Part shown: in pieces, positions 1 to 35,419 of the stretch
Layout: every line of letters begins with the position of its first letter
Position numbering within the stretch: position 1 is the stretch's first letter
Virus genome (UHGV): UHGV-0163616
DNA: 35,419 bases
Source: a virus
Strand: one strand, 5' to 3'
The notes under the pieces: generated by a model
The model's input: the letters and a program-made list of their open reading frames with translations, nothing else
The model's database searches: none
Told to the model about the DNA's origin: nothing
Made by a program: the position numbers and the translations under genes

Positions 1-49
1 ATTACTTTTAAATAACTCCGTCACATCGCTATAATAGCGATAGAAGAAA

Positions 50-649
50 TTATAATTTTCGCTCCCACCTAACACCCTCACGAATGAGTCTCAATGGTAT
101 TCCAGCATAAGATGATGATGGTCTTGATAGTTTTTTACCAACTAATGACTTAGTGCCAATAATACACCCATATGGTATTACAGAACCTTTGTTTATTGTG
201 ACACCTTCACCAACCCACACATGGTCTGAGATAACAATATCTTTTGCGTGATTTATCCTCTCTCCACTTTCAATATCAATAATAGGATGTTCATCTGAAG
301 TTCTAATATAAATAGAACTAGAGAACATGCAATCGTCACCAATTGTAATTGATTTACCTTCCATTGCGAAGAAATGCACACCAGCGGTGGTCGTCCCGCT
401 TCCAATAATTAACTTTGAACTGTTTTGCCGAATATCAATACAGCCTCTTATATTGCTCTTTTTTTTAATATGCAAGGTATTATTCTCACCAATGATGTTT
501 ATTCTTAAATTTCTAAGAACTACACCTTCATCTATTGTAATTTTATGCCCGCTACCCTGCACATTAACTTTAACACTTTTGTCAATGAGTACTGATGGAT
601 GTATATATATTTCATTACCACTTTCAAATTCACTGAATATATTTTCCAT
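50..649 (-). CDS. Hexapeptide-repeat (left-handed beta-helix) acyltransferase, probable polysaccharide O-acetyltransferase; moron next to tailspike
   Basis: 199 aa ORF with tandem hexapeptide motifs (e.g. VWVGEGVTINKGSVIPYGCIIGTKSLVG) typical of LbH acetyltransferases; very AT-rich; last gene of the tailspike-side arm. Family assignment from motif recognition only. Confidence 0.7.
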   Translation of the reverse strand: MENIFSEFESGNEIYIHPSVLIDKSVKVNVQGSGHKITIDEGVVLRNLRINIIGENNTLHIKKKSNIRGCIDIRQNSSKLIIGSGTTTAGVHFFAMEGKSITIGDDCMFSSSIYIRTSDEHPIIDIESGERINHAKDIVISDHVWVGEGVTINKGSVIPYGCIIGTKSLVGKKLSRPSSSYAGIPLRLIREGVRWERKL

Positions 650-749
650 AAAAATATTATCCGCATTACATAAACAGTCATACCAATCGATACAATCTAT
701 CTCTGGTAGTATAAACGACCTTCCAATTCCATGGAAGATCCATTACACG

Positions 750-2549
750 TTATAGGTTTTCGAGTTTGTTCAATCTTTGCTCTAACCCCTCTATCCTTGA
801 AAATGCAACATCTATAGCCTTTGTAACAAACGGTATAACCTGTTCGTAGGCAATTGTTTTTACATCGCATCCATTGTTTACTAGATGATCTTGATATATA
901 CCACAGTCAATTCCAAGTCGATCAAGTAATTCTTTAACTTGCTGTGCAAGATACCCGGCATGTTCTCTTTTCCTTTTTCTACTGCCATCTTTTTCATGTT
1001 GATGAATTCTAGTTTCAAAAATCGGATTGCCATTAGAATCATCACCAATTTTTACATTGTATTCTTCTATATAATCATCACGAAAATCCCACTTATAAAA
1101 ATATGGGATTATTCCACGGACGAATGATACAGCAAGTTCTCCGTCTATTATTCGTTTATCTGCTTTATCACGCTCATCAGACCGAGTTTGCACCGTACCA
1201 TATACATAAACTGTCTGAGAAGAATTTCCTAACTGAATCTCATGATCTCCACCAACTCTGGCACGGTAGCCTAAAGCTACACAATTTGATTTCTCTTTTG
1301 CAGGTGTCCCATCAATCAAAAACCTACCAGCTTGATGTCCAAGATATACTAATTGGGTTCCAGTAGTCTCACTATCTCCTGACGCTGCACCAACAAAAAC
1401 ATTATCACTTCCTGTTGTTAAATTAAAGCCGGAAGCCCTACCAATAAGAACTGAATCGTTCATTTTTGTTGCTTTATATCCTGCTTGCATCCCACAAAAA
1501 ACAACACCATTTAATCCATTCTGTGACCATGCAGCTTGATACCCTATAGCAACAATATTATTGGGAGATTCCCCATATGAAGACAAACCAAGAGAAGCCT
1601 CACGTCCTAGTGCAACGTTTCCAGAACCATCCACATTTCTAAATAAGGCAGAGCGACCTGCAGCAAGATTATTACCGCCAGTTCCCGTCTCAGCACCAGA
1701 GAATGCTCCTATATAGGTATTACCACCACCAGTTGAGTTATTTTGCATTGCTGCTTGACCGACAGCAACGTTATCTCTTCCTGTTGTTGTTTGTGACCCA
1801 GCATCCGTACCAACTGAAACATTTCTCTCTCCTGATGTTAATAGTTTGCCAGCGTTATAACCAACCACTACATTATAACTGCCGGTTTTATAGTTGGCAT
1901 AAGAAGAACTTTGAGCGTAAATAAAAATATTATAACTACCTGTAGTTAACAGTGCTCCAGCCTCATGTCCAAGTAGAACATTGCGCTGTCCTGTTGTAAG
2001 GCTTGCACCGGCTCGTCTACCAATACCAGTATTTTCCGCACCAACAGCCTCATCTGACTCGTTACCTATAATTGATGATCCTGCTCCAACTCCGAAAAAA
2101 GCATTATTTTTCGCATATTCATTAGAAGAAAATGCATCAATTCCCCATACCGTATTACTTGGGTCAGCATAACCAGGCGAATTTTCACCAGAAAAATTGG
2201 TTAATTCCTGCCTTAACTGATCTGGAGCATATTTCATTACATTTGGGAAATAGTGCTGCTGAGAGCCATACGCATCAAAAATCGCCATTGAGTGATTTTT
2301 TATAGTCGCAAACTTACCGAATTGACCATTCAATACAGGTTGTCCAGCTTGACTTATTTTTATTGGTTGAGAAACCTTAATATATTTTCCATTCTCAAAA
2401 TAAACATCCACTTGATTATCTGGATTAGTCGGATCGGTATCAGGCTTCCCGATATAAATGCTTCCATTCGATACTGATTTAAATGTTCTTGACATTGTGA
2501 ACAATTGATTAGGCATGGAAACTATAATGTTAGGTATAATGTCTGTCAT
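750..2549 (-). CDS. Tailspike / tail fiber: P22-like N-terminal head-binding domain, Gly-rich repeat central domain, C-terminal intramolecular chaperone (peptidase S74-like) domain
   Basis: N-terminus MTDIIPNIIVS...GSIYIGKPDTDPTNP...HSMAIFDAYGSQ aligns with remembered P22 gp9 N-terminus; C-terminal ~120 aa (DKADKRIIDGELAVSFVRG...AYEQVIPFVTKAIDV...LEQRLNKLENL) resembles auto-cleaving chaperone domains of endosialidase/T5-type fibers; gene is AT-rich. Confidence 0.8.
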   Translation of the reverse strand: MTDIIPNIIVSMPNQLFTMSRTFKSVSNGSIYIGKPDTDPTNPDNQVDVYFENGKYIKVSQPIKISQAGQPVLNGQFGKFATIKNHSMAIFDAYGSQQHYFPNVMKYAPDQLRQELTNFSGENSPGYADPSNTVWGIDAFSSNEYAKNNAFFGVGAGSSIIGNESDEAVGAENTGIGRRAGASLTTGQRNVLLGHEAGALLTTGSYNIFIYAQSSSYANYKTGSYNVVVGYNAGKLLTSGERNVSVGTDAGSQTTTGRDNVAVGQAAMQNNSTGGGNTYIGAFSGAETGTGGNNLAAGRSALFRNVDGSGNVALGREASLGLSSYGESPNNIVAIGYQAAWSQNGLNGVVFCGMQAGYKATKMNDSVLIGRASGFNLTTGSDNVFVGAASGDSETTGTQLVYLGHQAGRFLIDGTPAKEKSNCVALGYRARVGGDHEIQLGNSSQTVYVYGTVQTRSDERDKADKRIIDGELAVSFVRGIIPYFYKWDFRDDYIEEYNVKIGDDSNGNPIFETRIHQHEKDGSRKRKREHAGYLAQQVKELLDRLGIDCGIYQDHLVNNGCDVKTIAYEQVIPFVTKAIDVAFSRIEGLEQRLNKLENL

Positions 2550-2713
2550 TTAATTTGCTCCAGACGTAGCAATGCCGAACAAGATGCAACTTGCCCTGCA
2601 TTGCACTAATGTCAGTTATGATTTGTTAATTATGAGATGAGTCTATGCAAAGAGATCTGTTGAATATTGCGCTCTATATATTTGGTTTTTGCACGTTCCT
2701 GGTGTTTGCGAAG

Positions 2714-4711
2714 CTATTCTGACAACGCATCAGACTTAGCCCCCTGCGTCAGAGCGTTAATTGCCTTTTGTGCCTGCTGCATTGCTTTCTCAAAGGCTGT
2801 TGATCCGCGTGGGGTATTTGCCATTCGGAGCATTGCATTTCTGAATGGTTCGCTCTCATAGGCGCGAGTAAGAAGTCCGTAGCTTACTGCTGCGCCAGTT
2901 GTCGCCGGGTTCATTGCCGTCCCATACCCGATAATGAACGGGATGGTTTGCTGCCCTGTTGGTGTTGTTACTGCCGCTTTTGCTGCCTGCTGAGTGGACT
3001 GAAGGTAATTTTTCAATCCTTTCAGATAAGCAGCGTCCTGCCCCTTAAATGTGATGCCAGTCTGGCTTTGCAGGATGTTAAGCTGTCGAAGGAACTGGTC
3101 AGGGGATCCACCTGATTTCTCCATCGCCTTTCCAATGATGCCATTGCGCATTTGCGCCCTGCCAACACGACCAACTGAGTTATACAGTGTCTTAATTTCA
3201 GATTTGTTCTTGCTGAATAGCATGTTATTGACAACTTCCGGCGTCAGATCGCCTTTCATGAGAACATTCTTCAGCCTGGTATTCTTTAGTTTCGCCGCTT
3301 CGTCAGCGTAGACGGCATTGGCCTGCTGATATTTACGGAGAGTATCGTTGCCAAGATTCTGACCAATGGCACCATTGATATCGTCGGTCATCGCCTTGTA
3401 AACGCGCTGAATGGCGGCATCGGAACGGTTTGGTAACACTGGTCGCTCACCCTTCACGTCCATTCTGAACTGGCTGCGCAGATCGCTTAATTGCTTCAAA
3501 TCCAGATTGACCGGACCATCAGGACCAGCATTGCGAACAAGCTCATCACGATATGACTGAAGTTTTGAAATCGTCTCGTTATCAGCGACCTTACCAAGCT
3601 TCTGCAGGTTAGATATCTCAGTATCAATCTGCTGAATTGCTCGTGCAGGTTGAATGTTGACTCCTGCCATTGCATTCTGAATTTGCTCAAGACGGTTCCC
3701 TGCGGCACGCCGAATTCCTGATGTTTTCGCTTTAAGGCTGTCAATAACAACTGCCGGATCGTACTCGCCGAATTTATCAGCAAATCTCTGCACCAACTGA
3801 CTTCTCGCTTCCTGTTGCGTTGCTCTCATTCCGCTTGTGCCAGCCAGGGGGATATTTTCTGCTGTAGTCTGCGCCATTTTCCCGACGCGGGAAGTAGGCT
3901 GTAACAGGTCTGTGGTATGCAGAGGAACTCCTTCACGCTCTGCAAACCTGATAGCCTGTTGAGCTTCTGGTGCTATCGCACCACGAACGCCACGATAAGC
4001 AGCGCCTAATCCACGTCCGGCAGCGTTAATAGCGCCGCCAGCCAGAACGCCAACGCCTAAATCGGTAGCGAGTGCTTCCGCATCATCTTTCGCACTATTT
4101 GCAGCAAGTGACCCGACTGCGTTTTCAGCGAGAAGGCGAGTTGCACCCTGAGCGATTCTACCAGCGAGTGTTGGTGCCTGTGTTGCCGCTCTCTCAATGC
4201 CAGCAGGAGTGAGGTAAGGCAATGCTTCAGCAAATACCCTTCCCTCTGTCGTTTGTGGAGTCAGCGCACCTTGCTGAAGGCCAAAGTCCTGCTCTAATCC
4301 CTGCGTTGTTACTCGTGGTGCTGGTTGATATGTACCATCGCCAATACCGAGTTTACCGCCAGCCCAAGCCGCCGCGCTTGTTACAGCATCGGCAACTGAT
4401 GCAGGTATGTTTGCCACGTTCACGCCAGCCTGCACCAGTCCGCGACCAGTCTCTTTTACTGCTTCACCAAGATCAGACATAAATCCACTTTGCTGTGGTT
4501 GTTGCTGTGCTACTGGTTGTTGTGTCTCCACTGGCTGCACAGATGGCAATGGATAGGCAGCATAGAAAGCTTGCTTAGCCTGCTCTGCATTTTCTCCGGC
4601 TTGCGGGGCCACGACTTCATTGAAGTATTGCTCCTGAGCCTGCGCTTTTTGTTCTGGTGCTAACGCCTGATACTGTGGAGAGGCGATAACATCTTTCCAT
4701 GCTTTAGCCAT
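2714..4711 (-). CDS. Ejection (injection) protein, P22 gp16-like
   Basis: 665 aa, Q/A-rich low-complexity N-terminal region; position and order (gp7-gp20-gp16 then tailspike) as in P22-like phages. Confidence 0.75.
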   Translation of the reverse strand: MAKAWKDVIASPQYQALAPEQKAQAQEQYFNEVVAPQAGENAEQAKQAFYAAYPLPSVQPVETQQPVAQQQPQQSGFMSDLGEAVKETGRGLVQAGVNVANIPASVADAVTSAAAWAGGKLGIGDGTYQPAPRVTTQGLEQDFGLQQGALTPQTTEGRVFAEALPYLTPAGIERAATQAPTLAGRIAQGATRLLAENAVGSLAANSAKDDAEALATDLGVGVLAGGAINAAGRGLGAAYRGVRGAIAPEAQQAIRFAEREGVPLHTTDLLQPTSRVGKMAQTTAENIPLAGTSGMRATQQEARSQLVQRFADKFGEYDPAVVIDSLKAKTSGIRRAAGNRLEQIQNAMAGVNIQPARAIQQIDTEISNLQKLGKVADNETISKLQSYRDELVRNAGPDGPVNLDLKQLSDLRSQFRMDVKGERPVLPNRSDAAIQRVYKAMTDDINGAIGQNLGNDTLRKYQQANAVYADEAAKLKNTRLKNVLMKGDLTPEVVNNMLFSKNKSEIKTLYNSVGRVGRAQMRNGIIGKAMEKSGGSPDQFLRQLNILQSQTGITFKGQDAAYLKGLKNYLQSTQQAAKAAVTTPTGQQTIPFIIGYGTAMNPATTGAAVSYGLLTRAYESEPFRNAMLRMANTPRGSTAFEKAMQQAQKAINALTQGAKSDALSE

Positions 4712-6006
4712 TAATCACCCCATAGTGAAGAAAAGTTACTGCCAGTAGTAGATTGTTGCCCTGGCATATTCTGTACTGGCTCCTGATAATCAAACTGTTT
4801 TTTAACAGTGCTCAACTTGCTTTCAAGCTGATTTCTAATCTTTCCGATAGAGTCACGAAAAGCCTTTTCACTCATTTTGGGGCTTAGGGCACCAACCGCA
4901 TCGGATAATTTTTTACCCTCAGCATCTGAAAGAGCGCCCATACCCTTCAGGGACTGCACCATAGGAAGGAATGTTTGAGCTTTAAAGGTGTCGAGCCTTG
5001 CTTCAAAGTTAGCCGCATCAGAGCCAGGAACTGTCGGAAACGCTGAGCGAATTCCTACTGCTTTTGAAAGGCCGGGGCTTTGCTCTATCTCGTTGAGAGA
5101 ATCAAGCGCGGTGCTGAACGTATCAACTGCACCCTGAGCGGCGGCCTGCCTGTCAGCGCGGGCTATGTCAGCCTTTTGCCGAACATCTGCCTGTTTCTGT
5201 TTTAGCTCTTCAAGCTTTAACTGATTGCTTTCTCTGGCTATCTGTCTGTCCAGAGCCTTTTCTTGTAATTCTGCTCTTTGTATTTCGCGGGAAAGAGCAG
5301 CATTCTGTGCGCTGATGTTCTGTCCACGTATCTGGATGTCCTGACCACGCGCTGTTAGTGCTTCTCCAGCCTGATTGCTGCGGATTGTCTCTGCCAGCCT
5401 GCCTCGGTCAATTTCACGACCAGCCATCTTGTCCTGAACATTGAAGTAGTCAATCGGGCCAAGAGCAGCCATTCCAAGGTGATCAACAAACTCACCAAAT
5501 CCTGAAGGATTCTGCTGATACATCTGAGCAACGCTGTTAGGGTCAACACCGACGCGAGTCAGTTCCTTGGCGTTGTTTTGCAGCCATGATTGCATTGCTT
5601 CTGGAGACGATGACGCAAGGCGTGCGCCAGCCGCTAAGGTGCCGATAGAATTACGCTGGTCTTCATCAATGAATCCCATGCCTTTACGAACGGATTCAAT
5701 CTGGTCTGGATATTGAGTAGCCAACTGACGCAAAGCACCGCGATCACCAGACGCATAAGCATTAGCGTACGCCTGCTGAAATTCTTTCTGCCGCTGAGCC
5801 TGCTTTTCCTGCTGAAACACCCCCGCAATACCTGAAAGGCCTTGCAAAGCAGTCAGCCCAACATTGTTAGCGCCTGAACGCTCAATATCATTGTTCTGCC
5901 TGATAAGCTGAAGCGTATTGCCGATGTCATTTACGCTCGGAGCGTTTGAGTTGACGCCGCCGATACCAGCCAACAATCCGCCATTTGATCCTTGCCAAGT
6001 AGCCAT
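4711..6006 (-). CDS. Ejection protein, P22 gp20-like
   Basis: 431 aa, coiled-coil-rich; synteny between gp7-like and gp16-like genes; start overlaps upstream stop. Confidence 0.75.
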   Translation of the reverse strand: MATWQGSNGGLLAGIGGVNSNAPSVNDIGNTLQLIRQNNDIERSGANNVGLTALQGLSGIAGVFQQEKQAQRQKEFQQAYANAYASGDRGALRQLATQYPDQIESVRKGMGFIDEDQRNSIGTLAAGARLASSSPEAMQSWLQNNAKELTRVGVDPNSVAQMYQQNPSGFGEFVDHLGMAALGPIDYFNVQDKMAGREIDRGRLAETIRSNQAGEALTARGQDIQIRGQNISAQNAALSREIQRAELQEKALDRQIARESNQLKLEELKQKQADVRQKADIARADRQAAAQGAVDTFSTALDSLNEIEQSPGLSKAVGIRSAFPTVPGSDAANFEARLDTFKAQTFLPMVQSLKGMGALSDAEGKKLSDAVGALSPKMSEKAFRDSIGKIRNQLESKLSTVKKQFDYQEPVQNMPGQQSTTGSNFSSLWGD

Positions 6007-6015
6007 GATTACCCC

Positions 6016-6708
6016 TTAAAACAACGAGCCAAGCAATCCGATACCAGCACCAATGCCAGCACCCCAAGGTGTTGATGTTCCCAAAAGGCTGGCAAGACCT
6101 GCACCGGCAATCGCACCGGACGTTCCGCCGCTAATTGCTGTCTGAAGACTTGATGGTTTGTTAGCATTAGCAGCGGCAAGAGCTGCGCTTTGCTGTGCAA
6201 TGCTGCTCATGTTGTTGGCGTACGTCTGCCCGGCGTTTGCCTGACCTTGCAGAGCACCAAGCCCAACGTTTGCCAGATTGTTGTAATTGCTCATCTGGTT
6301 TGATAACCAAGACTGACCGAGAGTCGGCGCGATCGTAGCCAGTTGATTGCTTGTGGCTGTCGAACCAAGTCCTCCCGTAGCCTCCGCAGCAGCAAGACTC
6401 TGGTAACGAGTCTGACCTGCAAGGTCTTTATACTGCTGAGAGTTGTAATACTGATTAAGTGCCTGCCCCTGACCTTCTAAACTGGAAAGGTCCTGAAGCT
6501 GGTTAACATACTGCTCCGCAAGAGGCGTGAACGGAGCAAGGTTTTTCATGATCGTCTGCCACTGCTGATTTTGCAGGTCTGCGGCATACTTCTGAGATTC
6601 TGCTGCATACTTTGCGCTTTTATCAGAACTGCCACCTTTGCCGCCTTTTTCAGGGCAATAAGGTTCCTCGCCGCGCAGCTTTCTGCCCAGCTTAAATGCA
6701 TATAACAT
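6016..6708 (-). CDS. Ejection protein, P22 gp7-like
   Basis: 230 aa; N-terminus MLYAFKLGRKLRGEEP..GGKGGSSDKSAKYAAE matches remembered P22 gp7; Gly/Ala-rich C-terminus. Confidence 0.8.
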   Translation of the reverse strand: MLYAFKLGRKLRGEEPYCPEKGGKGGSSDKSAKYAAESQKYAADLQNQQWQTIMKNLAPFTPLAEQYVNQLQDLSSLEGQGQALNQYYNSQQYKDLAGQTRYQSLAAAEATGGLGSTATSNQLATIAPTLGQSWLSNQMSNYNNLANVGLGALQGQANAGQTYANNMSSIAQQSAALAAANANKPSSLQTAISGGTSGAIAGAGLASLLGTSTPWGAGIGAGIGLLGSLF

Positions 6709-6710
6709 GG

Positions 6711-7169
6711 CTATCTCCTGTGATTCAGGAAGTCGATTAGTTCTTCGCGTGTGGCGCTGTAAAACGTCACGTCATCCACGCCTTTGAAGTATTTCTTGAT
6801 GGTTCCTACACGCTTAAGGCCAATCATTGCGCAGTACATCTGACCGTGGCGGAATTTGCGTGCAGCGAACGATGTGACGCACTGAACGGTGGTGTTAGTT
6901 AGAATGTATCGCCAGAACGCCAGCCCGATTTCCTTGCTGAATCCACGAATCTCTGGCAGGTACATGGCGTGGCAATCAAAGGTTAGCGGCTGAATCTCCT
7001 GATAGTAAACAATTCCGCCGAACTGCCCGTGCACGTTCACCTCAAAGTAACGGCAATCAGGTTTGTAGTCGTATCCATCACCGTTGTTGCTCCCGGCGAT
7101 AATGTCAGGGTGATTTCCTACGGCTTCTATCAGGTCGATGTTTCGCGTTGGTTTGAACTGAATCATCAC
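6711..7169 (-). CDS. Ejection-protein assembly/head protein, P22 gp14-like
   Basis: 152 aa; synteny between tail needle and gp7 as in P22 (5-4-10-26-14-7-20-16). Confidence 0.65.
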
Positions 7170-8119
7170 TGCTCCGCGATTATCTTGATGGTTGTGGCAG
7201 TAAACGCCGCACCATTTGACTGAATGGTTAACGTGCTGCCATTTGTGGCAAGAAAGCCGTCTTTATCCACGCTGAAGAACGTAGCTAACAGGATGTTATC
7301 GGTTGTTGTCGCCGAGTTACGACTGCTTACCAACGTGTCAGGAACAGAGCCGGAAAAGGTTAGCTGCATTGACCTGTTGGCGGTTCCGCTGGGCCACGTC
7401 CCGACAATCGACAGCTTGAAGAACAGGGTTTTGTTGTCGTTGAAAACAACCATCTTGTTGTTAACGGTGTCGAAGAATGGTGCCAACGTCCCGGATGACG
7501 GCGTGAGCGTTTTCAGCAGGCTAACAAGGTTGGTCTGCGCTGTTGGAATGGTTACCGATACTCCTGAGTAAACGACCTCTGACTTCTTGCGCGTTGTGAC
7601 ATACTCAAGCGCAGATATTCTTGTTGAGTGATCACCAACTGTGCTTTGAAGCGTCGAAATGCTTCCTTCAGCCGCTGTTAGCCTGGTATCCAGTGCGTCG
7701 ATATCTGTTGCATTCTGAGTTATGCGCGCATCATGGTTTGCTAACTCAGATTCATTGGCAGCAATTCGCGTCTCGTGATCAGCCAGCTCTGTTTCAGCAG
7801 CCGTAATCCTTGTTTCATGATCTGCAAGAGTGCTTTCCGCTGCTGCGATTCTATGTTCATGATTGATGAGGGTTGCTTCAGCAGCTTCAATTCTGGACTC
7901 ATGGTCTGCAAGGGTGACATCCTGCTCATCATTCTTCACCTGTGCATCATAAGCCCCCTTCCCTGCTTCGTTGGCCTTGTTCGCCACGTTACCAACATCA
8001 GCACCCTGTGCAATAACGTACAGCAGATATGACTGCGAGAAGATATTGCGTGGAAGGATTGATGTATCGAGCCGAGTAGCATGGATGATTACCGGCTCAT
8101 TAAGATTCGAATCAGCCAT
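7166..8119 (-). CDS. Tail needle (P22 gp26-like) with extended C-terminal knob domain
   Basis: N-terminal ~60 aa [39 protein letters not shown] matches P22 gp26 tip; central heptad repeats ([10 protein letters not shown]); 317 aa versus 233 for P22 implies an added C-terminal domain as in Sf6/HK620 needles. Confidence 0.85.
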
Positions 8120-9537
8120 TACTCAATCCTTATCTGGCAACCAGACAGAGTGACAGGTGACTTCGTGATAACGCGCAATTTGAAGCCGACATTTTTCCTT
8201 ATTCGCCCGACACGCTTCCACAAAACGCGTTTGTCGTAAACGAACGGTTCATTCTGCTCAATCATCTGCTCACGTCCGTAATTGATGCCGTCAGTGGTTG
8301 CAGAAAGGAACAGGCGGTCGGCGTACTGCGCAACACCAGTTGAAGATTCAACCTCAAGGTCGAACACTCTTGCGTTATCCGCTTTGAACAGCGGAGTAAA
8401 CAGCAGATGTTCCTGTTGCTTGTCGTACTGGCTGCTGCTATCGAATTGCAATTTCCCGGTAACAGATTCCAGCTTATCGCCGCACGTTATCTGATTGCCT
8501 TCGTAAATGAAGTCAATAGCGCGGTACACATGGTCATACAGTCCTGTTTTCAGCACACACCATTGCGGACCATTGGCGCTTGAAGATGCGTCGTACACCA
8601 GAACATGGCGCGGAAGATGGATAATTAGCAGCTCATGCGCATCAAATCGCAGAGACTCCATCACACCATCAGCCAGTTCATCAGCAGTGTAGGAACGAAG
8701 GATTTTCTCAATGCTCGCGCTGGCGATTGGTGATACCTGACCAGAGCCGATGATATACACAGACGGCGCACCTGTTGCCGGATTGCTGATGAACGCATAC
8801 GAATCAGCAAACGGCGTTTTGCAGTAAGTCCCGGCAATGCCTTTCTGCACCATCAGTGATGGCTGTGCGACATACAAAGCGGCACCAACGGTGGTTGCAC
8901 CAGTCAGGGAGAAATATTCAATCGTCGATGAACCAAAGCAGACGATGAAGTCTCGCCATGTTCCGATGCCGATGATGCCGTCCGGCTGCGATTCTGCGCG
9001 ATATTGTGCGCTGTAACGGTCAGGATGCGATTCATCTTCAAGGTCAGTGATAAACCATGAATCAGTTCCGTCTTTTGACCACGCATAACGCCCACGTAAG
9101 CGCGTAATGTCACGAACCGAACCTAACTCATACTGCGTGAATCCGCTGTCTGTAGGCCAGTTTGAGACGGTTTTAACCGTGCCATCATAACGATACTCGA
9201 CCAGTTGACCATTAACGCCTACCGCCTGTGATGTCCGACCATGTGCCATTGATACGCGACCACTTCCGGCAACATCGCCGACTTCACTTTCGCCTTTGTA
9301 GAGCTTTCCACCACACACGCGATAAACAGCACTCTGCGCCATGTTGTACTCGACGCCGCGCGATATACCGTTCACATCAGATCGTTTGGCAACGCCCGGG
9401 AATGAGCGAAGATATCCGCTGCTGTTAAGGATTTCTTTTGGTGTAGCCAACATATTCACTGGCAGATAGTCGATATAGTCGGCGTTTCGAAAGTCTTTGC
9501 CGACGCCTTTCATAAGCGGAAGTTGCTGAATCGGCAT
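8119..9537 (-). CDS. Tail hub protein, P22 gp10-like
   Basis: 472 aa; near-identical over long stretches to remembered P22 gp10 ([45 protein letters not shown]...). Confidence 0.9.
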
Positions 9538-9546
9538 TTATTCACC

Positions 9547-10008
9547 TCACGTACTCGGATCATCTTTCTCGATGTAAAACCGATTCCACGTAAACGCGCT
9601 TTTGTTACCACTACCGCGAGGCATGTCATTTCGCCGCTCAAGTGGTGGTATTTTGGTTAAAGCGATACAGATTGTCTGATATGCACTGTCAGCAGCGGTA
9701 AGGAGAGCGTCTGACGGCTGAATGACGTTATCCATGCACACTTGCACAGCGAGTTTCAAAGCGACGCCATCATTTGCCCATGCAGGGATACCTGAATCAT
9801 CGTCAGGTAACGGCATGATGCCGTTTTCTGTATCAGCAAACTGATATCCAAGCTCGATACCTTTAGCCTGCCATGCTGCCATCATGTCTTCGAGGTCATT
9901 AATGGCATCTTCAATTGCCTGAGGGTCAGCATCTGTCAACGTGGCATTGGAATACAGCCCGGCTTTTCGTAAAGCCTTAAGAACGAGATCACCCTTCGTT
10001 TTCGCCAT
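9547..10008 (-). CDS. Head-to-tail adaptor, P22 gp4-like
   Basis: 153 aa; KTKGDLV..ALRK.G...ATLTD..PQ...DA..DLE.MMA.W motif shared with P22 gp4; synteny. Confidence 0.8.
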   Translation of the reverse strand: MAKTKGDLVLKALRKAGLYSNATLTDADPQAIEDAINDLEDMMAAWQAKGIELGYQFADTENGIMPLPDDDSGIPAWANDGVALKLAVQVCMDNVIQPSDALLTAADSAYQTICIALTKIPPLERRNDMPRGSGNKSAFTWNRFYIEKDDPST

Positions 10009-10177
10009 CTTCTTCCGCCTTAGCCACTTTATGCTTCGTTGCGGTTTCTTCAGGAGTTTTTACCCAGCCTTTTTTCAGGTGAGATTTAACTTCTTCGTCA
10101 TCAACAATGATGTAATCGACAGCAAACTGACCACAGGTGATCATGTTGCCAGGCTTATAGAGCATTGTTCGTGCCAT
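9989..10177 (-). CDS. Small hypothetical protein downstream of coat gene
   Basis: Internal ATG at 10177 preceded by GGGAGAAG Shine-Dalgarno directly after the coat terminator; 62 aa acidic protein; longer ORF-track start (10219) overlaps the coat stop. Confidence 0.4.
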   Translation of the reverse strand: MARTMLYKPGNMITCGQFAVDYIIVDDEEVKSHLKKGWVKTPEETATKHKVAKAEEDGENEG

Positions 10178-10190
10178 TGTCTTCTCCCAA

Positions 10191-10211
10191 TAAAAATGGG
10201 GCCGAAGCCCC
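10191..10211 (-). terminator. Intrinsic terminator after the coat gene (GGGGC-UUCG-GCCCC followed by AUUUUUAUU on the minus strand)
   Basis: Perfect 5-bp GC stem with UUCG tetraloop and U-tract read directly from the sequence, about 10 nt after the coat stop codon. Confidence 0.6.
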
Positions 10212-10218
10212 ACCAACA

Positions 10219-11472
10219 TTACTGCCCGGCAATAACGATGCCCGTATATTCAGGAACAAGTACAGAGCAACCGTACAGGGTGGTGAAACGCGCAGTGGTT
10301 ACACCTTTGATGTGGTCGAAGGCGTAAGACATGATCAGCGTAGCGCCCTGCTCGGTGGTTGCTGTCATTACCTGTGGACCCTGACCAGTCGGGAACGCCA
10401 GTTTGCCGTACATCAGTTCAACAGAACCATCAGCCCAGAACAGGTTAGCCGGTGCGGCATTTTTGTTGAGAATGGTGATTGCTGCGCTACTTGCCGCATT
10501 AGCATCAACGTTTGCATATGGACGGCTGGCGACATCCGCGTTGTCAGGCGGCAGAATTTTCGGGGATATAGTTACTGTCGTTCCGCTAACTGCCAGAACG
10601 CGGAATACCTGCGGCTGCCCAGTGGTATCTTTGGTGATCTGGTGTACGGAATTCACCCCTGCGATGGTAAACGCATCGCCAACCTGCAAACCTTCAGCAG
10701 ATACCGTAATGGTCCCCTGTCGGTTATCCACTGGCATATCGTTAGCATCTTTCGCTTCAACCTTGTGCGCAGGTGCTGCTGCCAGCGTAATGGAAGTTGC
10801 TGTACCCTTCGGAACACGACCGGAAATATCGGTCTTGTAGCTATCGAAGGACGCAACCGGAGGGATCTGCGCTTTTTCGTATGCTGTCAGGGTTGCGCCC
10901 TGAGCATAAGCACGGTGACCAAGCTCGCCAGCAAGGTCTTTATAGTTGAAGGGATTCCAGAAAGAGCGGCGGTTGATACCCTGTGGTACACCAATCGCCG
11001 TCATGGTGGCATCAATACCTGCCGCACAGTTCCACAAATCACGGCCCTGTGAACCAGTGGTTGAGTCAGCCATTGTGATCACGTTAGTAGCACGCTGCGT
11101 GACCATGGAAATCAGGTCAGAGTCAATCTGTGCAGCAAGGCGCATACCTGCGGCGCGACCAGCTTCAGTTTTATGCTCAGGGTCACGCATTTCACGCGCA
11201 TCCAGAGTGTACAGAATGTTTTTCGGCTCCTTGAACACAGAAGGAACAAGGCGCTGAACCAGTGCTGTTGGCGTTTTGCTGCTGAGATCGAGGCCTTCTT
11301 CAATGTTCATGTGGTAATGCTGCGGACGATACAGAACATCACCTGCTCGCTGCATTGCTGTATCACCGGGACGGAATTTTTTAGCGTTACGGGAAACTAC
11401 GCAGGCGGCCTCAAAGCCTTCAACGTAGTTTTCGAACATGATTTCAAGGTCTTTTGCTAATTGGTTAGCCAT
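10219..11472 (-). CDS. Major capsid (coat) protein, P22 gp5 family
   Basis: 417 aa; local matches to P22 coat (KKFRPGDTAMQRAG vs KKYTPPAASMQRSS; FWADGSVELM vs FWADDAIRIV); flanked by scaffold and gp4. Confidence 0.85.
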   Translation of the reverse strand: MANQLAKDLEIMFENYVEGFEAACVVSRNAKKFRPGDTAMQRAGDVLYRPQHYHMNIEEGLDLSSKTPTALVQRLVPSVFKEPKNILYTLDAREMRDPEHKTEAGRAAGMRLAAQIDSDLISMVTQRATNVITMADSTTGSQGRDLWNCAAGIDATMTAIGVPQGINRRSFWNPFNYKDLAGELGHRAYAQGATLTAYEKAQIPPVASFDSYKTDISGRVPKGTATSITLAAAPAHKVEAKDANDMPVDNRQGTITVSAEGLQVGDAFTIAGVNSVHQITKDTTGQPQVFRVLAVSGTTVTISPKILPPDNADVASRPYANVDANAASSAAITILNKNAAPANLFWADGSVELMYGKLAFPTGQGPQVMTATTEQGATLIMSYAFDHIKGVTTARFTTLYGCSVLVPEYTGIVIAGQ

Positions 11473-11490
11473 GCTTAATGCTCCGATAGG

Positions 11491-12384
11491 TTATTTTTTT
11501 GCCTTTTTAGCGGCGAAATACGGCGTCCAGTCACCAGTTTCCAGCGCCTTGGCTTTCAGTTTGTCGAGGTTATTGATTACTGCGCCGTTGCTCCCCTTAA
11601 CTGTCGGGGTTGTGGCTGCCGTGGTTTTTGCTTTTGGCATGATTCTGGCCTTCGATTCGATACGTTCCAGCAGACGACCAATTGCTACGGGGTTAGTAGC
11701 TTCTGCCAGTTGCTTGCGCAGTTCAGCGTTGCGACCGAGCGCCAGAACAACGATTTCCGGCTTCTCTGACTCAAACAGGATCGCGTTTTGTGTCTCGATG
11801 GGAATTTCCTCGAGTACGGCCTGCTCAGCTTCCTGATAGCCAGGAACTTTGAGAGCCTTAACACGTTGCTGATATTTGGATAATCGCTCTTGATAGGCAG
11901 CCTGAAGTTCCTGCTCCTTCTGCTTGCGAGCCATCTCCTGTTGCTGGTACTTGCCGTTATCCTCTGCCCACTTAGCCATGCGTTGCTGGTAGATTTCTTC
12001 ATCGAAACCGATGTCCTCATCATCCAGTTTTGGCATTCGCGGTGGTTGAGTGATTGCCGGCTGCTGCTCGACGGGTTTCTGAGACTGACGCATCAGCTCT
12101 TTCAGCTCGCGGTCTTTCTCTTTAATCGTCTTGCGCAGGTGTTTTACCAGTCCATGCTCTGCGCCATCTTCGCTGGTTGGCGAATCCAGCTTTTCGTCAC
12201 CAAAGTAGAATTCCTGTTCTGATTCGTCGTCATCAGTTTCAGTAGCTTCCTCTGCATCATTGCCGGAGGACTCACTGCCATCTTCTGTTTCGACTTCTTC
12301 AGCCAGTTCGACATCATCAGGAATCTGCTCTGACGCGTCGGTTTCGATTTCAACTTCTGGTGTGTTTTCTGCCATCTGGTCCAT
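11491..12384 (-). CDS. Scaffolding protein
   Basis: 297 aa, highly acidic N-terminus, helical/charged, Lys-rich C-terminus; between portal and coat as in P22/Sf6. Confidence 0.8.
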   Translation of the reverse strand: MDQMAENTPEVEIETDASEQIPDDVELAEEVETEDGSESSGNDAEEATETDDDESEQEFYFGDEKLDSPTSEDGAEHGLVKHLRKTIKEKDRELKELMRQSQKPVEQQPAITQPPRMPKLDDEDIGFDEEIYQQRMAKWAEDNGKYQQQEMARKQKEQELQAAYQERLSKYQQRVKALKVPGYQEAEQAVLEEIPIETQNAILFESEKPEIVVLALGRNAELRKQLAEATNPVAIGRLLERIESKARIMPKAKTTAATTPTVKGSNGAVINNLDKLKAKALETGDWTPYFAAKKAKK

Positions 12385-12474
12385 TTGTTACCCCTGTTTA
12401 CTCGATGTTCAGCCCATCGGAAGGCAATAGGGTGCCAGGCCTCATAAAGACAGCCATTGCACGTTATGGGTTAA

Positions 12475-14673
12475 TTACTGCTGTGGTTGTTGCTGAGTTG
12501 ATTTTTGCAGGATGCTGCTGATGTCCATGCGCTGCGCATGACCCTGTGCCTGACTTTTCAGGACAAGCTCTGCATCAGCACGGGCATTGTCTCCTTGCTG
12601 TTGCTGGAACTGTCCGAGCAGTTTCAGAGCCTCGCGGATATCAGATTTCTGCTGACTATCGGCAGATGCGAGTATTTTCACAACATTTGCCGCTGCAACC
12701 TGAGCATCAGTCTGTGCCTGGAATGCTTTAACCTGAATGGCTGCCTGTTCGTTCTGCGCTTTCTGCAATTCAGCCTGACCAGCAAGAAGCTGACCTTGCG
12801 CAGCAACCATAGCCGGATCTGGCTGACTGGCCTGTTGTTGTTTCGCCTGCTCAACCATCTGCTGCTCTTCTGGAGTTCTCGGCTTGATAACTCCAGACAG
12901 AAGCAACTGATTGCGGTTGTATTCTTTGAGGTCGTCCATCCCTTCGCCGTCCATATTGTCGAGAATCATCGACGATACAAGGTCGTGCTTCGGCGTTCCT
13001 GGTGGGATAAGTGCCAGCATGGAAAGTAACGACTTAACCGTTGCATCACGGCGAGTAGCGAACGACTGACCGACATCGACAGTCACTTCATAGTTACCCT
13101 GCGAAAGGTCGTTAAGCGCGATAACCTGCCCTGTCTGACGGTCAACCACTTCACCAGTCATCAGCGCCACGTCATCGCTGCCGTCCTCATTAACGATGCG
13201 CATTGGCGTATCGCTGCCATAGACTTCACGCGCCATAGAAAGCCACACGACGCCAGCGCGGCGCATGGATTTAGCCATGTTGTCCATGTAGATATAGGAC
13301 TGCGTGTCCATCCGGTTAAAGATGCTATCAACGGTATCGGTAGCGACGTTGCTCGGCATATTCTCAAGCTGCGACGCACCTGTAATTTGCTGAATAGCCG
13401 TTCCGGTGTACTGCAATAGCCCGGCAAGAGCTGGAGGCATTTGTGTCGGAGGCGTATAACTGCTGACCTGAGCCTGCGCAGTAATATCTCCGTTTTTGTT
13501 TTTCAGACTGACCATCGGCAGGAACGCCGGGCGCTTTTTGTTGCGCTCCGCCCAATGAGTGGCGAGAGGACCAGGAATCATGTCAACATCAACTACAGGA
13601 ATGCCATCACCGCCAGCCTGAGTAGCGTTATCTGCAATCATGGAAACCATCAGGTTCTCAAGACGCTGTGCATCCATCGCTTTTGCTGCGTGACCTTCGA
13701 TTCGCTCCTGATTATCAACAAATGATCGACGCCCATATACCGGGATGAGAGGAATATGTTCGCCCGGAATACGCTTCGGTTCTTCCAGCCATTCAGCGCC
13801 AGACAGAAGACCGCAATAAACGCGGCGCTTCTTCACCGTTCGCTCGCCAATCAGTTCGAATGCACCATCGGTCAGCTCGTCGACAATATCTTTGATTTGT
13901 TCTTCATCATAGATTGCCGTTTCTCCGCTAACAGGGTTGCGCCACGCCGTGAGCTTCACCTTCTCTATGCGAACTTCGTAGTAGCGTCCAACATAGATGG
14001 CATCGGGCGTTGACCAGTCATATTGAGTGCCAGTGTCATCACGAGAAAGGCTTGCCGCGATGGAATCAGGGTATTCAGCCTCGAACGCTTTGGGCGTCAT
14101 GGAGAACATTTCCATAGCCCACATAGCATCAGAGCGGTCATATTGCTTGCTGTCCTGATCAAAGAAGACGCATGTCGCTGGGTCGTAAACAGGAAGAAGG
14201 CTGATGCGGCGCTGCTCGTTACTCGGATCCATTTCATCTTCGTAATCGGCACACATGCGGAAACAACCGAATCCGCCCGTTACAGCATCATCAAATGCGT
14301 TATCACACGCTTCACCACCGGATGTTTCCTGGTAATCAGCGCGGAATTTGCCGTTCATCTTTTCGGCTAACGCTTCCGATGCCTTATCGTCCTTCGGCCT
14401 GAATTTAACGCTGATGCGATTCTGTCGATACTCGCCAATGATGCGATCACATTCACGGGCAATCTTATTCAGTTCAAAGCGCGGGTAATGCTCAAACCTG
14501 CCTTCATCAAATGAGTAACCAGCGTTTGTGCTGCCTTCCCACTGTGCGCCGGACACCCGGACGAAACGTTGAGCCTCAATAATCTGCTCACGCATATCCT
14601 GCGTTGCTGACCAGGCATTATCAAAGTTGCACAGCACCTTGCGATGCCAGTCAGTCATCTTTTTTTCTGCCAT
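12475..14673 (-). CDS. Portal protein, P22 gp1 family
   Basis: 732 aa; conserved blocks shared with P22 portal (VYCGLLSGAEWLEEPKRIPGEHIPLIPVYG; C-terminal QGQLLAGQAELQKAQNEQ... barrel region). Confidence 0.9.
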   Translation of the reverse strand: MAEKKMTDWHRKVLCNFDNAWSATQDMREQIIEAQRFVRVSGAQWEGSTNAGYSFDEGRFEHYPRFELNKIARECDRIIGEYRQNRISVKFRPKDDKASEALAEKMNGKFRADYQETSGGEACDNAFDDAVTGGFGCFRMCADYEDEMDPSNEQRRISLLPVYDPATCVFFDQDSKQYDRSDAMWAMEMFSMTPKAFEAEYPDSIAASLSRDDTGTQYDWSTPDAIYVGRYYEVRIEKVKLTAWRNPVSGETAIYDEEQIKDIVDELTDGAFELIGERTVKKRRVYCGLLSGAEWLEEPKRIPGEHIPLIPVYGRRSFVDNQERIEGHAAKAMDAQRLENLMVSMIADNATQAGGDGIPVVDVDMIPGPLATHWAERNKKRPAFLPMVSLKNKNGDITAQAQVSSYTPPTQMPPALAGLLQYTGTAIQQITGASQLENMPSNVATDTVDSIFNRMDTQSYIYMDNMAKSMRRAGVVWLSMAREVYGSDTPMRIVNEDGSDDVALMTGEVVDRQTGQVIALNDLSQGNYEVTVDVGQSFATRRDATVKSLLSMLALIPPGTPKHDLVSSMILDNMDGEGMDDLKEYNRNQLLLSGVIKPRTPEEQQMVEQAKQQQASQPDPAMVAAQGQLLAGQAELQKAQNEQAAIQVKAFQAQTDAQVAAANVVKILASADSQQKSDIREALKLLGQFQQQQGDNARADAELVLKSQAQGHAQRMDISSILQKSTQQQPQQ

Positions 14674-14674
14674 A

Positions 14675-16090
14675 TCAACCTACACCACAAGGAATTGAGT
14701 AACTGGAATAGTCGGGTTGCGCAGCCGACTCCGGGCAATGCATACACATCATCAGCGCATCAGCCAGGTTAGGAGATGGAATACCGAGCTTCTGCTTCAT
14801 TTCGACCTTAGTCATAAGCTCCAGCTTCCCGTTGTTATTGAATTTGCGCTGAATCTGCGTCAGTTCTGCAAACAGCTTCTCCAGCATCTTCTCGCCTATC
14901 GCTTCTTTGTCGAAACTCAGCATGTCGTCGTGGTCCGCATACTCACCGTGAACAACCGCCCGATATGTCAGATACAGCCTGTCAGCCAGCGCGTAATAGA
15001 ATTGCGCTCGCTTATTGCGGAATACATCGCCAATAGTGCGAACGTTGTCGCCCTGTACGACTTCATCAGCCCATGCTCCGGCCTGATACGGTGCATCTTC
15101 ATCGAATGGCGATTCGCTGCCCTTGAACATCGTGGCGGTGATTTTCTTACCGGAGAATGCTTCCGTTGTCTGTCTGCGCAGCCCAGCACCAACACCATCG
15201 CCATCCCACAAGTAGTGGTCAGCACCGTCTTCAATCGCCAGCGAAGTAGCCCAGTCAGCACCCTCGTTGATGTCCATCAGCAGACCTTCGGCAATACGCT
15301 TAACAACCGAACCGTGACGCGATGCATAACCTTTAGCATCTGGTCCTGTATCTGACGGGTCATGCGCAGAGACAACAGCGCCTTTCGCTTTCCATCCGAG
15401 TTTCTTGTGCGCATCGGTTGCGGCTTCAAGCCATTCACGTTTGATGATTGCCATATCACTTGCGCTTACTGGCTCACCAAGCCAGATGTGACGATACAGT
15501 GTCGGATTTCTGCGTTTACACTCTTCCATCTCCAGACGGAGAACTTCAGGAAAGTGCGGGTTGTCGGTGTAGTTCACCGTCAGCAGACAAATATCATCGG
15601 GAGGATTTACAACGAATCGCTGATAGGTATCGTCAAGGATGTTCTTCGGGTTAAAGCTCACCCATATTTCAGAGAACGGCTTACGGATGGTCGGTATCAG
15701 AATATCCCATGATTCCTTCGTTACCGCTTCCGCTTCCTCCACCCAGCAGATATCAATACCTTCTAACGATTTAATCTTCGTCGGGTTGTTTTTGATGCCG
15801 TAGAACATGAATTCAGCATTCGTTCCGAGATGACGAATCATGGAACGCTGAATTTCAAACTCAGCCGAATACCCTTCACGCTCGATGGTATCTTCAAGCA
15901 ACCGGATTACCGAATCGCTGATACTGTTTTGCAGTTCACGAGCGCAGAGAATACGCACCGGCTGCCGACGCGCCGCTTCAACAAGCAGCCTCGCAATTGC
16001 CCATGACTTACCGCTACCTCGACCGCCTTTGGCGACTTTGTAGCGATGCGCCTCAATGAACGGTTCAAAGATAGGATTAATCGAGGTCAT
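14675..16090 (-). CDS. Terminase large subunit (Sf6 gp2-like, headful packaging)
   Basis: 471 aa; Walker A KGGRGSGKSW near N-terminus; C-terminal nuclease-like region; overlaps small terminase stop. Confidence 0.9.
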   Translation of the reverse strand: MTSINPIFEPFIEAHRYKVAKGGRGSGKSWAIARLLVEAARRQPVRILCARELQNSISDSVIRLLEDTIEREGYSAEFEIQRSMIRHLGTNAEFMFYGIKNNPTKIKSLEGIDICWVEEAEAVTKESWDILIPTIRKPFSEIWVSFNPKNILDDTYQRFVVNPPDDICLLTVNYTDNPHFPEVLRLEMEECKRRNPTLYRHIWLGEPVSASDMAIIKREWLEAATDAHKKLGWKAKGAVVSAHDPSDTGPDAKGYASRHGSVVKRIAEGLLMDINEGADWATSLAIEDGADHYLWDGDGVGAGLRRQTTEAFSGKKITATMFKGSESPFDEDAPYQAGAWADEVVQGDNVRTIGDVFRNKRAQFYYALADRLYLTYRAVVHGEYADHDDMLSFDKEAIGEKMLEKLFAELTQIQRKFNNNGKLELMTKVEMKQKLGIPSPNLADALMMCMHCPESAAQPDYSSYSIPCGVG

Positions 16091-16527
16091 TTTCCGAATA
16101 GAGTGCTCATCGGTGATGTTTCAATCTGGATTGCGCCGCCGTCTTTGCCTGTTAGCTCGTGATCAACCTTGTCGCGCCATTTATCCTTCTGTCGGTTCTT
16201 GAGCCAGAAGATGGCAGCTGTTGTATCAGGCGGGTAATACTTCTCAAGCGGAGTTTCGACAATTCTGTTTTCAATAACACGAATATCGATGTCTGGAGCC
16301 ACGAAGCCCATAGCGCGTTGATAAAGACGGTCACTAACTTCTGCATCAGCGACGGCCTTACCCTTTTTTATGGACTCCGAAAACTCAGGATAATCAAGCT
16401 TCCACTTGTTAATAGTTGACTCACTGACTTCGAAGAAATCAGCAAGCTCTGCATCGGTGTAGCCCAGCAAGCACAGTTTGCGTGCCTGTTCGGCGTACGC
16501 CTCTTGATACTTTGTTGGGCGCGCCAT
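16087..16527 (-). CDS. Terminase small subunit
   Basis: 146 aa with N-terminal HTH-like region (LGYTDAELADFFEVSESTINKWK); immediately upstream of and overlapping the large terminase. Confidence 0.7.
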   Translation of the reverse strand: MARPTKYQEAYAEQARKLCLLGYTDAELADFFEVSESTINKWKLDYPEFSESIKKGKAVADAEVSDRLYQRAMGFVAPDIDIRVIENRIVETPLEKYYPPDTTAAIFWLKNRQKDKWRDKVDHELTGKDGGAIQIETSPMSTLFGK

Positions 16528-16529
16528 GT

Positions 16530-16772
16530 TTATGCTCCGGTAGTGAACAGGTCTAACGCTTCCTTCGATTTACGCACCGCTTCGAATGTGCGGATCGTGA
16601 TATCCGAATTAGCGCCGCCTGACTGGAAGTGAATTTTGAATAGCTCAAGCTTCAGTTCGTCAGTGCCAATGAATTGAAATGCTTCTTCTGCGGCTGCGTT
16701 CTGGTTCATGACCAGTTTATAAATCTCTAACTGGAATTTCTGTTCTTCAGTCATGGGAATAATCTCTGCCAT
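16530..16772 (-). CDS. Hypothetical protein upstream of terminase
   Basis: 80 aa ORF ending 3 nt before the small terminase start; no recognisable motif. Confidence 0.5.
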   Translation of the reverse strand: MAEIIPMTEEQKFQLEIYKLVMNQNAAAEEAFQFIGTDELKLELFKIHFQSGGANSDITIRTFEAVRKSKEALDLFTTGA

Positions 16773-16876
16773 TGTTGGCTCCGTTTATCCGTTAAAAGGG
16801 ATATCAGTTAAGTTATCCCGTGTAGGGTATAAGCCATTATCAAAGCCACTCAGTAAGGAATGGCTTTTGTGATAGC

Positions 16877-16901
16877 AATAAAAAAGGCCGCCTGGGCGAC
16901 C
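16877..16901 (-). terminator. Candidate intrinsic terminator (GGUCGC-CCAG-GCGGCC then UUUUUUAUU on minus strand)
   Basis: 6-bp GC-rich stem (one G-U pair) with tetraloop and U-tract read from sequence, between a degraded-looking region and the packaging genes. Confidence 0.45.
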
Positions 16902-17311
16902 TGTTAGTTGTTCACAACTTCCATTGAAGGTCCGGTATGTCGAAAAATGATCCGCATTTAGGGGGATTTTCCATTCTTGCCCTCTCTTCAGCCGCTTTGT
17001 AATAAGCCATTGGCCTTTTCACACCATCAGCACCAGTGATATATTCAACGCCTTCCTTCTGGTCTTTGTTTACGGAAACCATCGCAACATCTTCCACTTG
17101 TTCGTTATCGATTCAGCGGATGTCTTTCCATCAGTCCGCCACCACAAAGAATCTTTTTTGCCATAAGGCTGGAGGTTCATCTTTCAGTGGCTGCCAGTGT
17201 TATTTCCCCACTTACTGGCCTGGGTTGTTTCGCTGTACTGCCGTTAATTGGTGGCCCAGAATAAATTCCGGTTTCATTATCAAGCCCACCCGTAAATGGG
17301 CTTTGTAATGG

Positions 17312-17569
17312 CTACTTCACTTTTGCTTCCGCTCGCTTACGCCGGCGCTCTTCTTTCCTCTCGGCTTTTGCCATGTCCATGAATGCCTGCATGATCGAGT
17401 TCCGCATCATGTAGCTAACAAAGTGATGATTGACACAGCCGTTGAGGCGCAGCTGCTCGCCAAACTCATCCACCGAGGCCAATGCTTCCATCATGCCCTT
17501 CTCGCCTTTCATGAACTCTGAGAAGTCGCGCCCCGCTCTGGAGGCGCATTCAATAACCCGATCACTCAT
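17312..17569 (-). CDS. Hypothetical protein, downstream partner of KilA-N protein
   Basis: 85 aa; start overlaps KilA-N stop (ATGA); Lys/Arg-rich C-terminus. Confidence 0.5.
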   Translation of the reverse strand: MSDRVIECASRAGRDFSEFMKGEKGMMEALASVDEFGEQLRLNGCVNHHFVSYMMRNSIMQAFMDMAKAERKEERRRKRAEAKVK

Positions 17570-18099
17570 CCCGGAAGCCCGGGGATCGTAATCTGCAGCT
17601 GGTTAGCCAGGGAGTTAATCTCAGCGACCAACACTGGCTTCGTATAGCGCCATGCTGCCAGCCCTTGTCCGCAGAAGCTCGCCATGTCTTTCTTCTGGTC
17701 AAACTCATGACATTTCATGTTGAGCTGCGCACTTAAGCTGTTGCGATGCTGAAGTTCTCCGGTGAAGTAGTCATCGAGGACTTTATAGGCCGCGTACTTG
17801 AACCCGGGGTTTAACCAAGCCGCATAATCGTAAGCAACAAACTTCCCGCCATATGTTCCACCGTGTACACCGCGCTCAGTAAAAACCACAGATTCGTGGT
17901 TTTTCTCCAGCTCGGCTAAGAACTCTTTGGTCTGCTTGTTTCGCAGGTAGTGGTACGGAGATTCAGATTCACTTTTACCACTGGCTTTCCACATATCAGT
18001 GAGGCAGATCATTCCTGATTCATCAACACGGATCGGTGTATTAAAAAGCGTGATTGCTTTCATAGCGTCTTTACCTTTTAGAAAGTGAGCCTGTCTCAC
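17566..18099 (-). CDS. KilA-N domain protein
   Basis: 177 aa; N-terminal region (ICLTDMWKASGKSESESPYHYLRNKQTKEFLAELEKN) resembles the KilA-N DNA-binding domain; sits between lysis cassette and terminase. Confidence 0.65.
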   Translation of the reverse strand: MRQAHFLKGKDAMKAITLFNTPIRVDESGMICLTDMWKASGKSESESPYHYLRNKQTKEFLAELEKNHESVVFTERGVHGGTYGGKFVAYDYAAWLNPGFKYAAYKVLDDYFTGELQHRNSLSAQLNMKCHEFDQKKDMASFCGQGLAAWRYTKPVLVAEINSLANQLQITIPGLPG

Positions 18100-18207
18100 A
18101 GAAAAGCCGCCCGAGAGAGGTCGCCACCTATAACGGCATTTCTCAGGCTCGCTTACTGAAAGGCTCTCGTTAATATGCGCGTGAGATGCGCTGTGAAATT
18201 CAGATAT

Positions 18208-18231
18208 AAAAAAGCCCCGCGAATGCGAGGC
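18208..18231 (-). terminator. Candidate intrinsic terminator downstream of Rz (GCCUCGC-AUUC-GCGGGGC then UUUUUU)
   Basis: 7-bp stem with one G-U pair plus U6 tract on the minus strand, read from sequence. Confidence 0.5.
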
Positions 18232-18406
18232 TAAATCCTGGTATTTGTAATGAACTGGCTCTTATCTCAACGCAGCCCCTTACTGCGCGCCAGATGCTCA
18301 ATATCAAGCATCAGCAATGAGATGTTTAATCTGGATTTACTCCAGAAGTGATCACCACCCTGTCTACAGAGCCAGATGTGAAGGATGATGAGTAAAATTA
18401 TCGCTA

Positions 18407-18844
18407 TCATCGAAGGCATTGCGTCCTGATGTACTCCTGCAGGTAGTTAACCTGCGCGGTTATCCTGTCGATTCCACTTCGTAGACGGTAATAATTGAGT
18501 TCAGCATCTGCTGTAAGTCTTGGGCTTTCTCCATCGCCCATGCTGCTGGCTCCGGTCGTTGACTTTGCACAGGTGGCGGCGACTTGCAGGCGCTTACGCC
18601 CAGCAGAAACATCAGCACGGAGGCTTTCGATAGTCGCGTTAGCATCAGCAAGCTCCTTTGTATATCTGGCATCGAGTTCCGCTACGTCACGTTGACGCTT
18701 CTGCATATCAGCGATTGTGGATGTGGCTTTATCGCGCTGCTCTTTGTAGGCGATGGCGTTATCACGGTAATGATTAACAGCCCATGACAGGCAGACGATG
18801 ATGCAGATAACCAGAGAGGAGATAATCGCGGTGACTCTGCTCAT
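18407..18844 (-). CDS. Rz: Rz i-spanin
   Basis: 145 aa; N-terminus [31 protein letters not shown] near-identical to lambda Rz; start overlaps R stop. Confidence 0.9.
18460..18645 (-). CDS. Rz1: Rz1 o-spanin (lipoprotein) embedded in the +1 frame of Rz
   Basis: Embedded ORF with signal peptide and lipobox ([20 protein letters not shown]) followed by Pro-rich segment; start chosen at internal ATG 18645. Confidence 0.7.
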
Positions 18845-19317
18845 ACCTCAATCTCTCTGACCGTTCCGCCTGCTTCTTTGAATTTTGCAATCAGGCTGTC
18901 AGCCTTATGCTCGAACTGACCATAACCAGCCCCCGGAAGTGAAGCCCAGATATTGCTGCAACGGTCGATAGCCTGACGAATATCACCGCGATCAATCATC
19001 GGTAAAGCGCCACGCTCCTTAATCTGCTGCAATGCAACAGCATCCTGGCTTTTAGGAGAGAAGTCTTTCAGGCCAAGCTGCTTACGATAGGCATCCCACC
19101 AACGGGAAAGAAGCTGGTAACGTCCGGCGGCTGTTGATTTGAGTTTTGGGTTTAGCGTGACAAGTTTGCGAGGGTGATCGGAGTAATCAGTGAATAGCTC
19201 TCCGCCAACAATGACGTCATAACCATGATTTCTGGTTTTCTGCCGTCCGTTATCAGTTCCCTCCGACCACGCCAGCATATCGAGGAACGCCTTACGTTGA
19301 TTATTGATTTCCACCAT
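18841..19317 (-). CDS. R: Endolysin (lytic transglycosylase), lambda R
   Basis: 158 aa; matches remembered lambda R essentially end to end ([35 protein letters not shown]...). Confidence 0.95.
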
Positions 19318-19624
19318 CTTCTACTCCGGCTTTTTTAGCAGCGAAGCGTTTGATAAGCGAACCAATCGAGTCAGTACCGATGTAGCCGATGAACACGCTA
19401 GTTATATAAGCGAGATTGCTACTTAGTCCGGCGAAGTCGAGAAGGTCACGAATGAACCAGGCGATAATGGCGCACATCGTTGCGTCGATTACTGTTTTTG
19501 TAAACGCACCGCCATTATATCTGCCGCGAAGGTACGCCATTGCAAACGCAAGGATTGCCCCGATGCCTTGTTCCTTTGCCGCGAGAATGGCGGCTAACAG
19601 GTCATGTTTTTCTGGCATCTTCAT
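19301..19624 (-). CDS. S: Holin/antiholin, lambda S (dual-start MKM)
   Basis: 107 aa; matches remembered lambda S107 essentially end to end, including the Met-Lys-Met dual start; DNA upstream matches lambda S leader. Confidence 0.95.
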
Positions 19625-19915
19625 GTCTTACCCCCAATAAGGGGATTTGCTCTATTTAATTAGGAATAAGATCGATTACTGATAGAACAAATCCAGGCTA
19701 CTGTGTTTAGTAATCAGATTTGTTCGTGACCGATATGCACGGGCAAAACGGCAGGAGGTTGTTAGCGCAGCCTCTTGCCACCCGCCTTCACGAAGCCAGC
19801 CATTGCGCTGGTTTTCTTTTATGCAAAGCACACCGCACCGTAGCCACAGCGGATAAGGTGATTATTTTTGTCTGTCTGGTATTTGGTTTGATGTGCTTTC
19901 AGAAAGGCCGTGCTT

Positions 19916-19950
19916 AAAACGCAAAAAGCCCCGAGCTATTAACTCAGGGC
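19916..19950 (-). terminator. tR'-like intrinsic terminator of the short PR' leader RNA (GCCCUGAG-UUAAUAG-CUCGGGGC then UUUUUGCGUUUU)
   Basis: Perfect 8-bp stem and U-tract on minus strand, about 30-65 nt downstream of the PR' start; read from sequence. Confidence 0.7.
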
Positions 19951-19986
19951 TTTATTTAACGAGTGCATTTATCCATCGTTAGGTCA

Positions 19987-20015
19987 AATTTACCCAACTT
20001 TATTCAAAAAGTCAA
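19987..20015 (-). promoter_or_regulatory. Late promoter PR' with qut-like pause region (-35 TTGACT, 17-bp spacer, -10 TAAATT; AACGAT pause motif just downstream)
   Basis: Minus-strand sequence ATTGACTTTTTGAATAAAGTTGGGTAAATTTGACCTAACGATGG is almost identical to the remembered lambda PR'/qut sequence; 40-70 bp downstream of the Q stop. Confidence 0.75.
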
Positions 20016-20057
20016 TATTATGCCGTTAATATGTTGCCATCCGTGGCAATCATGCTG

Positions 20058-20681
20058 CTAACGTGTGACCGCGTTCAAAATGTTGTCTGCAATTGACTCT
20101 TCCTTGTGGCATTGCACCACCAGAGCGTCATACAGCGGCTTAACAGTGCGTGACCAGGTGGGTTGAGTAAGGTTTGGGATTAGCATCGTTACAGCGCGAT
20201 ATGCGGCGCTTGCTGGCATTCTTGAATAGCCGACACCTTTGCATCTTCCGCACTCTTTCTCGACAACTCTCCCCCACTGCTCTGTTTTTGCTATATCAAC
20301 CGCACGACCTGTACCGTGGCAATCTCTGCATCTTGCGCCCGGCGTCGCGGCACTACGGCAATAATCCGCATAAGCGAATGTTGCGAGCACTTGCAGTACC
20401 TTTGCCTTAGTATTTCCTTCAAGCTTTGCCACGCCACGGTATTTCCCCGATACCTTGTGTGCAAATTGCATCAGATAGTTAATAGCCTTTTGTTTGTCGT
20501 TCTGGCTGAGTTCGTGCTTACCGCAGAATGCAGCCATTCCGAATCCGGCTTGTGATTGCGCCATCCCCATAGCAGCCATCACATCAGTACCGGAAAGAGA
20601 GTCAGAAGCCGTAGCCCGTGGTGAGTCGCTCATCATCGGGCTTTTTGGCGAATGAAATTTAGCTACGCTTTCGAGTCTCAT
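20058..20681 (-). CDS. Q: Late-gene antiterminator Q (lambda type)
   Basis: 207 aa; matches remembered lambda Q essentially end to end. Confidence 0.95.
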
Positions 20682-21343
20682 GCGCCTTCTCCCTGTACCT
20701 GAATCAATGTGAGGTTTCCGCAGAACACTGCGCCAGTATCGATATACATCTGGTTGGCAAATTTGAGTGGTTTCACTGCTGGCGTATGACCAAAGATGAA
20801 CGTGTCCGCGCCTTTGATTTCTTTCACGCTCCCGTCTTGTGAGTTGCTGATTCGTTCGCGGTTCCAGATTACCTGCTGATAATCAACTGGCTTTCCAAAT
20901 TCGTATTCGTCACAAGGATAATCGGCGTGGCAGATGACATATTTTTTACCTTTACTCACCAGTTCAATGATTAACGGAAGTTCATCTGCTTTATGGGCAA
21001 GAGCTTTAGCCAGAATTTCTTTGTCGTAATCGAGATTAAAGAACCAGCCACCGCCATTAAACAGCCAGTGATTGACGTTTCCACGCTCTGATAAGCCATC
21101 AATCATCATTTGCTCATGGTTTCCACGTACAGCTCTGAACCAGGGGAATGTGATTAATTCCAGGCATTCGACGTTCTCTGTACCGCGATCAACCAAATCG
21201 CCAACCGAGATAAGCAGGTCTTTTTTAGTGTCGAATCCTATCGTCTCCAGTTTTTTCATCAGGTTCGTGTAGCATCCGTGCAGATCGCCAACTACCCAAA
21301 TATTTCGGTATTTGCTGCCATCAATTTTTTCGTAATAGCGCAT
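20678..21343 (-). CDS. ninI: Ser/Thr protein phosphatase (lambda NinI / PPase)
   Basis: From internal ATG ([24 protein letters not shown]...) 221 aa, near-identical to remembered lambda phosphatase; GDLHG and GNHE metallophosphatase motifs. Confidence 0.9.
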
Positions 21344-21527
21344 CTCTTTCACTCCATCCGCGATGAACCATGAGAACGTCGTTGACGATGGCGTGCATTT
21401 TCCCGTCTTTATCATCAACGTATTTTCTGACCGTACCGCGACTACATTTCAGTCTGCGTGCTACTTCTGTCTGGTTTCCGTATGCTTCAACGAGCATGTC
21501 TGGAATGGTTTTTACTGAGAACGTCAT
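21321..21527 (-). CDS. ninH: NinH
   Basis: 68 aa, matches remembered lambda NinH ([37 protein letters not shown]...). Confidence 0.9.
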
Positions 21528-22135
21528 GCGGCCTCACTTCTGCTATTTCGCAGGTCTTTGAGTTTCTGTTGGTACTCTGCCTTGATCGCCTTGCACTCTT
21601 CGACAGTCCAGCGATGGCGGCTATGGTTTGATTCGATTTCGTCTACTGCTTCCTGCCCGATGCGGCTAATCAGTTCGACGCGATACGGAATGAGATTTCC
21701 GCTTTTGTGCTGGTTGCACACTACGCATTGCTTGTGAATATTGCGTTCATCAAATCGGAGTTGAGGTGCCGCAGCAGTTGTCCGGTAATGTCCGGCATCC
21801 CACTGAGCAGACGTGAGCGTTCCGCACGAGATACATGGTAAGTCGCGGTCTCTTTCTCTGATGAAGGCGTTTACGGCTTGTTGGGCTTGTTTAATCCAGT
21901 AACTGCGGGGCTTTAAGGCGAGTTTTCGAATCTTCAGTTTATCTTTCTGTTTCTGCTCCTCTCGTCGTCGTTTCTTCTCTGCTGCTTTTTCCGCTTTTTC
22001 GCGTTCTTTGCTTCGTCGTTCAAGTGCTATCTTTGTTCCACACTCTGGAGAGCACCACCACTGATTAGCGAATGCAGGGTGAAACCATTCCCGACATTCT
22101 TCGTTTTTACATCGTCTTCGCACTGGTTTAGCCAT
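21524..22135 (-). CDS. ninG: NinG (Rap) recombination/Holliday-junction endonuclease
   Basis: 203 aa; Cys-rich N-terminus and overall sequence match remembered lambda NinG. Confidence 0.9.
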
Positions 22136-22304
22136 CGTCCTCTTCCTCGTACATTGAGCTATTCGGATCGCTCATCAGTTCTGCGCAGCAGTGCTCACAC
22201 ACGTGAACTTCCAGCACATGCAGCTTCTGACCGCAGTTAGCGCACGTTAAAGCCCGCTCGACGCTTTCTTTCTGGTATTGAAGAGCTTGGGATGGACTAA
22301 GCAT
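22128..22304 (-). CDS. ninF: NinF
   Basis: 58 aa from internal ATG ([40 protein letters not shown]...), matches remembered lambda NinF. Confidence 0.85.
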
Positions 22305-22704
22305 GGCTTTCACCATTAAAAAGTCGCTTGTAAGCATCAATGTCTCGTTTTGCTTCACCAAGCTTTCGTCTTAATTCCATGTTTTCTGATTCAAGCTTTT
22401 CCATATCTTGCTGGTATCGATCGCGGTGTTCTTTCCATGCTTTTCGATACGCCTTCATGTATGTCGTATTGGCCTTTCTCTTTGCCTGACGAACTGCATG
22501 GTGGTTTTTCACAAACCAGTCAGGGTCGTTAAATGCTGCTCTGGCACATGTATACCAATAATTTGTTGCCTCCCTGTTTAGCCAATAAATACTGATAAAT
22601 GGCAACCGGATTGACACCATTTTTCGTTGTGACTCTTTCTCGCCAAACATGTGCCCTTTTTTGATGCTAAGGCCAAATCCAGGTTGAATTAAAAGCATTG
22701 TCAT
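22297..22704 (-). CDS. NinX-like hypothetical protein (present between ninE and ninF in P22-type nin regions, absent from lambda)
   Basis: ORF start at 22704 forms an ATGA overlap with the ninE stop; about 135 aa, basic, coiled-coil C-terminus; name by position only. Confidence 0.55.
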
Positions 22705-22877
22705 TTCCTCGCACGATGTCTTAGCCACCGGATATCCCACAGGTGAGCCGTGTAGTTGAAGGTTTTTACGTCAGATTCTTTTGGGATTGGCTTGCGTTTA
22801 TTTCTGGATCGTTTCGTTGGAAGGTATTTGCAGTTTTCGCAGATGATGTCGGTGATACTTCGTCGCTGTCGTCTCAT
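22701..22877 (-). CDS. ninE: NinE
   Basis: 58 aa from internal ATG ([40 protein letters not shown]...), matches remembered lambda NinE; ATGA overlap with ninB stop. Confidence 0.85.
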
Positions 22878-23284
22878 TCGTACCTCCTGTCGGTAAATCT
22901 GACACCCTGACCAATAGCCCAAGCTGTTGTGTACTCGATCAGACTTGCCATACGCTTCACGCTCATCTGCGCGCTGCTTTCGCGAATGTTGACGTATTCG
23001 CCTTCAAGGCCGGGCAAAACATCAGCTTCCTGTTTTGTTGCCACTGCATGACCGCTGATCAACAAAACCTTCCATTGTTCTGGTTTTAACCATTTGCCGC
23101 ACCATTGAACCTGACGAGCGATATCCGCCAGCATCGCGTGAAATTTTGCGTTCTGGTCAAGATTTCGCTTGTAGTCAGTAATGCGGATGGTGACTGGCTT
23201 GTCTTTATCGAGAGGAGTTGCGAGGATGGCGTTGATTGCGGCTTGCTGTTGTTGCTTAGTTCGGAGGAATATTGTTTGCTTCAC
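22874..23284 (-). CDS. ninB: NinB recombination protein
   Basis: 136 aa; same architecture and several shared motifs with lambda NinB (LDQN.K, QV.W.G.WL); first of the nin cluster. Confidence 0.75.
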
Positions 23285-23295
23285 TGAACACTCCT

Positions 23296-23487
23296 TTATT
23301 TTTTATGCCTGTAACCCCATTCTTCCAGCAACCTTGCGGCGTACCACCCAAGAAACAAAGGAAAGAACATTACAATGAGATATTCCCCGCCACGGTCAAT
23401 GTTCGAAATTGACCAGATTACGATGTAACCAGTGCAGGACAGGAATATTACAAACCCCAAAAAGCTACTTCGTCGACTCATGCTCAC
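23296..23487 (-). CDS. Small hydrophobic hypothetical protein
   Basis: 63 aa with two hydrophobic stretches; start overlaps upstream stop. Confidence 0.45.
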   Translation of the reverse strand: MSMSRRSSFLGFVIFLSCTGYIVIWSISNIDRGGEYLIVMFFPLFLGWYAARLLEEWGYRHKK

Positions 23488-23798
23488 TCCTTCACTTTGA
23501 TTCCAGCGGCGCGGATAGCCTCTACATCGCTTTCGTATTGCGATTCTGCACCTGAGTCATAGCCAATGTGATAATCACCGGGAAGTGGGTCTTTCTTTGG
23601 CTTTTGCAGCTCAATCTCGATAGCTGCTCGCGATGCCTGCCACGTTTGCCAGTGGCCTTGAACATCGACCATCACGTATTGACCACCAATATTACCGCTG
23701 CCAATTTCATGGTGATTTTCAGGGTAACGGATAAGGTCTGAAGATTCGCCCCCACGTCGCAACCAGCTTTCTTCAAACTGCTTTCTTGATTCGTCCAT
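23484..23798 (-). CDS. Hypothetical protein
   Basis: 104 aa acidic protein; no recognised motif; in the variable slot between replication genes and nin cluster where lambda has ren. Confidence 0.5.
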   Translation of the reverse strand: MDESRKQFEESWLRRGGESSDLIRYPENHHEIGSGNIGGQYVMVDVQGHWQTWQASRAAIEIELQKPKKDPLPGDYHIGYDSGAESQYESDVEAIRAAGIKVKE

Positions 23799-23815
23799 CG
23801 GTACTTACCCTCAGT

Positions 23816-24022
23816 TCAACTCACAAAACGCCACGCCATTTTTGCTACAGCGACAGGCATAACACCGATAATCACCCACAGGAAAATGCTACCGAAAAGC
23901 ACACCCACCAGGTATTTACCTTCGCCTACCAACCGGACAAAACAGCCAGCAACCACAATGAACGTCGCCACCATCCACAGAGCACCGAGAAGCCTCAATG
24001 CAGAGAAAATCAACTCAACCAC
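23816..24022 (-). CDS. Small two-helix membrane protein (GTG start)
   Basis: 68 aa, two strongly hydrophobic segments; GTG start preceded by GGGGGAGAG Shine-Dalgarno. Confidence 0.45.
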   Translation of the reverse strand: MVELIFSALRLLGALWMVATFIVVAGCFVRLVGEGKYLVGVLFGSIFLWVIIGVMPVAVAKMAWRFVS

Positions 24023-24039
24023 GATTTACTCTCCCCCAA

Positions 24040-24068
24040 ATAAAAAGGCCTGCGATTACCAGCAGGCC
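24040..24068 (-). terminator. Intrinsic terminator after helicase gene (tR2-like; GGCCUGC-UGGUAAUC-GCAGGCC then UUUUUAUUU)
   Basis: Perfect 7-bp stem and U-tract on minus strand about 30 nt after the helicase stop; read from sequence. Confidence 0.6.
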
Positions 24069-24097
24069 TGTTATTAGCTCAGTGATGTAGATGGTCA

Positions 24098-25534
24098 TCA
24101 GAATCCTCCTTTCTTCTTGGACTGCGGTTCCTCACGTTCACGACGGCGCATTTCAGCAGACTGTTGGTCTGTGTCATAAATAGCGCCATTTGCCTGAATG
24201 CAATACACCGTGCCGGTATTGCCATGACGATTGAGGCGAAGGATTAGTTCGGTTTCACCAGGAGGAACGCTGTCATCAAAAGCACCTTCACGATGGATCC
24301 CGACCCAATAATCGCAATCCTGTTCAATCTGCCCTGTATCTCGCGAGTCACTTGGTAATGGGCGTTTATTGGTTCGGCTTTCCAATGCGCGGTTAAGCTG
24401 TGTCAGAAGCACAACAACGCAATCAAGCTCTTTGGCAAGGTTCTTCAGTCCTTTGGTGATCATGCCGTAAGCAAGGTCGTTGCGATCGGCCTTCTCAGCG
24501 GTCATTAGTGTCAGGTAATCGACCAGAATCATGCCAACACATCCTTTTTCTCGCTTGATTCGACGGCTTTCGCTGACGATTTGAGCCAGAGATAATCCCG
24601 GCGTGTCGTCGATGTAAAGCAGGTCGATTTCACTCAAGCGATTGGCTGTTTCGATCGCCCTGTTGAAGTCACCATCGTAATCACCCTGATAGCCGTCATC
24701 GGCGTCATTTGTCGCAGGAAGGTAAAAAATATTCGGGTTAACACCAGACTTCTGCCCTACCAGTTTTTCCAGTATCTGGTCACCTGGCATTTCAAGGCTG
24801 AACATCAGAGCGGGCTTTTTCTCATGCACTGCGCAGTTGATTGCCATCTGGCTGTATAGCGTCGTTTTCCCCATCTTAGGGCGAGCGCCAATGACAAACA
24901 GAGAGCCTTTCACCAGACCTTTCGGTGACAGCATCCTGTCCAGCGATGGGATCCCTGTGCTCATTCCTCGTTGTTCTCCTGACGGGTCAAATCGCTTCTC
25001 AAGGTCGCTAACCCAGTCTTCCATGACCTCACCAAATGAGCGAAGGCCGCGACGCGATCCGGTTTTTGCATGGTCTGTCAGTTGCGTGAAAATCGCCTGA
25101 ATAGCTTCGTACTTCTGCGTTGCAGTCATTCCATTGCGTGAATAGAGCAATTCCGTCGCTTCAGTCATGCGGTTGATGGCGTAGCGTTCCATTGCGGTTT
25201 CACGAACCTGCATTGCATAGGCAACGATGTTTGCTGCGCTTGGCGTGTTCTTTGCGATCTCAGCGATATAAGCAAAACCGCCAACAGACGCCGTTAACGA
25301 TTTACGCTCCAGTTCATCGAAAAGCGTCAGGCCATCTACTGGCTTTTGCTCCCGGTGCATTCTGGTTATTTCTTCGAAAATGATTTTGTGTGGTCGGCTG
25401 TAAAATGAATCGGGCTTCAGCATCGCCAGAACTTTCTGGACGCGCTCACTGCTGTCATCATCCAGAAGCAATCCACCAATCACCGCCTGCTCTGCCTCGA
25501 TGCTATGGGGCGGTGCATAAAAATTATCGGTCAT
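24098..25534 (-). CDS. Replicative DNA helicase, DnaB family (P22 gene 12-like)
   Basis: Walker A GARPKMGKTT, Walker B LILVDYL, DnaB N-terminal IEAEQAVIGGLLLD; start placed at ATG 25534 (ORF-track start 25549 is a GTG). Confidence 0.9.
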   Translation of the reverse strand: MTDNFYAPPHSIEAEQAVIGGLLLDDDSSERVQKVLAMLKPDSFYSRPHKIIFEEITRMHREQKPVDGLTLFDELERKSLTASVGGFAYIAEIAKNTPSAANIVAYAMQVRETAMERYAINRMTEATELLYSRNGMTATQKYEAIQAIFTQLTDHAKTGSRRGLRSFGEVMEDWVSDLEKRFDPSGEQRGMSTGIPSLDRMLSPKGLVKGSLFVIGARPKMGKTTLYSQMAINCAVHEKKPALMFSLEMPGDQILEKLVGQKSGVNPNIFYLPATNDADDGYQGDYDGDFNRAIETANRLSEIDLLYIDDTPGLSLAQIVSESRRIKREKGCVGMILVDYLTLMTAEKADRNDLAYGMITKGLKNLAKELDCVVVLLTQLNRALESRTNKRPLPSDSRDTGQIEQDCDYWVGIHREGAFDDSVPPGETELILRLNRHGNTGTVYCIQANGAIYDTDQQSAEMRRREREEPQSKKKGGF

Positions 25535-26414
25535 CGTGTTCACCCTCACGAACTTTCAGGTAGGTATTGTCGTTAAGCAGGAAATCAAATCCCTTTTTGT
25601 GCCAGACGGTTCCGCGTTGATGGTTTGGACGCTCTTCGAACATCCATCGGCAATTTTCGCCTACGTAGCTCAAATAATTTCTCCAGTCCTGCATCGTGAA
25701 CCCATGCCCGTCAAGCTGGCGGGTTATCACTCCGGCTTTGCGCCAGAACGTTCGGATCTGGTTTTTACGCTTGTCATTCAGTGCGCGGATTCTTGGCGCT
25801 TCAGGAAGGATTTCGTGGTAAGCATCGACAACATCCTGACAGCTAACGGAAGGTTTTTTCTTGTCAGACTTTTTGTCTGCTGTGGCACTCTCTAATACGT
25901 CAGTATTAGAGATATTATTTATATTATTGTTTATGGACAACCGTTGGACAACCGTTGGACAATCTCCGCTGAGAGCCGCGCCATTACTGGTGTTTGCGTT
26001 GGACAACCGTTGGACAATCGTTGGACAATTTTTTGCTTGAAAATCGTCATATTTAACGATTGTAAACAGGCTAAATTTCTTCCCCATCGAGCAAATATTA
26101 AGCATCCCTTTCGACTCAAAAGTCCGTAATAAGCTCCGAACTTTGTTGTCGGGGATGAATGTTTCTCTGACCAGCGACGGGCGTCCAGTTATCATCTGAC
26201 CGCGATCAACAGTTATCGGACCGATATCCGTATTGACGACAGTAGATTCGTGATTAGCCTTGAGGATTAAGTGAAGCCAAAGATGTACTGCCTGAGAGTC
26301 CTTATAGAGCCTGCTGTCCATAAACTGGCGGTGTATAGAGACATACCCCATACTGGATGCCTCCTGATGTTGTACAGGGTTATGCCTGTAATCAGCTAAC
26401 TTAACGACTCCCAT
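25524..26414 (-). CDS. Replication initiator (O-like; P22 gene 18-like) carrying the origin iterons
   Basis: 296 aa; immediately upstream of the helicase; contains two clusters of direct DNA repeats plus an AT-rich tract in its middle, as in ori-lambda within O. Confidence 0.75.
   Translation of the reverse strand: MGVVKLADYRHNPVQHQEASSMGYVSIHRQFMDSRLYKDSQAVHLWLHLILKANHESTVVNTDIGPITVDRGQMITGRPSLVRETFIPDNKVRSLLRTFESKGMLNICSMGKKFSLFTIVKYDDFQAKNCPTIVQRLSNANTSNGAALSGDCPTVVQRLSINNNINNISNTDVLESATADKKSDKKKPSVSCQDVVDAYHEILPEAPRIRALNDKRKNQIRTFWRKAGVITRQLDGHGFTMQDWRNYLSYVGENCRWMFEERPNHQRGTVWHKKGFDFLLNDNTYLKVREGEHDDR
25933..26070. repeat. Phage replication origin: 2 x 3 tandem 11-bp iterons (TTGGACAAYYK) separated by 33 bp, followed by an AT-rich tract
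   Basis: Iterons at 25933-25965 and 25999-26031 then TTTTTTGCTTGAAAATCGTCATATTTAACGATTG; read directly from sequence. Confidence 0.75.
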
Positions 26415-26562
26415 GTTTCACTCCTGCTTTGGCTAGTCTGTAAACACCAACAAGGCGCTCTGCGAACGCCCTGTTATTTGCTGCGGCTACCACTAATCCC
26501 TCAGGTGAATCAGGGTGTCGAATCTCTTCTTTTTCCTGGTATTTCTTACGACGTTTTGTCAT
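26401..26562 (-). CDS. Small basic hypothetical protein between cII and the initiator gene
   Basis: 53 aa ORF (MTKRRKKYQEKEEIRHPDSPEGL...) not in the ORF track (under 60 aa); ATG preceded by AGGAG with 7-nt spacing. Confidence 0.4.
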   Translation of the reverse strand: MTKRRKKYQEKEEIRHPDSPEGLVVAAANNRAFAERLVGVYRLAKAGVKHGSR

Positions 26563-26596
26563 AATTACTCCTGTGGATTGATCCAGTCTTTCTACA

Positions 26597-26875
26597 TCAG
26601 GCCTCGAAGAATTCGCCGTTCTTCGGGGCTTTTTCTTTTGTCAGCATTCTGGCTACTTTCTTAGCCAGTTCCGCCAACTCCTCGTCTTCAACACCCCACT
26701 CCAGTACAGCCAGAAGCATGGCCATCTTTGGGATAAAGCTGTCTTTCCATCGCGAAATTTGCGATTCATTGATCCCTAATGCATCAGCAACCTTTCGCTG
26801 ACCACGTACAGCAATTCGATTCAGGATGTTGCTTGTAATTGCATTCGCTTTCTTGCGAGTACTTGTAAGTTCCAT
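26597..26875 (-). CDS. cII: CII-like transcriptional activator
   Basis: 92 aa; core SQISRWK......MLLAVLEWGVEDEELAELAKKVA aligns with lambda CII (SQISRWKRDWIPKFSMLLAVLEWGVVDDDMARLARQVA). Confidence 0.85.
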   Translation of the reverse strand: MELTSTRKKANAITSNILNRIAVRGQRKVADALGINESQISRWKDSFIPKMAMLLAVLEWGVEDEELAELAKKVARMLTKEKAPKNGEFFEA

Positions 26876-26923
26876 ATGTAAGTATTTCCTTAACTAATAA
26901 GAAGTTATGCGCATCAACTTATG

Positions 26924-26967
26924 CGCGTTGTATTCCCGCATTTCGGCGGGAATGAGGACCATGACTG
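26924..26967 (-). promoter_or_regulatory. nutR: boxA (CGCUCUUUAACA) and boxB hairpin (UCCCGC-CGAAAU-GCGGGA)
   Basis: On the minus strand between cro and cII; boxA matches the rrn/P22-type consensus; boxB sequence identical to the nutL copy. Confidence 0.65.
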
Positions 26968-26983
26968 TTAAAGAGCGGTGTTA

Positions 26984-27178
26984 CTATTTGTTTTTCTTGT
27001 TGCTTGGGAAAGGACGAACTTCCTCTCCAATCACACTGCCATCAGGCTTTACCGTAACCATGATGTTACGGCCTGCCAGAATGGCCTTGCTGATAGCGCA
27101 CTGGATTACACCAAAGTCACTGGCTGCTTTAGCCTGTCCATGGATTTTGGCGTAATCGGCAAGTGTCATTCGAATCAT
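26984..27178 (-). CDS. cro: Cro repressor
   Basis: 64 aa from ATG 27178 ([36 protein letters not shown]...[16 protein letters not shown]) aligns with lambda Cro; ORF-track start 27184 is a GTG. Confidence 0.85.
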
Positions 27179-27207
27179 ATGCACTCTCCGTTATTAACCA
27201 TGAACAA

Positions 27208-27278
27208 AGAATACTACAGGTATTCAAAGCAATCAATACTCAGGGTATTTTTAGTTTAAGTACCTTAGCTATTAGAAT
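27208..27278. promoter_or_regulatory. OR region: three 17-bp operators (two perfect 6-5-6 palindromes AATAC-N5-GTATT at 27209-27225 and 27234-27250, a degenerate third at 27258-27274) with divergent PR and PRM
   Basis: PR on minus strand: -35 TTGATT (27231-27236), 17-bp spacer, -10 TATTCT (27208-27213). PRM: TAGAAT at 27273-27278, 6 nt before the cI ATG, implying a leaderless cI mRNA as in lambda. Confidence 0.65.
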
Positions 27279-27284
27279 TAAGCT

Positions 27285-28001
27285 ATGGAAAATAAAAAAT
27301 CACTGACGACAGAACAGCTGGAAGACGCTAAGCGGCTTAAGGCTTTGTATGAGTCAAAAAAGAAAGAATTGGGAATAACCCAATACTCAATCGCTGATGA
27401 ACTGGGTATCACCCAAGGAGCGGTAGGGCATTATCTTAATGGCAGAAATGCGCTAAACGTTGAGGTTGCATCTGGTTTTGCACGATTGTTGCAAGTCTCA
27501 ATTGCTGATTTTAGCCAGTCAATTGCTGCCAAGGTTGCAGAACAGGCAGAAAGCCTTAAGAGCGATGCCAACGTAAGGTATGCAGGGGAATACAGAGCAG
27601 GAAAGAGGTATCCGGTGTTAAGCAGTATCCAGGCTGGCTCGTGGTGTGAAGCATGCGAACCATACACCATTAAAGACATAGATGTTTGGCTTGAGTCTGA
27701 CGCGCATATTCAAGGTAATGCGTTCTGGCTTAAAGTGGAAGGTGATTCAATGACGGCACCGGTTGGGTTAAGCATTCCAGAGGGAACATTCGTTCTTTTC
27801 GATACCGGAAGGGAGGCGATCAACGGCAGCTTGGTCATAGCAAAACTTTCTGACTCTAACGAAGCAACATTCAAGAAGCTGATAATCGACGGCGGAAATA
27901 AATACCTCAAGGGACTTAATCCTGCATGGCCTCTCGTGCCAATCAATGGAAACTGCAAGATTATAGGCGTTGCAATTGAGACAAAACTAAGGCTGGTTTG
28001 A
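27285..28001 (+). CDS. cI: CI repressor (HTH plus S24 LexA-like autocleavage domain)
   Basis: 238 aa; N-terminus resembles lambda CI; C-terminal domain (KRYPVLSSIQAGSWCEACEPYTIKDIDVWL...FWLKVEGDSMTAP...GNCKIIGVAIE) resembles 434 cI; Ala-Gly cleavage site and Ser/Lys dyad context present. Confidence 0.9.
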   Translation: MENKKSLTTEQLEDAKRLKALYESKKKELGITQYSIADELGITQGAVGHYLNGRNALNVEVASGFARLLQVSIADFSQSIAAKVAEQAESLKSDANVRYAGEYRAGKRYPVLSSIQAGSWCEACEPYTIKDIDVWLESDAHIQGNAFWLKVEGDSMTAPVGLSIPEGTFVLFDTGREAINGSLVIAKLSDSNEATFKKLIIDGGNKYLKGLNPAWPLVPINGNCKIIGVAIETKLRLV

Positions 28002-28387
28002 TCACGCAAGGGGCGATTATGGTTGGAACCGCTATAGCAAGCTTTTTGGGGATGTTGGCAATCTCAACAATTTACGGCTTAGCGCATGCTTTTATTGCGA
28101 AATCTCTATCAGAAAAAATAAGCCAGGCTTGGGCGCATAGATCAGCTCGTTTCATGATTCTGGTGATCATGGCAATACAAGGGATATCTGCATTTATCCT
28201 CTATGGATCAAGCTTATACCTATTGTATCAAGGCGCGACATTTACGCCTTACACCAGTGATTACGGAACTCTATACGATGGTAGTGAAGACATCTCTATG
28301 GCTTGGATCATCTTTGGTTTATCTATGGCCGTGTCTGTTGTAGCAGACATCATTAAGGTAATTCTCGTCTTAACCTTCGCTGACTAA
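27998..28387 (+). CDS. Small polytopic membrane protein translationally coupled to cI (occupies the rexAB slot between cI and OL)
   Basis: 129 aa with about 4 hydrophobic helices; ATG overlaps the cI stop (ATGA); no recognisable family from sequence alone. Confidence 0.6.
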   Translation: MITQGAIMVGTAIASFLGMLAISTIYGLAHAFIAKSLSEKISQAWAHRSARFMILVIMAIQGISAFILYGSSLYLLYQGATFTPYTSDYGTLYDGSEDISMAWIIFGLSMAVSVVADIIKVILVLTFAD

Positions 28388-28517
28388 CTCATAATCCCGG
28401 CAGCAATAGCTATCGGGATCCACTTCACATATCCCGCATAAAAAGCACTGAACAAGCAGACACCGAAAAAATAAATATCCTTTGTATTCATTTGCTTATC
28501 ATTATTTCACCAAAAAT

Positions 28518-28560
28518 AAATACCTTGGGTATTTACACAATAAAATACCTACAGTATTCT
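28518..28560 (+). promoter_or_regulatory. OL operators (AAATAC-CTTGG-GTATTT at 28518-28534; AAATAC-CTACA-GTATTC at 28543-28559) overlapping PL
   Basis: Same half-site consensus and 25-bp centre spacing as the OR sites; PL -35 TTTACA (28532-28537), 17-bp spacer, -10 TATTCT (28555-28560), pointing rightward into N. Confidence 0.65.
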
Positions 28561-28605
28561 TTAGCCATCAGCAGGACGCTGGAAGCCAAACGGAACAGAT
28601 TGGCA

Positions 28606-28647
28606 GGCTCTTTAACATTGATGGGATTGTCCCGCCGAAATGCGGGA
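28606..28647 (+). promoter_or_regulatory. nutL: boxA (GGCUCUUUAACA) and boxB hairpin (UCCCGC-CGAAAU-GCGGGA)
   Basis: Located between PL and N; boxB identical to the nutR copy. Confidence 0.65.
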
Positions 28648-28754
28648 ACCAAAGAGTAGTTGGCTTTGGGGTGACGTGAAGTGCAGCTGCACGACGGCAA
28701 CCGGAAGATAAGCACCCGGCGCGTCACCGCCAAAGTCAATCATCGGAGGTCAAC

Positions 28755-29027
28755 ATGACAGTAGTCATTACATATCTGGCTGACGATAACGCCAGAAATC
28801 GCCGCAGAGCACGCAGACAGGCTCAACGTGAGCAGGCAATGCAAGAACAGCGACTGGCGCGAAAAATTGCGCTAAAGCTCTCTGGTTGCGTCAGAGCAGA
28901 CAAAGCAGCTTCACTCGGAAGCCTTCGCTGCAAGAAGGTAGATGAATGCAGTGGAAGTATTTGCCTGCCAAACGTAGCTCTTTACGCGGCAGGCTACCGG
29001 AAATCAAAACAACTGACAGCGAGGTGA
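28755..29027 (+). CDS. N: N-type transcription antiterminator (P22 gp24-like) with arginine-rich motif
   Basis: 90 aa; ARM NARNRRRARRQAQREQ; C-terminus PNVALYAAGYRKSKQLTAR resembles the P22 gene 24 C-terminus; GGAGG Shine-Dalgarno; downstream of nutL. Confidence 0.8.
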   Translation: MTVVITYLADDNARNRRRARRQAQREQAMQEQRLARKIALKLSGCVRADKAASLGSLRCKKVDECSGSICLPNVALYAAGYRKSKQLTAR

Positions 29028-29048
29028 CGATCCCCCGCCGTCGAGGAA

Positions 29049-29588
29049 CTAAATTAGCTCATCAGCTTTACCAGCAAAGCGCATATAACACTCATGGAAC
29101 CAGACGTCAGGTATAACAAATTTCTCTTTACCTGACGCGCTGTAAGTCACACCTGAGCGATGGAGAAGACCTTTTCTCATAAGAGATAAAGCGACCGGAT
29201 CGCCGTGCTTAAGTACGATTTTGTTATTTGCCATAACAGCAAATGCTAAAACCTCTTTTTCCTGAATACTCAGAGAATTGAACAGGCGCTCAGTCTCCAC
29301 AATTACTTTAGCCTCATCTCTCTTACTGAGATATTTTTTATATCTGTCTGAAGATGCCAGAAATATAAACTCCATCACCCTGTTCAGAACATAACTGATA
29401 CACAAAAGCATTGCGTAATACATCCAGTGATCTGGAAGTATTTCGGGGTTCCTTATATCTACCCACTCTTTAATTGATGCTGGGGTGATTATTATCAAGG
29501 CAATTAAAATAATAAGCATATGAATTAACTGTTGTAGCGTAAGACCACGCAGGAAGAAACGTAATAGTTCCTGCCACCAGTTACTCAT
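29049..29588 (-). CDS. Membrane-anchored protein, candidate superinfection-exclusion/abortive-infection protein (SieB-like by size, topology and position)
   Basis: 179 aa; two N-terminal hydrophobic helices then a soluble domain; convergent with N, so expressible in the lysogen independently of PL; AT-rich. Family assignment not verified. Confidence 0.55.
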   Translation of the reverse strand: MSNWWQELLRFFLRGLTLQQLIHMLIILIALIIITPASIKEWVDIRNPEILPDHWMYYAMLLCISYVLNRVMEFIFLASSDRYKKYLSKRDEAKVIVETERLFNSLSIQEKEVLAFAVMANNKIVLKHGDPVALSLMRKGLLHRSGVTYSASGKEKFVIPDVWFHECYMRFAGKADELI

Positions 29589-29794
29589 CGGTGAATCTCC
29601 ATCATTCTCTCTGTAGGGGTGAATAGAGTTTATCCGATTTCTCGCTGTAGGGGTACACGAGAACCACCGAGCCTGATGTGGTTAAAAGACAGGCACAATC
29701 TTTACTACCGCAAGCCACGCAGTGAAATGGGGGTGACTTGTGTTGGTCGCCAGAAAATGAAATTAGGCAGCAAACCACTTATTTGAGGTGATAT

Positions 29795-30058
29795 ATGGAC
29801 AAGAAAATTAAATCATTGAAGCCAGGAATTGTTATCAGAGACATAAGTGGTGATTACGATACAGAGACATATGATATTTTATATGTGCATGCAGATGGAA
29901 AATGTCAGTATTCGAACGACATTTTTAATAATAAAGGTGGTGCCGAAATTGCTGCCACCACAGTTAATAAAGAGTTAGTAGCTAACGAGTCGTGGGATTA
30001 TTTTATGCCATCATCCACTTCTATGAACTGGAAAGTGGTTTTGTACATTCCATCATAA
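29795..30058 (+). CDS. Hypothetical protein (AT-rich accessory ORF in PL operon)
   Basis: 87 aa ORF, roughly 33-35 percent GC by eye; no recognised motif. Confidence 0.5.
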   Translation: MDKKIKSLKPGIVIRDISGDYDTETYDILYVHADGKCQYSNDIFNNKGGAEIAATTVNKELVANESWDYFMPSSTSMNWKVVLYIPS

Positions 30059-30148
30059 TTGTAGCTGCCGTTCAAAAATGAAAGTAAATCTAACATCACA
30101 GGCCGCATACTCGGCCTTTATTTTTGGCATAAATACACAGAGGCTAAC

Positions 30149-30445
30149 ATGGAATTTAAAGGTACTGAAGGTAAGTGGGAAATAATGATGGATGGCGATG
30201 AGATTAAAATCATCCAGGCAGACTCACTTGAAAATGGCGCAGGCTGGCGTTCGTATATTGCAATCTGTGAGGAAGTTCAATGCATTGAAGATGCCAATCT
30301 AATAGCGGCAGCGCCTGACCTTCTCGAAGCACTTCAGTTATTACTTAAGCAAACCAAAAATAGAACAACGACAACATATCCAGAATGGTATGGAACTGTT
30401 AATAAAGGTATCGCAGCAATCAGAAAAGCTCTTGGGGATAAGTAA
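30149..30445 (+). CDS. Hypothetical protein (first of a translationally coupled pair)
   Basis: 98 aa; stop overlaps next start (TAATG). Confidence 0.5.
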   Translation: MEFKGTEGKWEIMMDGDEIKIIQADSLENGAGWRSYIAICEEVQCIEDANLIAAAPDLLEALQLLLKQTKNRTTTTYPEWYGTVNKGIAAIRKALGDK

Positions 30446-30633
30446 TGAAAGTAAAAATAACTGCTTCTAATACCAGTTTTGTTAGTGTTGGTGATATTAC
30501 AGAAATAATAACAAACCATGATGGAACACAAGTTATGTGGTCTGCTTTCTGTAAAAGATATGAGCGAGTTAGTTGGTGTAAAAACGTATGGGGCGTCGAA
30601 TACGAAGAATTACCTGAAATGCATGACGAATAA
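30445..30633 (+). CDS. Hypothetical protein (second of coupled pair)
   Basis: 62 aa; followed by two hairpins, the second an intrinsic terminator. Confidence 0.45.
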   Translation: MKVKITASNTSFVSVGDITEIITNHDGTQVMWSAFCKRYERVSWCKNVWGVEYEELPEMHDE

Positions 30634-30728
30634 GCACTGTGTATTCATTCCAACGAGTGAATACACGGAGCAATGTCGCTCGTAACTAAACAGGAGCCGA
30701 CTTGTTCTGATTATTGGAAATCTTCTTT

Positions 30729-30756
30729 GCCCTCCAATGTGAGGGCAATTTTTTAT
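30729..30756 (+). terminator. Intrinsic terminator (GCCCUC-CAAUGU-GAGGGC then AAUUUUUUAU)
   Basis: Perfect 6-bp GC stem plus U-tract on plus strand; preceded by a 9-bp-stem hairpin at 30639-30666. Confidence 0.6.
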
Positions 30757-30774
30757 CTATGAGGATATGAACAG

Positions 30775-31143
30775 ATGTCAAACATCAAAAAATACATCAT
30801 TGATTACGACTGGAAAGCATCAATAGAAATTGAAATCGACCATGACGTAATGACAGAGGAAAAACTTCACCAGATTAATAATTTCTGGTCAGACTCTGAA
30901 TACAGACTCAAAAAACACGGCTCTGTATTAAATGCTGTATTAATCATGCTAGCGCAACATGCTCTGCTTATAGCAATTTCAAGCGACTTAAATGCATATG
31001 GTGTTGTGTGTGAGTTCGACTGGAATGATGGAAATGGTCAGGAAGGATGGCCTCCAATGGATGGTAGCGAAGGAATAAGAATTACCGATATCGACACATC
31101 TGGAATATTTGATTCAGATGATATGACTATCAAAGCCGCCTGA
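30775..31143 (+). CDS. Hypothetical protein
   Basis: 122 aa acidic ORF; AT-rich. Confidence 0.55.
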   Translation: MSNIKKYIIDYDWKASIEIEIDHDVMTEEKLHQINNFWSDSEYRLKKHGSVLNAVLIMLAQHALLIAISSDLNAYGVVCEFDWNDGNGQEGWPPMDGSEGIRITDIDTSGIFDSDDMTIKAA

Positions 31144-31218
31144 GCGCGGCTTTACCGCATACCAATAACGCTTCACTCGAGGCGTTTTCGTTATGCAATC
31201 AAACAGAAGGAGCATCCT

Positions 31219-31389
31219 ATGCAACAGTTCGCTATTGCAGGGGCGGCATCGGTTCGCCCTTTCAACCCGATTTTATCGGTACAGCATTCAAGAAAAAACA
31301 TTCTAACCGGAGCAGACTTTAAACAACCAAGAATGAAAAGTTTGCTCGAAAAGCTTTGGGATATTTTGAAACAACAAGGCCGCCCATGA
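31219..31389 (+). CDS. cIII: CIII-like protein (candidate FtsH inhibitor)
   Basis: 56 aa ORF not in the ORF track; N-terminus MQQFAIAG and C-terminus LWDILKQQGRP align with lambda CIII (MQYAIAG...LIDILNQPGVP); GGAG Shine-Dalgarno upstream. Confidence 0.5.
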   Translation: MQQFAIAGAASVRPFNPILSVQHSRKNILTGADFKQPRMKSLLEKLWDILKQQGRP

Positions 31390-31470
31390 GTTTTACAGAT
31401 AACTGGTCAGACGAAGAATTCATTCGTCAGATGAACAAAATGCTCAATCAGCACAAAGAACAGGAGAAAG

Positions 31471-31782
31471 ATGATGATTCTGACTCTGAATGATAAGCGT
31501 GAAATATCGCAAATCATCGCAAGTTTTACTGATGAAGATTACGAACGAATCAACAGTGAAGTTGATCGCCTCTGCAAACGCTGCGACCCAATAAGCGAAA
31601 TGCTTCGCTCATATAAGCCAGATGAACACACTAAGGACGCTATCGACTGGCTGGAAGATGATGACTGTGACTATCAGGAAAAAGCCGCTGAATGGTTCTG
31701 GGATGCAATAACCGAAAGAGTTAAGGCTGAATATGCCTTCGCAATATTCAAACGCAGACACATTTATGGAGAAGCAGCATGA
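31471..31782 (+). CDS. Hypothetical protein upstream of recT
   Basis: 103 aa; stop overlaps recT start (ATGA). Confidence 0.55.
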   Translation: MMILTLNDKREISQIIASFTDEDYERINSEVDRLCKRCDPISEMLRSYKPDEHTKDAIDWLEDDDCDYQEKAAEWFWDAITERVKAEYAFAIFKRRHIYGEAA

Positions 31783-32681
31783 GCAATATCGTTGAATTCG
31801 TTAAACAGCAGGAGCAGTTATTCTGCGGAGCATTGACTGAACAGACGGTGACATGGGCTAAGGAAAGCCAGTTTGCAATTCAGTATTTCCAGAAAAATGA
31901 TTACCTGGCTAAAACGGCACTGGCAAATCCAACCAGCGCACAGAACGCCATCATCAATGTTGCGGCGATCGGCATCACCTTAAACCCGGCCAGCAAACTT
32001 GCTTATCTAGTTCCGCGCGACGGCATGGTTTGCCTTGATATCAGCTATATGGGATTACTTCACCTTGCACAGTCGACAGGATCAATTAAGTGGGGGCAAT
32101 GTAAACTGGTGTACTCAAACGACACCTATGAATCAAACGGCCTTGATTCAGCGCCAACCCACAAATACAACGCATTTGGTGAGCGAGGCTCTATTGTTGG
32201 TGGTTATTGCACGGTTAAAACAGCAGATGGTGACTACCTGACTGAAGAAATGAGTCTGGCAGAAATTAAAGCTGTGGAAGCAACGAGCAAGGCAAAGAAT
32301 GGACCGTGGAAGACATTCTGGGAAGAGATGGCGCGTAAAACAATAGTTAAACGCGCCAGCAAATACTGGCCTAAAGCCCAGCGACTGGATAATGCCATTC
32401 ACCTGCTTAACGAAGATGAAGGTATGCATCAGGAACCAGTTATGCCGCACAAATCAGAGGAAGATATCCGCGAAGATGAACGGAAACGCCAGCAGGAAAT
32501 AATGGAAAAAGCACAACTTCTTTGTGATGAAATGGCTCAGGCAGAAAACATGGATGATTTGAAACGATATTTTGCAGAAGCATATCGCCTGACATCTGGA
32601 ATGAAATTGCAGCAGAACGTACAAGCCATTTACATAGAATGCAAAGCGAAACTGGAGGTTGCCAGTGAGCAAACTATATGA
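31779..32681 (+). CDS. recT: RecT-family single-strand annealing protein
   Basis: 300 aa; GPWKTFWEEMARKTIVKRASKYWP matches the RecT signature GPW.T.WEEMAKKTAIRR..KYLP of Rac RecT. Confidence 0.85.
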   Translation: MSNIVEFVKQQEQLFCGALTEQTVTWAKESQFAIQYFQKNDYLAKTALANPTSAQNAIINVAAIGITLNPASKLAYLVPRDGMVCLDISYMGLLHLAQSTGSIKWGQCKLVYSNDTYESNGLDSAPTHKYNAFGERGSIVGGYCTVKTADGDYLTEEMSLAEIKAVEATSKAKNGPWKTFWEEMARKTIVKRASKYWPKAQRLDNAIHLLNEDEGMHQEPVMPHKSEEDIREDERKRQQEIMEKAQLLCDEMAQAENMDDLKRYFAEAYRLTSGMKLQQNVQAIYIECKAKLEVASEQTI

Positions 32682-33147
32682 AATAGCCAATGAATACGCA
32701 AAATTGATGGATTCAGATTTAGAACCAGAGATGATTGCTGACACAATAGAAGGCATGGAAGGAGAATTTACCGATAAAATAGAGCAACTTCTCGCCATTA
32801 TTAAAAATGAATCTGGTTATGCTGAACGCCTCAAGGACGAGGCAAAGTCACTGAATGAACGAGCAGCAGTAATTCAAAATAAGATTGATAGCATTATGGC
32901 ATATATAGCCTCATCGCTTGAAATGGTTGGCAAGAAAAAGATTAGAGCAGGTATTCACCAGGTAACAATCCGCAAACCGTCAGAAACTGTAGAAATCATC
33001 GACTCAAGCGCCCTTCCTCCTGAATACGTTGAGTTTGAAACGACAATTAAAGCCGACAAGTTGGCAATCAAGCACCAACTAAAAGCAGGATTAAATATCC
33101 CCGGTGCTCAACTCAAAGTTGGGAAACCTTCACTTCTTATCAAATAA
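32665..33147 (+). CDS. Sipho_Gp157-like protein
   Basis: About 160 aa helical N-terminus; commonly found next to RecT/Erf in phages; GTG start at 32665 with GGAGG 6 nt upstream (ORF-track start is a TTG at 32659). Confidence 0.55.
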   Translation: MSKLYEIANEYAKLMDSDLEPEMIADTIEGMEGEFTDKIEQLLAIIKNESGYAERLKDEAKSLNERAAVIQNKIDSIMAYIASSLEMVGKKKIRAGIHQVTIRKPSETVEIIDSSALPPEYVEFETTIKADKLAIKHQLKAGLNIPGAQLKVGKPSLLIK

Positions 33148-33158
33148 CGGTATCGCCT

Positions 33159-33473
33159 ATGAAAAAGACTCCATGGGAGAAATGGGAAGTCGATTTCTTG
33201 CGCGAAGTAGCGGCGACAATGCCAGTTGAAGTTATCGCTGAAAAACTGGAAAGGACTGAAAAAGCAGTTATGGCGAAAGCAACAAGGATTGGCGCTGACA
33301 TTGTTAGCCGACTTCGTGGAAGACGCTGGACAAGAGCCGAAGTATCACTTTTCGGTAAGTTCTCCGCAGAAGAAATAGCAATTGCAACCTGCCGCTCAAT
33401 TTATTCAGTAAGAGCTATGCGATACAAGCTAAAAAAACTCGATGAAGAAAGAGCAGGCATACGAATAAATTAA
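33159..33473 (+). CDS. Hypothetical protein with internal two-fold repeat, possible DNA-binding
   Basis: 104 aa; two similar W..EV..L.......A.E.I segments; basic. Confidence 0.5.
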
Positions 33474-33653
33474 CAAAGAGGAATTTACCATGAGAGGACT
33501 TGCATACAATCCCGGCATTCTTCCGGCAGAAATGATTATTCGCCAACGCGTAAAACCAATGCCATCGAGAGAGGAATTGCTTAAAAGAAATAGTTTCGGT
33601 TCTGTTAATGACAACAGATATCTGAATGCGATGTGGCGCAAAGGAGGCAACCA

Positions 33654-34283
33654 GTGAGCGAAATTAACTATCAGGCACTGCGTGATGTGGCAGAGAAAGC
33701 AACGTGGGGAGACTGGGACTCATATAAACCACACCGTGGCGCACGAGGTTATGAGGTCCGACTAAGTAGTCAGGCCATTGCGCAACACGTTCTGAAAAAC
33801 AACGCTGAATTTATTGCTGCCTTTAATCCAAAGATTGCTTTGGCACTACTGGATGAACGGGAAAGGAACCAGCAATACATCAAATCCCGCGACCAGGAGA
33901 ACGAGGAAATTGCGCTAACGGTAGGGAAGCTGCGTGTTGAGCTGGAAGCAGCAGAGAATCGCAACGCAAAATTACAAAGCGAGAATGCATACATCCGCAA
34001 CCGGTACAAAGAACTGGACCTATTAATCGGGAAAAACATTCTGGTCATGCAAGCTGCCATTATCGAATGGCAATCGACTGGCGACGCTAAAAGCGGACTG
34101 GCATGGATTTATAACACACTGTTTGGCCCTGGCGAATTACCGGACGAATCTGAGAAAGATGCTCAGGCCTACTTTAATCGCAAATATGCACCGATTGACG
34201 AAAAGCTTATGGCGCTTCACAAGTGGTTTTGGGAACAAAGTGAAGCCGAGCGCGCCGCTGGCATTCGCATCAAAGGAGAGTGA
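33654..34283 (+). CDS. Ead/Ea22-like protein
   Basis: GTG start at 33654 with AGGAGG 5 nt upstream giving [21 protein letters not shown]..., the N-terminus typical of Ead/Ea22-like prophage proteins; coiled-coil middle. Confidence 0.65.
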
Positions 34284-34284
34284 G

Positions 34285-34476
34285 ATGAATGGACAAATAT
34301 CAATTGTTCGACCGGGAGCATGTGACGATTGCGAGATACGAATGATTATTCGTCTGGCGAGGGGGAAAACAATAACTGCTCTCATTACTCCAGAAAATCT
34401 CGCATTAGCATTAACAGGAAAGTCAGACCTGCCAGTAGAGCTAAAGCTGCGAAATGTTGAGATTAAGGTGAAATAG
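34285..34476 (+). CDS. Small hypothetical protein
   Basis: 63 aa from ATG 34285 preceded by AAGGAGAG; tightly packed between flanking genes. Confidence 0.5.
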   Translation: MNGQISIVRPGACDDCEIRMIIRLARGKTITALITPENLALALTGKSDLPVELKLRNVEIKVK

Positions 34477-34478
34477 CT

Positions 34479-35093
34479 ATGACCACTATTACCAAAGAAC
34501 GTATCGAATTATTCATTAAAAATCCGCTTGAAAACGGGCTTACTCGTGGCGAACAAATGGAACTGGCACGAATTGCACTGGCATCACTGGAACGCGAACA
34601 GATTCGCCACGAGCATGCCAAATGGTCTGACTCCACATTTGGCTGCGTTGGCCCCATTGGTCCACTGAAACACCTCTCAAAAGAGGCACTGGAAGCCGCA
34701 GCCGAACCAGACGATCTTAGCGAGTGGGCTGATATGCAGTTTCTGTTGTGGGATTCACAGCGCCGTGCTGGCATCAGCGATGCTGAAATTACCGCTGCTA
34801 TGGAAGATAAATTGAAGATCAACATGGAGCGCCAGTGGCCTGAGCCAAAAGATGGTGAGCCTCGCTTGCACATTAAAGAACCCGGCAACTCTCCGGTAAT
34901 TCCGGATGGTTGGATAAGCTGTAGTGAGCGAATGCCAAGCGAAGAAGATGTTTTGGTTTATTGCTCAGACACAAAAGAGCAGATGGTAGGGTTTCACAAA
35001 GGTAAAGGGTTATTTCAATTCTTTTACATGAATGGTGTTGAGGGGGTATGTGAGCCGTCACACTGGATGACGCTACCAGAGCCTCCACTTTGA
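34479..35093 (+). CDS. Hypothetical protein, DUF550/DUF551-like (common prophage early-left gene)
   Basis: 204 aa; N-terminal helical domain and C-terminal Cys/Trp-containing domain seen in enterobacterial prophage proteins; assignment from memory. Confidence 0.5.
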   Translation: MTTITKERIELFIKNPLENGLTRGEQMELARIALASLEREQIRHEHAKWSDSTFGCVGPIGPLKHLSKEALEAAAEPDDLSEWADMQFLLWDSQRRAGISDAEITAAMEDKLKINMERQWPEPKDGEPRLHIKEPGNSPVIPDGWISCSERMPSEEDVLVYCSDTKEQMVGFHKGKGLFQFFYMNGVEGVCEPSHWMTLPEPPL

Positions 35094-35189
35094 AAGCGAA
35101 GCTTATACATATCTTTTACATCAGCAATCTATTGTTAATCTCCAATCAATGTTACGTTGTCATCTCACTCATGCTTTGGAGGTAGTGAT

Positions 35190-35369
35190 ATGTCTTGTCC
35201 AAAATGCGGTTCTGGAAATATTGCAAAAGAAAAAACAATGCGTGGATGGTCTGATGATTATGTGTGCTGCGATTGCGGATACAACGACTCTAAAGACGCA
35301 TTTGGAGAGCGTGGTAAAAACGAGTTTGTCAAAATTAATAAAGAACGCGAAGGCAACGAAAAAAGCTAA
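35190..35369 (+). CDS. Small zinc-ribbon protein
   Basis: 59 aa from ATG 35190 (MSCPKCGSG...CCDCGY) with two CxxC pairs; GGAGG 7 nt upstream. Confidence 0.5.
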   Translation: MSCPKCGSGNIAKEKTMRGWSDDYVCCDCGYNDSKDAFGERGKNEFVKINKEREGNEKS

Positions 35370-35419
35370 TTTATTTATTCATATATGAAAACAATGTAAC
35401 CAATATTCGAATTGAAGAA

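Follow-up and report, generated by a model that had tools for sequence, protein, structure and literature searches.

A KilA-N gene pair between the lysis and packaging genes

The late region of virus genome UHGV-0163616 (35,419 nucleotides in the whole stretch analysed, hereafter the window) raises the question of how a KilA-N domain gene and its small overlapping partner are expressed from between the lysis and the packaging genes. All genes of the region are on the minus strand, in the order Q, holin, endolysin, Rz/Rz1, cassette, DUF2560, TerS, TerL and portal, in agreement with the initial annotation, which had placed the pair between Rz and the packaging genes. The host phage is best read as P22/HK620-like, with the cassette embedded in its late operon as a set of exchangeable accessory genes. 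The contents of this slot differ by phage, with rha in P22 and HNH, Gp49 or nothing in others, and its role as a swap site for accessory genes is supported by these differences. The position had been called a moron hotspot; extra genes at this same site are indeed present or absent among relatives, and the hotspot stands as a swap site, but no promoter of the pair's own was found in a sigma-70 scan.

The first gene of the pair (17566..18063, minus strand; 165 aa) was assigned from Pfam, PHROG and identity to HK620. Its product matches Pfam KilA-N (PF04383; E 7.9e-16, 58.3 bits against a cutoff of 23.8, residues 19-113, profile positions 6-106 of 107), which bears out the KilA-N call made from the letters alone, and Pfam ORF11CD3 (PF10549; E 2.8e-13, 50.3 bits against a cutoff of 25, residues 121-173, full profile covered), the residue numbers referring to the ORF 18099..17566 with its GTG-start extension. 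A Bro-C/ANT domain had been anticipated at the C-terminus; ORF11CD3 was found there instead, and no ANT (KilA-C, PF03374), Bro-N or P22_AR_C domain was detected in the protein at E <= 0.01. The protein also matches phrog_129, a 'transcriptional regulator' family (E 7e-62), and has only weak matches to PHROG anti-repressor families (E 3e-4 and 6e-4). The GTG at 18099, an ORF-finder extension that falls inside the leader RNA described below, was rejected as the start codon; the annotations of HK620, Dewey, PhiR49_1 and RefSeq E. coli agree on the ATG at 18063, which is also the start implied by the leader model. In the AF2 model (pLDDT 84) an N-terminal alpha/beta domain is followed by two long C-terminal helices, those of ORF11CD3, which probably serve in oligomerisation. 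The top PDB match in a fold search with this model, the APSES DNA-binding domain of Mbp1, was not significant (E 0.57), and a PDB sequence-profile search yielded no solved homologue of the proteins.

The partner gene (17312..17569, minus strand; 85 aa) starts within the stop codon of the KilA-N gene (ATGA), an overlap that had been noticed at the outset. Its product matches phrog_875 (E 8e-54) and no family in a Pfam search; there are 138 homologues, every named one from Enterobacterales, and in this family C8 and C45 are invariant, H48 and H49 near-invariant and the tail basic. The AF2 model has three helices (pLDDT 93) and retrieved only generic helical bundles (E > 1) in a fold search against the PDB. 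The gene co-occurs with a KilA-N+ORF11CD3 gene in 88 of 88 cases, among close relatives only; more distant KilA-N+ORF11CD3 genes have different small ORFs or no small ORF.

The two genes are orthologous to hkbK (HK620p38) and hkbL (HK620p39) of phage HK620, which share the gene order, the ATGA overlap, the post-Rz position and the upstream terminator and leader described below. Identity to HK620 is 98.4% at the nucleotide level, 100% for the KilA-N protein and 98.8% for the 85-aa protein. The pair was detected in 2722 of 5426 complete E. coli genomes; it is already known and ordinary, and by itself adds nothing new. No experimental paper on the function of hkbK/hkbL or ORF11CD3 was found in the literature. 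What does look new is that the terminator upstream of the pair belongs to a conserved combination of a terminator and a pseudoknotted leader burying the ribosome-binding site; the initial annotation had missed this main feature, which is also absent, terminator and leader alike, from the annotation of HK620.

Terminator-like hairpins upstream and downstream of the pair

The upstream terminator, T1 (18213..18232, minus strand; from scan, folding and conservation), is an intrinsic-terminator-like hairpin, AGCCUCGC-AUUC-GCGGGGCU, followed by U6, with a folding energy of -14.1 kcal/mol (z -4.35; none of 200 shuffles as stable). The downstream one, T2 (16885..16902, minus strand; from terminator scan and folding), likewise consists of a hairpin (-11.9 kcal/mol, z -3.72; none of 200 shuffles as stable) and U6. 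Both candidates of the initial annotation were thus recovered as GC-rich hairpins followed by a U-run, the form of a rho-independent terminator, and terminating activity is predicted for both. Since terminator-like sites as a class are not enriched in the 4.5-kb region (7 against 4.8 +/- 2.4 in shuffles), the support for T1 and T2 comes from their stability and conservation.

Regarding the downstream side, a stable hairpin without a U-run (17275..17310, minus strand, found by folding; -17.0 kcal/mol, z -3.78) lies directly 3' of the stop codon of the 85-aa gene, within the segment common to all relatives (homology reaches at least 17275), and is possibly a 3' stabiliser or weak terminator. It is followed by a 61-aa ORF (16912..17097, minus strand; phrog_5425, E 1e-37; annotated in E. 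coli C4), the real start of which is probably the ATG at 17082. This ORF and T2 make up a 254-bp segment (17118-16865) that is absent from HK620, Dewey and most relatives, and judging from this distribution they are an independent insert, separate from the KilA-N pair. The pair had been described as bracketed by terminators, but T2 belongs to this insert and is separated from the 85-aa gene by a 214-nt spacer plus the 61-aa ORF.

T1, on the other side, is kept across phages with unrelated upstream Rz genes, with loop changes and compensatory stem changes, and in 86 of 93 distinct contexts a terminator-like hairpin with a T-run precedes the leader by 7-27 nt; a few leader copies are without an upstream terminator. 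By this pattern of conservation T1 is the first element of a conserved module of terminator and structured leader.

A pseudoknotted leader over the ribosome-binding site

The leader is a structured, pseudoknotted RNA of 131 nt (18061..18191, minus strand) that ends with the ATG of the KilA-N gene. The covariance model R1, built from a well-aligned subset of leaders, matches it with 141 bits (E 9e-32) on the gene strand and 23.5 bits on the opposite strand, and this is the sole match in the window. From the 5' end, the predicted elements are a small hairpin, H0 (18191..18177); the 5' pseudoknot strand, PK5 (18169..18164); an anti-Shine-Dalgarno (anti-SD) strand (18163..18159) that pairs with the SD in a basal helix, P0; the helices P1 (18150..18144 with 18093..18087), P2 (18143..18134 with 18109..18100) and P3 (18128..18119); the 3' pseudoknot strand, PK3 (18117..18112); a 6-nt bulge (18099..18094); and the SD itself, AAAGG (18078..18074), all on the minus strand.

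In 36 distinct leaders aligned with the model, a fitting that biases the alignment toward the structure and with many of the sequences closely related, 95.5% of cells were paired, against 75.0 +/- 0.8% in shuffled alignments (0 of 500 as high) and 37-49% when the partners were slid; changes on both sides were seen in 30 of 35 pairs, and the covariation score was 0.537, against 0.199 shuffled and at most 0.072 slid. When the leaders were aligned with MAFFT alone, independently of the structure, 88.3% were paired against 82.9 +/- 0.4% (0 of 500), with 20 compensatory pairs against 11.9. For very divergent leaders aligned plainly with MAFFT, RNAalifold detected little, the helices being out of register. 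The pseudoknot occurs as 24 different duplex sequences, of which 17 or more are perfectly Watson-Crick over 5-8 bp, with columns such as CG:25/GC:16 and CG:21/AU:19. G.U pairs exceed A.C on the gene strand by 89:14 and 35:9, and this excess points to the sense-strand RNA as the functional form.

Regarding the SD, the anti-SD:SD pairs covary (UA to CG/UG, and UA to AU at SD positions), and the SD is paired in the minimum free energy fold of nearly every variant, divergent ones included, as it is in the present leader (-45.3 kcal/mol). The leader alone is of modest stability (z -2.4), the opposite strand folding slightly better, and its structure stops at a fixed distance from the SD and start codon. 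A conserved, covarying SD helix, as expected of an SD-sequestering cis-regulatory leader, is therefore what was found, repression itself being predicted, and a pseudoknot and conserved unpaired bases are present as well. Taken on its covariation, the leader is an RNA secondary structure with a pseudoknot in which the SD is paired to an upstream anti-SD. PK5 abuts the base of a composite helix of about 30 bp and its partner strand is near the apex, so that the pseudoknot and the SD helix, P0, may not coexist but be alternative folds, of the kind that a riboswitch would have.

Searches of Rfam 15 returned nothing at E <= 1 for 15500-21000 except a chance snoU85 match elsewhere, and for 18040-18260 the best match was mir-627, with 19 bits against a gathering score of 86. 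Complements of PK5 and the anti-SD that could act in trans were found within the window at chance level only, and no paper describing the leader was found in the literature. Two motif readings were rejected by eye: that of the 6-nt bulge as a K-turn, which has no tandem G.A pairs in register, and that of the H0-PK5 linker as an IHF consensus, in which the ATCAA motif is present and the downstream TTR absent.

Spread of the leader module

The leader module fronts many accessory genes in enterobacterial phages, including genes of the KilA-N, Phage_pRha, P22_AR_N, ANT, P63C, HNH_3+AP2 and T5orf172 (GIY-YIG-like) types, and it also fronts single genes without a partner. The A-type leader was detected in 953 of 5426 complete E. 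coli genomes. Regarding specificity, R1 gave one match in 600 kb of unrelated DNA sharing a 16-nt seed, and a DNA pattern scan with 16 specified bases over 596 Gb gave matches at chance level, of which R1 confirmed 1 of 80, in a Mangrovibacter locus. The pair and its leader stay together while the Rz/holin types and terminases around them vary, and even where the pair is found among tail genes. The module borders or contains mosaic joints (18232, 18134 and 18097), and in L089 a T1-like hairpin marks a cassette joint. That different genes follow an identical 131-nt leader, and that the terminator is a place of mosaic joints, suggests that the module is also the unit in which lambdoid late operons exchange gene cassettes. 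The leader could serve both as a linker and as an RNA.

The same slot of P22, between Rz/Rz1 and orf80 (DUF2560)/gene 3, is occupied by rha (orf201), which has a B-type copy of the same leader upstream (55.9 bits, E 7e-13) and no 85-aa partner. To judge by its name and its annotation in RefSeq, its N-terminal domain is presumably Phage_pRha, not KilA-N; Phage_pRha proteins of relatives have an ORF11CD3 C-terminus, as does the KilA-N protein here. The rha gene is reported (Henthorn and Friedman, 1995) to inhibit phage growth in IHF-deficient hosts.

Expression of the cassette

The locus is probably an accessory cassette of the late operon, reached by polymerase through Q-dependent read-through and with its translation held off by the leader. 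It has four parts, namely T1, the leader of about 130 nt, the KilA-N (DNA-binding) and ORF11CD3 protein, and the translationally coupled, helical, basic-tailed 85-aa partner. T1 would stop polymerase that lacks the Q modification, leaving the cassette only on the Q-antiterminated late transcript, and the leader would keep the ribosome-binding site closed on that transcript, such that production of these potentially harmful DNA-binding proteins would be limited to small amounts or would await activation. Candidate activators are a cut in the long helix, by RNase III for instance, a change of fold from SD helix to pseudoknot or back, and a trans factor; ribosomes that have translated the KilA-N gene may then reinitiate at the 85-aa gene. 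In 171 of 174 cases the leader points the same way as the long operon around it, the sigma-70 scan gave no promoter-like site ahead of the ATG, and read-through of Q-modified polymerase past T1 into the cassette, as the initial annotation had suggested, is the most economical reading.

Leaders of this general kind are known from other phages. For T4 late genes and I-TevI, read-through transcripts have the SD closed and late transcripts have it open, and the lambda N leader is opened by RNase III; in these, too, a stable helix covers the SD of phage genes, homing-endonuclease genes included, and makes translation dependent on the way the RNA arises or is processed, but they have no sequence or Rfam relation to the present leader, which differs from them in its conserved pseudoknot, its fixed upstream terminator and its lack of an evident internal promoter. 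Bro-network genes or genes of anti-repressor type are silenced translationally by RNA structure or pairing in P1 (c4 RNA/ant), P22 (sar/ant) and Gifsy-1 (IsrK-orf45-anrP), the last with a translationally inactive read-through mRNA behind a terminator. The leader has no match to the Rfam models for C4 or IsrK.

A bolder reading, which we regard as doubtful and advance tentatively, is that the leader represents a new class of phage riboregulator, in which a signal would flip a two-state switch between pseudoknot and SD helix and the whole would form a portable 5' exchange module. The switch might respond to the level of RNase III, to a small RNA, to a metabolite or to a protein of phage or host, possibly the 85-aa partner with its basic tail or one of the Bro-network proteins. 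By means of such a module enterobacterial phages would exchange, and safely carry, Bro-network and homing-endonuclease genes.

Alternative explanations

The initial annotation had suggested an anti-repressor or regulatory module. We consider it unlikely that the KilA-N protein, perhaps together with the 85-aa partner, is an anti-repressor or inducer that inactivates a repressor, whether the phage's own or one belonging to a co-resident prophage or to a satellite such as a PICI. The Bro network, in which KilA-N, Rha, P22_AR_N and ANT domains are shuffled, includes genuine anti-repressors (PMC10111431), the PHROG matches given above are to anti-repressor families, if weakly, and P22 rha is labelled 'anti-repressor' in RefSeq. 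P1 KilA has the same N-terminal KilA-N domain and belongs to the same pattern of domain shuffling (Iyer, Koonin and Aravind, 2002), but it carries a C-terminus of the KilA-C/ANT type, whereas the protein here ends in ORF11CD3 and has neither this domain nor Bro-N or P22_AR_C, which leaves the anti-repressor label without domain support. A gene present on the late transcript only would, moreover, act after the phage's own repressor is gone, and the database labels are putative; no experimental paper on hkbK/hkbL or ORF11CD3 function was found in the literature.

Expression as a classical moron, from a promoter and terminator of its own in the repressed prophage, for the benefit of the lysogen and insulated by T1, appears improbable. 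The slot does vary among phages, there are terminators on both sides, and the present variant has a weak TTCACA-N16-TATTAA pair just 3' of T1. However, between T1 and the start codon no sigma-70-like promoter passed the scan of the gene strand (sigma-70 consensus only), and the -35-like hexamer of this pair is not conserved, being replaced in sister variants (for example by GTAAAC). RNA structure begins about 21 nt after T1, so there is no room for a promoter between T1 and the leader, and since the helices from H0 onwards, H0 included, are conserved and covarying, the transcript must begin upstream of H0. An occluded SD would also be unexpected in a constitutive lysogen gene, and T2 is part of a different insert.

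We regard a role in anti-phage defence, abortive infection or toxin-antitoxin activity as very unlikely. Expression of P1 KilA is lethal, and two overlapping genes are an arrangement that would suit such a module. A precedent is BstA, an Abi protein with a KilA-N domain that is likewise encoded by a P22-like prophage (PMC8585504), but its C-terminal domain, length, genome position and expression logic all differ from those of the KilA-N protein: BstA adjoins the immunity region and is expressed in the lysogen, whereas the present cassette belongs to the late operon, with a terminator ahead of it and its SD closed. In PADLOC, the match of the KilA-N protein to PDC-S22, another candidate that contains KilA-N (E 6.8e-9), covers residues 60-90, that is, 31 residues of the shared KilA-N domain, that of the 85-aa protein to QatB (E 0.023) is at chance level, and there was no full-length match to BstA or to PADLOC defence-protein models; the same leader, moreover, serves single genes without a partner.

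That the leader is not a sense-strand RNA but a DNA recombination linker, a set of protein-binding palindromes or an antisense RNA would agree with the mosaic joints at or inside the module, with the cassette joint at the T1-like hairpin of L089, with the identical leader before different genes and with the opposite strand folding no worse, yet it is highly improbable, as helices 50-90 nt apart and a pseudoknot covary, which DNA-binding sites leave unexplained, G.U exceeds A.C on the gene strand, and the structure keeps its distance to the SD and start codon, with the SD itself one strand of a covarying helix.

Implications for phage biology

The module is very common and is present in model phages (P22, HK620 and Stx phages), yet it is unannotated, which leads to mis-called start codons, for example that of P22 rha. 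The leader may help to explain why the harm done by rha of P22 and phi80 is limited to certain hosts. Bro-network genes are among the commonest phage genes of untried function, and the RNA that they share offers an experimental handle on their expression.

Genomic context and distribution of the gene pair

The window contains the late region of a phage or prophage resembling P22 and HK620 (Lederbergvirus type), in which ORF listing and profile searches placed all genes on the minus strand: the Q antiterminator (20681..20058), a lambda-type holin (19624..19301), the endolysin (19317..18841), Rz with embedded Rz1 (18844..18407), the KilA-N cassette, a DUF2560 gene (16772..16530), the small terminase (16527..16087) and the large terminase (16090..14675), followed by the portal. 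The cassette thus lies between Rz and the packaging genes, as the initial annotation had stated. phiv205-1, Kapi1, HK620 and CUS-3 share 96-97% identity with the window over 22 kb, as mosaic pieces.

Regarding the first gene of the cassette, profile searches detected a Pfam KilA-N domain (E 7.9e-16), in agreement with the initial annotation, and a C-terminal ORF11CD3 domain (E 2.8e-13) in place of the ANT/Bro-C domain suggested there, a domain that gives no support to the implied anti-repressor role. The gene starts at the ATG at 18063 (165 aa), as in the annotation of every related record; the GTG at 18099 is an artefact of ORF finding. The overlapping 85-aa ORF (17569..17312) has its start codon within an ATGA that also holds the KilA-N stop codon and matches phrog_875 (E 8e-54), while the Pfam profile search detected no family match.

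Terminator scanning and folding located terminator-like hairpins upstream of the KilA-N gene (T1, 18232..18213; -14.1 kcal/mol, z -4.35) and further downstream (T2, 16902..16885; -11.9 kcal/mol, z -3.72). With both ORFs matched and both sites folding far beyond shuffles, the observation behind the initial annotation is confirmed, and its interpretation is partly right. The reading that the terminators bracket the pair does not hold, because comparison with eight relatives showed 17118-16865, which holds a 61-aa ORF (phrog_5425) and T2, to be a separate indel, present in E. coli C4 and missing from HK620, Dewey and others. This 254-bp insert with its own terminator, shared with E. coli C4 and absent from most relatives, is thus itself a miniature cassette. 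The top promoter-like site of the region (17018-17045, plus strand; TTCACA-16-TATATT with TG, 10/12) is antisense within the 61-aa ORF, and such sites occur in the region at chance level. A very stable hairpin without a U-run directly 3' of the 85-aa stop codon (17310..17275, minus strand; -17 kcal/mol, z -3.8) is kept in all relatives and could be a 3' stabiliser or processing site. Upstream, a 50-aa ORF with a hydrophobic N-terminus (18267-18419, minus strand; phrog_11822, E 2e-37) overlaps the Rz stop codon, ends 35 nt upstream of T1 and is annotated as a hypothetical protein in some E. coli genomes.

Phage HK620 carries the 1.5-kb region at 98.4% identity, with the two genes annotated as hkbK ("KilA-N domain-containing protein") and hkbL ("hypothetical protein"). 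Searches matched the pair region in 230 phage records, Stx-converting and Salmonella phages among them, and 2722 of 5426 complete E. coli genomes also gave a match; the gene pair itself is therefore already known, very common and ordinary. A literature search found no experimental study of hkbK/hkbL-type genes. The pair moves as a unit: upstream, the holin, endolysin and Rz types vary; downstream, P22-type, lambda Nu1/A-type or P27-type terminases follow; HNH or Gp49 genes adjoin it in some relatives, and in one lineage it is located among tail genes. The proposed swap site holds, whereas the implication of a moron is not supported: the sigma-70 consensus scan found no promoter-like site on the gene strand. 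At lower identity (51-81%), more distant KilA-N+ORF11CD3 genes of Cronobacter, Salmonella and Erwinia phage phiEt88 are likewise found between Rz and terminase, followed by different small ORFs or by none.

A structured leader ahead of the KilA-N gene

Alignment of the 260-nt sequences preceding the KilA-N start at 84 loci revealed that T1 and the following ~150 nt are conserved although the adjoining upstream sequence is unrelated, and that the differences in diverged variants are complementary. The distant KilA-N+ORF11CD3 genes and a P22_AR_N+ORF11CD3 gene are preceded by the same module. This module consists, on the minus strand, of the terminator hairpin with its U-run, a 4-6 bp hairpin H0 (GCGC-N7-GCGC; 18191..18177), a short linker, a 6-7 nt segment PK5 (18169..18164), a long interrupted helix and, after a 7-10 nt spacer, the start codon (ATG, 18063..18061). 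In the helix, the basal P0 pairs the anti-SD CCUUU (18163..18159) with the Shine-Dalgarno sequence (SD) AAAGG (18078..18074), followed by P1 (18150..18144 with 18093..18087), a 6-nt 3' bulge (18099..18094), P2 (18143..18134 with 18109..18100) and P3 (18128..18119). PK5 forms a pseudoknot with PK3 (18117..18112), located in the 3' internal loop below P3. The H0-PK5 linker (18170-18176 and equivalents) carries an AT(C/T)AA-like motif in most variants (ATATTAA, ATATCAA, ACATCAA, AAATCAAA), short of the full IHF consensus.

Seven well-aligned leaders served to build the covariance model R1, which detects a single copy in the window (gene strand, 141 bits; opposite strand, 23.5 bits) and copies in all related loci, with no match in 79 unrelated genomic loci (600 kb) having a common 16-nt seed. 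Among 36 distinct model-fitted leaders, standard pairs fill 95.5% of cells vs 75.0 +/- 0.8% in column shuffles (0/500 as high) and 37-49% after sliding the partners by 1-3 columns; both sides have changed in 30 of 35 pairs, and the covariation score is 0.537 vs 0.199 shuffled and <=0.072 slid. Since model-fitted alignments favour the structure, a plain MAFFT alignment of 32 leaders, onto which the structure was projected by way of the window sequence, was used as a control: pairing (88.3% vs 82.9 +/- 0.4%), compensatory pairs (20 vs 11.9 +/- 1.7) and score (0.214 vs 0.128) all exceeded the shuffles (0/500 each), while further pair types were not significantly more numerous (22/500).

Regarding the pseudoknot, 55 distinct leaders contain 24 different duplex sequences, at least 17 of them perfect Watson-Crick duplexes of 5-8 bp (CGAGAG/CUCUCG, CCCGAG/CUCGGG, CACCGA/UCGGUG, CCAAGAG/CUCUUGG, CCAAAGA/UCUUUGG, CCCAGAG/CUCUGGG, CCAAGAA/UUCUUGG and CACAGA/UCUGUG, for example), with two columns at CG:25/GC:16 and CG:21/AU:19. 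G.U pairs outnumber A.C pairs on the gene strand (89:14 and 35:9), which indicates a sense-strand RNA. The RNA structure is, with high confidence, real. No match was found in Rfam 15, permissive filters on 221 nt included, and no description in the searchable literature, including a 224-motif survey.

Proposed control of expression

The SD:anti-SD pairs covary (UA/CG/UG and UA/AU), UAUAGG variants of the SD have the anti-SD CCUAUA, and minimum-energy folds pair the SD in nearly all divergent variants; with moderate confidence, the leader likely represses translation. In 86 of 93 distinct contexts, H0 is preceded at a distance of 7-27 nt by a terminator-like hairpin with a T-run. The initial annotation had proposed an insulated unit reached only by Q-modified polymerase; the bracketing by T2 does not hold, and read-through is probable, given that the scan found no sigma-70-like site on the gene strand and that 171 of 174 leaders point the same way as the long genes beside them. 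Most economically, the cassette would be transcribed only upon read-through of T1 by Q-modified polymerase. As the ribosome-binding site of this transcript would be closed by default, expression would require an additional event. Candidates are RNase III-type cleavage of the ~30-bp composite helix, for which the lambda N leader is a precedent; a switch between pseudoknot and P0, pairings that may be alternatives because PK5 abuts the helix base and PK3 lies near the apex; a protein; or temperature. A search within the window for a complementary trans partner gave nothing above chance. The model as a whole, Q-only transcription included, is somewhat favoured.

The two proteins

The predicted KilA-N protein has an N-terminal alpha/beta domain and two long C-terminal helices (pLDDT 84). 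Sequence search found no solved homologue, and the highest-ranking PDB fold match was to the Mbp1 APSES DNA-binding domain, which did not reach significance (E 0.57) yet is consistent with the proposed relation of KilA-N and APSES. The 85-aa protein is modelled as three helices (pLDDT 93) with a long basic C-terminal helix; its invariant C8 and C45 and near-invariant H48 and H49 could form a metal site, and fold search gave no informative structural neighbours. Its domain also occurs in fusion with a T5orf172-like domain, a link to the same gene network. PADLOC made no convincing defence assignment for the pair, which we infer to be a DNA-binding regulator or interference protein with a coupled small partner.

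Genes behind the leader

Grouping of ORFs beginning at the model-implied ATG showed that the leader precedes genes encoding KilA-N+ORF11CD3, Phage_pRha with or without ORF11CD3, P22_AR_N+ORF11CD3, KilA-N+P63C, ANT, HNH_3 with or without AP2, T5orf172/MUG113 (GIY-YIG-like), tail-tip-like proteins, a stand-alone homologue of the 85-aa protein and a few genes of no named family. The 131-nt leader of the window (A-type) or close variants occur in 953 of 5426 E. coli genomes; in other E. coli genomes (matches H58-H67, H69, H73, H74) it stands at 100% identity ahead of Rha-family genes and at ~89% ahead of GIY-YIG nuclease genes. CDS calls made by PGAP extend into the leader in E. coli matches, suggesting systematic over-extension of start codons. 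P22 rha has a leader of another type (B-type, 55.9 bits; NC_002371 39508-39646, locus L219 2009-2147), and because its annotated start (39575) lies inside the leader, with the model-implied ATG 69 nt downstream, the product of orf201 (rha) probably has ~178 aa.

Mosaic joints fall at or inside the terminator and leader module. A Salmonella contig (AAHRTZ010000048.1; L089 1604-3257) carries three leader and Bro-gene cassettes in tandem, the 85-aa gene being shortened to 59 aa exactly at the start of the next cassette's terminator. Codons 7-14 of the 85-aa gene (GCGCCTCCAGAGCGGGGCGC) themselves form a T1-like hairpin, possibly a recombination joint. Homologues of the 85-aa protein are also found alone directly behind the leader and fused N-terminally to T5orf172/MUG113 (loci L123 220-354, L136 93-228 and L200).

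The terminator with its pseudoknotted, SD-occluding leader is widespread in enterobacterial phages, P22 included, and appears to represent a hitherto undescribed family of cis-regulatory RNA, of a general kind already known. Given the range of genes it precedes, the leader is a 5' module common to "Bro-network" and homing-endonuclease-type genes, whose products are DNA-binding proteins, plausibly harmful when mis-expressed.

Follow-up and report, generated by a model that had tools for sequence, protein, structure and literature searches.

We propose that the late-gene switch in the DNA analysed here is very probably the Q-PR'-qut-tR' switch of a P22-like E. coli prophage, in the allele found in P22, HK97 and HK022. 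The DNA (UHGV virus genome UHGV-0163616; 35,419 nucleotides, hereafter the window) is as a whole a P22-like E. coli prophage, with HK620, CUS-3, Kapi1 and phiv205-1 as relatives. Judging by sequence identity, its late leader is the standard leader of the P22/HK97/HK022 type, that is to say a separate allele, and not an unusual or shortened lambda leader.

Organisation of the late-gene switch

The switch comprises the following elements, numbered from the predicted start (+1). Where transcription starts, that it pauses and terminates, and that Q allows read-through are all inferred by homology with lambda and P22.

20058..20681, minus strand: Q antiterminator gene, 207 amino acids, lambda type (PF03589)
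19987..20015, minus strand: late promoter PR' (P late), with -35 TTGACT, a 17-nt spacer and -10 TAAATT
19980, minus strand: predicted start (+1 = A), in register with the lambda +1 at 44587
19975..19980 (+1..+6), minus strand: -10-like pause-inducing element AACGAT, with the same sequence and register as in lambda
19964..19965 (+16/+17; C16, A17), minus strand: expected sigma-70-dependent pause and Q-loading site, in register with lambda
19923..19953, minus strand: intrinsic terminator tR' (t late), with a hairpin at +28..+56 and U5 at +54..+58
19796..19922 (+59..+185), minus strand: leader segment of the P22/HK97 type, without lambda counterpart and common to HK140, HK97 and Emek
19625..19795 (+186 to the S start codon), minus strand: lambda-homologous S leader, 166/171 identical to lambda 45015-45185
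19301..19624, minus strand: holin gene S, the first late gene, with a dual-start ATGAAGATG motif; the S start at 19624 is +357

The Q protein matches the Pfam family Antiterm (PF03589, E = 1.3e-57), and it is identical to lambda Q at 206 of its 207 amino acids and to P22 gp23 at 202 of them (98%), while the gene shares 606 of 624 nucleotides with the lambda Q gene. Similarly, S matches Phage_holin_3_1 (Pfam, E = 2.4e-30) and has 320 of 324 nucleotides in common with lambda S. The genes around Q occur in the order NinG, NinH, phosphatase, Q, S, R and Rz. The phosphatase reading frame (20678-21418, minus strand; NinI-like, Metallophos) is listed with 246 amino acids from a TTG codon, lambda NinI having 221; its true start is probably an internal ATG (MRYYEKIDG...). 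This frame and the start of Q overlap by 4 nt.

The promoter PR' is located 42 nt past the Q stop codon, with its -35 hexamer at 20015-20010 and its -10 hexamer at 19992-19987, and it was the sole sigma-70-like site in a scan of 19000-21200. Both hexamers are the same as in lambda. The spacer, which is predicted to contain the Q-binding element established by work on lambda, matches lambda at 15 of 17 positions and P22 at all 17.

By analogy with lambda and P22, we propose that PR' would fire constitutively, and that sigma-70 would re-bind the AACGAT element at +1..+6, RNA polymerase being held, scrunched, at about +16. In the absence of Q, the polymerase would leave the pause and stop at the hairpin and its U-tract, thereby yielding an RNA about 58-62 nt long. 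Once expressed from the early-right operon, Q would bind the promoter spacer and load onto the paused polymerase, and the Q-loaded, terminator-resistant polymerase would pass tR' to reach S, R, Rz and the virion genes. Since the hairpin starts at +28, well past the position (+16) where Q would load, the short leader fits this mechanism and need not be regarded as a defect.

Terminator hairpin and predicted RNA

In the core stem of the terminator, GCCCTGAG (19950-19943) pairs with CTCGGGGC (19935-19928). The extended stem returned by the terminator scan has 13 bp, including 6 G-C, over 19953-19925; the loop is 3-7 nt long and the U5 tract occupies 19927-19923. An earlier reading of the window, made from the sequence only, had placed a terminator about 30-65 nt past the start, and the hairpin and U-tract found at these positions agree with it. 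The same reading had expected a much shorter 6S-like RNA, and the PR' RNA is indeed predicted to be terminated at about 58-62 nt, as compared with 194 nt in lambda.

The 62-nt RNA folds with -23.3 kcal/mol (z = -4.5), a value equalled by none of 200 shuffled sequences, and in its predicted structure an A/U-rich linker joins a 5' stem-loop to a 3' hairpin that carries a U-tail. No family match was obtained from Rfam, searched in E-value mode on 19000-21000 (E <= 1) and in gathering mode on the whole window; its sole hit was a chance snoRNA match (E = 0.23).

Comparison with the lambda leader

The terminator lies at about +58 in the window versus +194 in lambda. The lambda distance given in the sequence-only reading proved right when checked, since the stem of lambda tR' reaches to about +189 and the length of the RNA is 194 nt. 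Lambda tR', whose long stem is interrupted, escaped a simple terminator finder, and the alleles were compared without this tool.

The claim that Q and the PR'/qut/pause region match lambda almost exactly holds for the Q protein and for the promoter hexamers, but only 50 of the 59 positions from -35 to +24 are identical. The two sequences differ already at +9 (A for G), and again at +11, +15, +17 (A for G) and +24, which places the left junction inside the pause region and not past it. Further downstream, the leader was said to leave lambda and to rejoin it near 19800, and this is what we observed: identity resumes at 19795 (CTTCGTGAA), a position that corresponds to +186 in the window and to +429 in lambda, and it continues through the S leader. 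The intervening +25..+185 is unrelated to lambda +25..+428, only 114 of 405 columns being identical in a forced global alignment. As a whole, the leader from Q to S has 356 nt in the window versus 599 nt in lambda, i.e., it is 243 nt shorter. Because its internal 160 nt have no lambda counterpart, the window leader is no deletion derivative of lambda.

These sequence comparisons support a leader that is a mosaic when set against lambda, its left junction lying at about +9..+24 and its right one at +186. The proposal of a junction inside the late leader was correct to that extent, but the accompanying description of a shortened lambda leader is not supported. The window has in common with lambda Q, the PR' hexamers, AACGAT, G+7, C+16, the S leader from lambda +429 onwards and S itself. 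By contrast, the window lacks the 6S body of lambda, orf-64 and the sequence targeted by the LPR2 probe (lambda 44816-44850). A homologous 194-nt body ending at lambda tR', as expected of a lambda 6S RNA, was not found in the window, where homology ends by +24.

Sequence of the pause region

The pause depends on a G at -10, a pyrimidine where the RNA ends and, next to it, a G, this downstream G having a small effect (Bird et al. 2016, PMC5001585). Lambda possesses all three determinants. The window has kept G+7 and C+16, but its +17 is A, where lambda has G, and the GGG that follows the -10-like element in lambda is replaced by GGA. From these sequences, pausing is likely to be retained in the short allele, and the changes at +9, +11, +15 and +17 may make its strength different from that in lambda.

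The same leader in P22 and other phages

The RefSeq record of P22 (NC_002371) has the following annotations.

37852-37880: 'P late or PR''
37871-37900: qut-like site
37887: 5' nucleotide of the late RNA
37917-37945 (+31..+59): 't late or tR'; antiterminated by gene 23 protein action'

The window and P22 match at 57 of 59 positions from -35 to +24, and at 83 of 91 over +1..+90, where they differ within the loop of the hairpin and past the terminator. Both have the same terminator stems, the terminator spanning +28..+58 in the window and +31..+59 in P22, whereas the loop reads TTAATAG in the window and TTTAACCG in P22. Past about +90 the two leaders part (63 of 98 aligned columns match over +91..+185), and they lead to different holin genes, lambda S in the window and gene 13 in P22.

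Using the 501 nt between Q and S as a query, we found 81 phage records in which at least 80% of it is covered. The same 501-nt leader, at 95-98% identity, is present in HK97, HK022, HK140, HK544, the mEp series, Sf101 and Emek, and the leaders of these phages show point differences only from that of the window; in HK97, a single additional base separates the -10 hexamer from +1. Parts of the short leader are annotated elsewhere, namely PR' and qut in HK140, and a rho-independent terminator at the same hairpin in Emek. The short late leader was thus already known, as attested by tR'/t late in the P22 RefSeq record, by the Emek terminator and by a citation in PMC7547250.

Allele frequency and mosaic junctions

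Two common alleles occur behind one type of Q and qut, and the short one is about as common as that of lambda. Out of 5426 complete E. coli genomes, 334 contain the 181 nt specific to the short allele (262 at a coverage of at least 80%) and 502 the lambda-specific leader (219 at a coverage of at least 80%); laboratory strains account for several of the best matches to the latter. In IMG/VR, among the first 120 contigs listed as having the lambda-type qut and pause motif, 68 loci carry the short allele over +1..+62 and about 55 the lambda allele. Across the 68 short-allele loci, +1..+58 is nearly invariant. These 68 loci contain 16 distinct sequences, which vary mostly in the hairpin loop, and covariation was sought in the hairpin, but the diversity is too low to show any.

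Mosaic junctions were mapped with blastn, each leader being compared with its reference allele. They cluster directly 3' of the terminator, at +58..+71 in the short allele and at +193..+221 in that of lambda, from which we propose that Q-PR'-qut-tR' moves as one exchangeable unit ending at the terminator. This clustering also provides indirect support, at the level of sequence, for the hairpins of both alleles being functional terminators. Furthermore, the short-allele leaders of IMG/VR follow either the lambda form of the spacer (TATTGAATAAAATTGGG, 11 loci) or the P22 form (TTTTGAATAAAGTTGGG), and exchange points must therefore also occur between the promoter and +9.

Hence the same Q and qut are followed by either of two common alleles, the 194-nt 6S leader of lambda or the allele ending at about +60, which is the norm in P22-like and HK97-like phages, and the 6S and LPR2 RNAs of lambda are not conserved across lambda-type Q modules. 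For annotation, PR' and tR' can be placed by identity in hundreds of prophages. On its own, the finding matters little.

Alternative explanations

A private and recent rearrangement, through which a deletion or recombination in a lambda leader would have shortened the 6S region in the prophage of the window only, is suggested by the lambda-like flanks (606/624 nt in Q and 166/171 in the S leader) and by the 243 nt that separate the two leaders in length. We consider it extremely improbable, given that the same leader exists at 95-98% identity in HK140, HK544, HK97, HK022, the mEp phages, Sf101 and Emek, as well as in 334 complete E. coli genomes, that P22 has the same promoter-to-terminator segment, and that nothing in lambda corresponds to the internal 160 nt. 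Were a single recent event invoked behind all these records, it would have to contend with the divergence between P22 and the window further downstream (63/98 columns). Another reading accepts the leader as it is, and supposes that the hairpin is not an effective Q-controlled terminator, the real block lying further downstream and the hairpin serving to stabilise or process the RNA. The leader does contain more hairpins, for instance at about 19777-19742, where the hairpin is followed by GUUUUG and is common to lambda, and the late RNA of lambda is processed in its leader, according to Daniels et al. (1988) as cited in PMC7547250. However, the hairpin at about 19777-19742 is no more stable than shuffled sequences (z = +0.39) and has only 4 U, whereas 19953-19923 is a textbook intrinsic terminator in which a G+C-rich stem is directly followed by U5. 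Moreover, the mosaic junctions lie directly past this first hairpin, which the annotators of P22 and of Emek both call the terminator, and a downstream block appears very unlikely.

The hairpin could also serve chiefly as the 3' end of a small RNA that is made in lysogens and acts in trans, similar to StxS or to the Hfq-bound lambda 6S RNA, with the control of termination as only a part of its role. In lambda, PR' is constitutive and lysogens contain its short RNA; the lambda 6S RNA is associated with Hfq and has RIL-seq targets (bioRxiv 10.1101/2024.10.31.621285), and StxS, from the PR' of Stx phages, is a functional small RNA (PMC7547250). The predicted architecture of the window RNA, with its 5' stem-loop, A/U-rich linker and 3' hairpin with a U-tail, and the near invariance of +1..+58 in 68 loci point in the same direction. 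Against this, the invariance is explicable by the recency of the allele together with the constraints on promoter, pause and terminator, the U-tail has 5 U only, Rfam holds no matching family, and the RNA has nothing in common with the lambda 6S body, the LPR2 probe target being likewise absent. We therefore regard a principal role in trans as unlikely, and favour the late-gene switch of the P22/HK97/HK022 type, with the hairpin as its Q-controlled terminator. As an addition to this switch, we hold it possible, though doubtful, that the RNA of about 60 nt would be constitutive in lysogens and act in trans, through Hfq or otherwise, and/or that the changes at +9..+17 would alter the kinetics of pausing or Q loading. 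If true, a function in trans of the short RNA would be relevant to many lysogens of E. coli, Shigella and Salmonella.

Relation to known late-leader RNAs

From a 258-nt primary transcript, RNase E generates StxS as an Hfq-binding RNA of 74 nt (Sy et al. 2020, PMC7547250). Like StxS, the RNA predicted from the window would be short, initiated at a constitutive late promoter, ended at tR' in lysogens and a by-product of Q control, but the late region of the StxS phages differs from that of the window. Early work cited in PMC7547250 reported short late RNAs regulated by antitermination in P22, 21, 82 and phi80. In lambda, LPR2 is a 63-nt RNA neighbouring 6S and associated with Hfq (bioRxiv 10.1101/2024.10.31.621285), and the PasD/STnc100 small RNAs are reported to adjoin PF03589 Q genes (bioRxiv 10.64898/2026.05.13.724894).

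The probe published for LPR2 corresponds to lambda 44816-44850, a stretch of the lambda-specific leader. The hairpin at about 19777-19742 was considered as the 3' end of LPR2 and rejected, as this probe has no match in the window. The identity of the short RNA with PasD/STnc100 was provisionally rejected from the lack of an Rfam match, which presumes that STnc100 is in Rfam. With neither an Rfam match nor the LPR2 probe target in the window, no sign was found of the Hfq-dependent late-leader small RNAs (StxS, 6S/LPR2, PasD/STnc100).

Neighbouring hairpins and reading frames

In the S leader, the minus-strand hairpin at about 19742-19777 has a perfect stem in lambda and one A-C mismatch in the window. 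A reading frame of 51 amino acids starting with GTG (19676-19831, minus strand) lies between tR' and S and spans the mosaic junction; in HK140 it is annotated as a hypothetical protein (HK140_065). It had no Pfam match and is probably not a gene.

On the plus strand, antisense to the late leader, a terminator-like hairpin occurs at 19792-19815 (GAAGCCAGC-cattgc-GCTGGTTTT, then CTTTTAT), exactly at the right-hand junction with the lambda homology. Lambda lacks this hairpin, which every P22-type leader examined, that of P22 among them, has kept with variations in stem length and loop. On the plus strand, no promoter-like site was detected in the scan of 19000-21200. Another terminator-like hairpin of the plus strand, at 20618-20636, is antisense to the 5' end of Q (nucleotides 46-64 of the gene), and its site matches the terminator of the a23 antisense RNA, the equivalent of lambda paQ, annotated in P22 at nucleotides 36-68 of gene 23.

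Follow-up and report, generated by a model that had tools for sequence, protein, structure and literature searches.

The three small open reading frames located between the DnaB-type replicative helicase gene and ninB of virus genome UHGV-0163616 (35,419 nucleotides, hereafter referred to as the window) are probably independent, non-homologous accessory cassettes of the lambdoid nin gene pool. They occupy the interval between the tR2 terminator, with its surrounding ninA gene, and ninB, and their expression is likely to depend on antitermination. This assessment covers the classification of the genes and the logic of their expression, not any specific activity; assigning them a particular function, for example superinfection exclusion or counter-defence, would be doubtful at best.

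The trio (ORF68, ORF104 and ORF63) is encoded on the minus strand of an E. coli prophage of the P22/lambda type, as part of its early-right (pR) operon. The nearest records come from E. coli prophages and from phiv205-1, a P22-like phage (96-97% identity). Based on Pfam and PHROGs assignments, the minus-strand gene order is Cro, CII, an O-like initiator, the DnaB helicase, the ORF trio, NinB, NinE, NinG, a Ser/Thr phosphatase, the Q antiterminator and a holin (Table 1). The CI-like repressor gene lies on the strand opposite to the Cro-CII-helicase operon, and genes for an N-like antiterminator and a SieB-like protein are found on the other side of the repressor from this operon. The trio is therefore flanked by the helicase gene upstream and by ninB downstream, and shares with the nin region a location downstream of tR2, in the part of the pR operon that extends from the replication genes to Q. 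No RNA families of the Rfam database were identified anywhere in the window.

Table 1. Coordinates of the tR2-ninB slot, its flanking genes and selected control and lysis genes in the window.
Feature	Position	Strand	Evidence and remarks
DnaB-type replicative helicase	24098-25549	-	Pfam DnaB_C E=3e-60, DnaB E=6e-32; last replication gene of the pR operon
ninA (27 aa, hydrophobic; MTIYITELITGLLVIAGLFIWGRVNRG)	24015-24098	-	Translation; phrog_5907 E=1.3e-18; contains tR2
tR2 intrinsic terminator	24036-24069	-	Terminator scan; comparison with the lambda ren-ninB spacer and 128 related loci
Shine-Dalgarno sequence GGGGGAGAG	24029-24037	-	Sequence; belongs to ninB in lambda and to ORF68 here
ORF68 (68 aa, GTG start)	23816-24022	-	phrog_1165
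ORF104 (104 aa, ATG start)	23484-23798	-	phrog_343
ORF63, probable form (61 aa, from the ATG at 23481)	23296-23481	-	
ORF63, alternative form (63 aa, from a GTG)	23296-23487	-	
ninB	22874-23284	-	Pfam NinB E=1e-55
N-like antiterminator	28755-29027	+	phrog_271
SieB-type superinfection-exclusion gene	29049-29588	-	phrog_1301 E=3.6e-94; adjoins the N-like antiterminator gene
Hydrophobic ORF (129 aa)	27998-28387	+	phrog_6534
Lambda-S family holin	19301-19624		Lysis cassette approximately 3.7 kb downstream of the ORF trio

All three frames of a preliminary description of this DNA were recovered at exactly the same positions on the minus strand, with GTG, ATG and GTG starts, respectively. For ORF63, an internal ATG at 23481 is the most likely start, yielding 61 aa. 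An AAGGAG Shine-Dalgarno sequence is located 5 nt upstream of this ATG, which is the start in all 16 ORF63 DNA variants and all database proteins, and for these reasons the shorter form is preferred. The tight packing described previously is confirmed by the gaps of 17, 2 and 11 nt that separate ORF68 from ORF104, ORF104 from ORF63 and ORF63 from ninB when the ATG start is used; the overlapping starts that had also been described disappear within the trio, and the sole real overlap is that between the ninA stop and the ORF68 start (GTGGTTGA). Closely coupled stop and start signals, another feature shared with the nin region, are found at the helicase/ninA (TGATG), ninA/ORF68 (GTGGTTGA) and ORF104/ORF63 (TGAGCATG) junctions.

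The terminator preceding the trio consists of an 8-bp G+C-rich stem, an 8-nt loop and the tail TTTTATTT. It had been described as tR2-like, which was correct as to its nature and too cautious as to its identity, because the hairpin (AGGCCTGCTGGTAATCGCAGGCCT) and the T-run are identical to those of lambda tR2. The GGGGGAGAG sequence that follows is also common to both phages, and the 75 nt that separate the helicase stop from the start of ORF68 are almost the same as those between ren and ninB in lambda. In lambda, this Shine-Dalgarno sequence leads directly to the ATG of ninB, whereas in the window it leads to the GTG of ORF68. The same hairpin is annotated as 'terminator tR2' in HK620, and the surrounding 27-codon ORF, which was absent from the ORF list of the preliminary description, carries a ninA annotation in both HK620 and HK630. 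The ninA start overlaps the helicase stop, and its own stop overlaps the GTG of ORF68.

In eight related loci the 5' half of ninA differs, yet the tR2 hairpin, the T-run and the Shine-Dalgarno sequence are kept, which suggests that the conserved element is the terminator and not the NinA peptide. In HK022-type loci (L012, L031, L077), the change in ninA lies approximately 85 nt upstream of ORF68 and an HNH-AP2 homing-endonuclease gene (HK022_57) is located directly upstream of ORF68. Translation near tR2 represses termination, as reported in a study that also mentions the NinA start site (PMC4824070). Hence, ribosomes translating ninA, which spans the whole tR2 hairpin, could modulate tR2 read-through. 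A scan for the sigma-70 consensus between 22800 and 24300 returned no promoter-like sites, compared with 1.9 expected by chance, and tR2 was the only terminator-like site in this interval, with none following the trio. As no promoter of its own was found, the trio is probably expressed only lytically, by antitermination.

The division of the trio into two hydrophobic proteins and one acidic protein, as described previously, was reproduced, with hydrophobic segments defined as stretches of 19 residues with a Kyte-Doolittle hydropathy of at least 1.6. ORF68 (GRAVY 1.63, pI 9.8) contains two such segments separated by the loop LVGEGK, and it matches the phrog_1165 HMM over its full length (E=4.6e-34, residues 1-68 on profile positions 1-68). 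The protein is widespread, with 205 protein clusters, nearly all of approximately 68 aa, from Escherichia, Shigella and Salmonella. Using tblastn, it was identified in 107 of 50,697 phage records, including HK022, HK75, HK630, mEp235 and many Stx phages, and versions with 42-56% identity are present in HK620 and Salmonella P22-like phages. One of these is an unannotated homologue in HK620 (L156, AF335538, positions 1201-1398), which is 53% identical and located between ninA and ninB. An 851-nt query containing ORF68 was matched in approximately 2000 of 5426 complete E. coli genomes. A profile search of the PDB with ORF68 returned no matches, and a distant paralogous relationship between ORF68 and ORF63 was rejected (hhalign probability 0.5%).

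ORF104 is a soluble protein with a pI of 5.04 that lacks hydrophobic segments by the same criterion and matches phrog_343 (E=1.7e-31). The search for homologues yielded 385 proteins; all of the 120 listed carry a precomputed assignment to Pfam PF26207, so that the tie of ORF104 to this family is indirect and runs via homologues of up to 97% identity. Some homologues are named 'phiTE_015 family protein' by PGAP. The family is mosaic within the gene, and at least four N-terminal and at least five C-terminal variants are freely combined around three invariant stretches (MDESRKQFEE, W..WQASRAAIE and AIRAAGIKVKE) that form the joints. A fixed pairing of the upstream membrane gene with a particular N-terminal variant was rejected, as ORF68 precedes at least three of them. 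The AlphaFold2 model of ORF104 is mediocre (pLDDT 66), and a Foldseek search with this model returned no PDB structure at E<1 and only uncharacterised phage proteins in BFVD. A profile search of the PDB was likewise without matches. The name 'VOC family protein' that some relatives of ORF104 bear was rejected, as the Glyoxalase_4 score of 22 bits is below the 27-bit cut-off. Relatives such as phiv205-1 (L002/L003, positions 1783-1892) contain approximately 95 additional nucleotides at the ORF68/ORF104 junction, through which the ORF104 homologue can be read as a 138-aa protein whose N-terminus is extended by a Cys-rich stretch (KCQKCNNTG...CDC); no such segment is present at approximately 23798-23816 in the window.

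ORF63 also contains two hydrophobic segments, which are separated by NIDRGGE and followed by a basic C-terminal tail. Its AlphaFold2 model is a helix-turn-helix hairpin (H3-26 and H30-60, pLDDT 71). With a G+C content of 0.44, ORF63 differs from its neighbours (approximately 0.49-0.50), and its distribution is narrow, comprising four protein clusters and 195 of 5426 complete E. coli genomes (approximately 3.6%). A scan of species-representative genomes identified a single ORF63 locus, a 10-kb contig of a 'Bacillota bacterium' MAG (L155, JAEZIN010000021.1). The ORF63 that it encodes matches that of the E. coli prophage with 100% identity, and the contig is probably a mis-binned enterobacterial phage contig. 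ORF63 is an orphan with respect to Pfam and PHROGs, and a profile (HMMER) search of 1.84 billion representative proteins for remote homologues returned only two borderline hydrophobic matches (E approximately 7e-4). Two candidate assignments were rejected: Acyl_transf_3 scored 15 bits against a cut-off of 31 and was attributed to hydrophobic bias, and the label 'Renin receptor-like', borne by a single copy of ORF63, is without family-search support, other copies being termed 'hypothetical protein'. Taken together, ORF68 and ORF104 belong to catalogued families that lack an assigned function, whereas ORF63 is an under-annotated orphan.

The composition of the slot between tR2 and ninB was surveyed in 142 IMG/VR loci and several RefSeq loci. 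The ORF63 locus set and the ORF68 locus set both comprise more than 25 architectures, and each of the three ORFs occurs with or without the others. Four types of replication module precede the slot (lambda P with Ren, two DnaB types and a toprim protein) and two ninB types follow it. Apart from ORF68, ORF63 and one or two genes of the ORF104 family, the occupants include a 90-aa ORF, the HNH-AP2 homing endonuclease encoded by HK022 gene 57, an unrelated 60-aa ORF with two hydrophobic segments, a DUF7301 protein and HK022 gene 60. Examples of the resulting orders are lamP>Ren>ORF68>NinB, heli>ORF68>ORF104>NinB, toprim>DUF7301>ORF63>NinB and heli446>ORF63.

The joints at which cassettes are exchanged coincide with short conserved sequences that bear the ribosome-binding site. 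The sequence AAAGTGAAGGAGTGAGCATG directly precedes ORF63, regardless of whether ORF104 or DUF7301 is located upstream, and GAGGGTAAGTACCGATG, which precedes ORF104 in the window, corresponds to GAGGGGTAAGTACCGATG before the 60-aa hydrophobic ORF in locus L008. In this locus (L008 positions 2700-3080), ORF63 is followed by a 12-nt remnant of the ninB start, comprising remains of the Shine-Dalgarno sequence and the first four codons. The 60-aa ORF downstream of the remnant is unannotated, unrelated to the trio and without a PHROG match. It is in turn followed by a second gene of the ORF104 family, for which PGAP calls a downstream start. Presence or absence among lambdoid phages and mosaic joints at gene boundaries are further characteristics of the nin region, whose genes have been described as nonessential and tightly interlinked, with approximately ten per phage drawn from a pool of approximately 30-50 (PMC8022706, PMC5630979, PMC10695390). 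The trio matches this published picture and is part of an already documented gene pool.

All three ORFs are real coding genes. Conservation across related prophages, which the preliminary description had named as a check, holds for both hydrophobic proteins: 127 of the 128 related loci retain the full 68-codon frame of ORF68, which opens with GTG in each of the 59 DNA variants, and 81 of the 83 ORF63 copies are likewise undamaged, the exceptions being one that is cut by an IS element and one with a changed C-terminus. For both genes, the annotated frame has the lowest pooled pN/pS (ORF68, 0.53 versus 0.77 and 1.00 in the shifted frames; ORF63, 0.39 versus 0.88 and 0.89). Purifying selection on both is far weaker than on ninB (0.08 in frame versus 3.5 and 2.7), which indicates that both may contribute little to fitness or may do so only under certain conditions. 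Furthermore, an ORF63 homologue with 72% amino acid and 75% nucleotide identity is located directly after a different DnaB gene, without ORF68 and ORF104, and retains an intact 61-codon frame and its own AGGAGG Shine-Dalgarno sequence. The two genes differ at 17, 8 and 22 sites in codon positions 1, 2 and 3, respectively, corresponding to 15 synonymous and 17 nonsynonymous codon changes and a dN/dS of approximately 0.19 at a dS of approximately 1.

Such weak selection could also be read as a sign that ORF63, and possibly ORF68, is no functional protein gene and that the frame is kept by chance or by constraint at the DNA or RNA level. Consistent with this reading, RefSeq/PGAP annotates no ORF63 CDS in any of the five loci examined (L001, L003, L008, L009 and L010, in E. 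coli chromosomes), though the ORF is intact in each, and ORF63 lacks both a family and clear remote homologues. However, this reading is most improbable given the diverged copy, which keeps its reading frame and ribosome-binding site in a different context at a low dN/dS, the frame-specific constraint, the near absence of disrupted copies, and mosaic joints that respect both the start and the stop of ORF63. Two further readings accept the trio as genes and place them in other classes. The preliminary description had assumed that the prophage carries these genes instead of ren, in which case they might functionally replace Ren against Rex-type exclusion by resident lambdoid prophages. They share with ren the general neighbourhood between the replication genes and ninB and a delayed-early timing, and RexB-type systems act at the membrane, for which two of the products appear to be destined. 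Nevertheless, lambda ren lies between P and tR2, whereas the trio lies downstream of the same hairpin, where lambda enters ninB directly. Moreover, Ren and the trio are not alternatives to each other, since lamP>Ren>ORF68>NinB, lamP>Ren>ORF68>ORF104>NinB and lamP>Ren>ORF68>ORF104>ORF63>NinB are common orders among the IMG/VR loci, and a BLASTP comparison of Ren with ORF68, ORF104 and ORF63 returned no alignments even at E<=100. Position, co-occurrence and lack of similarity show that the premise of a ren substitute was wrong, and a functional replacement of Ren is very unlikely.

Known exclusion factors occur among the small two-helix membrane proteins that temperate phages encode. This, together with the patchy distribution of the trio and the low G+C content of ORF63, would fit prophage-expressed morons whose products act in the lysogen as small membrane toxins or as factors of superinfection exclusion. 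We consider this unlikely, because morons are flanked by their own promoter and terminator and neither was found for the trio, its only terminator being tR2 upstream, behind which it lies within the repressor-controlled pR operon. In addition, the positions classically expressed in lysogens are already held by the SieB-type gene and by a hydrophobic gene after cI. The latter is the strongly hydrophobic 129-aa ORF listed in Table 1, which begins where the CI-like repressor gene stops, occupies the position of rexA/rexB in lambda and is for this reason a better candidate for a lysogen-expressed membrane factor than the trio. The suggestion that small membrane peptides in such slots can be toxins, exclusion factors or modulators of host physiology also gained no backing from database searches: PADLOC matched none of its families to the three ORFs at E<=1, Pfam and NCBIfam yielded nothing significant, and PHROGs returned only families without an assigned function, none of them, as in Pfam, an exclusion family. 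ORF68 and ORF63 match no holin families in Pfam or PHROGs, and the distance to the lysis cassette is also at odds with a holin or pinholin. A literature search on PF26207/phiTE_015 and on anti-defence roles in the nin region found no functional data on the trio.

As lytically expressed nin-region cassettes, the three genes would lack a promoter of their own and be transcribed from pR. The N-like antiterminator would suppress tR2 and allow RNA polymerase to read into the trio, so that expression would occur during lytic growth or induction only and not in the lysogen. Translation may proceed as a chain from the helicase via ninA, ORF68, ORF104 and ORF63 to ninB. ORF68 and ORF63 are predicted to insert into the inner membrane as helical hairpins, for ORF63 with both ends in the cytoplasm according to the positive-inside rule, and ORF104 would be a cytoplasmic two-module protein. 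Dispensability for plaque formation is known for the nin genes of lambda, P22 and Sf6 (PMC10695390, PMC5630979) and is presumed for the trio by analogy. A lytic-phase membrane role of its products is conceivable, and the trio would most plausibly adjust interactions with the host or with competitors during lytic growth in a conditional, nonessential manner. Candidate activities are envelope conditioning, exclusion of superinfecting DNA and the countering of host defence. A more speculative proposal, to which we attach little weight, is that one or both hairpins, especially ORF63, represent an unrecognised class of lytic-phase inner-membrane effectors with ORF104 as a variable cytoplasmic specificity factor. 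Such an effector might block the DNA entry of superinfecting phages or neutralise a membrane-acting abortive-infection system, and the freely recombining N- and C-terminal modules of ORF104 could provide the specificity.

The main gain of this analysis is a clean-up of the annotation, as the slot represents the tR2-ninB junction of the nin region and not a substitute for ren, and ORF63 is a real small-protein gene that was missed by RefSeq annotation and PHROGs. The slot also offers a handy, naturally modular site for studying small phage membrane proteins in lytic growth. Should one of its genes turn out to act in counter-defence or exclusion, the short list of membrane effectors that temperate phages are known to use in the lytic phase would grow.

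Among known systems, the trio closely resembles the ninA-ninH chain of lambda and P22, which is likewise located between the replication genes and Q in tight, coupled packing and with a patchy mosaic distribution, behind tR2 and read by N-type antitermination. Lambda itself lacks ORF68, ORF104 and ORF63, which are unnamed as nin genes, and the products of ninB, ninG, rusA and the ninI phosphatase gene are not membrane-type hairpins, unlike those of ORF68 and ORF63. Another close counterpart is found in HK022, where gene 58 (HK022_58) is 98.5% identical to ORF68 and gene 59 (HK022_59) is a member of the ORF104 family, both genes following tR2 in the order seen in the window. In contrast to the window, HK022 carries the HNH-AP2 homing-endonuclease gene in place of the 5' half of ninA and gene 60 where the window has ORF63. 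HK620 shares the ORF68 homologue described above in the same slot. Lambda Ren is similarly small, nonessential, delayed-early and adjacent to the replication genes, but is encoded upstream of tR2, is not hydrophobic, has no sequence similarity to the trio and co-occurs rather than alternates with it. Phage morons such as HK97 gp15 and lambda bor/lom are also small accessory genes of patchy distribution that often encode membrane proteins; they differ in having their own promoter and terminator, signals not found at the trio, and in being expressed from the prophage.

Follow-up and report, generated by a model that had tools for sequence, protein, structure and literature searches.

The stretch of DNA analysed here, 35,419 nucleotides of the virus genome UHGV-0163616 and referred to below as the window, very probably carries the theta-replication origin of a P22-like lambdoid E. 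coli phage or prophage of the HK022/Sf6/L replication type, situated inside the gene for the phage initiator. The candidate origin comprises six 11-bp iterons, an adjoining AT tract and, probably, a palindrome (Table 1). An earlier note on this DNA had proposed that iterons bound by the initiator form an origin within the initiator's own gene, and comparative evidence, homology to the G38P/oriL system of phage SPP1 and published annotation support this proposal. The element is already known; in phages L, Sf6 and HK620 earlier work considered an origin of this type likely. Its function is assigned by comparison, and through a homologue that is only 28% identical over the N-terminal domain.

Table 1. 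Features of the replication region (coordinates of the window)
Feature	Coordinates	Strand	Sequence or basis
Gene for a DnaB-type replicative helicase (overlaps the stop of the initiator)	24098-25549	-	Pfam DnaB (6e-32), DnaB_C (3e-60)
Initiator gene, 296 aa	25524-26414	-	ORF; position of P22-type gene 18
C-terminal domain of initiator (residues ~189-296), presumed to recruit the helicase	25527-25850	-	confident AF2 segment, pLDDT 80-93
Perfect 24-bp palindrome, 10-bp arms, 4-nt centre	25889-25912		TCTCTAATAC-GTCA-GTATTAGAGA
AT tract, 95% AT, probable DNA-unwinding element	25913-25932		adjoins the last iteron, downstream in the gene direction
Iteron, last in the gene direction	25933-25943		ATGGACAACCG (+ strand)
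Iteron	25944-25954		TTGGACAACCG (+ strand)
Iteron	25955-25965		TTGGACAATCT (+ strand)
Unique spacer, 33 bp (3 x 11 bp)	25966-25998		
Iteron	25999-26009		TTGGACAACCG (+ strand)
Iteron	26010-26020		TTGGACAATCG (+ strand)
Iteron, first in the gene direction	26021-26031		TTGGACAATTT (+ strand)
AT tract singled out in the earlier note, 69% AT	26032-26070		encodes ...TIVKYDDFQAKN, end of the DNA-binding domain
Predicted winged-helix domain for DNA binding at the N-terminus (residues ~20-127), with KYDDFQ at its end	26034-26357	-	AF2 and Foldseek

The iteron array

The array occupies a central position in the initiator gene, in the part which codes for the linker between the two domains of the protein, and consists of six 11-bp direct repeats in two triplets (25933-25965 and 25999-26031) on either side of a 33-bp spacer. 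The earlier note had described these as TTGGACAAYYK repeats inside the initiator gene, and they are found exactly where it placed them; five copies match the motif exactly, and the first (25933-25943) has one mismatch. The latter, the last in the gene direction, is truncated (TTGTCCAtaaa on the gene strand) and runs into the AT tract, the same truncation being present in all 28 relatives compared. When the 35.4 kb were scanned for TTGGACAAYYK with at most one mismatch only two further matches were found outside the array, both solitary. The heptamer TGGACAA occurs 12 times in the window against an expectation of 5.0 +/- 2.2, and 0 of 100 shuffles contained at least 12. Six of the twelve copies fall, at 11-bp spacing, within the 99-bp array stretch; the remaining copies are solitary, and no second cluster of the motif was found in the 35.4-kb window. 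DnaA boxes are absent from the vicinity of the origin and fewer than expected by chance in the window. Internal promoters created by the repeats were considered and rejected, the four consensus matches not exceeding chance (2.8 +/- 1.5 expected).

Translated from the initiator ORF the array region reads ...NCPTIVQRLSNANTSNGAALSGDCPTVVQRLSINNN..., in which the duplicated peptide pointed out in the earlier note (CPTIVQRLS / CPTVVQRLS) is present and is explained by the embedded iterons. The converse, that it is the duplicated linker peptide CPTxVQRLS which is selected while the DNA periodicity is functionless, might appeal to the duplication itself and to a loose xP(T/A)(D/E)xQ pattern that recurs in relatives, but we give it almost no chance of being correct. 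The repeat period is 11 nt within a 33-nt (11-codon) unit, so that three copies are read in three frames, and selection on the peptide therefore cannot account for the periodicity. Moreover, the 11-bp layout stays the same from one iteron type to the next whereas the peptides vary widely, and a database variant, P0036, reads the array in a different frame. The linker is predicted by AF2 with low confidence, which fits disorder but is no proof of it, and the iteron cores lack polymorphism even at synonymous positions (26 haplotypes). Two alternative ORFs across this region, 25931-26119 (minus strand) and 25944-26129 (plus strand), exist mechanically, but their open frames are not conserved in relatives; the earlier note rightly regarded them as artefacts, and they should be ignored in annotation.

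The unwinding element

AT-rich DNA flanks the array on both sides. The tract that follows it on the + strand, which the earlier note took for the unwinding tract, does exist (26032-26070, 69% AT), but it is probably the wrong flank; the stability data and the analogy with other phage origins point to 25913-25932, outside the coordinates given at the time, as the probable unwinding element. The GC minimum (0.20) is located here, and the least stable 25-bp duplex among the 35,395 such segments of the whole 35.4 kb is 25904-25928. None of 21 sites in this AT tract is variable among 26 near-identical haplotypes.

It is quite unlikely that the iterons instead open 26032-26070, upstream in the gene direction, and that the left AT tract and the palindrome are incidental. 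The upstream tract adjoins the array and its nucleotides (AAATAYGAYGAWTWYCAG...) are kept in all relatives, but it encodes KYD[DE][YF]Q, the end of the DNA-binding domain, which is invariant in all 28 of them, and this coding function accounts for the conservation. It ranks only fourth among the least stable 25-mers in 24098-26900, as against first of 35,395 for 25904-25928, and in the family as a whole the mean AT content is 72% upstream of the array versus 85% downstream of it in the gene direction. In λ and P22, too, as in SPP1 and five further G38P-like genes, the AT tract comes after the repeats in the gene direction.

The palindrome

Beyond the probable unwinding element lies a perfect, covarying 24-bp palindrome which the earlier note overlooked; the extent that it reported for the origin (25933-26070) was incomplete, and the origin reaches left to 25889. 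Whichever strand is folded, the hairpin has a dG of -7.5 kcal/mol, with a z of about -6. Among 28 relatives the palindrome occurs in 14 sequence variants, and 126/126 cells of these are Watson-Crick pairs compared with 14-40% in slid controls. Compensatory changes preserve the perfect pairing of the arms, G-T wobble does not occur, and the encoded peptides are unrelated. This pattern suggests that the palindrome probably belongs to the origin, and that it acts as a structure (hairpin or cruciform) and not as a sequence-specific site.

Together with the T-rich tract the palindrome could also be read as an intrinsic terminator of antisense (+ strand) transcription or as an mRNA hairpin, which we consider unlikely. 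A consensus scan of the + strand did pick out 25889-25912 together with TATTATTTAT as terminator-like, and in the record of phage L a terminator has been predicted automatically at the same place; however, no more than 3 G-C pairs hold the stem, the T run of the tail is interrupted, and terminator-like sites in the scan are at chance level (3 against 2.1 +/- 1.5). Strict Watson-Crick pairing throughout, with no G-T pair, fits duplex dyad symmetry or hairpins on the two strands better than an RNA helix, and the λ origin possesses an equivalent palindrome in the same place.

The initiator and its neighbours

The initiator belongs with phrog_345, "replication initiation O-like" [E 1.6e-84], and is also matched by PHROG "DnaD-like helicase loader" families [1e-23 and 4e-16]. 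At the amino acid level it is 99% identical to Sf6 gp43 and to the "O" proteins of HK75 and HK629, 82.5% identical to phage L gp18 and 66.8% to HK022 O. Searches of the initiator against Pfam revealed no family at threshold (only a sub-threshold match to DUF7376), those against NCBIfam no match, and those against the PDB by sequence no match either from the single protein or from a 7-sequence profile. Pfam has no model for the N-domain, not even in G38P itself. A scan of the whole window against Rfam likewise gave no family at threshold.

Full-length AF2 on a shallow alignment gave a confident C-domain but an unusable N-domain (pLDDT <50), and a model of the latter (pLDDT 86, pTM 0.78) was recovered only from a deeper, domain-level alignment. 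Its best Foldseek matches are all winged-helix DNA binders (TubR, CRP/GlxR, MarR, BlaI and AspA; TM ~0.5). Comparison with SPP1 gene 38 by tblastn in a 2.3-Gb phage collection yielded 27.9% identity over residues 20-127 [1e-5]. Judged by model and alignment together, the N-domain is a winged-helix domain related to that of SPP1 G38P. For the C-domain model Foldseek found nothing comparable in the PDB, the best E being 2.3.

The genes of the early right operon are ordered cro, cII, a short ORF, initiator and helicase (Pfam Cro, Phage_CII, DnaB and DnaB_C), and Sf6, HK75 and L share the gene order of this replication region. The initiator gene overlaps the helicase gene, and no gene for a loader separates the two. 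A DnaB-type helicase gene is located downstream in every relative which has the same C-domain and enough sequence to judge. In Erwinia phage Eho59 the C-domain is swapped for that of λ O, and a λ P-like gene stands in place of the helicase gene.

Conservation and variation among relatives

Homologs number ~1,600 in all, and 28 relatives at 40-100% amino acid identity were compared. The arrangement of 3+3 repeats, spaced 11, 11, 44, 11 and 11, is found in 26/28, the array starting ~26 nt after KYD[DE][YF]Q, and in all 28 the array is followed by an AT tract and then by a perfect palindrome. The spacer is fixed in length across the family (44 from triplet to triplet, start to start, in 26/28) and free in sequence. 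Natural arrays gain or lose exact 66-bp units, resulting in 9 or 3 iterons, and always retain the AT tract and palindrome; the one 3-iteron array whose context was examined sits in an IS-disrupted prophage.

The scan of viral contigs, which gave only loci 99-100% identical, was used for polymorphism and not for diversity; the genome contig scan was run with a 5-sequence alignment. Among the 26 near-identical haplotypes 0/46 sites are variable in the iteron cores and 0/91 in the cores, AT tract and palindrome taken together, versus 17/33 in the spacer and 199/723 elsewhere in the gene (Fisher p ~1e-12, a value which overstates independence since the haplotypes are related). Gene conversion among the repeats could contribute to the invariance of the iteron cores, but it cannot account for that of the AT tract and the palindrome, which are single-copy.

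The iteron types follow the N-domain (mean identity 77% within and 52% between types) and not the C-domain. The window and HK022 have C-domains which are 99% identical, yet their N-domains are 48% identical and their iterons differ; Eho59 has the iteron type of the Klebsiella-type members, yet a C-domain of the λ O type.

A model for initiation

We propose that the N-terminal winged-helix domain would bind the six 11-bp repeats. The triplets are 66 bp apart, which would set all sites at multiples of 11 bp, roughly one helical turn, and the resulting nucleoprotein array on supercoiled DNA would destabilise the adjoining tract at 25913-25932. The C-terminal domain would then bring in the phage's own DnaB-type helicase, encoded directly downstream, while the palindrome would be a part of the origin with a probably structural role (hairpin or cruciform).

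Sites bound by the initiator need not initiate. SPP1 G38P also has a binding site at oriR, for which a role in fork stalling has been proposed (PMC6316719), and λ iterons on plasmids can inhibit replication (PMC3349717); the array might likewise serve autoregulation, titration/handcuffing or as a fork barrier like oriR, with the origin elsewhere. This seems to us very improbable, for the 35.4-kb window holds no second motif cluster, the least stable duplex of the window lies right beside the array, and the position of the array is that of SPP1 oriL, the site that fires. The genetics of P22/L hybrids also place the origin within the replication-gene region (PMC8022706). An origin at the array remains our preferred explanation.

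Significance

The probable origin has now been placed for a replication module which is common in E. coli, the ori segment being present in 371/5,426 complete genomes, and which is common to P22-like, HK97-like and Stx phages. The annotation is corrected with respect to the extent of the origin (25889-26031) and the side on which the unwinding element probably lies. In nature, the origin illustrates cleanly how a DNA-binding domain travels together with the sites it binds, and a table of the covariation between iteron type and N-domain offers a guide for specificity swaps. The finding, correct but ordinary, leaves the current understanding of phage replication unchanged.

Two wider readings go beyond the published annotation: that the palindrome is an obligatory structural element of the origin, and that a G38P-like domain and its site make up a mobile cassette. 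We advance the two jointly in a tentative spirit, as somewhat more likely to fail than to hold. On the first, the palindrome may be a sequence-independent third element of this class of origin and, by analogy, of oriλ; the hairpin or cruciform could be extruded on opening and fix the site at which the phage helicase is loaded. On the second, all G38P-like winged-helix initiators may carry helically phased 11-bp iterons of their own and an unwinding element directly after the codons for the DNA-binding domain, in phages that may range from those of Bacillus, Staphylococcus and Lactobacillus to enterobacterial, Vibrio, Shewanella and Pseudomonas phages. If this is true, the domain and site would move as one specificity cassette, and the AT tract would hold the recombination junction. 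Lastly, phage origins and palindromes have been reported as triggers of defence systems such as Lamassu (PMC12663957), and a conserved palindrome in a widespread origin type may matter for defence of this kind.

Comparison with known origins

The closest counterparts are the putative origins of L, Sf6, HK620 and HK022, which have in common with the window a TGTCCAACG core in six copies at the same position inside gene 18, gene 43 or "O"; the differences amount to micro-variation at inter-core positions. An initiator homolog and a downstream DnaB-type helicase gene likewise accompany the TGTCCAACG-like repeat in the window. In the GenBank record of Sf6 (AF547987) the same bases are annotated as a putative rep_origin, a "repeat region reminiscent of the phage lambda origin", which maps to 25934-26029 of the window, and the annotation of phage L is similar. 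In gene 18 of the latter TGTCCAACGGA is repeated imprecisely six times, which has been called "likely the origin", and P22/L hybrids exchange the replication region only as a whole (PMC8022706). The published annotations span the repeats alone and leave out the AT tract and palindrome (25889-25932). In the searchable open literature we found no binding, footprinting or replication experiment on iterons of the HK022/Sf6 type, and when the literature was searched with the sequence of the iteron, nothing but unrelated primers matched.

Comparable arrays are those of TubR-tubC, ParR-parC and the RepA iteron plasmids, which small winged-helix or RHH proteins occupy at helical pitch. The tubC and parC centromeres contain clustered short direct repeats of about one helical turn which are bound cooperatively. 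Among the Foldseek matches of the N-domain model TubR ranks first, but the match is weak [6e-3; TM 0.5] and generic for winged helices. These systems are partition centromeres or plasmid origins, whereas the context in the window is a replication module, and the reading of the repeats as a partition centromere was dropped on gene context and on the homology to G38P.

With oriλ the window shares the central location of the origin within an initiator gene that follows cro and cII in the pR operon, and the order, in the gene direction, of iterons, AT tract and palindrome with a 4-nt centre; the λ palindrome after the AT tract has 12-bp arms and a 4-nt loop. In both, the array lies between a DNA-binding N-domain and a C-domain that recruits the partner (presumably so in the window), and specificity resides in the N-domain and the iterons. 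By comparison, the iterons of λ and P22 are four in number, ~20 bp long, internally dyad-symmetric and spaced 20, 24 and 23, while the window has six 11-bp non-symmetric direct repeats in two triplets, and the presumed partner is a DnaB-type helicase in the window as against the λ P loader, using host DnaB, in λ. BLASTP of the window initiator against λ O gave no match, in the same run in which P22 gp18 matched λ O with 43% identity [1e-28]; L gp18 is 15% identical to λ O (PMC8022706). Thus the order of iterons, AT tract and palindrome is that of oriλ, but N-domain homology, 18-20-bp dyad iterons and a λ P-recruiting C-domain are lacking, and among the relatives only the chimeric Eho59 combines a C-domain of the λ O type with a λ P gene. 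The earlier note had called the initiator O-like and the origin organised as in λ. The in-gene iterons are indeed analogous, but no similarity to λ O is detectable in the DNA-binding domain, and at the sequence level "O-like" is analogy, not homology.

SPP1 oriL has been proven by binding, plasmid replication in vivo and reconstitution in vitro. It differs from the window origin in that SPP1 has about five contiguous repeats versus 3 + 33 bp + 3 in the window, no palindrome detected in oriL, a second G38P site (oriR), a Phg_2220_C C-domain (seen in SPP1 only, among 7 proteins scanned) and a separate loader, G39P, encoded between initiator and helicase; the window has neither this C-domain nor the loader. 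The 356-bp StyI-HindIII oriL fragment, which is necessary and sufficient for G38P-dependent replication in vitro (PMC5737612; PMC6316719), holds the segment with the repeats and AT tract. Repeats of 11-bp period and then an AT tract directly follow the N-domain in SPP1 and in five other distant homologs. What the window shares with SPP1 is a homologous N-domain, in-gene 11-bp repeats with an AT-rich, probable unwinding element, and a phage helicase of the DnaB family.

Location of the putative origin and its replication module

The six iterons lie within a minus-strand ORF of 296 aa. The repeats are real, and the earlier note was correct in its main interpretation, an origin of replication inside the initiator gene; the element is already on record as a putative origin in phages L, Sf6 and HK620. 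The DNA sequence of this ORF matches the "O" or gene 43 genes of HK629, HK106, mEp234, IME10, HK75 and Sf6 at 99% identity. The GenBank rep_origin feature of Sf6, which maps to positions 25934-26029 of the window, is annotated as [quoted passage not shown], and the phage L record holds a similar feature. In P22 and L the whole replication region is exchangeable while single genes are not (PMC8022706). In the literature searched, no experiment on binding or replication came up for iterons of this type. To this description we add the corrected extent and probable unwinding side of the origin, a covarying palindrome which is absent from published annotations of this origin type, a binding domain of G38P rather than λ O ancestry, and copy-number alleles of the array.

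Features of the putative origin and its surroundings
Feature	Position	Strand	Remarks
DnaB-type helicase gene	24098-25549		Pfam DnaB and DnaB_C; start overlapped by initiator stop
Initiator gene	25524-26414	minus	296 aa
Palindrome	25889-25912		TCTCTAATAC-GTCA-GTATTAGAGA
AT tract	25913-25932		95% AT
First iteron triplet	from 25933	+	ATGGACAACCG, TTGGACAACCG, TTGGACAATCT
Spacer			33 bp, unique, between the triplets
Second iteron triplet	to 26031	+	TTGGACAACCG, TTGGACAATCG, TTGGACAATTT
Conserved 53-aa ORF	26401-26562	minus	phrog_1331
oop-like antisense RNA unit	26560-26640	+	terminator stem 26599-26631
cII	26597-26875	minus
cI-like repressor gene	27285-28001	+
Tandem duplication	27484-27528		imperfect, 21 bp, 2 copies (79% match), inside cI-like repressor gene

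The window is an E. coli (pro)phage, a P22-like podovirus most closely related to vB_EcoP-720R6, phiv205-1, CUS-3 and Kapi1. Besides CII it encodes a λ-type Cro and an S24-peptidase repressor; tRNA genes were not found. Ahead of the initiator lie Cro, CII and the 53-aa ORF, which overlaps the initiator start by 14 nt. P22 (orf48), HK022, L, Sf6 (gene 42) and Klebsiella phages all have this small gene in front of the initiator, so it appears to be a constant part of the replication module. The oop-like unit begins with 28 nt (26560-26587) matching, with zero mismatches, the sequence given as the conserved pO / oop 5' region (PMC3349717); a 14-pair stem and a T run follow, overlapping the 3' end of cII. 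No matching family was found in Rfam.

The iteron array

The 11-bp direct repeats are arranged as two head-to-tail triplets, both reported at period 11 by Tandem Repeats Finder, as the sequence reading had proposed. With up to one mismatch the pattern recurs only twice more in 35.4 kb, each copy isolated. The core heptamer TGGACAA is present in 12 copies against 5.0 ± 2.2 expected, half of them within the 99-bp iteron stretch. Three 11-nt copies make up 33 nt or 11 codons, so that each triplet passes through all three reading frames. The second triplet is offset by 66 nt (22 codons) and is read alike, giving the peptides CPTIVQRLS and CPTVVQRLS; the repeated peptide is thus, as suggested earlier, caused by the DNA repeat. 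The unit contains no stop codon in any frame of either strand, and among relatives the stop-free stretches that cross the array in the other five frames run from 4 to 168 codons with no consistency. The two alternative ORFs over the array, for which curated records carry no annotated feature, are mechanical, and it was right to dismiss them as artefacts.

One database protein (P0036, 292 aa) has the array translated in an alternative frame (…KIVQRLSNGCPTQTPVMARLSAEIVQRLSINNN…) before regaining the original one, reflecting misassembly of the repeats or else a linker that tolerates any reading frame. Many "partial" initiator entries (among P0121-P0191, 130-190 aa) end in or just past the iteron region, which suggests that short-read assemblies often break there.

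AT tract and palindrome

The probable unwinding tract adjoins the iterons on the other side from that originally assigned. The segment first proposed (26032-26070) has an AT content of 69% and codes for the invariant last part of the DNA-binding domain, whereas the opposite flank (25913-25932), which comes after the iterons in the direction of the gene, is 95% AT and shows a GC minimum. By nearest-neighbour energy the least stable duplex among all 35,395 25-mer windows is 25904-25928.

We compared 28 family members of 40-100% identity (the window, five phage records and 22 loci from species-representative genomes). In all 28 the direct repeats begin about 26 nt past a conserved KYD[DE][YF]Q, and after them come roughly 20 nt of AT tract and then a palindrome whose arms, 9-11 bp long, pair perfectly. 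The spacing is 11, 11, 44, 11, 11 in 26 of them. Two Leclercia/Silvania loci (L103 and L104, ~2409-2500) have a 12-bp period instead, with ATTACCAAC-type repeats spaced 12, 12, 56 and giving an NYQ peptide repeat; position, AT tract and palindrome are as usual.

The palindrome forms a predicted 10-bp hairpin of about -7.5 kcal/mol on either strand (z about -6), which might be taken for an antisense terminator, a weak explanation. It occurs in 14 distinct versions among the 28 relatives. Across nine pair positions, each showing two to four pair types, 126 of 126 cells are Watson-Crick, with no G-T (slid controls, 14-40% pairing). The encoded peptides are unrelated (ISNTDVLES, ISSTDVEES, LLPNGSKYV, NSLDKSNEC and others). 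Selection thus favours dyad symmetry, rather than the protein or a particular sequence.

About 85 near-identical loci yielded 26 haplotypes of the 166-nt origin segment. Iteron cores (TGTCCAAC), AT tract and palindrome varied at none of 91 positions, compared with 9/16 inter-core positions, 17/33 in the spacer and 199/723 in the rest of the gene (Fisher test, p ~1e-12, a value that overstates independence as the sequences are related). The spacer is therefore free in sequence and fixed in length. Natural alleles differ by gain or loss of exact 66-bp units: a 318-aa variant has nine iterons and a 274-aa variant three, the latter examined in one context, a Shigella flexneri 8401 prophage disrupted by an IS. 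All of these alleles keep the AT tract and palindrome beside the last, truncated iteron.

The initiator and its specificity

The description "O-like initiator" holds as a family name, the protein belonging to phrog_345 ("replication initiation O-like"), but not as likeness to λ O, to which BLASTP gave no similarity; the same run aligned P22 gp18 with the λ O N-domain at 43% identity. Residues 20-127 are instead homologous to the N-terminus of SPP1 G38P (27.9% identity) and to PHROG families named "DnaD-like helicase loader". The AlphaFold model of this N-domain, based on a 27-sequence alignment (pLDDT 86, pTM 0.78), is a predicted winged helix-turn-helix. Its top Foldseek matches were all winged-helix DNA binders (TubR, CRP/GlxR, MarR, BlaI, AspA), at TM of only ~0.5. 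The C-domain (about residues 189-296) was modelled confidently, found no match in the PDB, and shows weak similarity to the C-terminus of P22 gp18 (E 0.002-0.08). A DnaB-type helicase gene lies directly downstream in every relative carrying this C-domain for which enough sequence was available.

Relatives fall into iteron types A (TTGTCCAACGN), B (TTACCAGCARA), C (GTGCCAACARA) and D (TGTCCAGCCR), with minor types E (one locus) and F (the 12-bp-period variant). Type tracks the N-domain (mean identity 77% within types versus 52% between) and is independent of the C-domain, as would follow from recognition of the repeats by the N-domain. Compared with HK022, the window has a 99% identical C-domain, a 48% identical N-domain and different iterons. 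Identity rises from ~48% (N-domain and iterons) to 99% exactly at the boundary of AT tract and palindrome (~25913-25932), pointing to exchange of the specificity cassette (domain plus iterons) by recombination within the AT tract. The initiator of Erwinia phage Eho59 combines an N-domain of this kind (41-54% identity) and type C iterons, as in members with an unrelated C-domain, with the C-domain of λ O (70% identical); the gene behind it is λ P-like. The protein is thus modular, with the origin placed exactly at the domain junction.

Two loci are probably contamination or mislabelling: the assembly labelled as Chryseobacterium sp. 18061 contains a prophage replication module of enterobacterial type (L092, 86% aa identity), and a Catenulispora assembly contains a 501-bp fragment (L112).

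Comparison with other origins

By analogy with λ and SPP1, winged-helix domains would fill the six sites, spaced at multiples of 11 bp and so on roughly one helix face; on supercoiled DNA the complex would melt the adjoining AT tract, the C-domain would bring in the phage DnaB-type helicase, and the palindrome would probably stabilise or delimit the opened region. No DnaA box was found near the origin.

A distant G38P-like initiator gene in Pseudomonas phage KLEP17-4 (nt ~330-420) has six GTGAACAGCAG repeats of 11-bp period and then, despite a GC-richer context, the palindrome GTATTACC-TGGC-GGTAATAC, so this element may extend beyond the enterobacterial subfamily. At the equivalent place λ has a palindrome with 12-bp arms and a 4-nt centre. 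The AT tract also follows the repeats, in the direction of the gene, in λ, P22 and SPP1, and likewise in five other G38P-like genes (Lactobacillus, Staphylococcus, Vibrio, Shewanella and Pseudomonas phages); in SPP1 and these five, 11-bp-period repeats stand directly behind the domain. The SPP1 segment of repeats and AT tract is contained in the 356-bp StyI-HindIII fragment, which includes the G38P-bound repeats and the unwinding element and is necessary and sufficient for replication in vitro (PMC5737612; PMC6316719).

Follow-up and report, generated by a model that had tools for sequence, protein, structure and literature searches.

The regulatory region described here, within a 35,419-nucleotide stretch of virus genome UHGV-0163616 (hereafter the window), is very probably the early regulatory part, covering immunity and antitermination, of a P22-like E. 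coli prophage of the HK620 immunity type. Positions 26553-29025 align without gaps to coliphage HK620 (AF335538) at 98.6% identity, with 34 substitutions, and the genes and sites follow the HK620 order cII-nutR-cro-OR-cI-hkaS-OL-nutL-N. Cro, the 100-bp OR region (27185-27284, also an exact match to mEpX2), OL1, OL2, nutL and nutR are identical to those of HK620, whose record (AF335538 / NC_002730) already annotates OR1-3, OL1-3, pR, pL, pRE, nutL, nutR and tR1. HK620 was reportedly described by Clark et al. in 2001, in J Mol Biol 311:657 (cited in PMC2629481). Directly established are the sequence identity with HK620 and with mEpX2, the family to which each protein belongs, and the sites themselves with their geometry; the boxBs, the boxAs and four perfect palindromes lie at positions equivalent to lambda nutR, nutL, OR and OL. 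The module is an already known and ordinary one, the initial reading of its anatomy is correct, and its hybrid make-up is ordinary lambdoid mosaicism. No open-access paper was found that analyses the HK620 switch or reports footprint or binding data for its repressor or its N/boxB pair.

The same module occurs in HK630, HK140, mEpX2, phi296 and phi367 at 97-99% identity, on other virion backgrounds, and is present in 146 of 5426 complete E. coli genomes. Outside the module, HK620 differs from the window in its virion genes and early-left genes, and a SieB-type gene lies downstream of N where HK620 has hkaQ/hkaP. In HK140 the 3' end of cII is different and 1 bp is missing between the OL3 candidate and OL2; unlike the P22-like HK620, both HK140 and mEpX2 are assigned to Hendrixvirinae. 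These genomes offer a clean example of module exchange, with one cI-cro-operator cassette in HK620, in mEpX2 and HK140, and in other genomes. Assigning the prophage to the HK620 immunity group also predicts which phages are excluded by repression and which prophages are able to coexist with it. As a discovery, the module matters little.

The initial annotation had proposed a previously unseen immunity specificity, to be given up if the repressor and operators matched an already described immunity type. Such a specificity, unlike that of all characterised lambdoid phages, would be consistent with a CI N-terminal domain that is only about half identical to that of lambda and essentially unrelated to those of 434 and P22, and with operators that differ from the annotated lambda and 434 ones. 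However, the check for a described type returned HK620, mEpX2, HK140 and HK630 as matches to the repressor/operator set, and HK620 (annotated in 2001), HK630, HK140, mEpX2, phi296 and phi367 all carry the same or almost the same repressor, Cro and operators. The set is moreover the one counted above in the E. coli genomes, and experiments have treated mEpX2 as an immunity group apart from lambda, HK022, phi80 and others (PMC3442831). A new specificity is thus hardly credible, and by the condition set beforehand the proposal is refuted. The narrower statement, that the immunity is distinct from that of lambda, 434 and P22, holds: the region falls outside the lambda, 434 and P22/21 immunity types by its CI N-terminal domain and, for lambda and 434, by its operators. 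The features of the HK620-type region are listed in Table 1.

Table 1. Genes and sites of the early regulatory region (window coordinates)
Feature	Position	Strand	Basis or remark
cII, lysogeny-establishment transcriptional activator, 92 aa	26597-26875	-	Pfam Phage_CII, E 2.5e-42
Putative CII binding site of PRE, TTGC-N6-TTGT	26853-26866	+	inside 5' end of cII, facing cI
nutR boxB hairpin, UCCCGCCGAAAUGCGGGA	26934-26951	-	exact copy of nutL boxB; inside annotated HK620 nutR
nutR boxA, GCUCUUUAACA, rrn/phi21 type	26966-26976	-	begins 7 nt past cro stop codon
cro, 64 aa from ATG 27178, GGAG upstream	26984-27178	-	Pfam Cro; identity to lambda Cro
PR, -35 TTGATT (27236-27231), 17-nt spacer, -10 TATTCT (27213-27208)	27208-27236	-	read from sequence
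OR1, GAATAC-TACAG-GTATTC	27209-27225		perfect half-sites; over PR -10; annotated in HK620
OR2, CAATAC-TCAGG-GTATTT	27234-27250		perfect half-sites; over PR -35, abuts PRM -35; annotated in HK620
PRM (inferred), -35 TTTAGT (27250-27255), -10 TAGAAT (27273-27278)	27250-27285	+	read from sequence
OR3, AAGTAC-CTTAG-CTATTA	27258-27274		weak; over PRM spacer and -10; annotated in HK620
cI repressor, 238 aa, HTH and S24 self-cleaving domain	27285-28001	+	Pfam; PDB match
hkaS homologue, 122 aa, hydrophobic	28019-28387	+	downstream of cI, position of lambda rex; HK620 hkaS
Candidate OL3, AAATAT-CCTTT-GTATTC	28473-28489		2/12 mismatches; 45 bp from OL2
OL2, AAATACC-TTG-GGTATTT	28518-28534		perfect palindrome; annotated in HK620
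PL, TTTACA-17-TATTCT	28532-28560	+	promoter scan; coincides with HK620 pL
OL1, AAATAC-CTACA-GTATTC	28543-28559		over PL -10; annotated in HK620
nutL boxA, GCUCUUUAACA	28607-28617	+	exact 11-mer match
nutL boxB hairpin	28630-28647	+	identical to nutR boxB
N antiterminator, 90 aa	28755-29027	+	Pfam N_peptide, E 4.6e-16

The repressor matches HTH_3 over residues 27-76 (E 8e-10) and Peptidase_S24 over residues 110-231 (E 5e-24), both above the curated Pfam cut-offs, and aligns along its full length with the full-length lambda repressor 3BDN (E 3e-52). Over residues 1-95 its identity to lambda CI is 53% (E 7e-30), with 34% identity to 434 over 32 aa and no match between the N-terminal domain and P22 c2, whereas residues 96-238 are 68.5% identical to the 434 repressor (E 2.5e-79) and 39% to lambda. 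The lambda-like N-terminus and 434-like C-terminus of the initial annotation are thereby borne out, and the likeness to 434 lies in the C-terminal oligomerisation and self-cleavage domain, while the 434 DNA-binding domain and 14-bp operators are unrelated to those of the window. Catalysis in lambda CI depends on a Ser/Lys dyad. The motifs IQAGSW (Ala117-Gly118), EGDSMT (Ser155) and TFKKL (Lys198) align with lambda QAGMF, EGNSMT and TFKKL, and the residues aligned with lambda Gln33, Gln44, Asn52, Asn55, the Ala-Gly cleavage site and the dyad are all present. Judged by these domains and motifs, CI fits the LexA-like self-cleaving phage repressors (lambda CI class).

In the recognition helix, Gly45, His49, Tyr50 and Leu51 stand in place of lambda Ser45, Ala49, Leu50 and Phe51. 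The protein is identical to mEpX2 CI and differs from HK620 CI by A66T and from HK140 CI by I179V, both outside residues 32-55, the DNA-recognition helix region. The nearest distinct relative is phage Fostie, with 68% identity in the CI N-terminal domain, one recognition-helix change, and TAGTAC-N5-GTACTA palindromes at equivalent places. Cro is lambda-like, as initially described, with 63% identity to lambda Cro, a PDB match to lambda Cro at E 5e-19 and a match to Pfam PF09048 that spans all 59 profile positions (E 3.6e-26; score 91.4 bits, cut-off 32.7). Comparison with 434 and P22 Cro gave no detectable similarity. The mechanically called cro frame begins at GTG 27184, whereas the HK620 record uses the ATG; both the protein and the DNA of cro are identical to HK620.

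The "three-way hybrid" of the initial annotation stands for the lambda/434 mosaic of CI and the lambda-like Cro, but the sources given for CII and N were imprecise. CII, described as lambda-like, has just 52% identity to lambda CII and stands nearest to P22 C1, at 86%; it differs from HK620 CII by one residue (E2Q). N, described as P22 gene 24-like, is 38% identical to that protein overall, but 68% identical to VT1-Sakai N (96% over residues 37-90) and 55% identical to phi21 N over residues 1-64, and is better called phi21/VT1-Sakai-type.

The operators form a compact family. The consensus AATAC-N5-GTATT is perfect at 27210, 27235, 28519 and 28544, and with up to one mismatch it is found seven times against 0.85 expected, a count reached in 0 of 100 shuffles. 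Centre spacings are 25 bp for OR1-OR2, 24 bp for OR2-OR3 and 25 bp for OL1-OL2, which agrees with the half-sites and the 24-25 bp spacing initially ascribed to OR and OL. The half-site AATAC is not that of lambda. Measured back from the cI ATG, OR3, OR2 and OR1 are 19, 43 and 68 bp away on the upstream side, compared with 19, 42 and 66 bp in lambda. Among the four phages compared, substitutions occur in the operator spacers and never in the AATAC/GTATT half-sites. OR3 is mismatched at 3 of 12 specified positions, which is the background level in the window, and its assignment therefore rests on position rather than on sequence.

The assignment of OL3 is uncertain. Apart from OR1, OR2, OL1 and OL2, the candidate in Table 1 is the only site in the 35-kb window with two mismatches or fewer, and it is unchanged in HK620, mEpX2 and HK140. 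The position annotated as OL3 in HK620 (window 28496-28512) makes a poor operator, with 9 of 12 consensus mismatches, and carries substitutions; the HK620 differences at 28495 and 28510 fall outside the consensus operator sites. The OL layout of Fostie was compared in order to choose between the two, but its spacing differs and gave no help. For annotators, the candidate, which fits the consensus much better, sits 23 bp farther from OL2 than the annotated site.

PL is the only sigma-70-type site returned by a scan of 26500-29100. PR scores 8/12 and so falls below the threshold of the scan; it coincides with the HK620-annotated pR (L001 3612-3647), and its start (+1) would lie near 27201, about 16 bp downstream of the OR1 centre. 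The common -10 TATTCT that had been noted for PR and PL is present in both. PRM is absent from the HK620 annotation. Its putative -10 ends 6 nt before the cI ATG, with no Shine-Dalgarno sequence, and from this geometry its transcript would start at the A of the ATG and be leaderless. The putative CII site lies within the HK620-annotated pRE/cII-binding features (L001 3263-3302, window 26852-26891). The region thus resembles lambda in architecture, in operator-promoter geometry, in 17-bp operators and, with PRM as inferred here, in a leaderless cI; it differs from lambda in the consensus (rrn) type of its boxA, in the 434-like C-terminal domain of CI and in having hkaS in place of rexAB.

Each of the two early transcripts contains a boxA followed, across a short spacer, by a boxB hairpin; one set lies downstream of PL and the other downstream of cro, where HK620 annotates its nut sites. 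The boxB TCCCGCCGAAATGCGGGA occurs exactly twice in the window, against 0.01 expected by chance and with two matches in 0 of 100 shuffles, in line with the identical hairpins initially reported at nutL and nutR; the nutR copy is identical in HK620, mEpX2 and CUS-3. The 18-mer folds into a 6-bp stem and a 6-nt loop (-9.7 kcal/mol, z = -2.9). The boxA GCTCTTTAACA also occurs exactly twice, 12 nt from boxB at nutL and 14 nt at nutR. This 11-mer is not improbable by itself, since 15 of 100 shuffles had at least two matches at up to one mismatch, and its weight rests on its position upstream of both boxBs. It corresponds to positions 2-12 of the rrnG boxA-spacer ugcucuuuaacaa (PMC2724277), which confirms the rrn type initially assigned to it, and an identical 11-mer is found in phi21 nutL and nutR. 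An Rfam scan of 26000-30000 at permissive thresholds gave a single match at chance level (SCARNA7, E 0.84), so that neither the nut sites nor an oop-like RNA fall under a curated RNA family.

N, a small basic protein whose gene is the first past PL/nutL, carries an arginine-rich motif at residues 12-25, NARNRRRARRQAQR, and is unrelated to lambda N outside that short stretch. The protein is itself a mosaic: residues 1-33, with the motif, are found in HK620/CUS-3-type phages only, residues 34-61 are phi21-like, and residues 62-90 form a VT1-Sakai/933W/P22-type C-terminus. It differs from HK620 N at four residues, mEpX2 N diverges after about residue 29, and CUS-3 N has an uninterrupted phi21-type C-terminus, unlike N of the window. 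The PL leader is nearly identical to that of phi21 through boxA and diverges at boxB (alignment A1); between the window and phi21, boxB and the first 33 N codons change jointly, against a constant background of leader, boxA and N residues 34-61. The motif/boxB pair is common to HK620, CUS-3, mEpX2 and relatives, and mEpX2 and CUS-3 retain it in other contexts. In CUS-3, the same motif and both boxBs lie beside P22/21-type cI and cro. N and nut are therefore not part of the cI/cro immunity specificity, contrary to the initial annotation, and the pair moves separately from the cI-cro-operator cassette.

The pair could functionally be of the P22 nutR type, cross-reacting with the P22 gene 24 protein. 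The top of the boxB stem and the start of the loop (CCGCCGA..GCGG) are common to P22 nutR (ACCGCCGACAACGCGGU), the motif shares N-A-(K/R)-x-R-R-x-x-R-R with P22 gp24, and N aligns with gp24 at E 5e-15. This nevertheless appears unlikely, because the loop in the window is one base shorter (CGAAAU vs CGACAAC), most other motif positions differ, and a tblastn search with N matched P22 over residues 47-90 only, which leaves out the motif. Phi21, VT1-Sakai and P22 all differ from the window in boxB and in N residues 1-33. There is about an even chance that the motif and boxB represent a peptide-RNA recognition class distinct from the studied lambda, P22 and phi21 pairs. The boxB, with its 6-bp G+C-rich stem and a C and a U closing around GAAA at both nut sites, may fold as a true GNRA tetraloop instead of a GNRA-like pentaloop with one extruded base. 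A PDB sequence search with N found no meaningful match and no structure for the N/boxB pair.

The rearrangement of N, which has left a phi21-type 3' remnant at 29701-29799, might also point to a decayed module in a cryptic prophage, with a switch that no longer works. Yet the same rearranged N is found in the viable phages HK620 and HK140, none of the five reading frames is broken and their identity to the counterparts in plaque-forming phages (HK140 and ECP1 included) is 95.6-100%, and the rest of the window holds a full set of P22-like virion genes. Decay is accordingly very unlikely, and the module has the look of a working one.

By homology with lambda, P22 and phi21, the whole HK620-type region would operate as a lambda-style bistable switch. 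CI, with its lambda-like HTH and 434-like LexA-type self-cleaving domain, is predicted to bind the 17-bp (A)AATAC-N5-GTATT(T) operators, at three sites in OR and two or three in OL, and to shut off PR and PL; when bound at OR2, it would activate PRM and yield a leaderless cI-hkaS transcript. During lytic growth, Cro, with the lambda Cro fold, would bind the same operators, and during the establishment of lysogeny the P22 C1-like CII would activate PRE at TTGC-N6-TTGT. Further, the N-terminal arginine-rich motif of N may bind the boxB hairpin that the PL and PR transcripts have in common, and N together with host Nus factors on the consensus boxA would allow RNA polymerase to read through downstream terminators.

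A minus-strand, 35-codon hydrophobic ORF (28491-28384), which starts in the OL3 candidate and was considered as a membrane peptide or toxin, is probably spurious, since each of the four substitutions relative to HK620/mEpX2 changes the amino acid, one of them from Ala to Asp within the hydrophobic stretch; it has no Pfam match. The hkaS homologue likewise has no Pfam match; it belongs to phrog_6534 (E 4e-78), a family whose function is not assigned, and differs from HK620 HkaS at six residues.

The immunity region of this P22-like Escherichia coli prophage (26924–28647, nutR to nutL) is an already known module rather than a new one. A megablast search of 26590–29030 against phage genomes returned full-length matches of 97–99% in HK620, HK630, phi296, phi367 and HK140, and a match in mEpX2 that reaches the start of N. 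The alignment with coliphage HK620 (AF335538) is ungapped over 26553–29025 and contains 34 substitutions, none of which touches cro, OR1–OR3, OL1, OL2, nutL or nutR. Cro is identical in the two, CI differs from that of HK620 by A66T and is identical to that of mEpX2, and the 100-bp cro–cI intergenic stretch matches both phages exactly. At equivalent positions, the HK620 GenBank record annotates OR1–3, OL1–3, pR, pL, pRE with its cII site, nutL, nutR, tR1 and tIMM. The initial annotation had proposed a new immunity type; the repressor/operator set instead matches that of HK620/mEpX2, an already described type, which refutes the proposal. A study that uses mEpX2 places this phage in an immunity group separate from lambda, HK022, phi80, mEp043, mEp213, mEp235 and mEpX1 (PMC3442831). 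At least 80% of the region is present in 146 of 5426 complete E. coli genomes. What had been observed, accurately, is an ordinary and previously annotated regulatory module, whose remaining interest lies in the N-motif/boxB pair of the HK620/CUS-3 group.

Genes in and around the immunity region
Feature	Coordinates	Strand	Basis
cII	26597–26875	−	ORF list
cro	26984–27178	−	ORF list
cI	27285–28001	+	ORF list
hkaS homologue (122 codons, hydrophobic)	28019–28387	+	ORF list
N	28755–29027	+	ORF list
sieB-like gene	29049–29588	−	Pfam SieB, E 3e-20

From the DNA and the ORF list, the early region is lambdoid and runs in the opposite orientation to the standard lambda map; replication genes flank it on the left and, on the right, a convergent sieB-like gene. 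In the rest of the prophage (1–25000 and 29000–35419), the virion genes are most similar to those of phages 720R6, phiv205-1 and CUS-3, and the early-left genes to those of Kapi1, 611R6 and HK140. Over the first 25 kb, coverage by any one phage record is at most 63%. The modules may be combined here in a new way. The homologue of HK620 hkaS (phrog_6534, function unknown, no Pfam match) lies directly downstream of cI, the position of rexAB in lambda and hex in 434, and its expression in the lysogen is therefore presumed. Compared with HK620, no protein of the module varies more (six substitutions). A terminator-like hairpin (26599–26631, plus strand; 14 pairs, then TTTCTTTTGT) is antisense to the cII 3′ end, where the terminator of the oop RNA is located in P22 and lambda; it matched no Rfam family.

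The Pfam families detected were HTH_3 and Peptidase_S24 for CI, and Cro, Phage_CII and N_peptide for the others. CI does combine a lambda-like N-terminus with a 434-like C-terminal domain, as initially described: residues 1–95 are closest to lambda CI (53%, E 7e-30; 434, 34% over 32 residues) and residues 96–238 to the 434 repressor (68.5%, E 2.5e-79; P22 c2 52%, lambda 39%). Cro is likewise lambda-like (63% identity, Pfam Cro E 3.6e-26, PDB matches to lambda Cro), whereas CII is so at the family level only, sharing 86% identity with P22 C1 and 52% with lambda CII. The reading as a three-way hybrid thus holds for the CI mosaic, but more than three sources contribute; this is the usual lambdoid mosaicism, already described in the HK620 record's own notes.

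Lambda numbering is preserved in CI through the helix-turn-helix when aligned to lambda repressor. Gln33, Gln44, Asn52 and Asn55 are conserved, while Ser45 is replaced by Gly, Ala49 by His, Leu50 by Tyr and Phe51 by Leu. The half-site AAATACC shares A2, A5, C6 and C7 with lambda TATCACC and differs at positions 1, 3 and 4, and with base contacts taken from the established lambda repressor–operator complex, the conserved and changed residues appear to fit it. CI also has the self-cleavage site Ala117-Gly118 and the Ser155/Lys198 dyad. By homology, the whole would most likely act as a lambda-style switch; no binding data for this repressor or the N/boxB pair were found in the open literature. 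The closest distinct relative is the CI-like repressor of phage Fostie (PP925832), annotated only as a hypothetical protein, whose N-terminal domain is 68% identical, with a single change in the recognition helix (Gly45 to Ser). Fostie carries TAGTAC-N5-GTACTA palindromes at equivalent places (1900–2000 and 2760–2835 of its locus); these resemble the AGTAC half-site of the window OR3, which raises the question of partial cross-recognition.

The reported operator and promoter motifs are all present, with four perfect AATAC-N5-GTATT operators (27210, 27235, 28519 and 28544) and seven matches at up to one mismatch against 0.85 expected. PL reads TTTACA-17-TATTCT and PR, on the opposite strand, TTGATT-17-TATTCT; OR1 covers the PR −10, OR2 the PR −35 and OL1 the PL −10. 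OR3, OR2 and OR1 lie 19, 43 and 68 bp upstream of the cI ATG, a geometry matching that of lambda (19, 42 and 66 bp). Because TAGAAT ends 6 nt before this ATG and a ribosome-binding site is absent, a CI-activated, leaderless PRM transcript would be the natural reading. Where the window, HK620, mEpX2 and HK140 differ from one another in the operator regions, the changes are confined to spacers and spare the half-sites. OR3 has mismatches at 3 of 12 positions, a level that about a dozen random sites in the window also reach, so that it is assigned by position only.

For OL3, the site annotated in HK620 (window 28496–28512) mismatches the consensus at 9 of 12 positions and contains two of the HK620 substitutions. 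A candidate at 28473–28489 has two mismatches, is invariant in the four phages and is the only site in 35 kb, besides OR1, OR2, OL1 and OL2, with two or fewer; its distance of 45 bp from OL2, 23 bp further than the annotated site, counts against it. The public HK620 record may mark the wrong site as OL3. The ATG of a hydrophobic 35-codon ORF convergent with hkaS (28384–28491, minus strand; MNTKDIYFFGVCLFSAFYAGYVKWIPIAIAAGIMS) lies inside this candidate; the ORF was rejected as probably not a gene, because each of its four differences from HK620 and mEpX2 is non-synonymous and it has no Pfam match.

Both reported boxB and boxA pairs were recovered. The 18-mer boxB TCCCGCCGAAATGCGGGA occurs exactly twice, once per strand (chance expectation 0.01), one copy closely following cro and the other closely following PL; its fold is a stem of 6 bp with a loop of 6 nt (−9.7 kcal/mol). 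The boxA GCTCTTTAACA, also in exactly two copies, lies 14 and 12 nt upstream of the hairpins and equals positions 2–12 of the rrnG boxA-spacer ugcucuuuaacaa; lambda boxA is cgcucuua (PMC2724277). In N, initially likened to P22 gene 24, residues 62–90 are the C-terminus of the VT1-Sakai/933W/P22 type; the whole protein is a mosaic of its own, 38% identical to P22 gp24. Residues 34–61 are phi21-like, and residues 1–33, including the arginine-rich motif NARNRRRARRQAQR, are found only in HK620-type phages, CUS-3, N7, IME10 and ECP1. A PDB sequence search gave no solved structure matching N.

Aligned with phi21, the window is almost identical from the PL transcript start through boxA and the first 8 spacer nt, diverges completely at boxB and is about 80% alike over the rest of the leader; N codons 1–33 diverge, and from codon 34 on the two are again nearly identical. 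The pattern is reversed in mEpX2, which matches the window up to about N codon 29 and differs beyond it. CUS-3 has P22/21-type cI and cro, yet shares with the window the N motif and, at both nut sites, the boxB. These comparisons indicate that boxB is co-inherited with the arginine-rich motif, independently of the repressor, which places the nut sites outside immunity specificity in the strict sense, contrary to the initial annotation. Co-inheritance is also the best evidence available here that the boxB hairpin would be the target of N. Since boxB ACCGCCGACAACGCGGU resembles P22 nutR UCCCGCCGAAAUGCGGGA, and N-A-(K/R)-x-R-R-x-x-R-R is common to the N motif and P22 gp24, the pair looks like a P22-type variant with a loop one base shorter.

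The similarity of N to phi21 ends at 28946, and a remnant of 99 bp (29701–29799), sharing 97% identity with the 3′ end of the phi21-type N gene, is found on the far side of the sieB-like gene. A cassette of about 755 bp appears to have been inserted into a phi21-type N gene, bringing with it an alternative N C-terminus (CLPNVALYAAGYRKSKQLTAR) and the convergent SieB gene. CUS-3 has the same N in an uninterrupted version.

What the first reader, a model, noticed from the sequence alone, without database searches (positions are those of the whole stretch)
27998..28387. Orphan 4-helix membrane protein translationally coupled to cI, in the slot where lambda carries rexA-rexB
The ORF start overlaps the cI stop (ATGA) and sits between cI and the OL/PL operators, so it must be co-transcribed with the repressor from PRM in the lysogen. 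That is the classic location of prophage-encoded exclusion or abortive-infection cargo (lambda rexAB). The product is a 129-aa polytopic membrane protein with no obvious family and no RexA-like partner. This is my best candidate in the window for an undescribed lysogen-expressed defence or exclusion function.
Basis: partly seen in the sequence, partly recalled or inferred. Interest (0 to 1): 0.7.

Follow-up and report, generated by a model that had tools for sequence, protein, structure and literature searches.

The report
hkaS: repressor-linked prophage membrane protein
The ORF is a real, conserved gene (hkaS of phage HK620) for a small three-helix inner-membrane protein that sits just after the prophage repressor, in a slot where related phages carry known anti-phage genes. 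It is a reasonable but untested candidate for a phage-exclusion function.

Summary
The ORF is real but partly misdescribed. The overlap with the cI stop is TTGA, not ATGA. Related loci show that the true start is the ATG at 28019, 17 nt after cI, with its own Shine-Dalgarno. The product is 122 aa with three predicted membrane helices, not four.

It is gene hkaS ('unknown') of coliphage HK620, sequenced in 2001, and matches PHROG 6534 (no function). It has no Pfam, NCBIfam, PADLOC, PDB or informative fold match and no similarity to RexB.

The family is a small orphan confined to Enterobacterales prophages, always directly after an HK620-type cI. It occurs in 146 of 5426 complete E. coli genomes, matching that cI in count. 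It is under purifying selection (dN/dS about 0.17-0.2).

The positional argument holds. The layout cI-hkaS-stem-loop-OL/PL-nutL-N matches the lambda rexAB slot. In a Cronobacter prophage with an 87%-identical cI, the stretch from the cI stop to OL3 instead carries the proven defence gene BstA. Other cI relatives carry other cargo. So hkaS is exchangeable cargo of the repressor operon, not part of the switch.

No data test its function. My best guess is a lysogen-expressed inner-membrane phage-exclusion factor. Interest is moderate.

The parts
27209..27274 (.). OR1 (27209-27225), OR2 (27234-27250) and OR3 (27258-27274) operators with divergent PR/PRM
   Evidence: Transferred from the HK620 annotation (window = L001 + 24699). 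The sites match AAATACnnnnnGTATTT at 9-11 of 12 positions.
27285..28001 (+). cI repressor, 238 aa, stop TGA at 27999-28001
   Evidence: Pfam HTH_3 + Peptidase_S24. One amino-acid difference from HK620 cI. HK620 annotation.
28008..28013 (+). Shine-Dalgarno AAGGGG of hkaS, 5 nt before the ATG
   Evidence: Sequence. An equivalent AAGGA/AAGGGG-type site lies before the ATG in all lineages.
28019..28387 (+). hkaS coding sequence: 122 aa, three transmembrane helices, predicted N-out/C-in
   Evidence: Start codon supported by related loci, by the HK620 annotation and by PHROG 6534 aligning to residues 8-129 of the 129-aa ORF. AlphaFold2 pLDDT 89.8 with helices 2-29, 41-74 and 89-121. Hydropathy and charge distribution. 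dN/dS 0.17.
28394..28419 (+). Stem-loop just after the hkaS stop; putative 3' end or terminator element of the cI-hkaS transcript. It has no U-tract.
   Evidence: RNA fold of 28385-28470 (-15.3 kcal/mol for the whole 86-nt stretch). A stem-loop is predicted at the same position, with a different sequence, in the Salmonella-type locus (L003), and in the Hafnia-type locus (L008) with a similar sequence. The terminator consensus scan did not detect it.
28473..28489 (.). Probable OL3 (AAATATCCTTTGTATTC); right-hand edge of the cargo slot
   Evidence: 10 of 12 match to the operator consensus. Identical in the Salmonella loci. A site at the same 45-bp spacing from OL2 is present in K. aerogenes L016. 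Homology with the BstA-carrying locus L020 resumes at 28466.
28518..28560 (+). OL2 (28518-28534), OL1 (28543-28559) and PL (-35 TTTACA, -10 TATTCT; 28532-28560)
   Evidence: HK620 annotation, consensus match and promoter scan.
28755..29027 (+). Antiterminator N, first gene of the PL operon
   Evidence: Pfam N_peptide E 4.6e-16, PHROG 271 and HK620 annotation.

Best explanation
hkaS is an accessory ('moron') gene of the HK620-type immunity module. It is transcribed with cI from PRM in the lysogen, and from PRE during establishment, and is translated from its own ribosome-binding site 17 nt after the cI stop. The product is a 122-aa inner-membrane protein with three helices (N terminus out, C terminus in).

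I think it most likely makes the lysogen refractory to superinfecting, heteroimmune phages by acting at the cytoplasmic membrane. The most probable single mechanism is interference with genome entry across the inner membrane, as with the small stand-alone membrane proteins T4 Imm, P22 SieA and HK97 gp15.

Shown here: the gene is real, is under purifying selection, is always directly downstream of cI, occupies the cI-stop-to-OL3 cargo slot, and is replaced in related prophages by BstA or other cargo.
Predicted: membrane topology.
Inferred: co-transcription with cI, any anti-phage activity, and the mechanism.

My confidence that it is some kind of phage-exclusion or defence factor is about 0.55. 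For the entry-block mechanism specifically it is about 0.3. The figure given below is a compromise between the two.
For: - Real gene with a conserved ATG and SD; dN/dS 0.17-0.2.
- Same strand as cI, with a 17-22 nt gap in every one of 13 loci from seven genera.
- The consensus scan found no promoter-like or terminator-like site between cI and hkaS.
- A stem-loop and then OL follow it. The HK620 authors placed tIMM after it.
- Same slot as lambda rexAB.
- In L020 (cI 87% identical), homology to the window stops at the cI stop (27999) and resumes at 28466. The intervening DNA carries BstA (PADLOC 3.9e-20, KilA-N) plus a P63C protein.
- Other cI relatives carry a ParA-like ATPase, a 320-aa unknown protein, or an opposite-strand 128-aa ORF.
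- PMC8585504 describes the cI-N region as a mosaic hotspot holding the abortive-infection systems RexAB and BstA. PMC2629481 notes unknown genes downstream of the epsilon34 repressor 'like rexA and rexB'.
- Three predicted transmembrane helices with a positive-inside loop 1. From established knowledge, not tested here: stand-alone small inner-membrane prophage proteins with a known function are mostly entry blockers.
Against: - There is no direct evidence of any anti-phage activity.
- No match to PADLOC, Pfam or NCBIfam, and no PHROG with a known function.
- No informative structural neighbour.
- No paper on its function was found.
- The invariant residues sit on the cytoplasmic side: loop 1 and the start of TM2, D110/K113 in TM3, and the C-terminal VLTFAD. 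The periplasmic loop is the least invariant region, 3 of 24 positions. That fits an entry blocker less obviously than a protein with a conserved cytoplasmic partner would.
- The characterised cargo of this slot (RexAB, BstA) acts by abortive infection, not entry block.
- The only lysogen phenotypes found, for phage Hf4s, showed no post-adsorption exclusion of DT57C, G7C or phiKT. However, the Hf4s record has a frameshifted hkaS, so those data are uninformative.
Confidence: 0.4

Rival explanations
1. Abortive-infection effector. HkaS sits inert in the inner membrane of the lysogen. When an infecting phage perturbs the membrane, or supplies or alters a cytoplasmic partner, HkaS oligomerises and depolarises or permeabilises the membrane. 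This kills the cell before phage release. It would act like RexB or a holin, but without an adjacent RexA-like sensor.
For: - Same slot as RexAB and BstA, both abortive-infection systems.
- Its three-helix N-out/C-in topology is that of class I holins such as lambda S (topology; the holin comparison is from established knowledge).
- Invariant intramembrane polar residues Q54, D110 and K113, and a conserved cytoplasmic amphipathic loop that could receive a signal.
Against: - No similarity to RexB (hhalign probability 0.3%).
- No holin or lysis family match. The only lysis-category PHROG row was an amidase at E 0.12.
- No charged C-terminal tail of the kind holins have; the protein ends at VLTFAD.
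- No sensor gene in the slot: hkaS is the only conserved ORF between cI and OL.
- Only about 17 cytoplasmic loop residues are available for sensing.
Confidence: 0.2
2. Lysogenic-conversion factor unrelated to phages. This would be a small membrane protein that improves host fitness (stress, bile or acid tolerance, colonisation, transport modulation). That would pay for prophage carriage, as Bor and Lom do in lambda.
For: - Inferred expression in the lysogen.
- Found in gut Enterobacterales from many animal and human sources, and in 146 of 5426 complete E. coli genomes.
- Purifying selection.
- Nothing ties it to a particular virion type. The module occurs in P22-like, lambda-like, HK97-like and Stx phages.
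Against: - The characterised occupants of this slot are anti-phage systems.
- The direct replacement partner in a related prophage is BstA.
- No similarity to any known fitness or virulence factor.
Confidence: 0.15
3. Component of the phage's own lysis-lysogeny circuitry. For example, it could modulate a membrane protease such as FtsH/HflKC, or the timing of induction, as has been proposed for lambda RexA/RexB in the transition to lytic growth.
For: - Matching counts with one cI type in E. coli: 146 genomes and 147 places for each. Co-inheritance with that cI across seven genera.
- It would also be made from PRE during establishment (pRE in the HK620 annotation).
- A conserved cytoplasmic face.
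- bioRxiv 10.1101/2021.04.19.439022 reports a switch-related role for RexAB (title and abstract only).
Against: - Close relatives of the same cI (87% identical, same operator half-sites) work with BstA or other cargo instead of hkaS, so the switch does not need it.
- The phage Hf4s record carries a frameshifted hkaS, yet Hf4s is reported to lysogenise normally.
- The linkage is explained by the 17-nt distance from cI.
Confidence: 0.1
4. Non-functional or mis-called ORF: a chance reading frame in the cI 3' untranslated region.
For: No known domain. It is hydrophobic and slightly AT-rich. Between the window and HK620, 6 of 8 nucleotide differences change the amino acid.
Against: - The frame is open at 121-122 codons in eight lineages down to 51% identity, with a conserved start, SD and C terminus.
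- dN/dS is 0.17-0.2 where synonymous sites are near saturation.
- The close-range replacements are conservative swaps in membrane helices (L/F, M/I, I/V, S/T).
Confidence: 0.03

Closest known systems
Lambda RexB (with RexA), the cI-rexA-rexB operon
   Same: Same genomic slot (between cI and OL/PL, on the cI strand), inferred expression from PRM/PRE, and a small polytopic inner-membrane protein.
   Different: No sequence relationship (hhalign probability 0.3%). Three helices and 122 aa, against 144 aa and four reported helices in RexB. No RexA-like partner: hkaS is the only gene in the slot.
BstA (prophage BTP1 and relatives)
   Same: Sits directly downstream of the prophage repressor. In Cronobacter locus L020 it occupies exactly the interval that hkaS fills in the window, next to an 87%-identical cI.
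   Different: BstA is a soluble KilA-N DNA-binding abortive-infection protein with an aba self-immunity element (PMC8585504). HkaS is a membrane protein with no PADLOC or Pfam match.
Stand-alone inner-membrane superinfection-exclusion proteins (T4 Imm, P22 SieA, HK97 gp15, Tuc2009 Sie2009)
   Same: Small, single-gene, polytopic membrane proteins. The prophage-encoded ones are expressed from the prophage (T4 Imm is made by a lytic phage). This is the protein type HkaS most resembles.
   Different: No sequence match. The PHROGs and Pfam scans at E up to 1 returned no exclusion family. These genes sit at other genome positions (immI/ant moron, tail region). A block of DNA entry has not been tested for HkaS.
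SieB (present in this window at 29049-29588, minus strand)
   Same: A lysogen-expressed, membrane-associated exclusion protein of lambdoid phages, encoded beside the immunity region.
   Different: Unrelated sequence. It lies on the other side of N and on the opposite strand. HkaS does not match Pfam SieB.
Class I holins (e.g. lambda S105)
   Same: Three transmembrane helices with N-out/C-in topology and similar size.
   Different: Not in the lysis cassette, no charged C-terminal tail, and no holin family match.

Membership tests
HkaS / PHROG 6534 (function unknown) | Full-length sequence match to the family profile | tested here: met
   phrog_6534 E 5.2e-78; residues 8-129 align to profile positions 1-122 of 122. 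95% identical to HK620 HkaS.
HkaS / PHROG 6534 (function unknown) | Position directly downstream of an HK620-type cI, upstream of OL/PL | tested here: met
   All 13 related loci examined. 146 of 5426 E. coli genomes for hkaS and for that cI, 147 places each.
Repressor-operon cargo of the lambdoid cI-N hotspot | Lies between the cI stop and OL on the cI strand, with no intervening promoter or terminator | tested here: met
   17-nt gap. The consensus scan finds no site between cI and hkaS. A stem-loop and OL3 follow. Transcription itself was not measured.
Repressor-operon cargo of the lambdoid cI-N hotspot | Cargo is exchanged between phages that share the flanking cI and operators | tested here: met
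   L020 has BstA + P63C between the same boundaries (27999 and 28466 in window coordinates). L021, L022 and L023 carry other cargo.
Lambda RexB | Sequence homology to RexB | tested here: not met
   hhalign probability 0.3%, E 0.21, over 13 columns.
Lambda RexAB system | Adjacent RexA-like sensor gene | tested here: not met
   hkaS is the only conserved ORF between cI and OL. The 35-aa minus-strand ORF is not conserved.
BstA | KilA-N domain plus BstA C-terminal domain | tested here: not met
   No Pfam or PADLOC match for HkaS. The L020 slot protein run as a comparison does match.
SieB (PF14163) | Match to the Pfam SieB profile | tested here: not met
   No match for HkaS. The neighbouring gene at 29049-29588 matches at 3e-20.
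Entry-blocking Sie proteins (Imm, SieA, gp15) | Sequence membership in one of those families | tested here: not met
   The PHROGs and Pfam scans at E up to 1 gave no exclusion family.
Entry-blocking Sie proteins (Imm, SieA, gp15) | Blocks phage DNA entry after normal adsorption, and the cell survives | not testable with these tools
   Needs infection assays.
Class I holin | Three transmembrane helices, N-out/C-in | tested here: met
   AlphaFold2 helices 2-29, 41-74 and 89-121. Loop 1 has 4 K/R; loop 2 has 4 D/E and no K/R. This is a prediction only.
Class I holin | Charged cytoplasmic C-terminal tail, position in the lysis cassette, holin family match | tested here: not met
   The protein ends at VLTFAD directly after TM3. 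It lies in the immunity region. No holin hit.

The most novel reading that the evidence does not exclude
HkaS is the founding member of a new, sequence-orphan family of single-gene prophage defence proteins. In this reading, a three-helix membrane protein works without any dedicated sensor. It would act either as a RexB/holin-like 'membrane fuse' that aborts infection or as a new kind of entry block. The conserved cytoplasmic face (K33-F45, D110/K113, C-terminal VLTFAD) would be the functional interface, and the gene would be interchangeable with BstA behind the same repressor. It would then be a defence gene present in about 2.7% of complete E. coli genomes, including Stx2c-converting phages, that current defence-annotation tools miss.
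Probability: 0.15. Interest if true: 0.65.

Novelty: new member of a known kind. Interest (0 to 1): 0.4.

Why it matters
If HkaS excludes phages, it would add a very small, sensor-less membrane protein to the list of prophage defences. It would also show that the stretch from the cI stop to OL3 in HK620-type immunity modules is a swap site where a membrane protein and BstA are alternatives.

The gene is easy to test. It is carried by long-studied and sequenced phages, including HK620, HK630 and mEpX2; the PV340544.1 record lists E. coli K-12 MG1655 as the host of mEpX2. It also occurs in 146 of 5426 complete E. coli genomes and in Stx2c-converting phages, so any effect on phage susceptibility or membrane physiology would bear on phage therapy and on Stx-phage ecology.

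If it has no phenotype, it stays one more conserved prophage ORF of unknown function.

Tried and rejected
- **TTG/ATGA-coupled start:** rejected. The junction is TTGA. The TTG is out of frame in the Hafnia-type loci and is blocked by an in-frame TAA in the Salmonella-type loci.
- **Four-helix topology:** rejected by hydropathy and the AlphaFold2 model.
- **Homology searches gave nothing beyond the family itself:**
  - Pfam: only a sub-threshold TssN hit, E 0.038.
  - NCBIfam and PADLOC: no match.
  - PDB sequence profile: no match.
  - Word-indexed search of 5.8 billion proteins: 11 clusters, all the same family.
  - Exhaustive profile search of 1.84 billion representatives: the family, one fragment, and a spurious repeat hit in a 5949-aa protein.
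- **RexB relationship:** rejected.
- **The 35-aa hydrophobic minus-strand ORF at 28384-28491 as a partner or toxin:** rejected. It is 10-12 codons long in other lineages. The conserved DNA there is the probable OL3.
- **Obligatory functional coupling of hkaS to cI:** rejected, because cI relatives carry BstA or other cargo instead.
- **Insertions seen in HK140, 611R6 and the Stx2c phages:** in the two annotated records they lie between nutL and N, not in the cI-hkaS block. The Stx2c record carries no annotation in this stretch and I did not align it.
- **Hf4s lysogen phenotypes as a functional test:** rejected, because the Hf4s record has a 1-nt deletion that truncates HkaS.
- **Literature searches** for hkaS, HK620 exclusion, mEpX2 and cI-linked membrane proteins found no functional study. 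Brenes & Laub 2025 (Cell Host Microbe 33:1004) could not be read.

Full report
**What is at the coordinates**

The + strand carries cI at 27285-28001 (HTH_3 + Peptidase_S24), followed by an ORF listed from TTG 27998 to 28387. Cro and cII lie on the minus strand to the left. N (28755-29027, Pfam N_peptide) and SieB (29049-29588, minus strand) lie to the right.

The stretch 26553-29025 is 98.6% identical to the immunity region of coliphage HK620. The same region occurs in HK630, mEpX2, HK140, HF4s, HZ41, phi296/phi367, 611R6 and two Stx2c-converting phages. In the HK620 record the ORF is gene hkaS, 'unknown', annotated from an ATG as 122 aa. The record then places tIMM, OL3-OL1, pL and nutL before N. 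The rest of the window is a P22-like genome.

**Corrections to the observation**

- The junction reads GTTTGATC, so the overlap is TTGA, not ATGA.
- In the Hafnia-type loci the TTG is out of frame with the gene.
- In the Salmonella-type loci cI ends in TAA, and an in-frame TAA directly precedes the ATG.
- The conserved start is therefore ATG 28019, with AAGGGG at 28008-28013, 17 nt after the cI stop. The gap is 17-22 nt in all lineages.
- The product is 122 aa.
- Hydropathy shows three hydrophobic segments (3-27, 45-70, 95-120). Loop 1 (28-44) has four K/R. Loop 2 (71-94) has four D/E and no K/R. This predicts N-out/C-in.
- AlphaFold2 (pLDDT 89.8, pTM 0.77) gives three long helices, a short amphipathic helix in loop 1 and a small beta-hairpin in loop 2.
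- So the protein has three helices, not four.

**Is it a real gene?**

Yes. The frame, start, ribosome-binding site and C terminus are kept in eight lineages from Escherichia, Salmonella, Enterobacter, Hafnia, Klebsiella aerogenes, Citrobacter koseri and Cronobacter sakazakii, down to 51% identity.

dN/dS is 0.17 for window versus Hafnia-type, and about 0.2 for Salmonella-type versus Hafnia-type, where synonymous sites are near saturation. It evolves faster than its cI: 59% against 86% identity, and 80% against 95%.

Invariant residues cluster in three places:
- the cytoplasmic loop 1 and start of TM2 (K33, Q36, W38, H40, A43, R44, F45);
- Q54, D110 and K113 within the membrane;
- the C-terminal VLTFAD.

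The periplasmic loop is the least invariant region, 3 of 24 positions.

**Family and relatives**

The only family match is PHROG 6534, of unknown function (E 5e-78). The following found nothing beyond the family itself:
- Pfam, NCBIfam and PADLOC;
- a PDB sequence profile;
- a word-indexed search of 5.8 billion proteins;
- an exhaustive profile search of 1.84 billion representatives.

**Context**

In all 13 related loci examined, the gene follows an HK620-type cI directly and precedes OL/PL and N. Among 5426 complete E. coli genomes, hkaS and this cI type each occur in 146 genomes at 147 chromosomal places.

The consensus scan found no promoter-like or terminator-like site between cI and hkaS. 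That scan is insensitive, since it missed PR and PRM as well. A stem-loop follows the stop codon (28394-28419). The Salmonella-type locus L003 has a stem-loop in the same place with a different sequence, and the Hafnia-type locus L008 has one with a similar sequence.

Then come operator-like sites at 28473-28489, 28518-28534 and 28543-28559, and the PL hexamers. The order cI-cargo-OL-PL-nutL-N is that of lambda cI-rexA-rexB. Co-transcription with cI from PRM and PRE is therefore a sound inference, but nothing here measures it.

**The most informative result**

I searched for relatives of cI and looked at what follows them. A Cronobacter turicensis prophage has a cI 87% identical to the window's. 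Its similarity to the window ends at the cI stop (27999) and resumes at 28466, in the OL3 region. In between it carries BstA (KilA-N; PADLOC BstA 3.9e-20) and a P63C protein.

More distant cI relatives (74-76% identity) carry other cargo:
- a ParA-like AAA_31 ATPase in K. pneumoniae;
- a 320-aa unknown protein in E. coli;
- a 128-aa ORF on the opposite strand in Enterobacter.

The interval from the cI stop to OL3 is thus a cassette site, and hkaS is one of several alternative cargos. This agrees with published statements that the cI-N region is a mosaic hotspot holding RexAB and BstA (PMC8585504), and that epsilon34 has unknown genes behind its repressor 'like rexA and rexB' (PMC2629481). It also shows that the cI/Cro switch does not need hkaS.

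**Function**

Nothing tests it. No paper on hkaS function was found. Hf4s lysogens showed no post-adsorption exclusion of DT57C, G7C or phiKT. However, the Hf4s record has a 1-nt deletion in the A6 run at 28113-28118 that truncates HkaS after residue 33, so those data say nothing.

My best explanation is a lysogen-expressed inner-membrane phage-exclusion factor (about 0.55 for defence of any kind). I marginally favour an entry block (about 0.3), because stand-alone small inner-membrane prophage proteins of known function are mostly of that type. An abortive-infection 'membrane fuse' is the main rival (about 0.2). It fits the slot's known occupants, the holin-like topology and the conserved cytoplasmic face. 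Host-fitness conversion (0.15) and a role in the phage's own switch (0.1, weakened by the BstA replacement) remain possible. A chance ORF is excluded.

**Novelty and verdict**

The ORF has been named since 2001, and the idea that this slot holds exclusion cargo is established. What is new here:
- the corrected gene model and topology;
- the delimitation of a small orphan family tied to one repressor clade;
- the exact cassette exchange with BstA.

It is a legitimate and easily testable defence candidate, not a demonstrated new system. Interest is 0.4. I class it as a new member of a known kind (repressor-operon cargo), with a roughly 15% chance of being a distinct single-protein membrane defence family.

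Noticed in passing
window 28384-28491 (minus strand): A 35-aa hydrophobic ORF lies convergent with hkaS and is annotated as a CDS in phage HF4s (HF4s_0039). In the Salmonella- and Hafnia-type loci the frame is only 10-12 codons long. It is a chance ORF lying over the OL3 region.
   Followed up: yes
window 28473-28489 versus 28496-28512: The OL3 annotated in the HK620 record maps to 28496-28512 (TTATCATTATTTCACCA) and fits the operator consensus poorly. AAATATCCTTTGTATTC at 28473-28489 matches 10 of 12 positions and is identical in the Salmonella loci. A counterpart with the same 45-bp spacing from OL2 is present in K. aerogenes L016. OL3, and the 'tIMM' feature that overlaps it, are probably mis-placed in the record.
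   Followed up: partly
window 28113-28118 (A6 run inside hkaS); L012: This homopolymer is a frameshift site. The HF4s record has A5, which truncates HkaS after residue 33. P0013 is another truncated form. P0005, P0008 and P0009 have frameshifted N termini that rejoin the frame further on. I did not resolve whether these are sequencing errors or real inactivation.
   Followed up: partly
L020 3293-5127 (Cronobacter turicensis prophage): BstA (KilA-N + BstA C-terminal domain) and a P63C-domain protein fill the slot between an 87%-identical cI and OL. A strong intrinsic terminator follows bstA.
   Followed up: partly
L021 3450-4469; L023 3268-4230; L022 3249-3635 (minus strand): Other cargo sits behind related cI genes: a 339-aa ParA-like AAA_31 ATPase in K. 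pneumoniae, a 320-aa protein with no family in E. coli, and a 128-aa opposite-strand ORF in Enterobacter. None matches PADLOC. These are further candidates from the same slot.
   Followed up: partly
window 29025-29700: A mosaic boundary falls right after N. HK620 has hkaQ and hkaP there, whereas the window has a different SieB gene (29049-29588, minus strand; Pfam SieB 3e-20, PHROG 1301).
   Followed up: partly
P0014 residues about 4028-4055: A 5949-aa T/A/G/V/D-rich protein contains a repeated motif (ATFQTYSSGYTTLY) resembling the HkaS periplasmic loop (ATFTPYTSDYGTLY). It matched in 9 stretches at E 4e-7. This is probably compositional or a beta-hairpin repeat, not homology.
   Followed up: partly
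window 28482-28679 (+): The ORF annotated in HK630 as HK630_043 'hypothetical protein' runs across OL, PL and nutL boxA. It is very likely spurious.
   Followed up: no
window 28173-28189: An operator-like 17-mer (CAATACAAGGGATATCT, 9 of 12) lies inside hkaS. It is probably chance.
   Followed up: no
window 1-25000: The virion and replication genes are P22-like (Lederbergvirus-like), 95-97% identical in patches to phages 720R6, phiv205-1, Kapi1 and CUS-3. No phage record covers more than 63% of this stretch, so the window is a new mosaic carrying HK620 immunity.
   Followed up: no

What the first reader, a model, noticed from the sequence alone, without database searches (positions are those of the whole stretch)
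29049..29700. Convergent SieB-like membrane protein just beyond N, with a duplicated 13-bp motif in its promoter region
A 179-aa protein with two N-terminal transmembrane helices is encoded opposite to the PL operon immediately after N, so it needs its own promoter and can be expressed in the repressed prophage. Size, topology and location fit SieB-type superinfection exclusion. Its upstream region carries two copies of TC(T/G)CTGTAGGGGT (29609-29621 and 29643-29655; core CTGTAGGGGT at 29611-29620 and 29645-29654), 34 bp apart, which could be a regulator binding site or promoter element. The gene and its flank are AT-rich relative to the phage backbone.
Basis: partly seen in the sequence, partly recalled or inferred. 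Interest (0 to 1): 0.6.

Follow-up and report, generated by a model that had tools for sequence, protein, structure and literature searches.

The report
SieB exclusion gene with sas antisense RNA
This is an ordinary, already well-understood phage self-defence module: a diverged copy of the P22/lambda sieB superinfection-exclusion gene. The duplicated motif lies in its known promoter and in the known sas antisense RNA that regulates it.

Summary
ORF 29049-29588 (-) encodes a 179-aa protein with two hydrophobic segments, convergent with N. An exact 10-mer, CTGTAGGGGT, occurs at 29611-29620 and 29645-29654; the repeat is really 16 nt with 15/16 identical.

The SieB reading is right. The protein matches Pfam SieB at 72.8 bits against a cut-off of 26. 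It is 49% identical to P22 SieB over its full length, and the Esc internal start (M24) is conserved. RefSeq already names this allele SieB.

The upstream 100 bp is the P22 sieB promoter. All 31 annotated promoter bases are identical, which puts the inferred -10 at 29627-29632 and the start site at 29620. On the other strand it is the P22 sas antisense RNA, 100/101 identical from the first repeat on.

So the proximal repeat is the first 10 nt of the sieB mRNA. The distal repeat is the apex of a conserved sas hairpin and also covers the -35 position.

Comparing about 50 distinct relatives supports that hairpin and a 3' pseudoknot through compensatory changes. Rfam has no family for this RNA. The same promoter/sas cassette also drives unrelated cargo genes, such as the HK620 HkaP type.

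Verdict: a new member of a known kind, of low interest. One speculative addition is that the two repeats may act as a split recognition site for the mRNA 5' end.

The parts
29049..29588 (-). sieB coding sequence (179 aa): two N-terminal hydrophobic segments, a long helix and a C-terminal domain modelled as a winged helix
29049..29519 (-). Predicted esc reading frame: an in-frame internal start at Met24 (ATG 29519-29517), giving a 156-aa N-terminally truncated SieB
   Evidence: Met24 aligns with Met25 of P22 SieB, the annotated Esc start. It is invariant in alignment A2. Coordinates.
29589..29620 (-). Inferred 32-nt sieB mRNA leader. It begins 5'-ACCCCUACAG (the proximal repeat) and has a GGAG Shine-Dalgarno 8 nt before the ATG.
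   Evidence: The P22 sieB RNA start site is annotated at the A of the same ACCCCTACAG. Sequence.
29627..29632 (-). -10 hexamer TAAACT of the sieB promoter. The whole 31-bp P22 promoter sequence is identical at 29627-29657.
   Evidence: P22 promoter TGTACCCCTACAGCGAGAAATCGGATAAACT is identical in the window. A TAnnnT hexamer lies exactly 6 nt upstream of the proximal repeat in 28 of 29 distinct spacers.
29605..29620 (+). Proximal repeat (16-nt copy; core CTGTAGGGGT at 29611-29620). It is the complement of nt 1-10 of the sieB mRNA and forms the loop and 3' arm of sas hairpin 1.
   Evidence: Predicted pairing of each position.
29639..29654 (+). Distal repeat (16-nt copy; core at 29645-29654). It forms the 5' arm and GGGG loop of sas hairpin 2 and occupies the -35 position of the sieB promoter on the other strand.
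29584..29694 (+). Predicted sas antisense RNA, about 110 nt. Its 5' end lies opposite the SieB start codon. It comprises hairpin 1, hairpin 2 and a 3' pseudoknot. Both ends are inferred, not mapped.
   Evidence: The P22 sas sequence from RNA-seq (PMC13397905) is 100/101 identical to the window from the first repeat on. In P22 the distance from the 5' end to the end of the pseudoknot is 110 nt, against 105 nt in the literature.
29640..29662 (+). sas hairpin 2: TCTCG-C-TGTA-GGGG-TACA-CGAGA
   Evidence: RNAalifold on an unguided alignment finds it. 94.8% of cells are paired, with many G-U pairs and one pair changed on both sides.
29663..29694 (+). sas 3' H-type pseudoknot. Stem 1 is ACCACC (29663-68) with TGTGGT (29677-82). 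Stem 2 is GCCTGA (29671-76) with ACAGGC (29689-94). The third loop is A-rich.
   Evidence: Five of 6 stem-1 pairs and 2 of 6 stem-2 pairs show changes on both sides in 35 distinct relatives. That alignment was hand-fitted. Each stem also appears in unguided minimum-energy folds of different members.
29005..29042 (-). Terminator-like hairpin and T-rich tail just after the sieB stop codon, overlapping the 3' end of N
   Evidence: Consensus scan: 10-bp stem with 7 G-C pairs, tail AGTTGTTTTG.
28755..29027 (+). N antiterminator gene of the pL operon, whose read-through transcript runs antisense across sieB
   Evidence: Pfam N_peptide 59.6 bits. 96-97% nucleotide identity to HK620 and HK140 N.

Best explanation
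This is a diverged allele of the P22/lambda sieB-esc-sas superinfection-exclusion module.

In the repressed prophage, sieB is transcribed from its own promoter, which has a -10 hexamer but no recognisable -35. The inferred -10 is TAAACT at 29632-29627 and the inferred start is 29620. The mRNA yields full-length SieB, an inner-membrane abortive-infection protein, and Esc, an in-frame product starting at Met24 that neutralises SieB.

When pL is active, after induction or in a superinfecting phage that carries the module, leftward transcription runs antisense through sieB. It yields the roughly 110-nt sas RNA (about 29584-29694, + strand). sas pairs with the 32-nt leader and the start codon, blocks SieB translation and leaves Esc translation, so the phage escapes its own exclusion.

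The duplicated motif belongs to this overlap of promoter and antisense RNA. The proximal copy is the first 10 nt of the mRNA and its complement in sas. The distal copy is the apex of sas hairpin 2 and sits where a -35 element would be.

Shown here: family membership, identity of the promoter and sas sequence to P22, conservation of the -10, and compensatory support for hairpin 2 and the pseudoknot. Inferred from P22 work: the start site, Esc, the sas action and the exclusion phenotype.
For: - Protein: Pfam SieB 72.8 bits against a cut-off of 26; PHROG 1301 at 3.6e-94; 48.9% identity to P22 SieB over 99% of the length; Met24 aligned to the P22 Esc start.
- Layout: identical to P22, lambda and HK140.
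- Promoter: all 31 bases of the P22 promoter are identical, and the annotated RNA start is the A of ACCCCTACAG.
- -10 hexamer: TAnnnT lies 6 nt upstream of the proximal repeat in 28 of 29 distinct spacers.
- sas: the P22 sas RNA defined by RNA-seq contains both repeats and is 100/101 identical to the window from the first repeat on.
- Structure: 90.1% of cells are paired, against 27-45% when partners are slid; 8 pairs changed on both sides, against 3.9 in shuffles (1 of 500 reached it); covariation score 0.182 against 0.090 (0 of 500). G-U cells outnumber A-C cells 29 to 14, which favours the sas strand. RNAalifold finds hairpin 2 independently.
- Annotation: RefSeq already names this allele SieB.
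Against: - Nothing was measured in this phage. The start site, Esc, sas and exclusion are all transferred from P22.
- The SieB protein is only 49% identical to the P22 protein, so its target range may differ.
- I could not read the two Ranade and Poteete papers. I therefore cannot say whether sas has its own promoter or is processed from the pL transcript, and I found no convincing promoter for it.
- The pseudoknot alignment was fitted by hand, and most relatives were collected with a pattern that required both repeats. The invariance of the repeats in that set is therefore partly built in.
- The consensus promoter scan did not call the sieB promoter, because it has no -35 match.
Confidence: 0.85

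Rival explanations
1. The two 10-mers are DNA binding sites for a regulator protein, of host or conserved phage origin. It would clamp the -10 region of the sieB promoter through two direct repeats 34 bp apart.
For: The repeats flank the -10 hexamer at about -34 and +1. The promoter has no -35 match, so a helper factor is conceivable. Both copies are kept in phages of different immunity types.
Against: The positions flanking the distal copy change in a compensatory way that preserves RNA pairing: TCTCG/CGAGA becomes TCTCT/AGAGA, and TACA becomes TATA, TATG or TACG through G-U pairs. A protein site does not predict this. When only the distal copy was required in the search, the proximal copy differed by one or two bases, or by an extra G, in about 18 of the newly found members. 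No candidate regulator is known, and none is encoded next to the module.
Confidence: 0.07
2. The conserved 100 bp is mainly a recombination linker between mosaic modules, a 'boundary sequence' in the sense used for HK620 and CUS-3. The repeats would then be a relic of an old duplication with no present function.
For: The segment is almost identical in phages whose flanking genes differ. At least three alternative sequences start right after CAGGCA at about 29696. The same segment precedes unrelated cargo genes. CUS-3 is annotated with such boundary sequences.
Against: Divergent members keep the helices through changes on both sides rather than keeping the sequence. The -10 hexamer keeps its TAnnnT pattern and spacing while its other bases vary. 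The RNA accumulates in infected cells in P22. A role as a recombination hot spot is compatible with the main explanation and does not replace it.
Confidence: 0.06
3. Hairpin 2 and the pseudoknot act in cis on the long pL transcript, for example as a processing or stability element for the flanking early-left mRNA. They would not be parts of a trans-acting sas RNA.
For: Four related loci (L341, L351, L363, L377) have lost the proximal repeat and the cargo gene but keep the -10, hairpin 2 and the pseudoknot intact. The pseudoknot has no U tail, so it is not an intrinsic terminator.
Against: A discrete small RNA with these boundaries is seen in P22 infection. According to the reviews, its antisense action on sieB was shown genetically. 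The cargo-less loci may simply be recent deletions.
Confidence: 0.05

Closest known systems
Salmonella phage P22 sieB / esc / sas module (Ranade and Poteete 1993; annotated in BK000583)
   Same: Same Pfam family. Full-length 48.9% identity. Same convergent position after the N homologue (gene 24). Identical 31-bp promoter. Same start-site sequence. Esc start at the aligned methionine. sas region 100/101 identical from the first repeat on.
   Different: The protein is only about half identical and lacks the last 13 residues of P22 SieB. The leader differs in about a quarter of its 27 bases before the repeat, has a stronger GGAG Shine-Dalgarno and holds a 6-codon upstream ORF. The host is E. coli, not Salmonella. 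Nothing has been tested in this allele.
Phage lambda sieB (NP_597779, between N and ral)
   Same: Same family and same position. Both repeats, hairpin 2 and the pseudoknot are kept, and the -10 hexamer is the same TAAACT.
   Different: The protein is about 20% identical. The leader is unrelated, and the sequence around the proximal repeat differs.
HK620 hkaP and relatives ('putative superinfection exclusion protein')
   Same: Same promoter/sas cassette (87% identical in HK620). Same position and orientation after N.
   Different: The cargo protein is unrelated to SieB. It is 164-167 aa, has no Pfam family and no transmembrane segment, and carries C-terminal CxxC pairs.
Lambda RexAB and P22 SieA (other prophage-expressed exclusion systems)
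   Same: They are expressed from the repressed prophage and act against superinfecting phages. RexB and SieA are inner-membrane proteins (PMC10883804).
   Different: No sequence relationship. RexAB is co-transcribed with cI. SieA blocks DNA entry, whereas SieB aborts infection midway through the lytic cycle. Neither has an Esc or antisense escape device.

Membership tests
SieB superinfection exclusion protein B (Pfam PF14163) | Score above the family's gathering cut-off | tested here: met
   72.8 bits against a cut-off of 26; residues 23-154 match profile positions 2-127 of 147.
SieB superinfection exclusion protein B (Pfam PF14163) | Full-length homology to the experimentally characterised P22 SieB | tested here: met
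   tblastn gives 48.9% identity over residues 2-179, E 2e-42. Alignment.
SieB superinfection exclusion protein B (Pfam PF14163) | Two N-terminal membrane-spanning segments | tested here: met
   Kyte-Doolittle windows above 1.6 at residues 16-39 and 58-79. These are helices in the AlphaFold model, though at low confidence there.
SieB superinfection exclusion protein B (Pfam PF14163) | Located just after the N-type antiterminator of the pL operon and convergent with it | tested here: met
   N 28755-29027 (+), sieB 29049-29588 (-). Same layout in P22, lambda and HK140.
SieB superinfection exclusion protein B (Pfam PF14163) | Aborts lytic growth of superinfecting phages | not testable with these tools
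   Needs plating or burst assays on a lysogen or an expression clone.
P22-type sieB regulatory module (own promoter, Esc, sas) | Promoter homologous to the mapped P22 sieB promoter and start site | tested here: met
   All 31 bases are identical, and the start-site sequence CTATTC-A-CCCC is identical. The -10 is conserved across the family. Promoter activity itself was not measured.
P22-type sieB regulatory module (own promoter, Esc, sas) | In-frame internal initiation codon giving Esc | tested here: met
   Met24 aligns with P22 Met25, the annotated esc start, and is invariant in A2. Translation from it was not tested.
P22-type sieB regulatory module (own promoter, Esc, sas) | Antisense RNA covering the leader and the SieB start codon but not the Esc start | tested here: inconclusive
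   The DNA is 100/101 identical to the P22 sas RNA from the first repeat on. By homology the 5' end falls at the SieB start codon, 65 nt before the Esc ATG. Expression and ends in this phage are unknown.
Any Rfam RNA family | Match to a curated covariance model | tested here: not met
   cmscan of 28300-30300 at E up to 10 gave no match overlapping 29584-29700. sas therefore has no Rfam family in release 15.
Known anti-phage defence systems (PADLOC-DB 2.0) | Match to a defence-system protein model | tested here: not met
   No PADLOC model matched the protein at E up to 0.1. NCBIfam also gave none.

The most novel reading that the evidence does not exclude
The duplicated decamer may be a split recognition device in the sas RNA. 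Predicted folds of 48 distinct relatives show hairpin 1 exposing CUGUA in its loop while its GGGGU is paired. Hairpin 2 exposes GGGG while its UGUA is paired. Together the two loops would present the full complement of the single-stranded 5' end of the sieB mRNA (5'-ACCCC|UACAG), so they could capture it by a two-loop kissing contact before the 36-nt duplex zips up. In this reading sas is a structured RNA family (two hairpins and a 3' pseudoknot, absent from Rfam). Together with the sieB promoter it would form a portable cassette that places different prophage genes (SieB, HkaP-type and others) under an escape switch driven by pL.
Probability: 0.2. Interest if true: 0.5.

Novelty: new member of a known kind. 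Interest (0 to 1): 0.25.

Why it matters
For annotation, the region can be labelled with confidence as sieB, esc, the sieB promoter and sas. The protein and its regulation were worked out in P22 thirty years ago.

The modest added value is comparative.
- The sas RNA is conserved across lambdoid phages of Enterobacterales. It has a hairpin and a 3' pseudoknot supported by compensatory changes, and it has no Rfam family.
- The same promoter/antisense cassette is joined to unrelated cargo genes.
- The SieB C-terminal domain models as a cytoplasmic winged helix. That gives a starting point for the still unknown trigger of SieB-mediated abortive infection.

Tried and rejected
- Rfam scan of the region at E up to 10: nothing on the element.
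- The two primary papers (PMID 8335629, PMID 8339929, PMC204922) and the P22 genome paper are not held. Details of sas biogenesis therefore rest on two recent papers and on my memory of the abstracts.
- My first literature search was too loose and returned noise.
- A mis-spaced DNA pattern wasted one viral scan.
- An automatic search for the pseudoknot register gave inconsistent registers and crashed. I replaced it with a hand alignment, checked against the real sequences.
- RNAalifold found hairpin 2 but no consensus hairpin 1, and it cannot represent the pseudoknot.
- I looked for a sigma-70 promoter for sas inside the 5' end of sieB, in the window, P22 and HK620 types. I found only weak -10-like hexamers and none that was shared. 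Whether sas has its own promoter or is processed from pL stays open.
- I tested whether variants of the proximal repeat stay complementary to the distal repeat. G-to-A changes would give U-G wobbles, but other variants give mismatches, so the result is inconclusive.
- The extended 16-nt similarity, and an alternative pairing of the proximal repeat with the 3' arm of hairpin 2, are specific to the P22 and window lineages, so I did not treat them as family features.
- PADLOC and NCBIfam have no model for SieB. There is no solved structure by sequence.
- Many two-repeat hits in unrelated GTDB genomes are identical to the lambda sequence and look like lambda DNA contamination; several are very short, low-coverage contigs. 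Others are coding repeats. Both kinds were excluded.

Full report
**Observation.** It starts 21 bp beyond the stop of a 90-aa N-type antiterminator (28755..29027 +; Pfam N_peptide 59.6 bits) and converges on it. A hydropathy scan shows two hydrophobic stretches at about residues 16-39 and 58-79. The decamer CTGTAGGGGT is exact at 29611-29620 and 29645-29654. The repeat in fact extends to 16 nt with 15/16 identical (29605-29620 and 29639-29654, spacing 34). An exact direct repeat of 10 nt or more turned up in 7 of 2000 dinucleotide shuffles of 29589-29700. The gene is AT-rich (39.4% GC against 47.1% for the window), but the promoter flank is not (48.2%).

**The protein.**
- It matches Pfam SieB (PF14163) at 72.8 bits against a cut-off of 26.
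- It matches PHROG 1301 ('superinfection exclusion') at 3.6e-94.
- By tblastn it is 48.9% identical to P22 SieB over residues 2-179 (E 2e-42). No deposited phage has a copy above 60% identity.
- The same allele at 99-100% identity is present in about twenty IMG/VR prophage contigs.
- It is also present in E. coli chromosomes, where NCBI's pipeline already calls it 'super-infection exclusion protein B' (for example NRG 857C, 98.3% over 99% of the query).
- Met24 aligns with Met25 of P22 SieB, the annotated start of Esc, inside the conserved LIHMLII motif.

The convergent layout after N is the same in P22 (gene 24/sieB), lambda (N/sieB) and HK140. Membership in the SieB family is therefore met on every criterion that sequence can test.

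**The upstream region on the sieB strand.** Aligning 260 bp upstream of the start codons of the window, P22, HK140, HK620 and lambda shows about 100 bp that are almost invariant, although the coding regions on one side and the sequences on the other diverge. The P22 record annotates a sieB promoter, TGTACCCCTACAGCGAGAAATCGGATAAACT, and an RNA start at the A of the following ACCCCTACAG. The window is identical over all 31 bases and over the start-site sequence. By homology this gives:
- a -10 hexamer TAAACT at 29632-29627;
- a start at 29620;
- a 32-nt leader with a GGAG 8 nt before the ATG.

The proximal repeat is thus the first ten transcribed bases. The distal repeat lies at about -34 to -25, where a -35 hexamer would be, and the sequence there (TACCCC) does not resemble TTGACA. 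Across 29 distinct spacer variants from related loci, a TAnnnT hexamer sits exactly 6 nt upstream of the proximal repeat in 28 (T 28/29, A 29/29, final T 29/29). This is good comparative support for the promoter and its start site. A terminator-like hairpin follows the sieB stop codon on the - strand (29042-29015 plus a T-rich tail).

**The upstream region on the other strand.** P22 makes an antisense RNA, sas, that switches translation of the sieB mRNA from SieB to Esc (Ranade and Poteete 1993, as summarised in PMC12197685, which gives 105 nt and cis action). A 2026 RNA-seq study lists the P22 sas sequence (127 nt; PMC13397905, Table 2). It starts opposite the SieB start codon (UUCAUCGG...), contains both CUGUAGGGGU copies and runs on to ...CAGGCACAAUCUUUACUACCGC. 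From the first repeat on, the window is identical to it at 100 of 101 positions. Only the part antisense to the leader differs. In P22 the distance from the RNA-seq 5' end to the end of the structure described below is 110 nt, close to the published 105 nt. Both repeats therefore lie inside the sas gene, predicted here at about 29584-29694 (+). Only the first 36 nt or so of sas are complementary to the sieB mRNA. The rest lies upstream of the mRNA start.

**Structure of the sas element.** I collected relatives in four ways.
- Through SieB protein matches in IMG/VR.
- Through a two-repeat DNA pattern in IMG/VR.
- Through the same pattern in one genome per GTDB species. Real hits there are Enterobacterales such as Yersinia, Moellerella, Phytobacter, Symbiopectobacterium and Phlomobacter.
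- Through a pattern that fixes only the distal repeat.

RNAalifold on an unguided MAFFT alignment of 30 variants predicts one robust helix, hairpin 2. This is TCTCG-C-TGTA-GGGG-TACA-CGAGA at window 29640-29662, with the distal repeat as its 5' arm and GGGG loop. Downstream, divergent members suggested two interleaved helices:
- stem 1, ACCACC with TGTGGT (29663-68 and 29677-82);
- stem 2, GCCTGA with ACAGGC (29671-76 and 29689-94).

Together these form an H-type pseudoknot with an A-rich third loop.

On a hand-made alignment of 35 distinct sequences (each checked to occur in the real loci), the counts were as follows.
- 90.1% of cells form standard pairs, against 27-45% when partners are slid.
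- 8 pairs show changes on both sides, against 3.9 in shuffles (1 of 500 shuffles reached this).
- The covariation score is 0.182 against 0.090 (0 of 500).
- Stem 1 has double changes at 5 of 6 pairs, for example CCAC/GTGG to CCTC/GAGG and to CGGG/CCCG.
- Stem 2 has them at 2 of 6, for example GCCTG/CAGGC to GCCGGG/CCCGGC.

G-U cells outnumber A-C cells 29 to 14, which favours the sas strand as the folded one.

Three caveats apply. The alignment was fitted to the structure. The rows are related. Most members were found with a pattern that demanded both repeats. Against that, each stem also appears in unguided minimum-energy folds of different members. Rfam has nothing for this RNA. The pseudoknot has no U tail, so I take it to be a protective 3' end structure of a processed RNA. 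That role is inference.

**What the two repeats do.** Thermodynamic folding of 48 distinct members shows the two copies in complementary contexts.
- In hairpin 1, CUGUA is mostly unpaired (0.57-0.78) and GGGGU mostly paired (unpaired 0.05-0.33).
- In hairpin 2, UGUA is paired and GGGG is the loop (unpaired 0.87).

The first seven nucleotides of the window's sieB mRNA are predicted to be single-stranded. The two loops together would therefore display the complement of 5'-ACCCC|UACAG. This suggests a two-loop kissing contact that nucleates sas-mRNA pairing. I rate this as speculative, at about 0.2. When only the distal repeat was fixed in the search, the proximal copy differed by one or two bases, or by an extra G, in about 18 of the newly found members. 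Some of those changes keep complementarity through wobble pairs and some do not.

A DNA-level role as a regulator site is not excluded, but the compensatory changes around the distal copy are what an RNA helix predicts and not what a protein site predicts. The longer 16-nt similarity is specific to the P22 and window lineages.

**The cassette is portable.** Downstream of the promoter, 147 loci carry SieB-family proteins of the lambda, P22 and window types. Another 25 carry an unrelated 164-167-aa protein of the HK620 HkaP type, with no Pfam family and C-terminal CxxC pairs. Two carry other small proteins. Four loci have lost the cargo and the proximal repeat but keep the -10, hairpin 2 and the pseudoknot. 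On the far side, at least three alternative sequences begin right after CAGGCA at about 29696. The element thus also behaves as a mosaic joint. Phages such as CUS-3 have N followed by ral with no cassette at all.

**How it most likely works.**
1. In the lysogen, the sieB promoter makes an mRNA that yields SieB and Esc.
2. SieB is an inner-membrane protein. By the positive-inside rule both termini are cytoplasmic, which is inference.
3. SieB stops macromolecular synthesis midway through the lytic cycle of superinfecting relatives (P22 data summarised in PMC10883804).
4. Esc inhibits SieB (PMC3224144).
5. A phage with an active pL that carries the cassette makes sas, which masks the leader and the SieB start codon. 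Esc then predominates and the phage is spared.

Steps 3 to 5 are transferred from P22 and were not tested here.

**Comparison and verdict.** The closest known system is the P22 sieB-esc-sas module. This one differs in having a half-identical protein that lacks the last 13 residues, in its leader sequence, and in its host. It is a new member of a known kind, and automated annotation already names it. Its reading of the repeats as a promoter or regulator element is partly right in position but misses the antisense RNA. Interest is low (0.25). The only parts that might be new are the comparative picture of sas as a structured, Rfam-absent RNA with a 3' pseudoknot, its linkage to different cargo genes, and the split-loop idea.

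Noticed in passing
window 29703-29786 (+): This stretch encodes YYRKPRSEMGVTCVGRQKMKLGSKPLI*, the lambda-like C-terminus of the CUS-3-type N protein (99% nucleotide identity to the CUS-3 N 3' end). It is detached from the window's own N, which shares residues 1-64 with CUS-3 N and then ends differently. Relative to CUS-3, 754 bp (28947-29700) look inserted into N; they carry an alternative N 3' end, sieB and the promoter/sas cassette. Lambda, P22 and HK140 keep only about 20 bp of this remnant next to the cassette.
   Followed up: partly
window 27998-28387 (+): A 129-aa predicted membrane protein (PHROG 6534, unknown function; no Pfam, PADLOC or NCBIfam match). Its start overlaps the stop of the cI-type repressor gene (27285-28001). 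That is the position of rexAB in lambda and hkaS in HK620, so it is probably co-expressed with the repressor in the lysogen.
   Followed up: partly
window 29585-29605 (-): The sieB leader of this allele holds a 6-codon upstream ORF (AUGAUGGAGAUUCACCGAUGA, MMEIHR*). Its stop overlaps the SieB AUG (AUGA). It is absent from the P22 leader, and its own ribosome-binding spacing looks poor.
   Followed up: no
L007, L009-L011, L013, L014, L016, L017, L027, L359, L361, L362 (proximal repeat): Among otherwise near-identical window-type alleles, the G run of the proximal repeat has 4, 5 or 6 G. That gives a C run of 4-6 at +2 of the mRNA. It could be a real homopolymer polymorphism at the start site or an assembly error.
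   Followed up: no
L341, L351, L363, L377: These are cargo-less versions of the cassette. The -10, hairpin 2 and the pseudoknot are intact, but the proximal repeat and the downstream gene are replaced by a CCCCC...GGGGG hairpin and the end of a gene on the other strand.
   Followed up: partly
L003 2224-2718 (HK620 hkaP) and 24 other loci such as L096: An unrelated 164-167-aa protein sits behind the same promoter/sas cassette in place of SieB. It has no transmembrane segment and no Pfam family, and carries two C-terminal CxxC pairs.
   Followed up: partly
L229, L231, L232, L253, L254, L256, L259 and others: Very short, low-coverage contigs in genome assemblies of unrelated bacteria (Nocardioides, Enterococcus, Vibrio, Paenibacillus and others) are identical to the lambda sieB upstream region. 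This is most likely lambda DNA contamination of those assemblies.
   Followed up: no
[not shown]
   Followed up: partly

Follow-up and report, generated by a model that had tools for sequence, protein, structure and literature searches.

A 56-amino-acid ORF in the early-left operon of a lambdoid phage is, by its substitution pattern and by profile-profile comparison, a real, translated and conserved gene and a divergent relative of the CIII family. Its homologues seem to form a distinct class beyond the lambda and HK022 classes, the only two recognised in a 2007 survey (PMC1838920). The ORF is probably the cIII gene of this phage, that is, it would encode an FtsH-inhibitory, CII-stabilising lysogeny factor acting through a C-terminal amphipathic helix, the FtsH step being one that we infer. 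The window, by which we mean the whole stretch of 35,419 nucleotides that was analysed and to which all coordinates refer, covers the greater part of an E. coli phage that is lambdoid, mosaic, and P22-like, with best matches to vB_EcoP-720R6, phiv205-1, Kapi1, and CUS-3.

A conserved gene with its own translation signals

The ORF occupies positions 31219-31389 of the plus strand and encodes the protein MQQFAIAGAASVRPFNPILSVQHSRKNILTGADFKQPRMKSLLEKLWDILKQQGRP. Its exact position from ATG to TGA, as given in the original prediction, was confirmed in the sequence, and so was the Shine-Dalgarno motif reported with it (Table 1). The ATG is the sole in-frame start back to the upstream stop codon at 31141-31143, and no alternative start was found in this interval.

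Homologues were collected as 46 clusters at 90% identity and 38 clusters at 50% identity (from 1.8 billion proteins), and genomic loci were compared from seven genera, Escherichia, Shimwellia, Pluralibacter, Pseudocitrobacter, Buttiauxella, Pantoea, and Izhakiella, and additionally from a Hafnia phage and an Erwinia phage. Across the family, the length of the protein is constant at 53-63 amino acids. In 45 pairwise comparisons among 10 homologues (from Escherichia, Pluralibacter, Pseudocitrobacter, Buttiauxella, Pantoea, Izhakiella, the Hafnia phage, and the Erwinia phage), pS was at or near saturation, with values of 0.6-0.9, and pN was 0.17-0.5. Since the synonymous sites are saturated and the protein is conserved, the ORF is evidently translated. 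A GGAG/AGGA-type motif is found at the same distance from the start in most of 10 family loci, L010 and L013 having a weaker GAGG, and 12/12 family loci show a stop-start overlap with the next ORF (ATGA, GTGA, or TAATG), despite the fact that the downstream ORFs at these loci belong to several unrelated types.

It is extremely improbable that the ORF is non-coding, either as a chance reading frame or as sequence kept only for the sake of an RNA or DNA element. The ORF is admittedly small, it shares its sequence with two further short ORFs, on both strands, and there is some nucleotide-level conservation at its 5' end; however, synonymous saturation together with conserved amino acids extends over the 10 loci and the 38 clusters at 50% identity, the frame has stayed open at constant length, and the Shine-Dalgarno motif and the stop-start overlap recur as described above. 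Both non-coding readings, that of a chance ORF included, are effectively refuted by the substitution pattern.

Table 1. Features of the cIII-like gene and its surroundings in window coordinates.
Feature	Position	Strand	Description	Basis
CII gene	26597..26875	-	presumed beneficiary of the cIII-like protein	PF05269 E 2.5e-42, full length; PHROG 191
pL-like promoter	28532..28560	+	TTTACA-17-TATTCT	promoter scan
boxA-like and boxB-like elements	about 28606-28648	+	boxA-like GCTCTTTAACA and boxB-like hairpin, 3' of the pL-like promoter	sequence read
N antiterminator	28755..29027	+	first gene of the operon with the cIII-like gene	PF25694 E 4.6e-16; PHROG 271
Ea10 (DUF2528)	30775..31143	+	upstream neighbour, as in lambda	PF10800 E 1.8e-47
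Terminator-like hairpin and T-run	31167..31186	+	just 5' of the ORF; hairpin identical to that of lambda	terminator scan
Shine-Dalgarno	31207..31212	+	AAGGAG, 6 nt 5' of the ATG of the ORF	sequence
cIII-like CDS	31219..31389	+	ATG start, 56 aa, TGA stop	ORF list; PHROG 550
N-terminal module	31219..31263	+	residues 1-15, MQQFAIAGAASVRPF; common to canonical CIII	hhalign, shuffles
Small predicted hairpin	31240..31260	+	GGGGCGGCAUCGGUUCGCCCU, codons 8-14	MFE and centroid folds
Central segment	31264..31329	+	residues 16-37, NPILSVQHSRKNILTGADFKQP; family-specific	family alignments, middle-only hhalign
Predicted C-terminal amphipathic helix	31330..31383	+	residues 38-55, RMKSLLEKLWDILKQQGR	AlphaFold2, hydrophobic moment, hhalign
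Next small ORF	31386..31493	+	35 aa; its ATG overlaps the TGA of the cIII-like gene (ATGA)	PHROG 17766, E 5e-16
RecT	31779-32681		early-left operon, 3' of the 103-aa ORF	

Similarity to canonical CIII

Pairwise searches did not connect the ORF with lambda CIII. A single BLASTP comparison of the two proteins gave an E value of 0.025, which is not significant, and a tblastn search with lambda CIII over the whole window returned two fragments of the ORF at E 8.5-16, not above noise. No match to Pfam PF02061 was obtained for the ORF even at E <= 10, and none in NCBIfam. PHROG 550 matches the ORF at E 1e-22 and contains lambda CIII as well (1.4e-31), but this family evidently already includes the subclass of the ORF, which makes its score non-independent evidence, and homology was therefore tested independently by profile-profile alignment.

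With hhalign, the ORF family aligned to canonical CIII with a probability of 96.3% (E 1.8e-9, score 45.2). When the columns of the canonical alignment were shuffled (n=200), the score was 8.8 +/- 2.0 with a maximum of 15.4, so that 0/200 shuffles reached the observed value, and the probability had risen from 95.3% to its final value as the family alignment grew. The N-terminal part alone scored 25.4 and the C-terminal part alone 23.5 (90% probability, E 1.6e-6), each reached by 0/200 shuffles. The middle alone scored 4.8 and was equalled by 136 of the 200 shuffles, which means that it has no similarity to canonical CIII. The signal thus consists of the N-terminus (MQxxAIAG) and a C-terminal helix with QxGxP. 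These results bear out the earlier claims that both termini of the ORF align with lambda CIII and that its centre diverges from the amphipathic helix of the lambda protein; the alignment with the CIII family that had been suggested as a check is positive at the profile level and not in the pairwise comparison.

Longer members of the family bridge the two classes. The L012 sequence SRLQQLWERLLQVVAQEGRP can be aligned gap-free with lambda RKLRDGWKRLIDILNQPGVP (lambda residues 24-43), the two being identical at L26, W30, R32, L33, Q39, G41, and P43, and the N-terminus AGAASGCP of L012 and L013 resembles AGWPVAGCP of lambda. PF02061 is the Pfam family matched by the largest number of members, namely 4/31, and these matches are weak, the best having an E value of 0.0032 and 18 bits against a cut-off of 25.7 bits; the three that were individually resolved all map to the C-terminal helix and not to the N-terminus. 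An HMM of the ORF family run against 1.84 billion representative proteins retrieved 38 relatives and no canonical CIII at E <= 1e-3. In the same search, long matches to P0123, a TPR-like repeat protein, and P0127, another repeat protein, were rejected as spurious, being summed over repeats. A sequence search of the PDB with the family profile returned noise only.

On these alignments, the C-terminal helix of the ORF product appears to be homologous to lambda CIII residues about 24-43, including the QPGVP cap. Lambda CIII (PF02061, 'protease FtsH-inhibitory lysogeny factor CIII') has 54 amino acids, compared with 56 in the ORF, and the two share the slot after Ea10, the MQxxAIAG start, a helix ending in QxGxP, a lambda-type CII, and membership in PHROG 550. 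In contrast, the ORF lacks the invariant core of lambda CIII, ESLLERITRKLRxGWKRL, and the protein ends at the proline equivalent to P43, which in lambda lies in mid-chain, so that there is no C-terminal tail. The HK022/P22 C3 class, the second class of the survey (PMC1838920), occupies the same operon slot and has the same size as the ORF, and the family members P0031, L006, L014, and L015 have an N-terminus of the MTFAI(A/S)GGxV type that is typical of it; however, the HK022/P22 class keeps the full core ESLLERITRKLRxGWKRLxDILNQPGVP, which the 56-amino-acid class does not. SpoVM of Bacillus, a small amphipathic-helix inhibitor and substrate of FtsH that is discussed in PMC1838920, is likewise a short helical peptide, but the resemblance is one of concept only, and host, context, and biology differ.

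The central segment and the C-terminal helix

Residues 14-37 of lambda CIII (ESLLERITRKLRDGWKRLIDIL) are essential and sufficient for its function, and the substitutions S17A, R24A, L26A, R27A, and R32A each lead to a cIII- phenotype (Kobiler et al. 2007, PMC1838920). In the hhalign register, three of these five essential residues are conservatively replaced in the ORF (L26 by M39, R27 by K40, and R32 by K45), S17 and R24 are not kept and align to I18 and P37, respectively, and lambda L33, D35, I36, and L37 are matched by L46, D48, I49, and L50, with the limitation that the C-terminal register is uncertain by one turn of the helix: if W47 is the counterpart of lambda W30, R32 aligns to I49. 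The full essential region is therefore not present in the ORF, where only about its second half is recognisable.

In place of the first half of the lambda helix (SESLLERIT), the ORF has a longer segment that is peculiar to its family, PILSVQHSRKNILTGADFKQP. Residues T30, F34, and K40 are conserved in at least 90% of the family, and the centre has a nearly invariant T30 and an LTGADF motif. As the centre is well conserved within the family although it is unlike canonical CIII, it is presumably functional in its own right.

An AlphaFold2 model of the ORF product, of low confidence overall (pLDDT 59.7), contains one fairly confident helix at residues 42-54 (pLDDT about 78). The best hydrophobic moment over 18 residues is 0.60, for residues 38-55, a value reached by 84/2000 shuffles; the moment of lambda CIII is 0.83, reached by 0/2000. 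As ranges, the moments are 0.60-0.67, compared with 0.83-0.92 for lambda. The models thus predict an amphipathic helix in the ORF product that is shorter and weaker than that of lambda CIII.

Position in the early-left operon

The immunity region of the window contains CII, Cro, and CI (27285-28001), in this order, and then a pL-like promoter; the assignments of pL, boxA, and boxB are made from position and resemblance only. The early-left order is N, SieB (on the opposite strand), small ORFs, Ea10, the 56-amino-acid ORF, a 35-amino-acid ORF, a 103-amino-acid ORF, RecT, and a Mu-Gam-like protein. As the gene order in lambda is Ea10, cIII, kil, gam, bet, the ORF sits in the slot of cIII. Ea10 of the window is 99% identical to the lambda Ea10 protein, and the 3' end of the gene together with the Ea10-cIII spacer is about 97% identical to lambda until about position 31196 (window ~31100-31196 against lambda 33465-33560). 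The terminator-like hairpin in front of the ORF is one that we take, from its position, to correspond to lambda tL2b. The abrupt loss of identity at the ribosome-binding site, just 5' of the Shine-Dalgarno motif, marks a sharp mosaic joint. Placement in the early-left operon, which the original prediction had proposed, is supported by this position directly after Ea10 and a lambda-like spacer, with CII encoded in the same window.

Wherever N could be identified in a related locus, the gene is found 3' of it on the same strand, and CII homologues are present in 7 related loci. Canonical CIII was not found in the window (best tblastn E 0.62), nor in the related genomic loci, in which the flanks of the family gene were searched to a distance of at most 6 kb in either direction. 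The same slot, the apparent mutual exclusivity with canonical cIII, and the retention of a CII partner form the pattern expected of a functional equivalent.

Several neighbouring features were recorded in passing. The 35-amino-acid ORF, at whose position lambda has kil, is itself overlapped by the 103-amino-acid ORF (31471-31782). Different, longer proteins in L004 and L005 begin with the first ~20 residues of the 35-amino-acid ORF (MSFTDNWSDEEFIRQM), and this ORF is missing from the annotation of HK140. Between cI and pL, a 129-amino-acid ORF (27998-28387, plus strand) encodes a very hydrophobic, membrane-protein-like product at the position of rexB and other prophage-expressed exclusion genes. 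In two related loci, a tRNA gene lies immediately 5' of N, where nutL would be expected (L014 811-890, from Hafnia phage Pocitis76, and L008 3958-4029).

The start region and constraint at the nucleotide level

The start region of lambda cIII, used as a positive control, matches the Rfam family RF01804 (Lambda_thermo) at 88.5 bits. No match to this family was obtained in the window at E <= 10 or in the five family loci L007-L010 and L012 at E <= 1, and no Rfam RNA family was found at or near the gene. The predicted fold of the window start region is no better than those of shuffled sequences (z -0.37, compared with -2.61 for lambda). The RNA thermoregulator of the lambda cIII type is absent here, a further difference from lambda cIII beside the missing PF02061 and NCBIfam matches. 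Translation of the gene must therefore either be controlled in another way or lack such control. Likenesses to RF01804 in the window are the ATGCAA start, the string ATTGCAGGG, and a short UGCAA/UUGCA stem at the AUG.

Stems at the gene start vary among the loci. In L007 (5985-6043, a Pseudocitrobacter prophage), a 15-bp stem pairs the Shine-Dalgarno motif and the AUG with codons 10-15, as in a lambda-like sequestering hairpin of different sequence; the start regions of L006 and L015 have an 8-bp CCACGAUG/CGUCGUGG stem, and that of the window only the UGCAA/UUGCA stem, of 5 bp.

Identity at third codon positions among six diverged loci (L008, L009, L010, L012, L013, and the window) is 0.78 in codons 5-15 (window 31231-31263), compared with 0.38 in the rest of the gene. 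The codons GCA GGG GCG GCA TCG are invariant in 5/6 of these loci, and L012 differs only by GCT for GCA. A hairpin equivalent to that at 31240-31260 is predicted in most family loci, with weak covariation, and RNAalifold on 10 start regions yielded only a 7-pair hairpin with negligible covariation, so a conserved regulatory RNA structure is not claimed. The 80 loci returned by a scan of viral contigs all encode the identical protein of the ORF and are uninformative for covariation. In addition to the constraint on the protein, codons 5-15 would thus be constrained as nucleotides, by a recombination joint or by a translational control element. This may be the reason for the conservation of the CIII N-terminus, which lambda CIII does not need for its activity. 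Part of the N-terminal similarity to CIII may accordingly be a signal of RNA or recombination.

A rival reading would have only the initiation region and the first ~15 codons in common with cIII, through recombination or RNA constraint, and would treat the remainder as an unrelated peptide whose C-terminal likeness is convergent. Consistent with such a mosaic gene, nucleotide conservation is confined to the 5' part, the identity with lambda breaks exactly at the ribosome-binding site, the string from the Shine-Dalgarno motif to codon 2 (AGGAGCACACCATGCAA) is identical in lambda and the Buttiauxella homologues, and a helix with a QxGxP cap is generic enough for the TPR-like repeat protein P0123 to match the C-terminal motif. 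We nevertheless regard a mosaic gene of this kind as very unlikely, because the C-terminal part reaches its score against canonical CIII on its own, the longer members align gap-free to lambda 24-43, and the weak Pfam Lambda_CIII matches fall on the C-terminal helix rather than on the N-terminus.

Proposed role in lysogeny and the significance of the class

As the ORF lies in the pL operon 3' of N, transcription antiterminated by N would read through the terminator-like hairpin just 5' of it. The ORF has a strong Shine-Dalgarno motif and is closely packed with the next small ORF by the ATGA overlap. If it is a cIII gene, as we think probable, the C-terminal helix (residues about 38-55) would bind the membrane protease FtsH (HflB) and inhibit it competitively; the lambda-type CII activator, stabilised for a time in this way, would favour lysogeny. 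Independent annotators have converged on cIII-type names for the gene, in mEpX1, in RefSeq, and in Pocitis76.

A different possibility is that the ORF descends from CIII and has changed its job. The central segment (SIQHSRxNILTGADF) may redirect the protein to another target, for which HflKC, another protease (Lon or RseP), or a membrane or division function can be suggested, or FtsH may be inhibited by another binding mode. Such a change is suggested by a centre that is unlike canonical CIII yet conserved in the family at T30, F34, and K40, by the missing half of the lambda essential region with its two lost essential residues, and by the absence of the lambda cIII regulatory RNA. The strict positional equivalence with cIII, the apparent mutual exclusivity with the canonical gene, and the constant co-occurrence with CII argue against it, and a new function would more likely have been added beside cIII than have replaced it; we therefore consider a changed job unlikely. 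Quite unlikely, too, is the more specific proposal of a natural 'half-CIII', in which the C-terminal helix half would be combined with SIQHSRxNILTGADF as a new module, giving another mode of binding to FtsH or FtsH-HflKC, or another target, perhaps with codons 5-15, conserved in nucleotide sequence, and their hairpin as the control element instead of the lambda thermoregulator.

With the role of a cIII gene as the preferred reading, the picture of the lysis-lysogeny decision is unchanged by the ORF, and its main value lies in correcting annotation and in a natural test of the helix. The 56-amino-acid class can be read as an experiment of nature, in which part of the 24 residues defined by lambda genetics as essential and sufficient for FtsH inhibition has been deleted and replaced. 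It bears on the question of which half of the helix matters, and on whether the control of CIII translation by RNA structure is dispensable.

Distribution and existing annotation

The identical protein is encoded in 32 phage records and in at least 80 IMG/VR contigs, and the gene is found at >=95% nucleotide identity in 349/5,426 complete E. coli genomes (about 6%), being named 'hypothetical protein' in those listed. The original prediction had described the ORF as unannotated. This holds for the ORF track from which that description was made, but HK140, mEpX1, and other phages have an annotated copy of this 171-nt gene, which is already known by annotation as cIII in several public phage genomes. 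The identical CDS is F844_gp43 in HK140, and it lies inside mEpX1_036, whose start is further upstream. The identical protein is called 'putative cIII protein' in mEpX1 and 'CIII anti-termination' in the RefSeq records of HK140, HK542, SPN9CC, and others, and the homologue of Hafnia phage Pocitis76, 46% identical, is called 'CIII-like protease inhibitor'; most GenBank phage records label the gene 'hypothetical protein'. Experiments on the 56-amino-acid class were not found in a literature search covering cIII of HK140, mEpX1, SPN9CC, HK542, and Pocitis76.

There is thus an annotation gap, in that neither Pfam PF02061 nor the NCBI naming models detect the class. CIII is a protease inhibitor, and the label 'CIII anti-termination' in RefSeq is a misnomer that misdescribes its function. 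This name spreads from PHROGs (PHROG 550) into RefSeq phage records. The NCBI bacterial pipeline names canonical CIII correctly and leaves the 56-amino-acid class as 'hypothetical protein'.

In one E. coli prophage protein, P0016 (74 amino acids), the cIII-like protein is joined in frame, at its residue 9, to the arginine-rich N-terminal part of lambda N (MDAQTRRRERRAEKQAQWKAAN), as if a deletion in a prophage remnant had brought N and cIII together.
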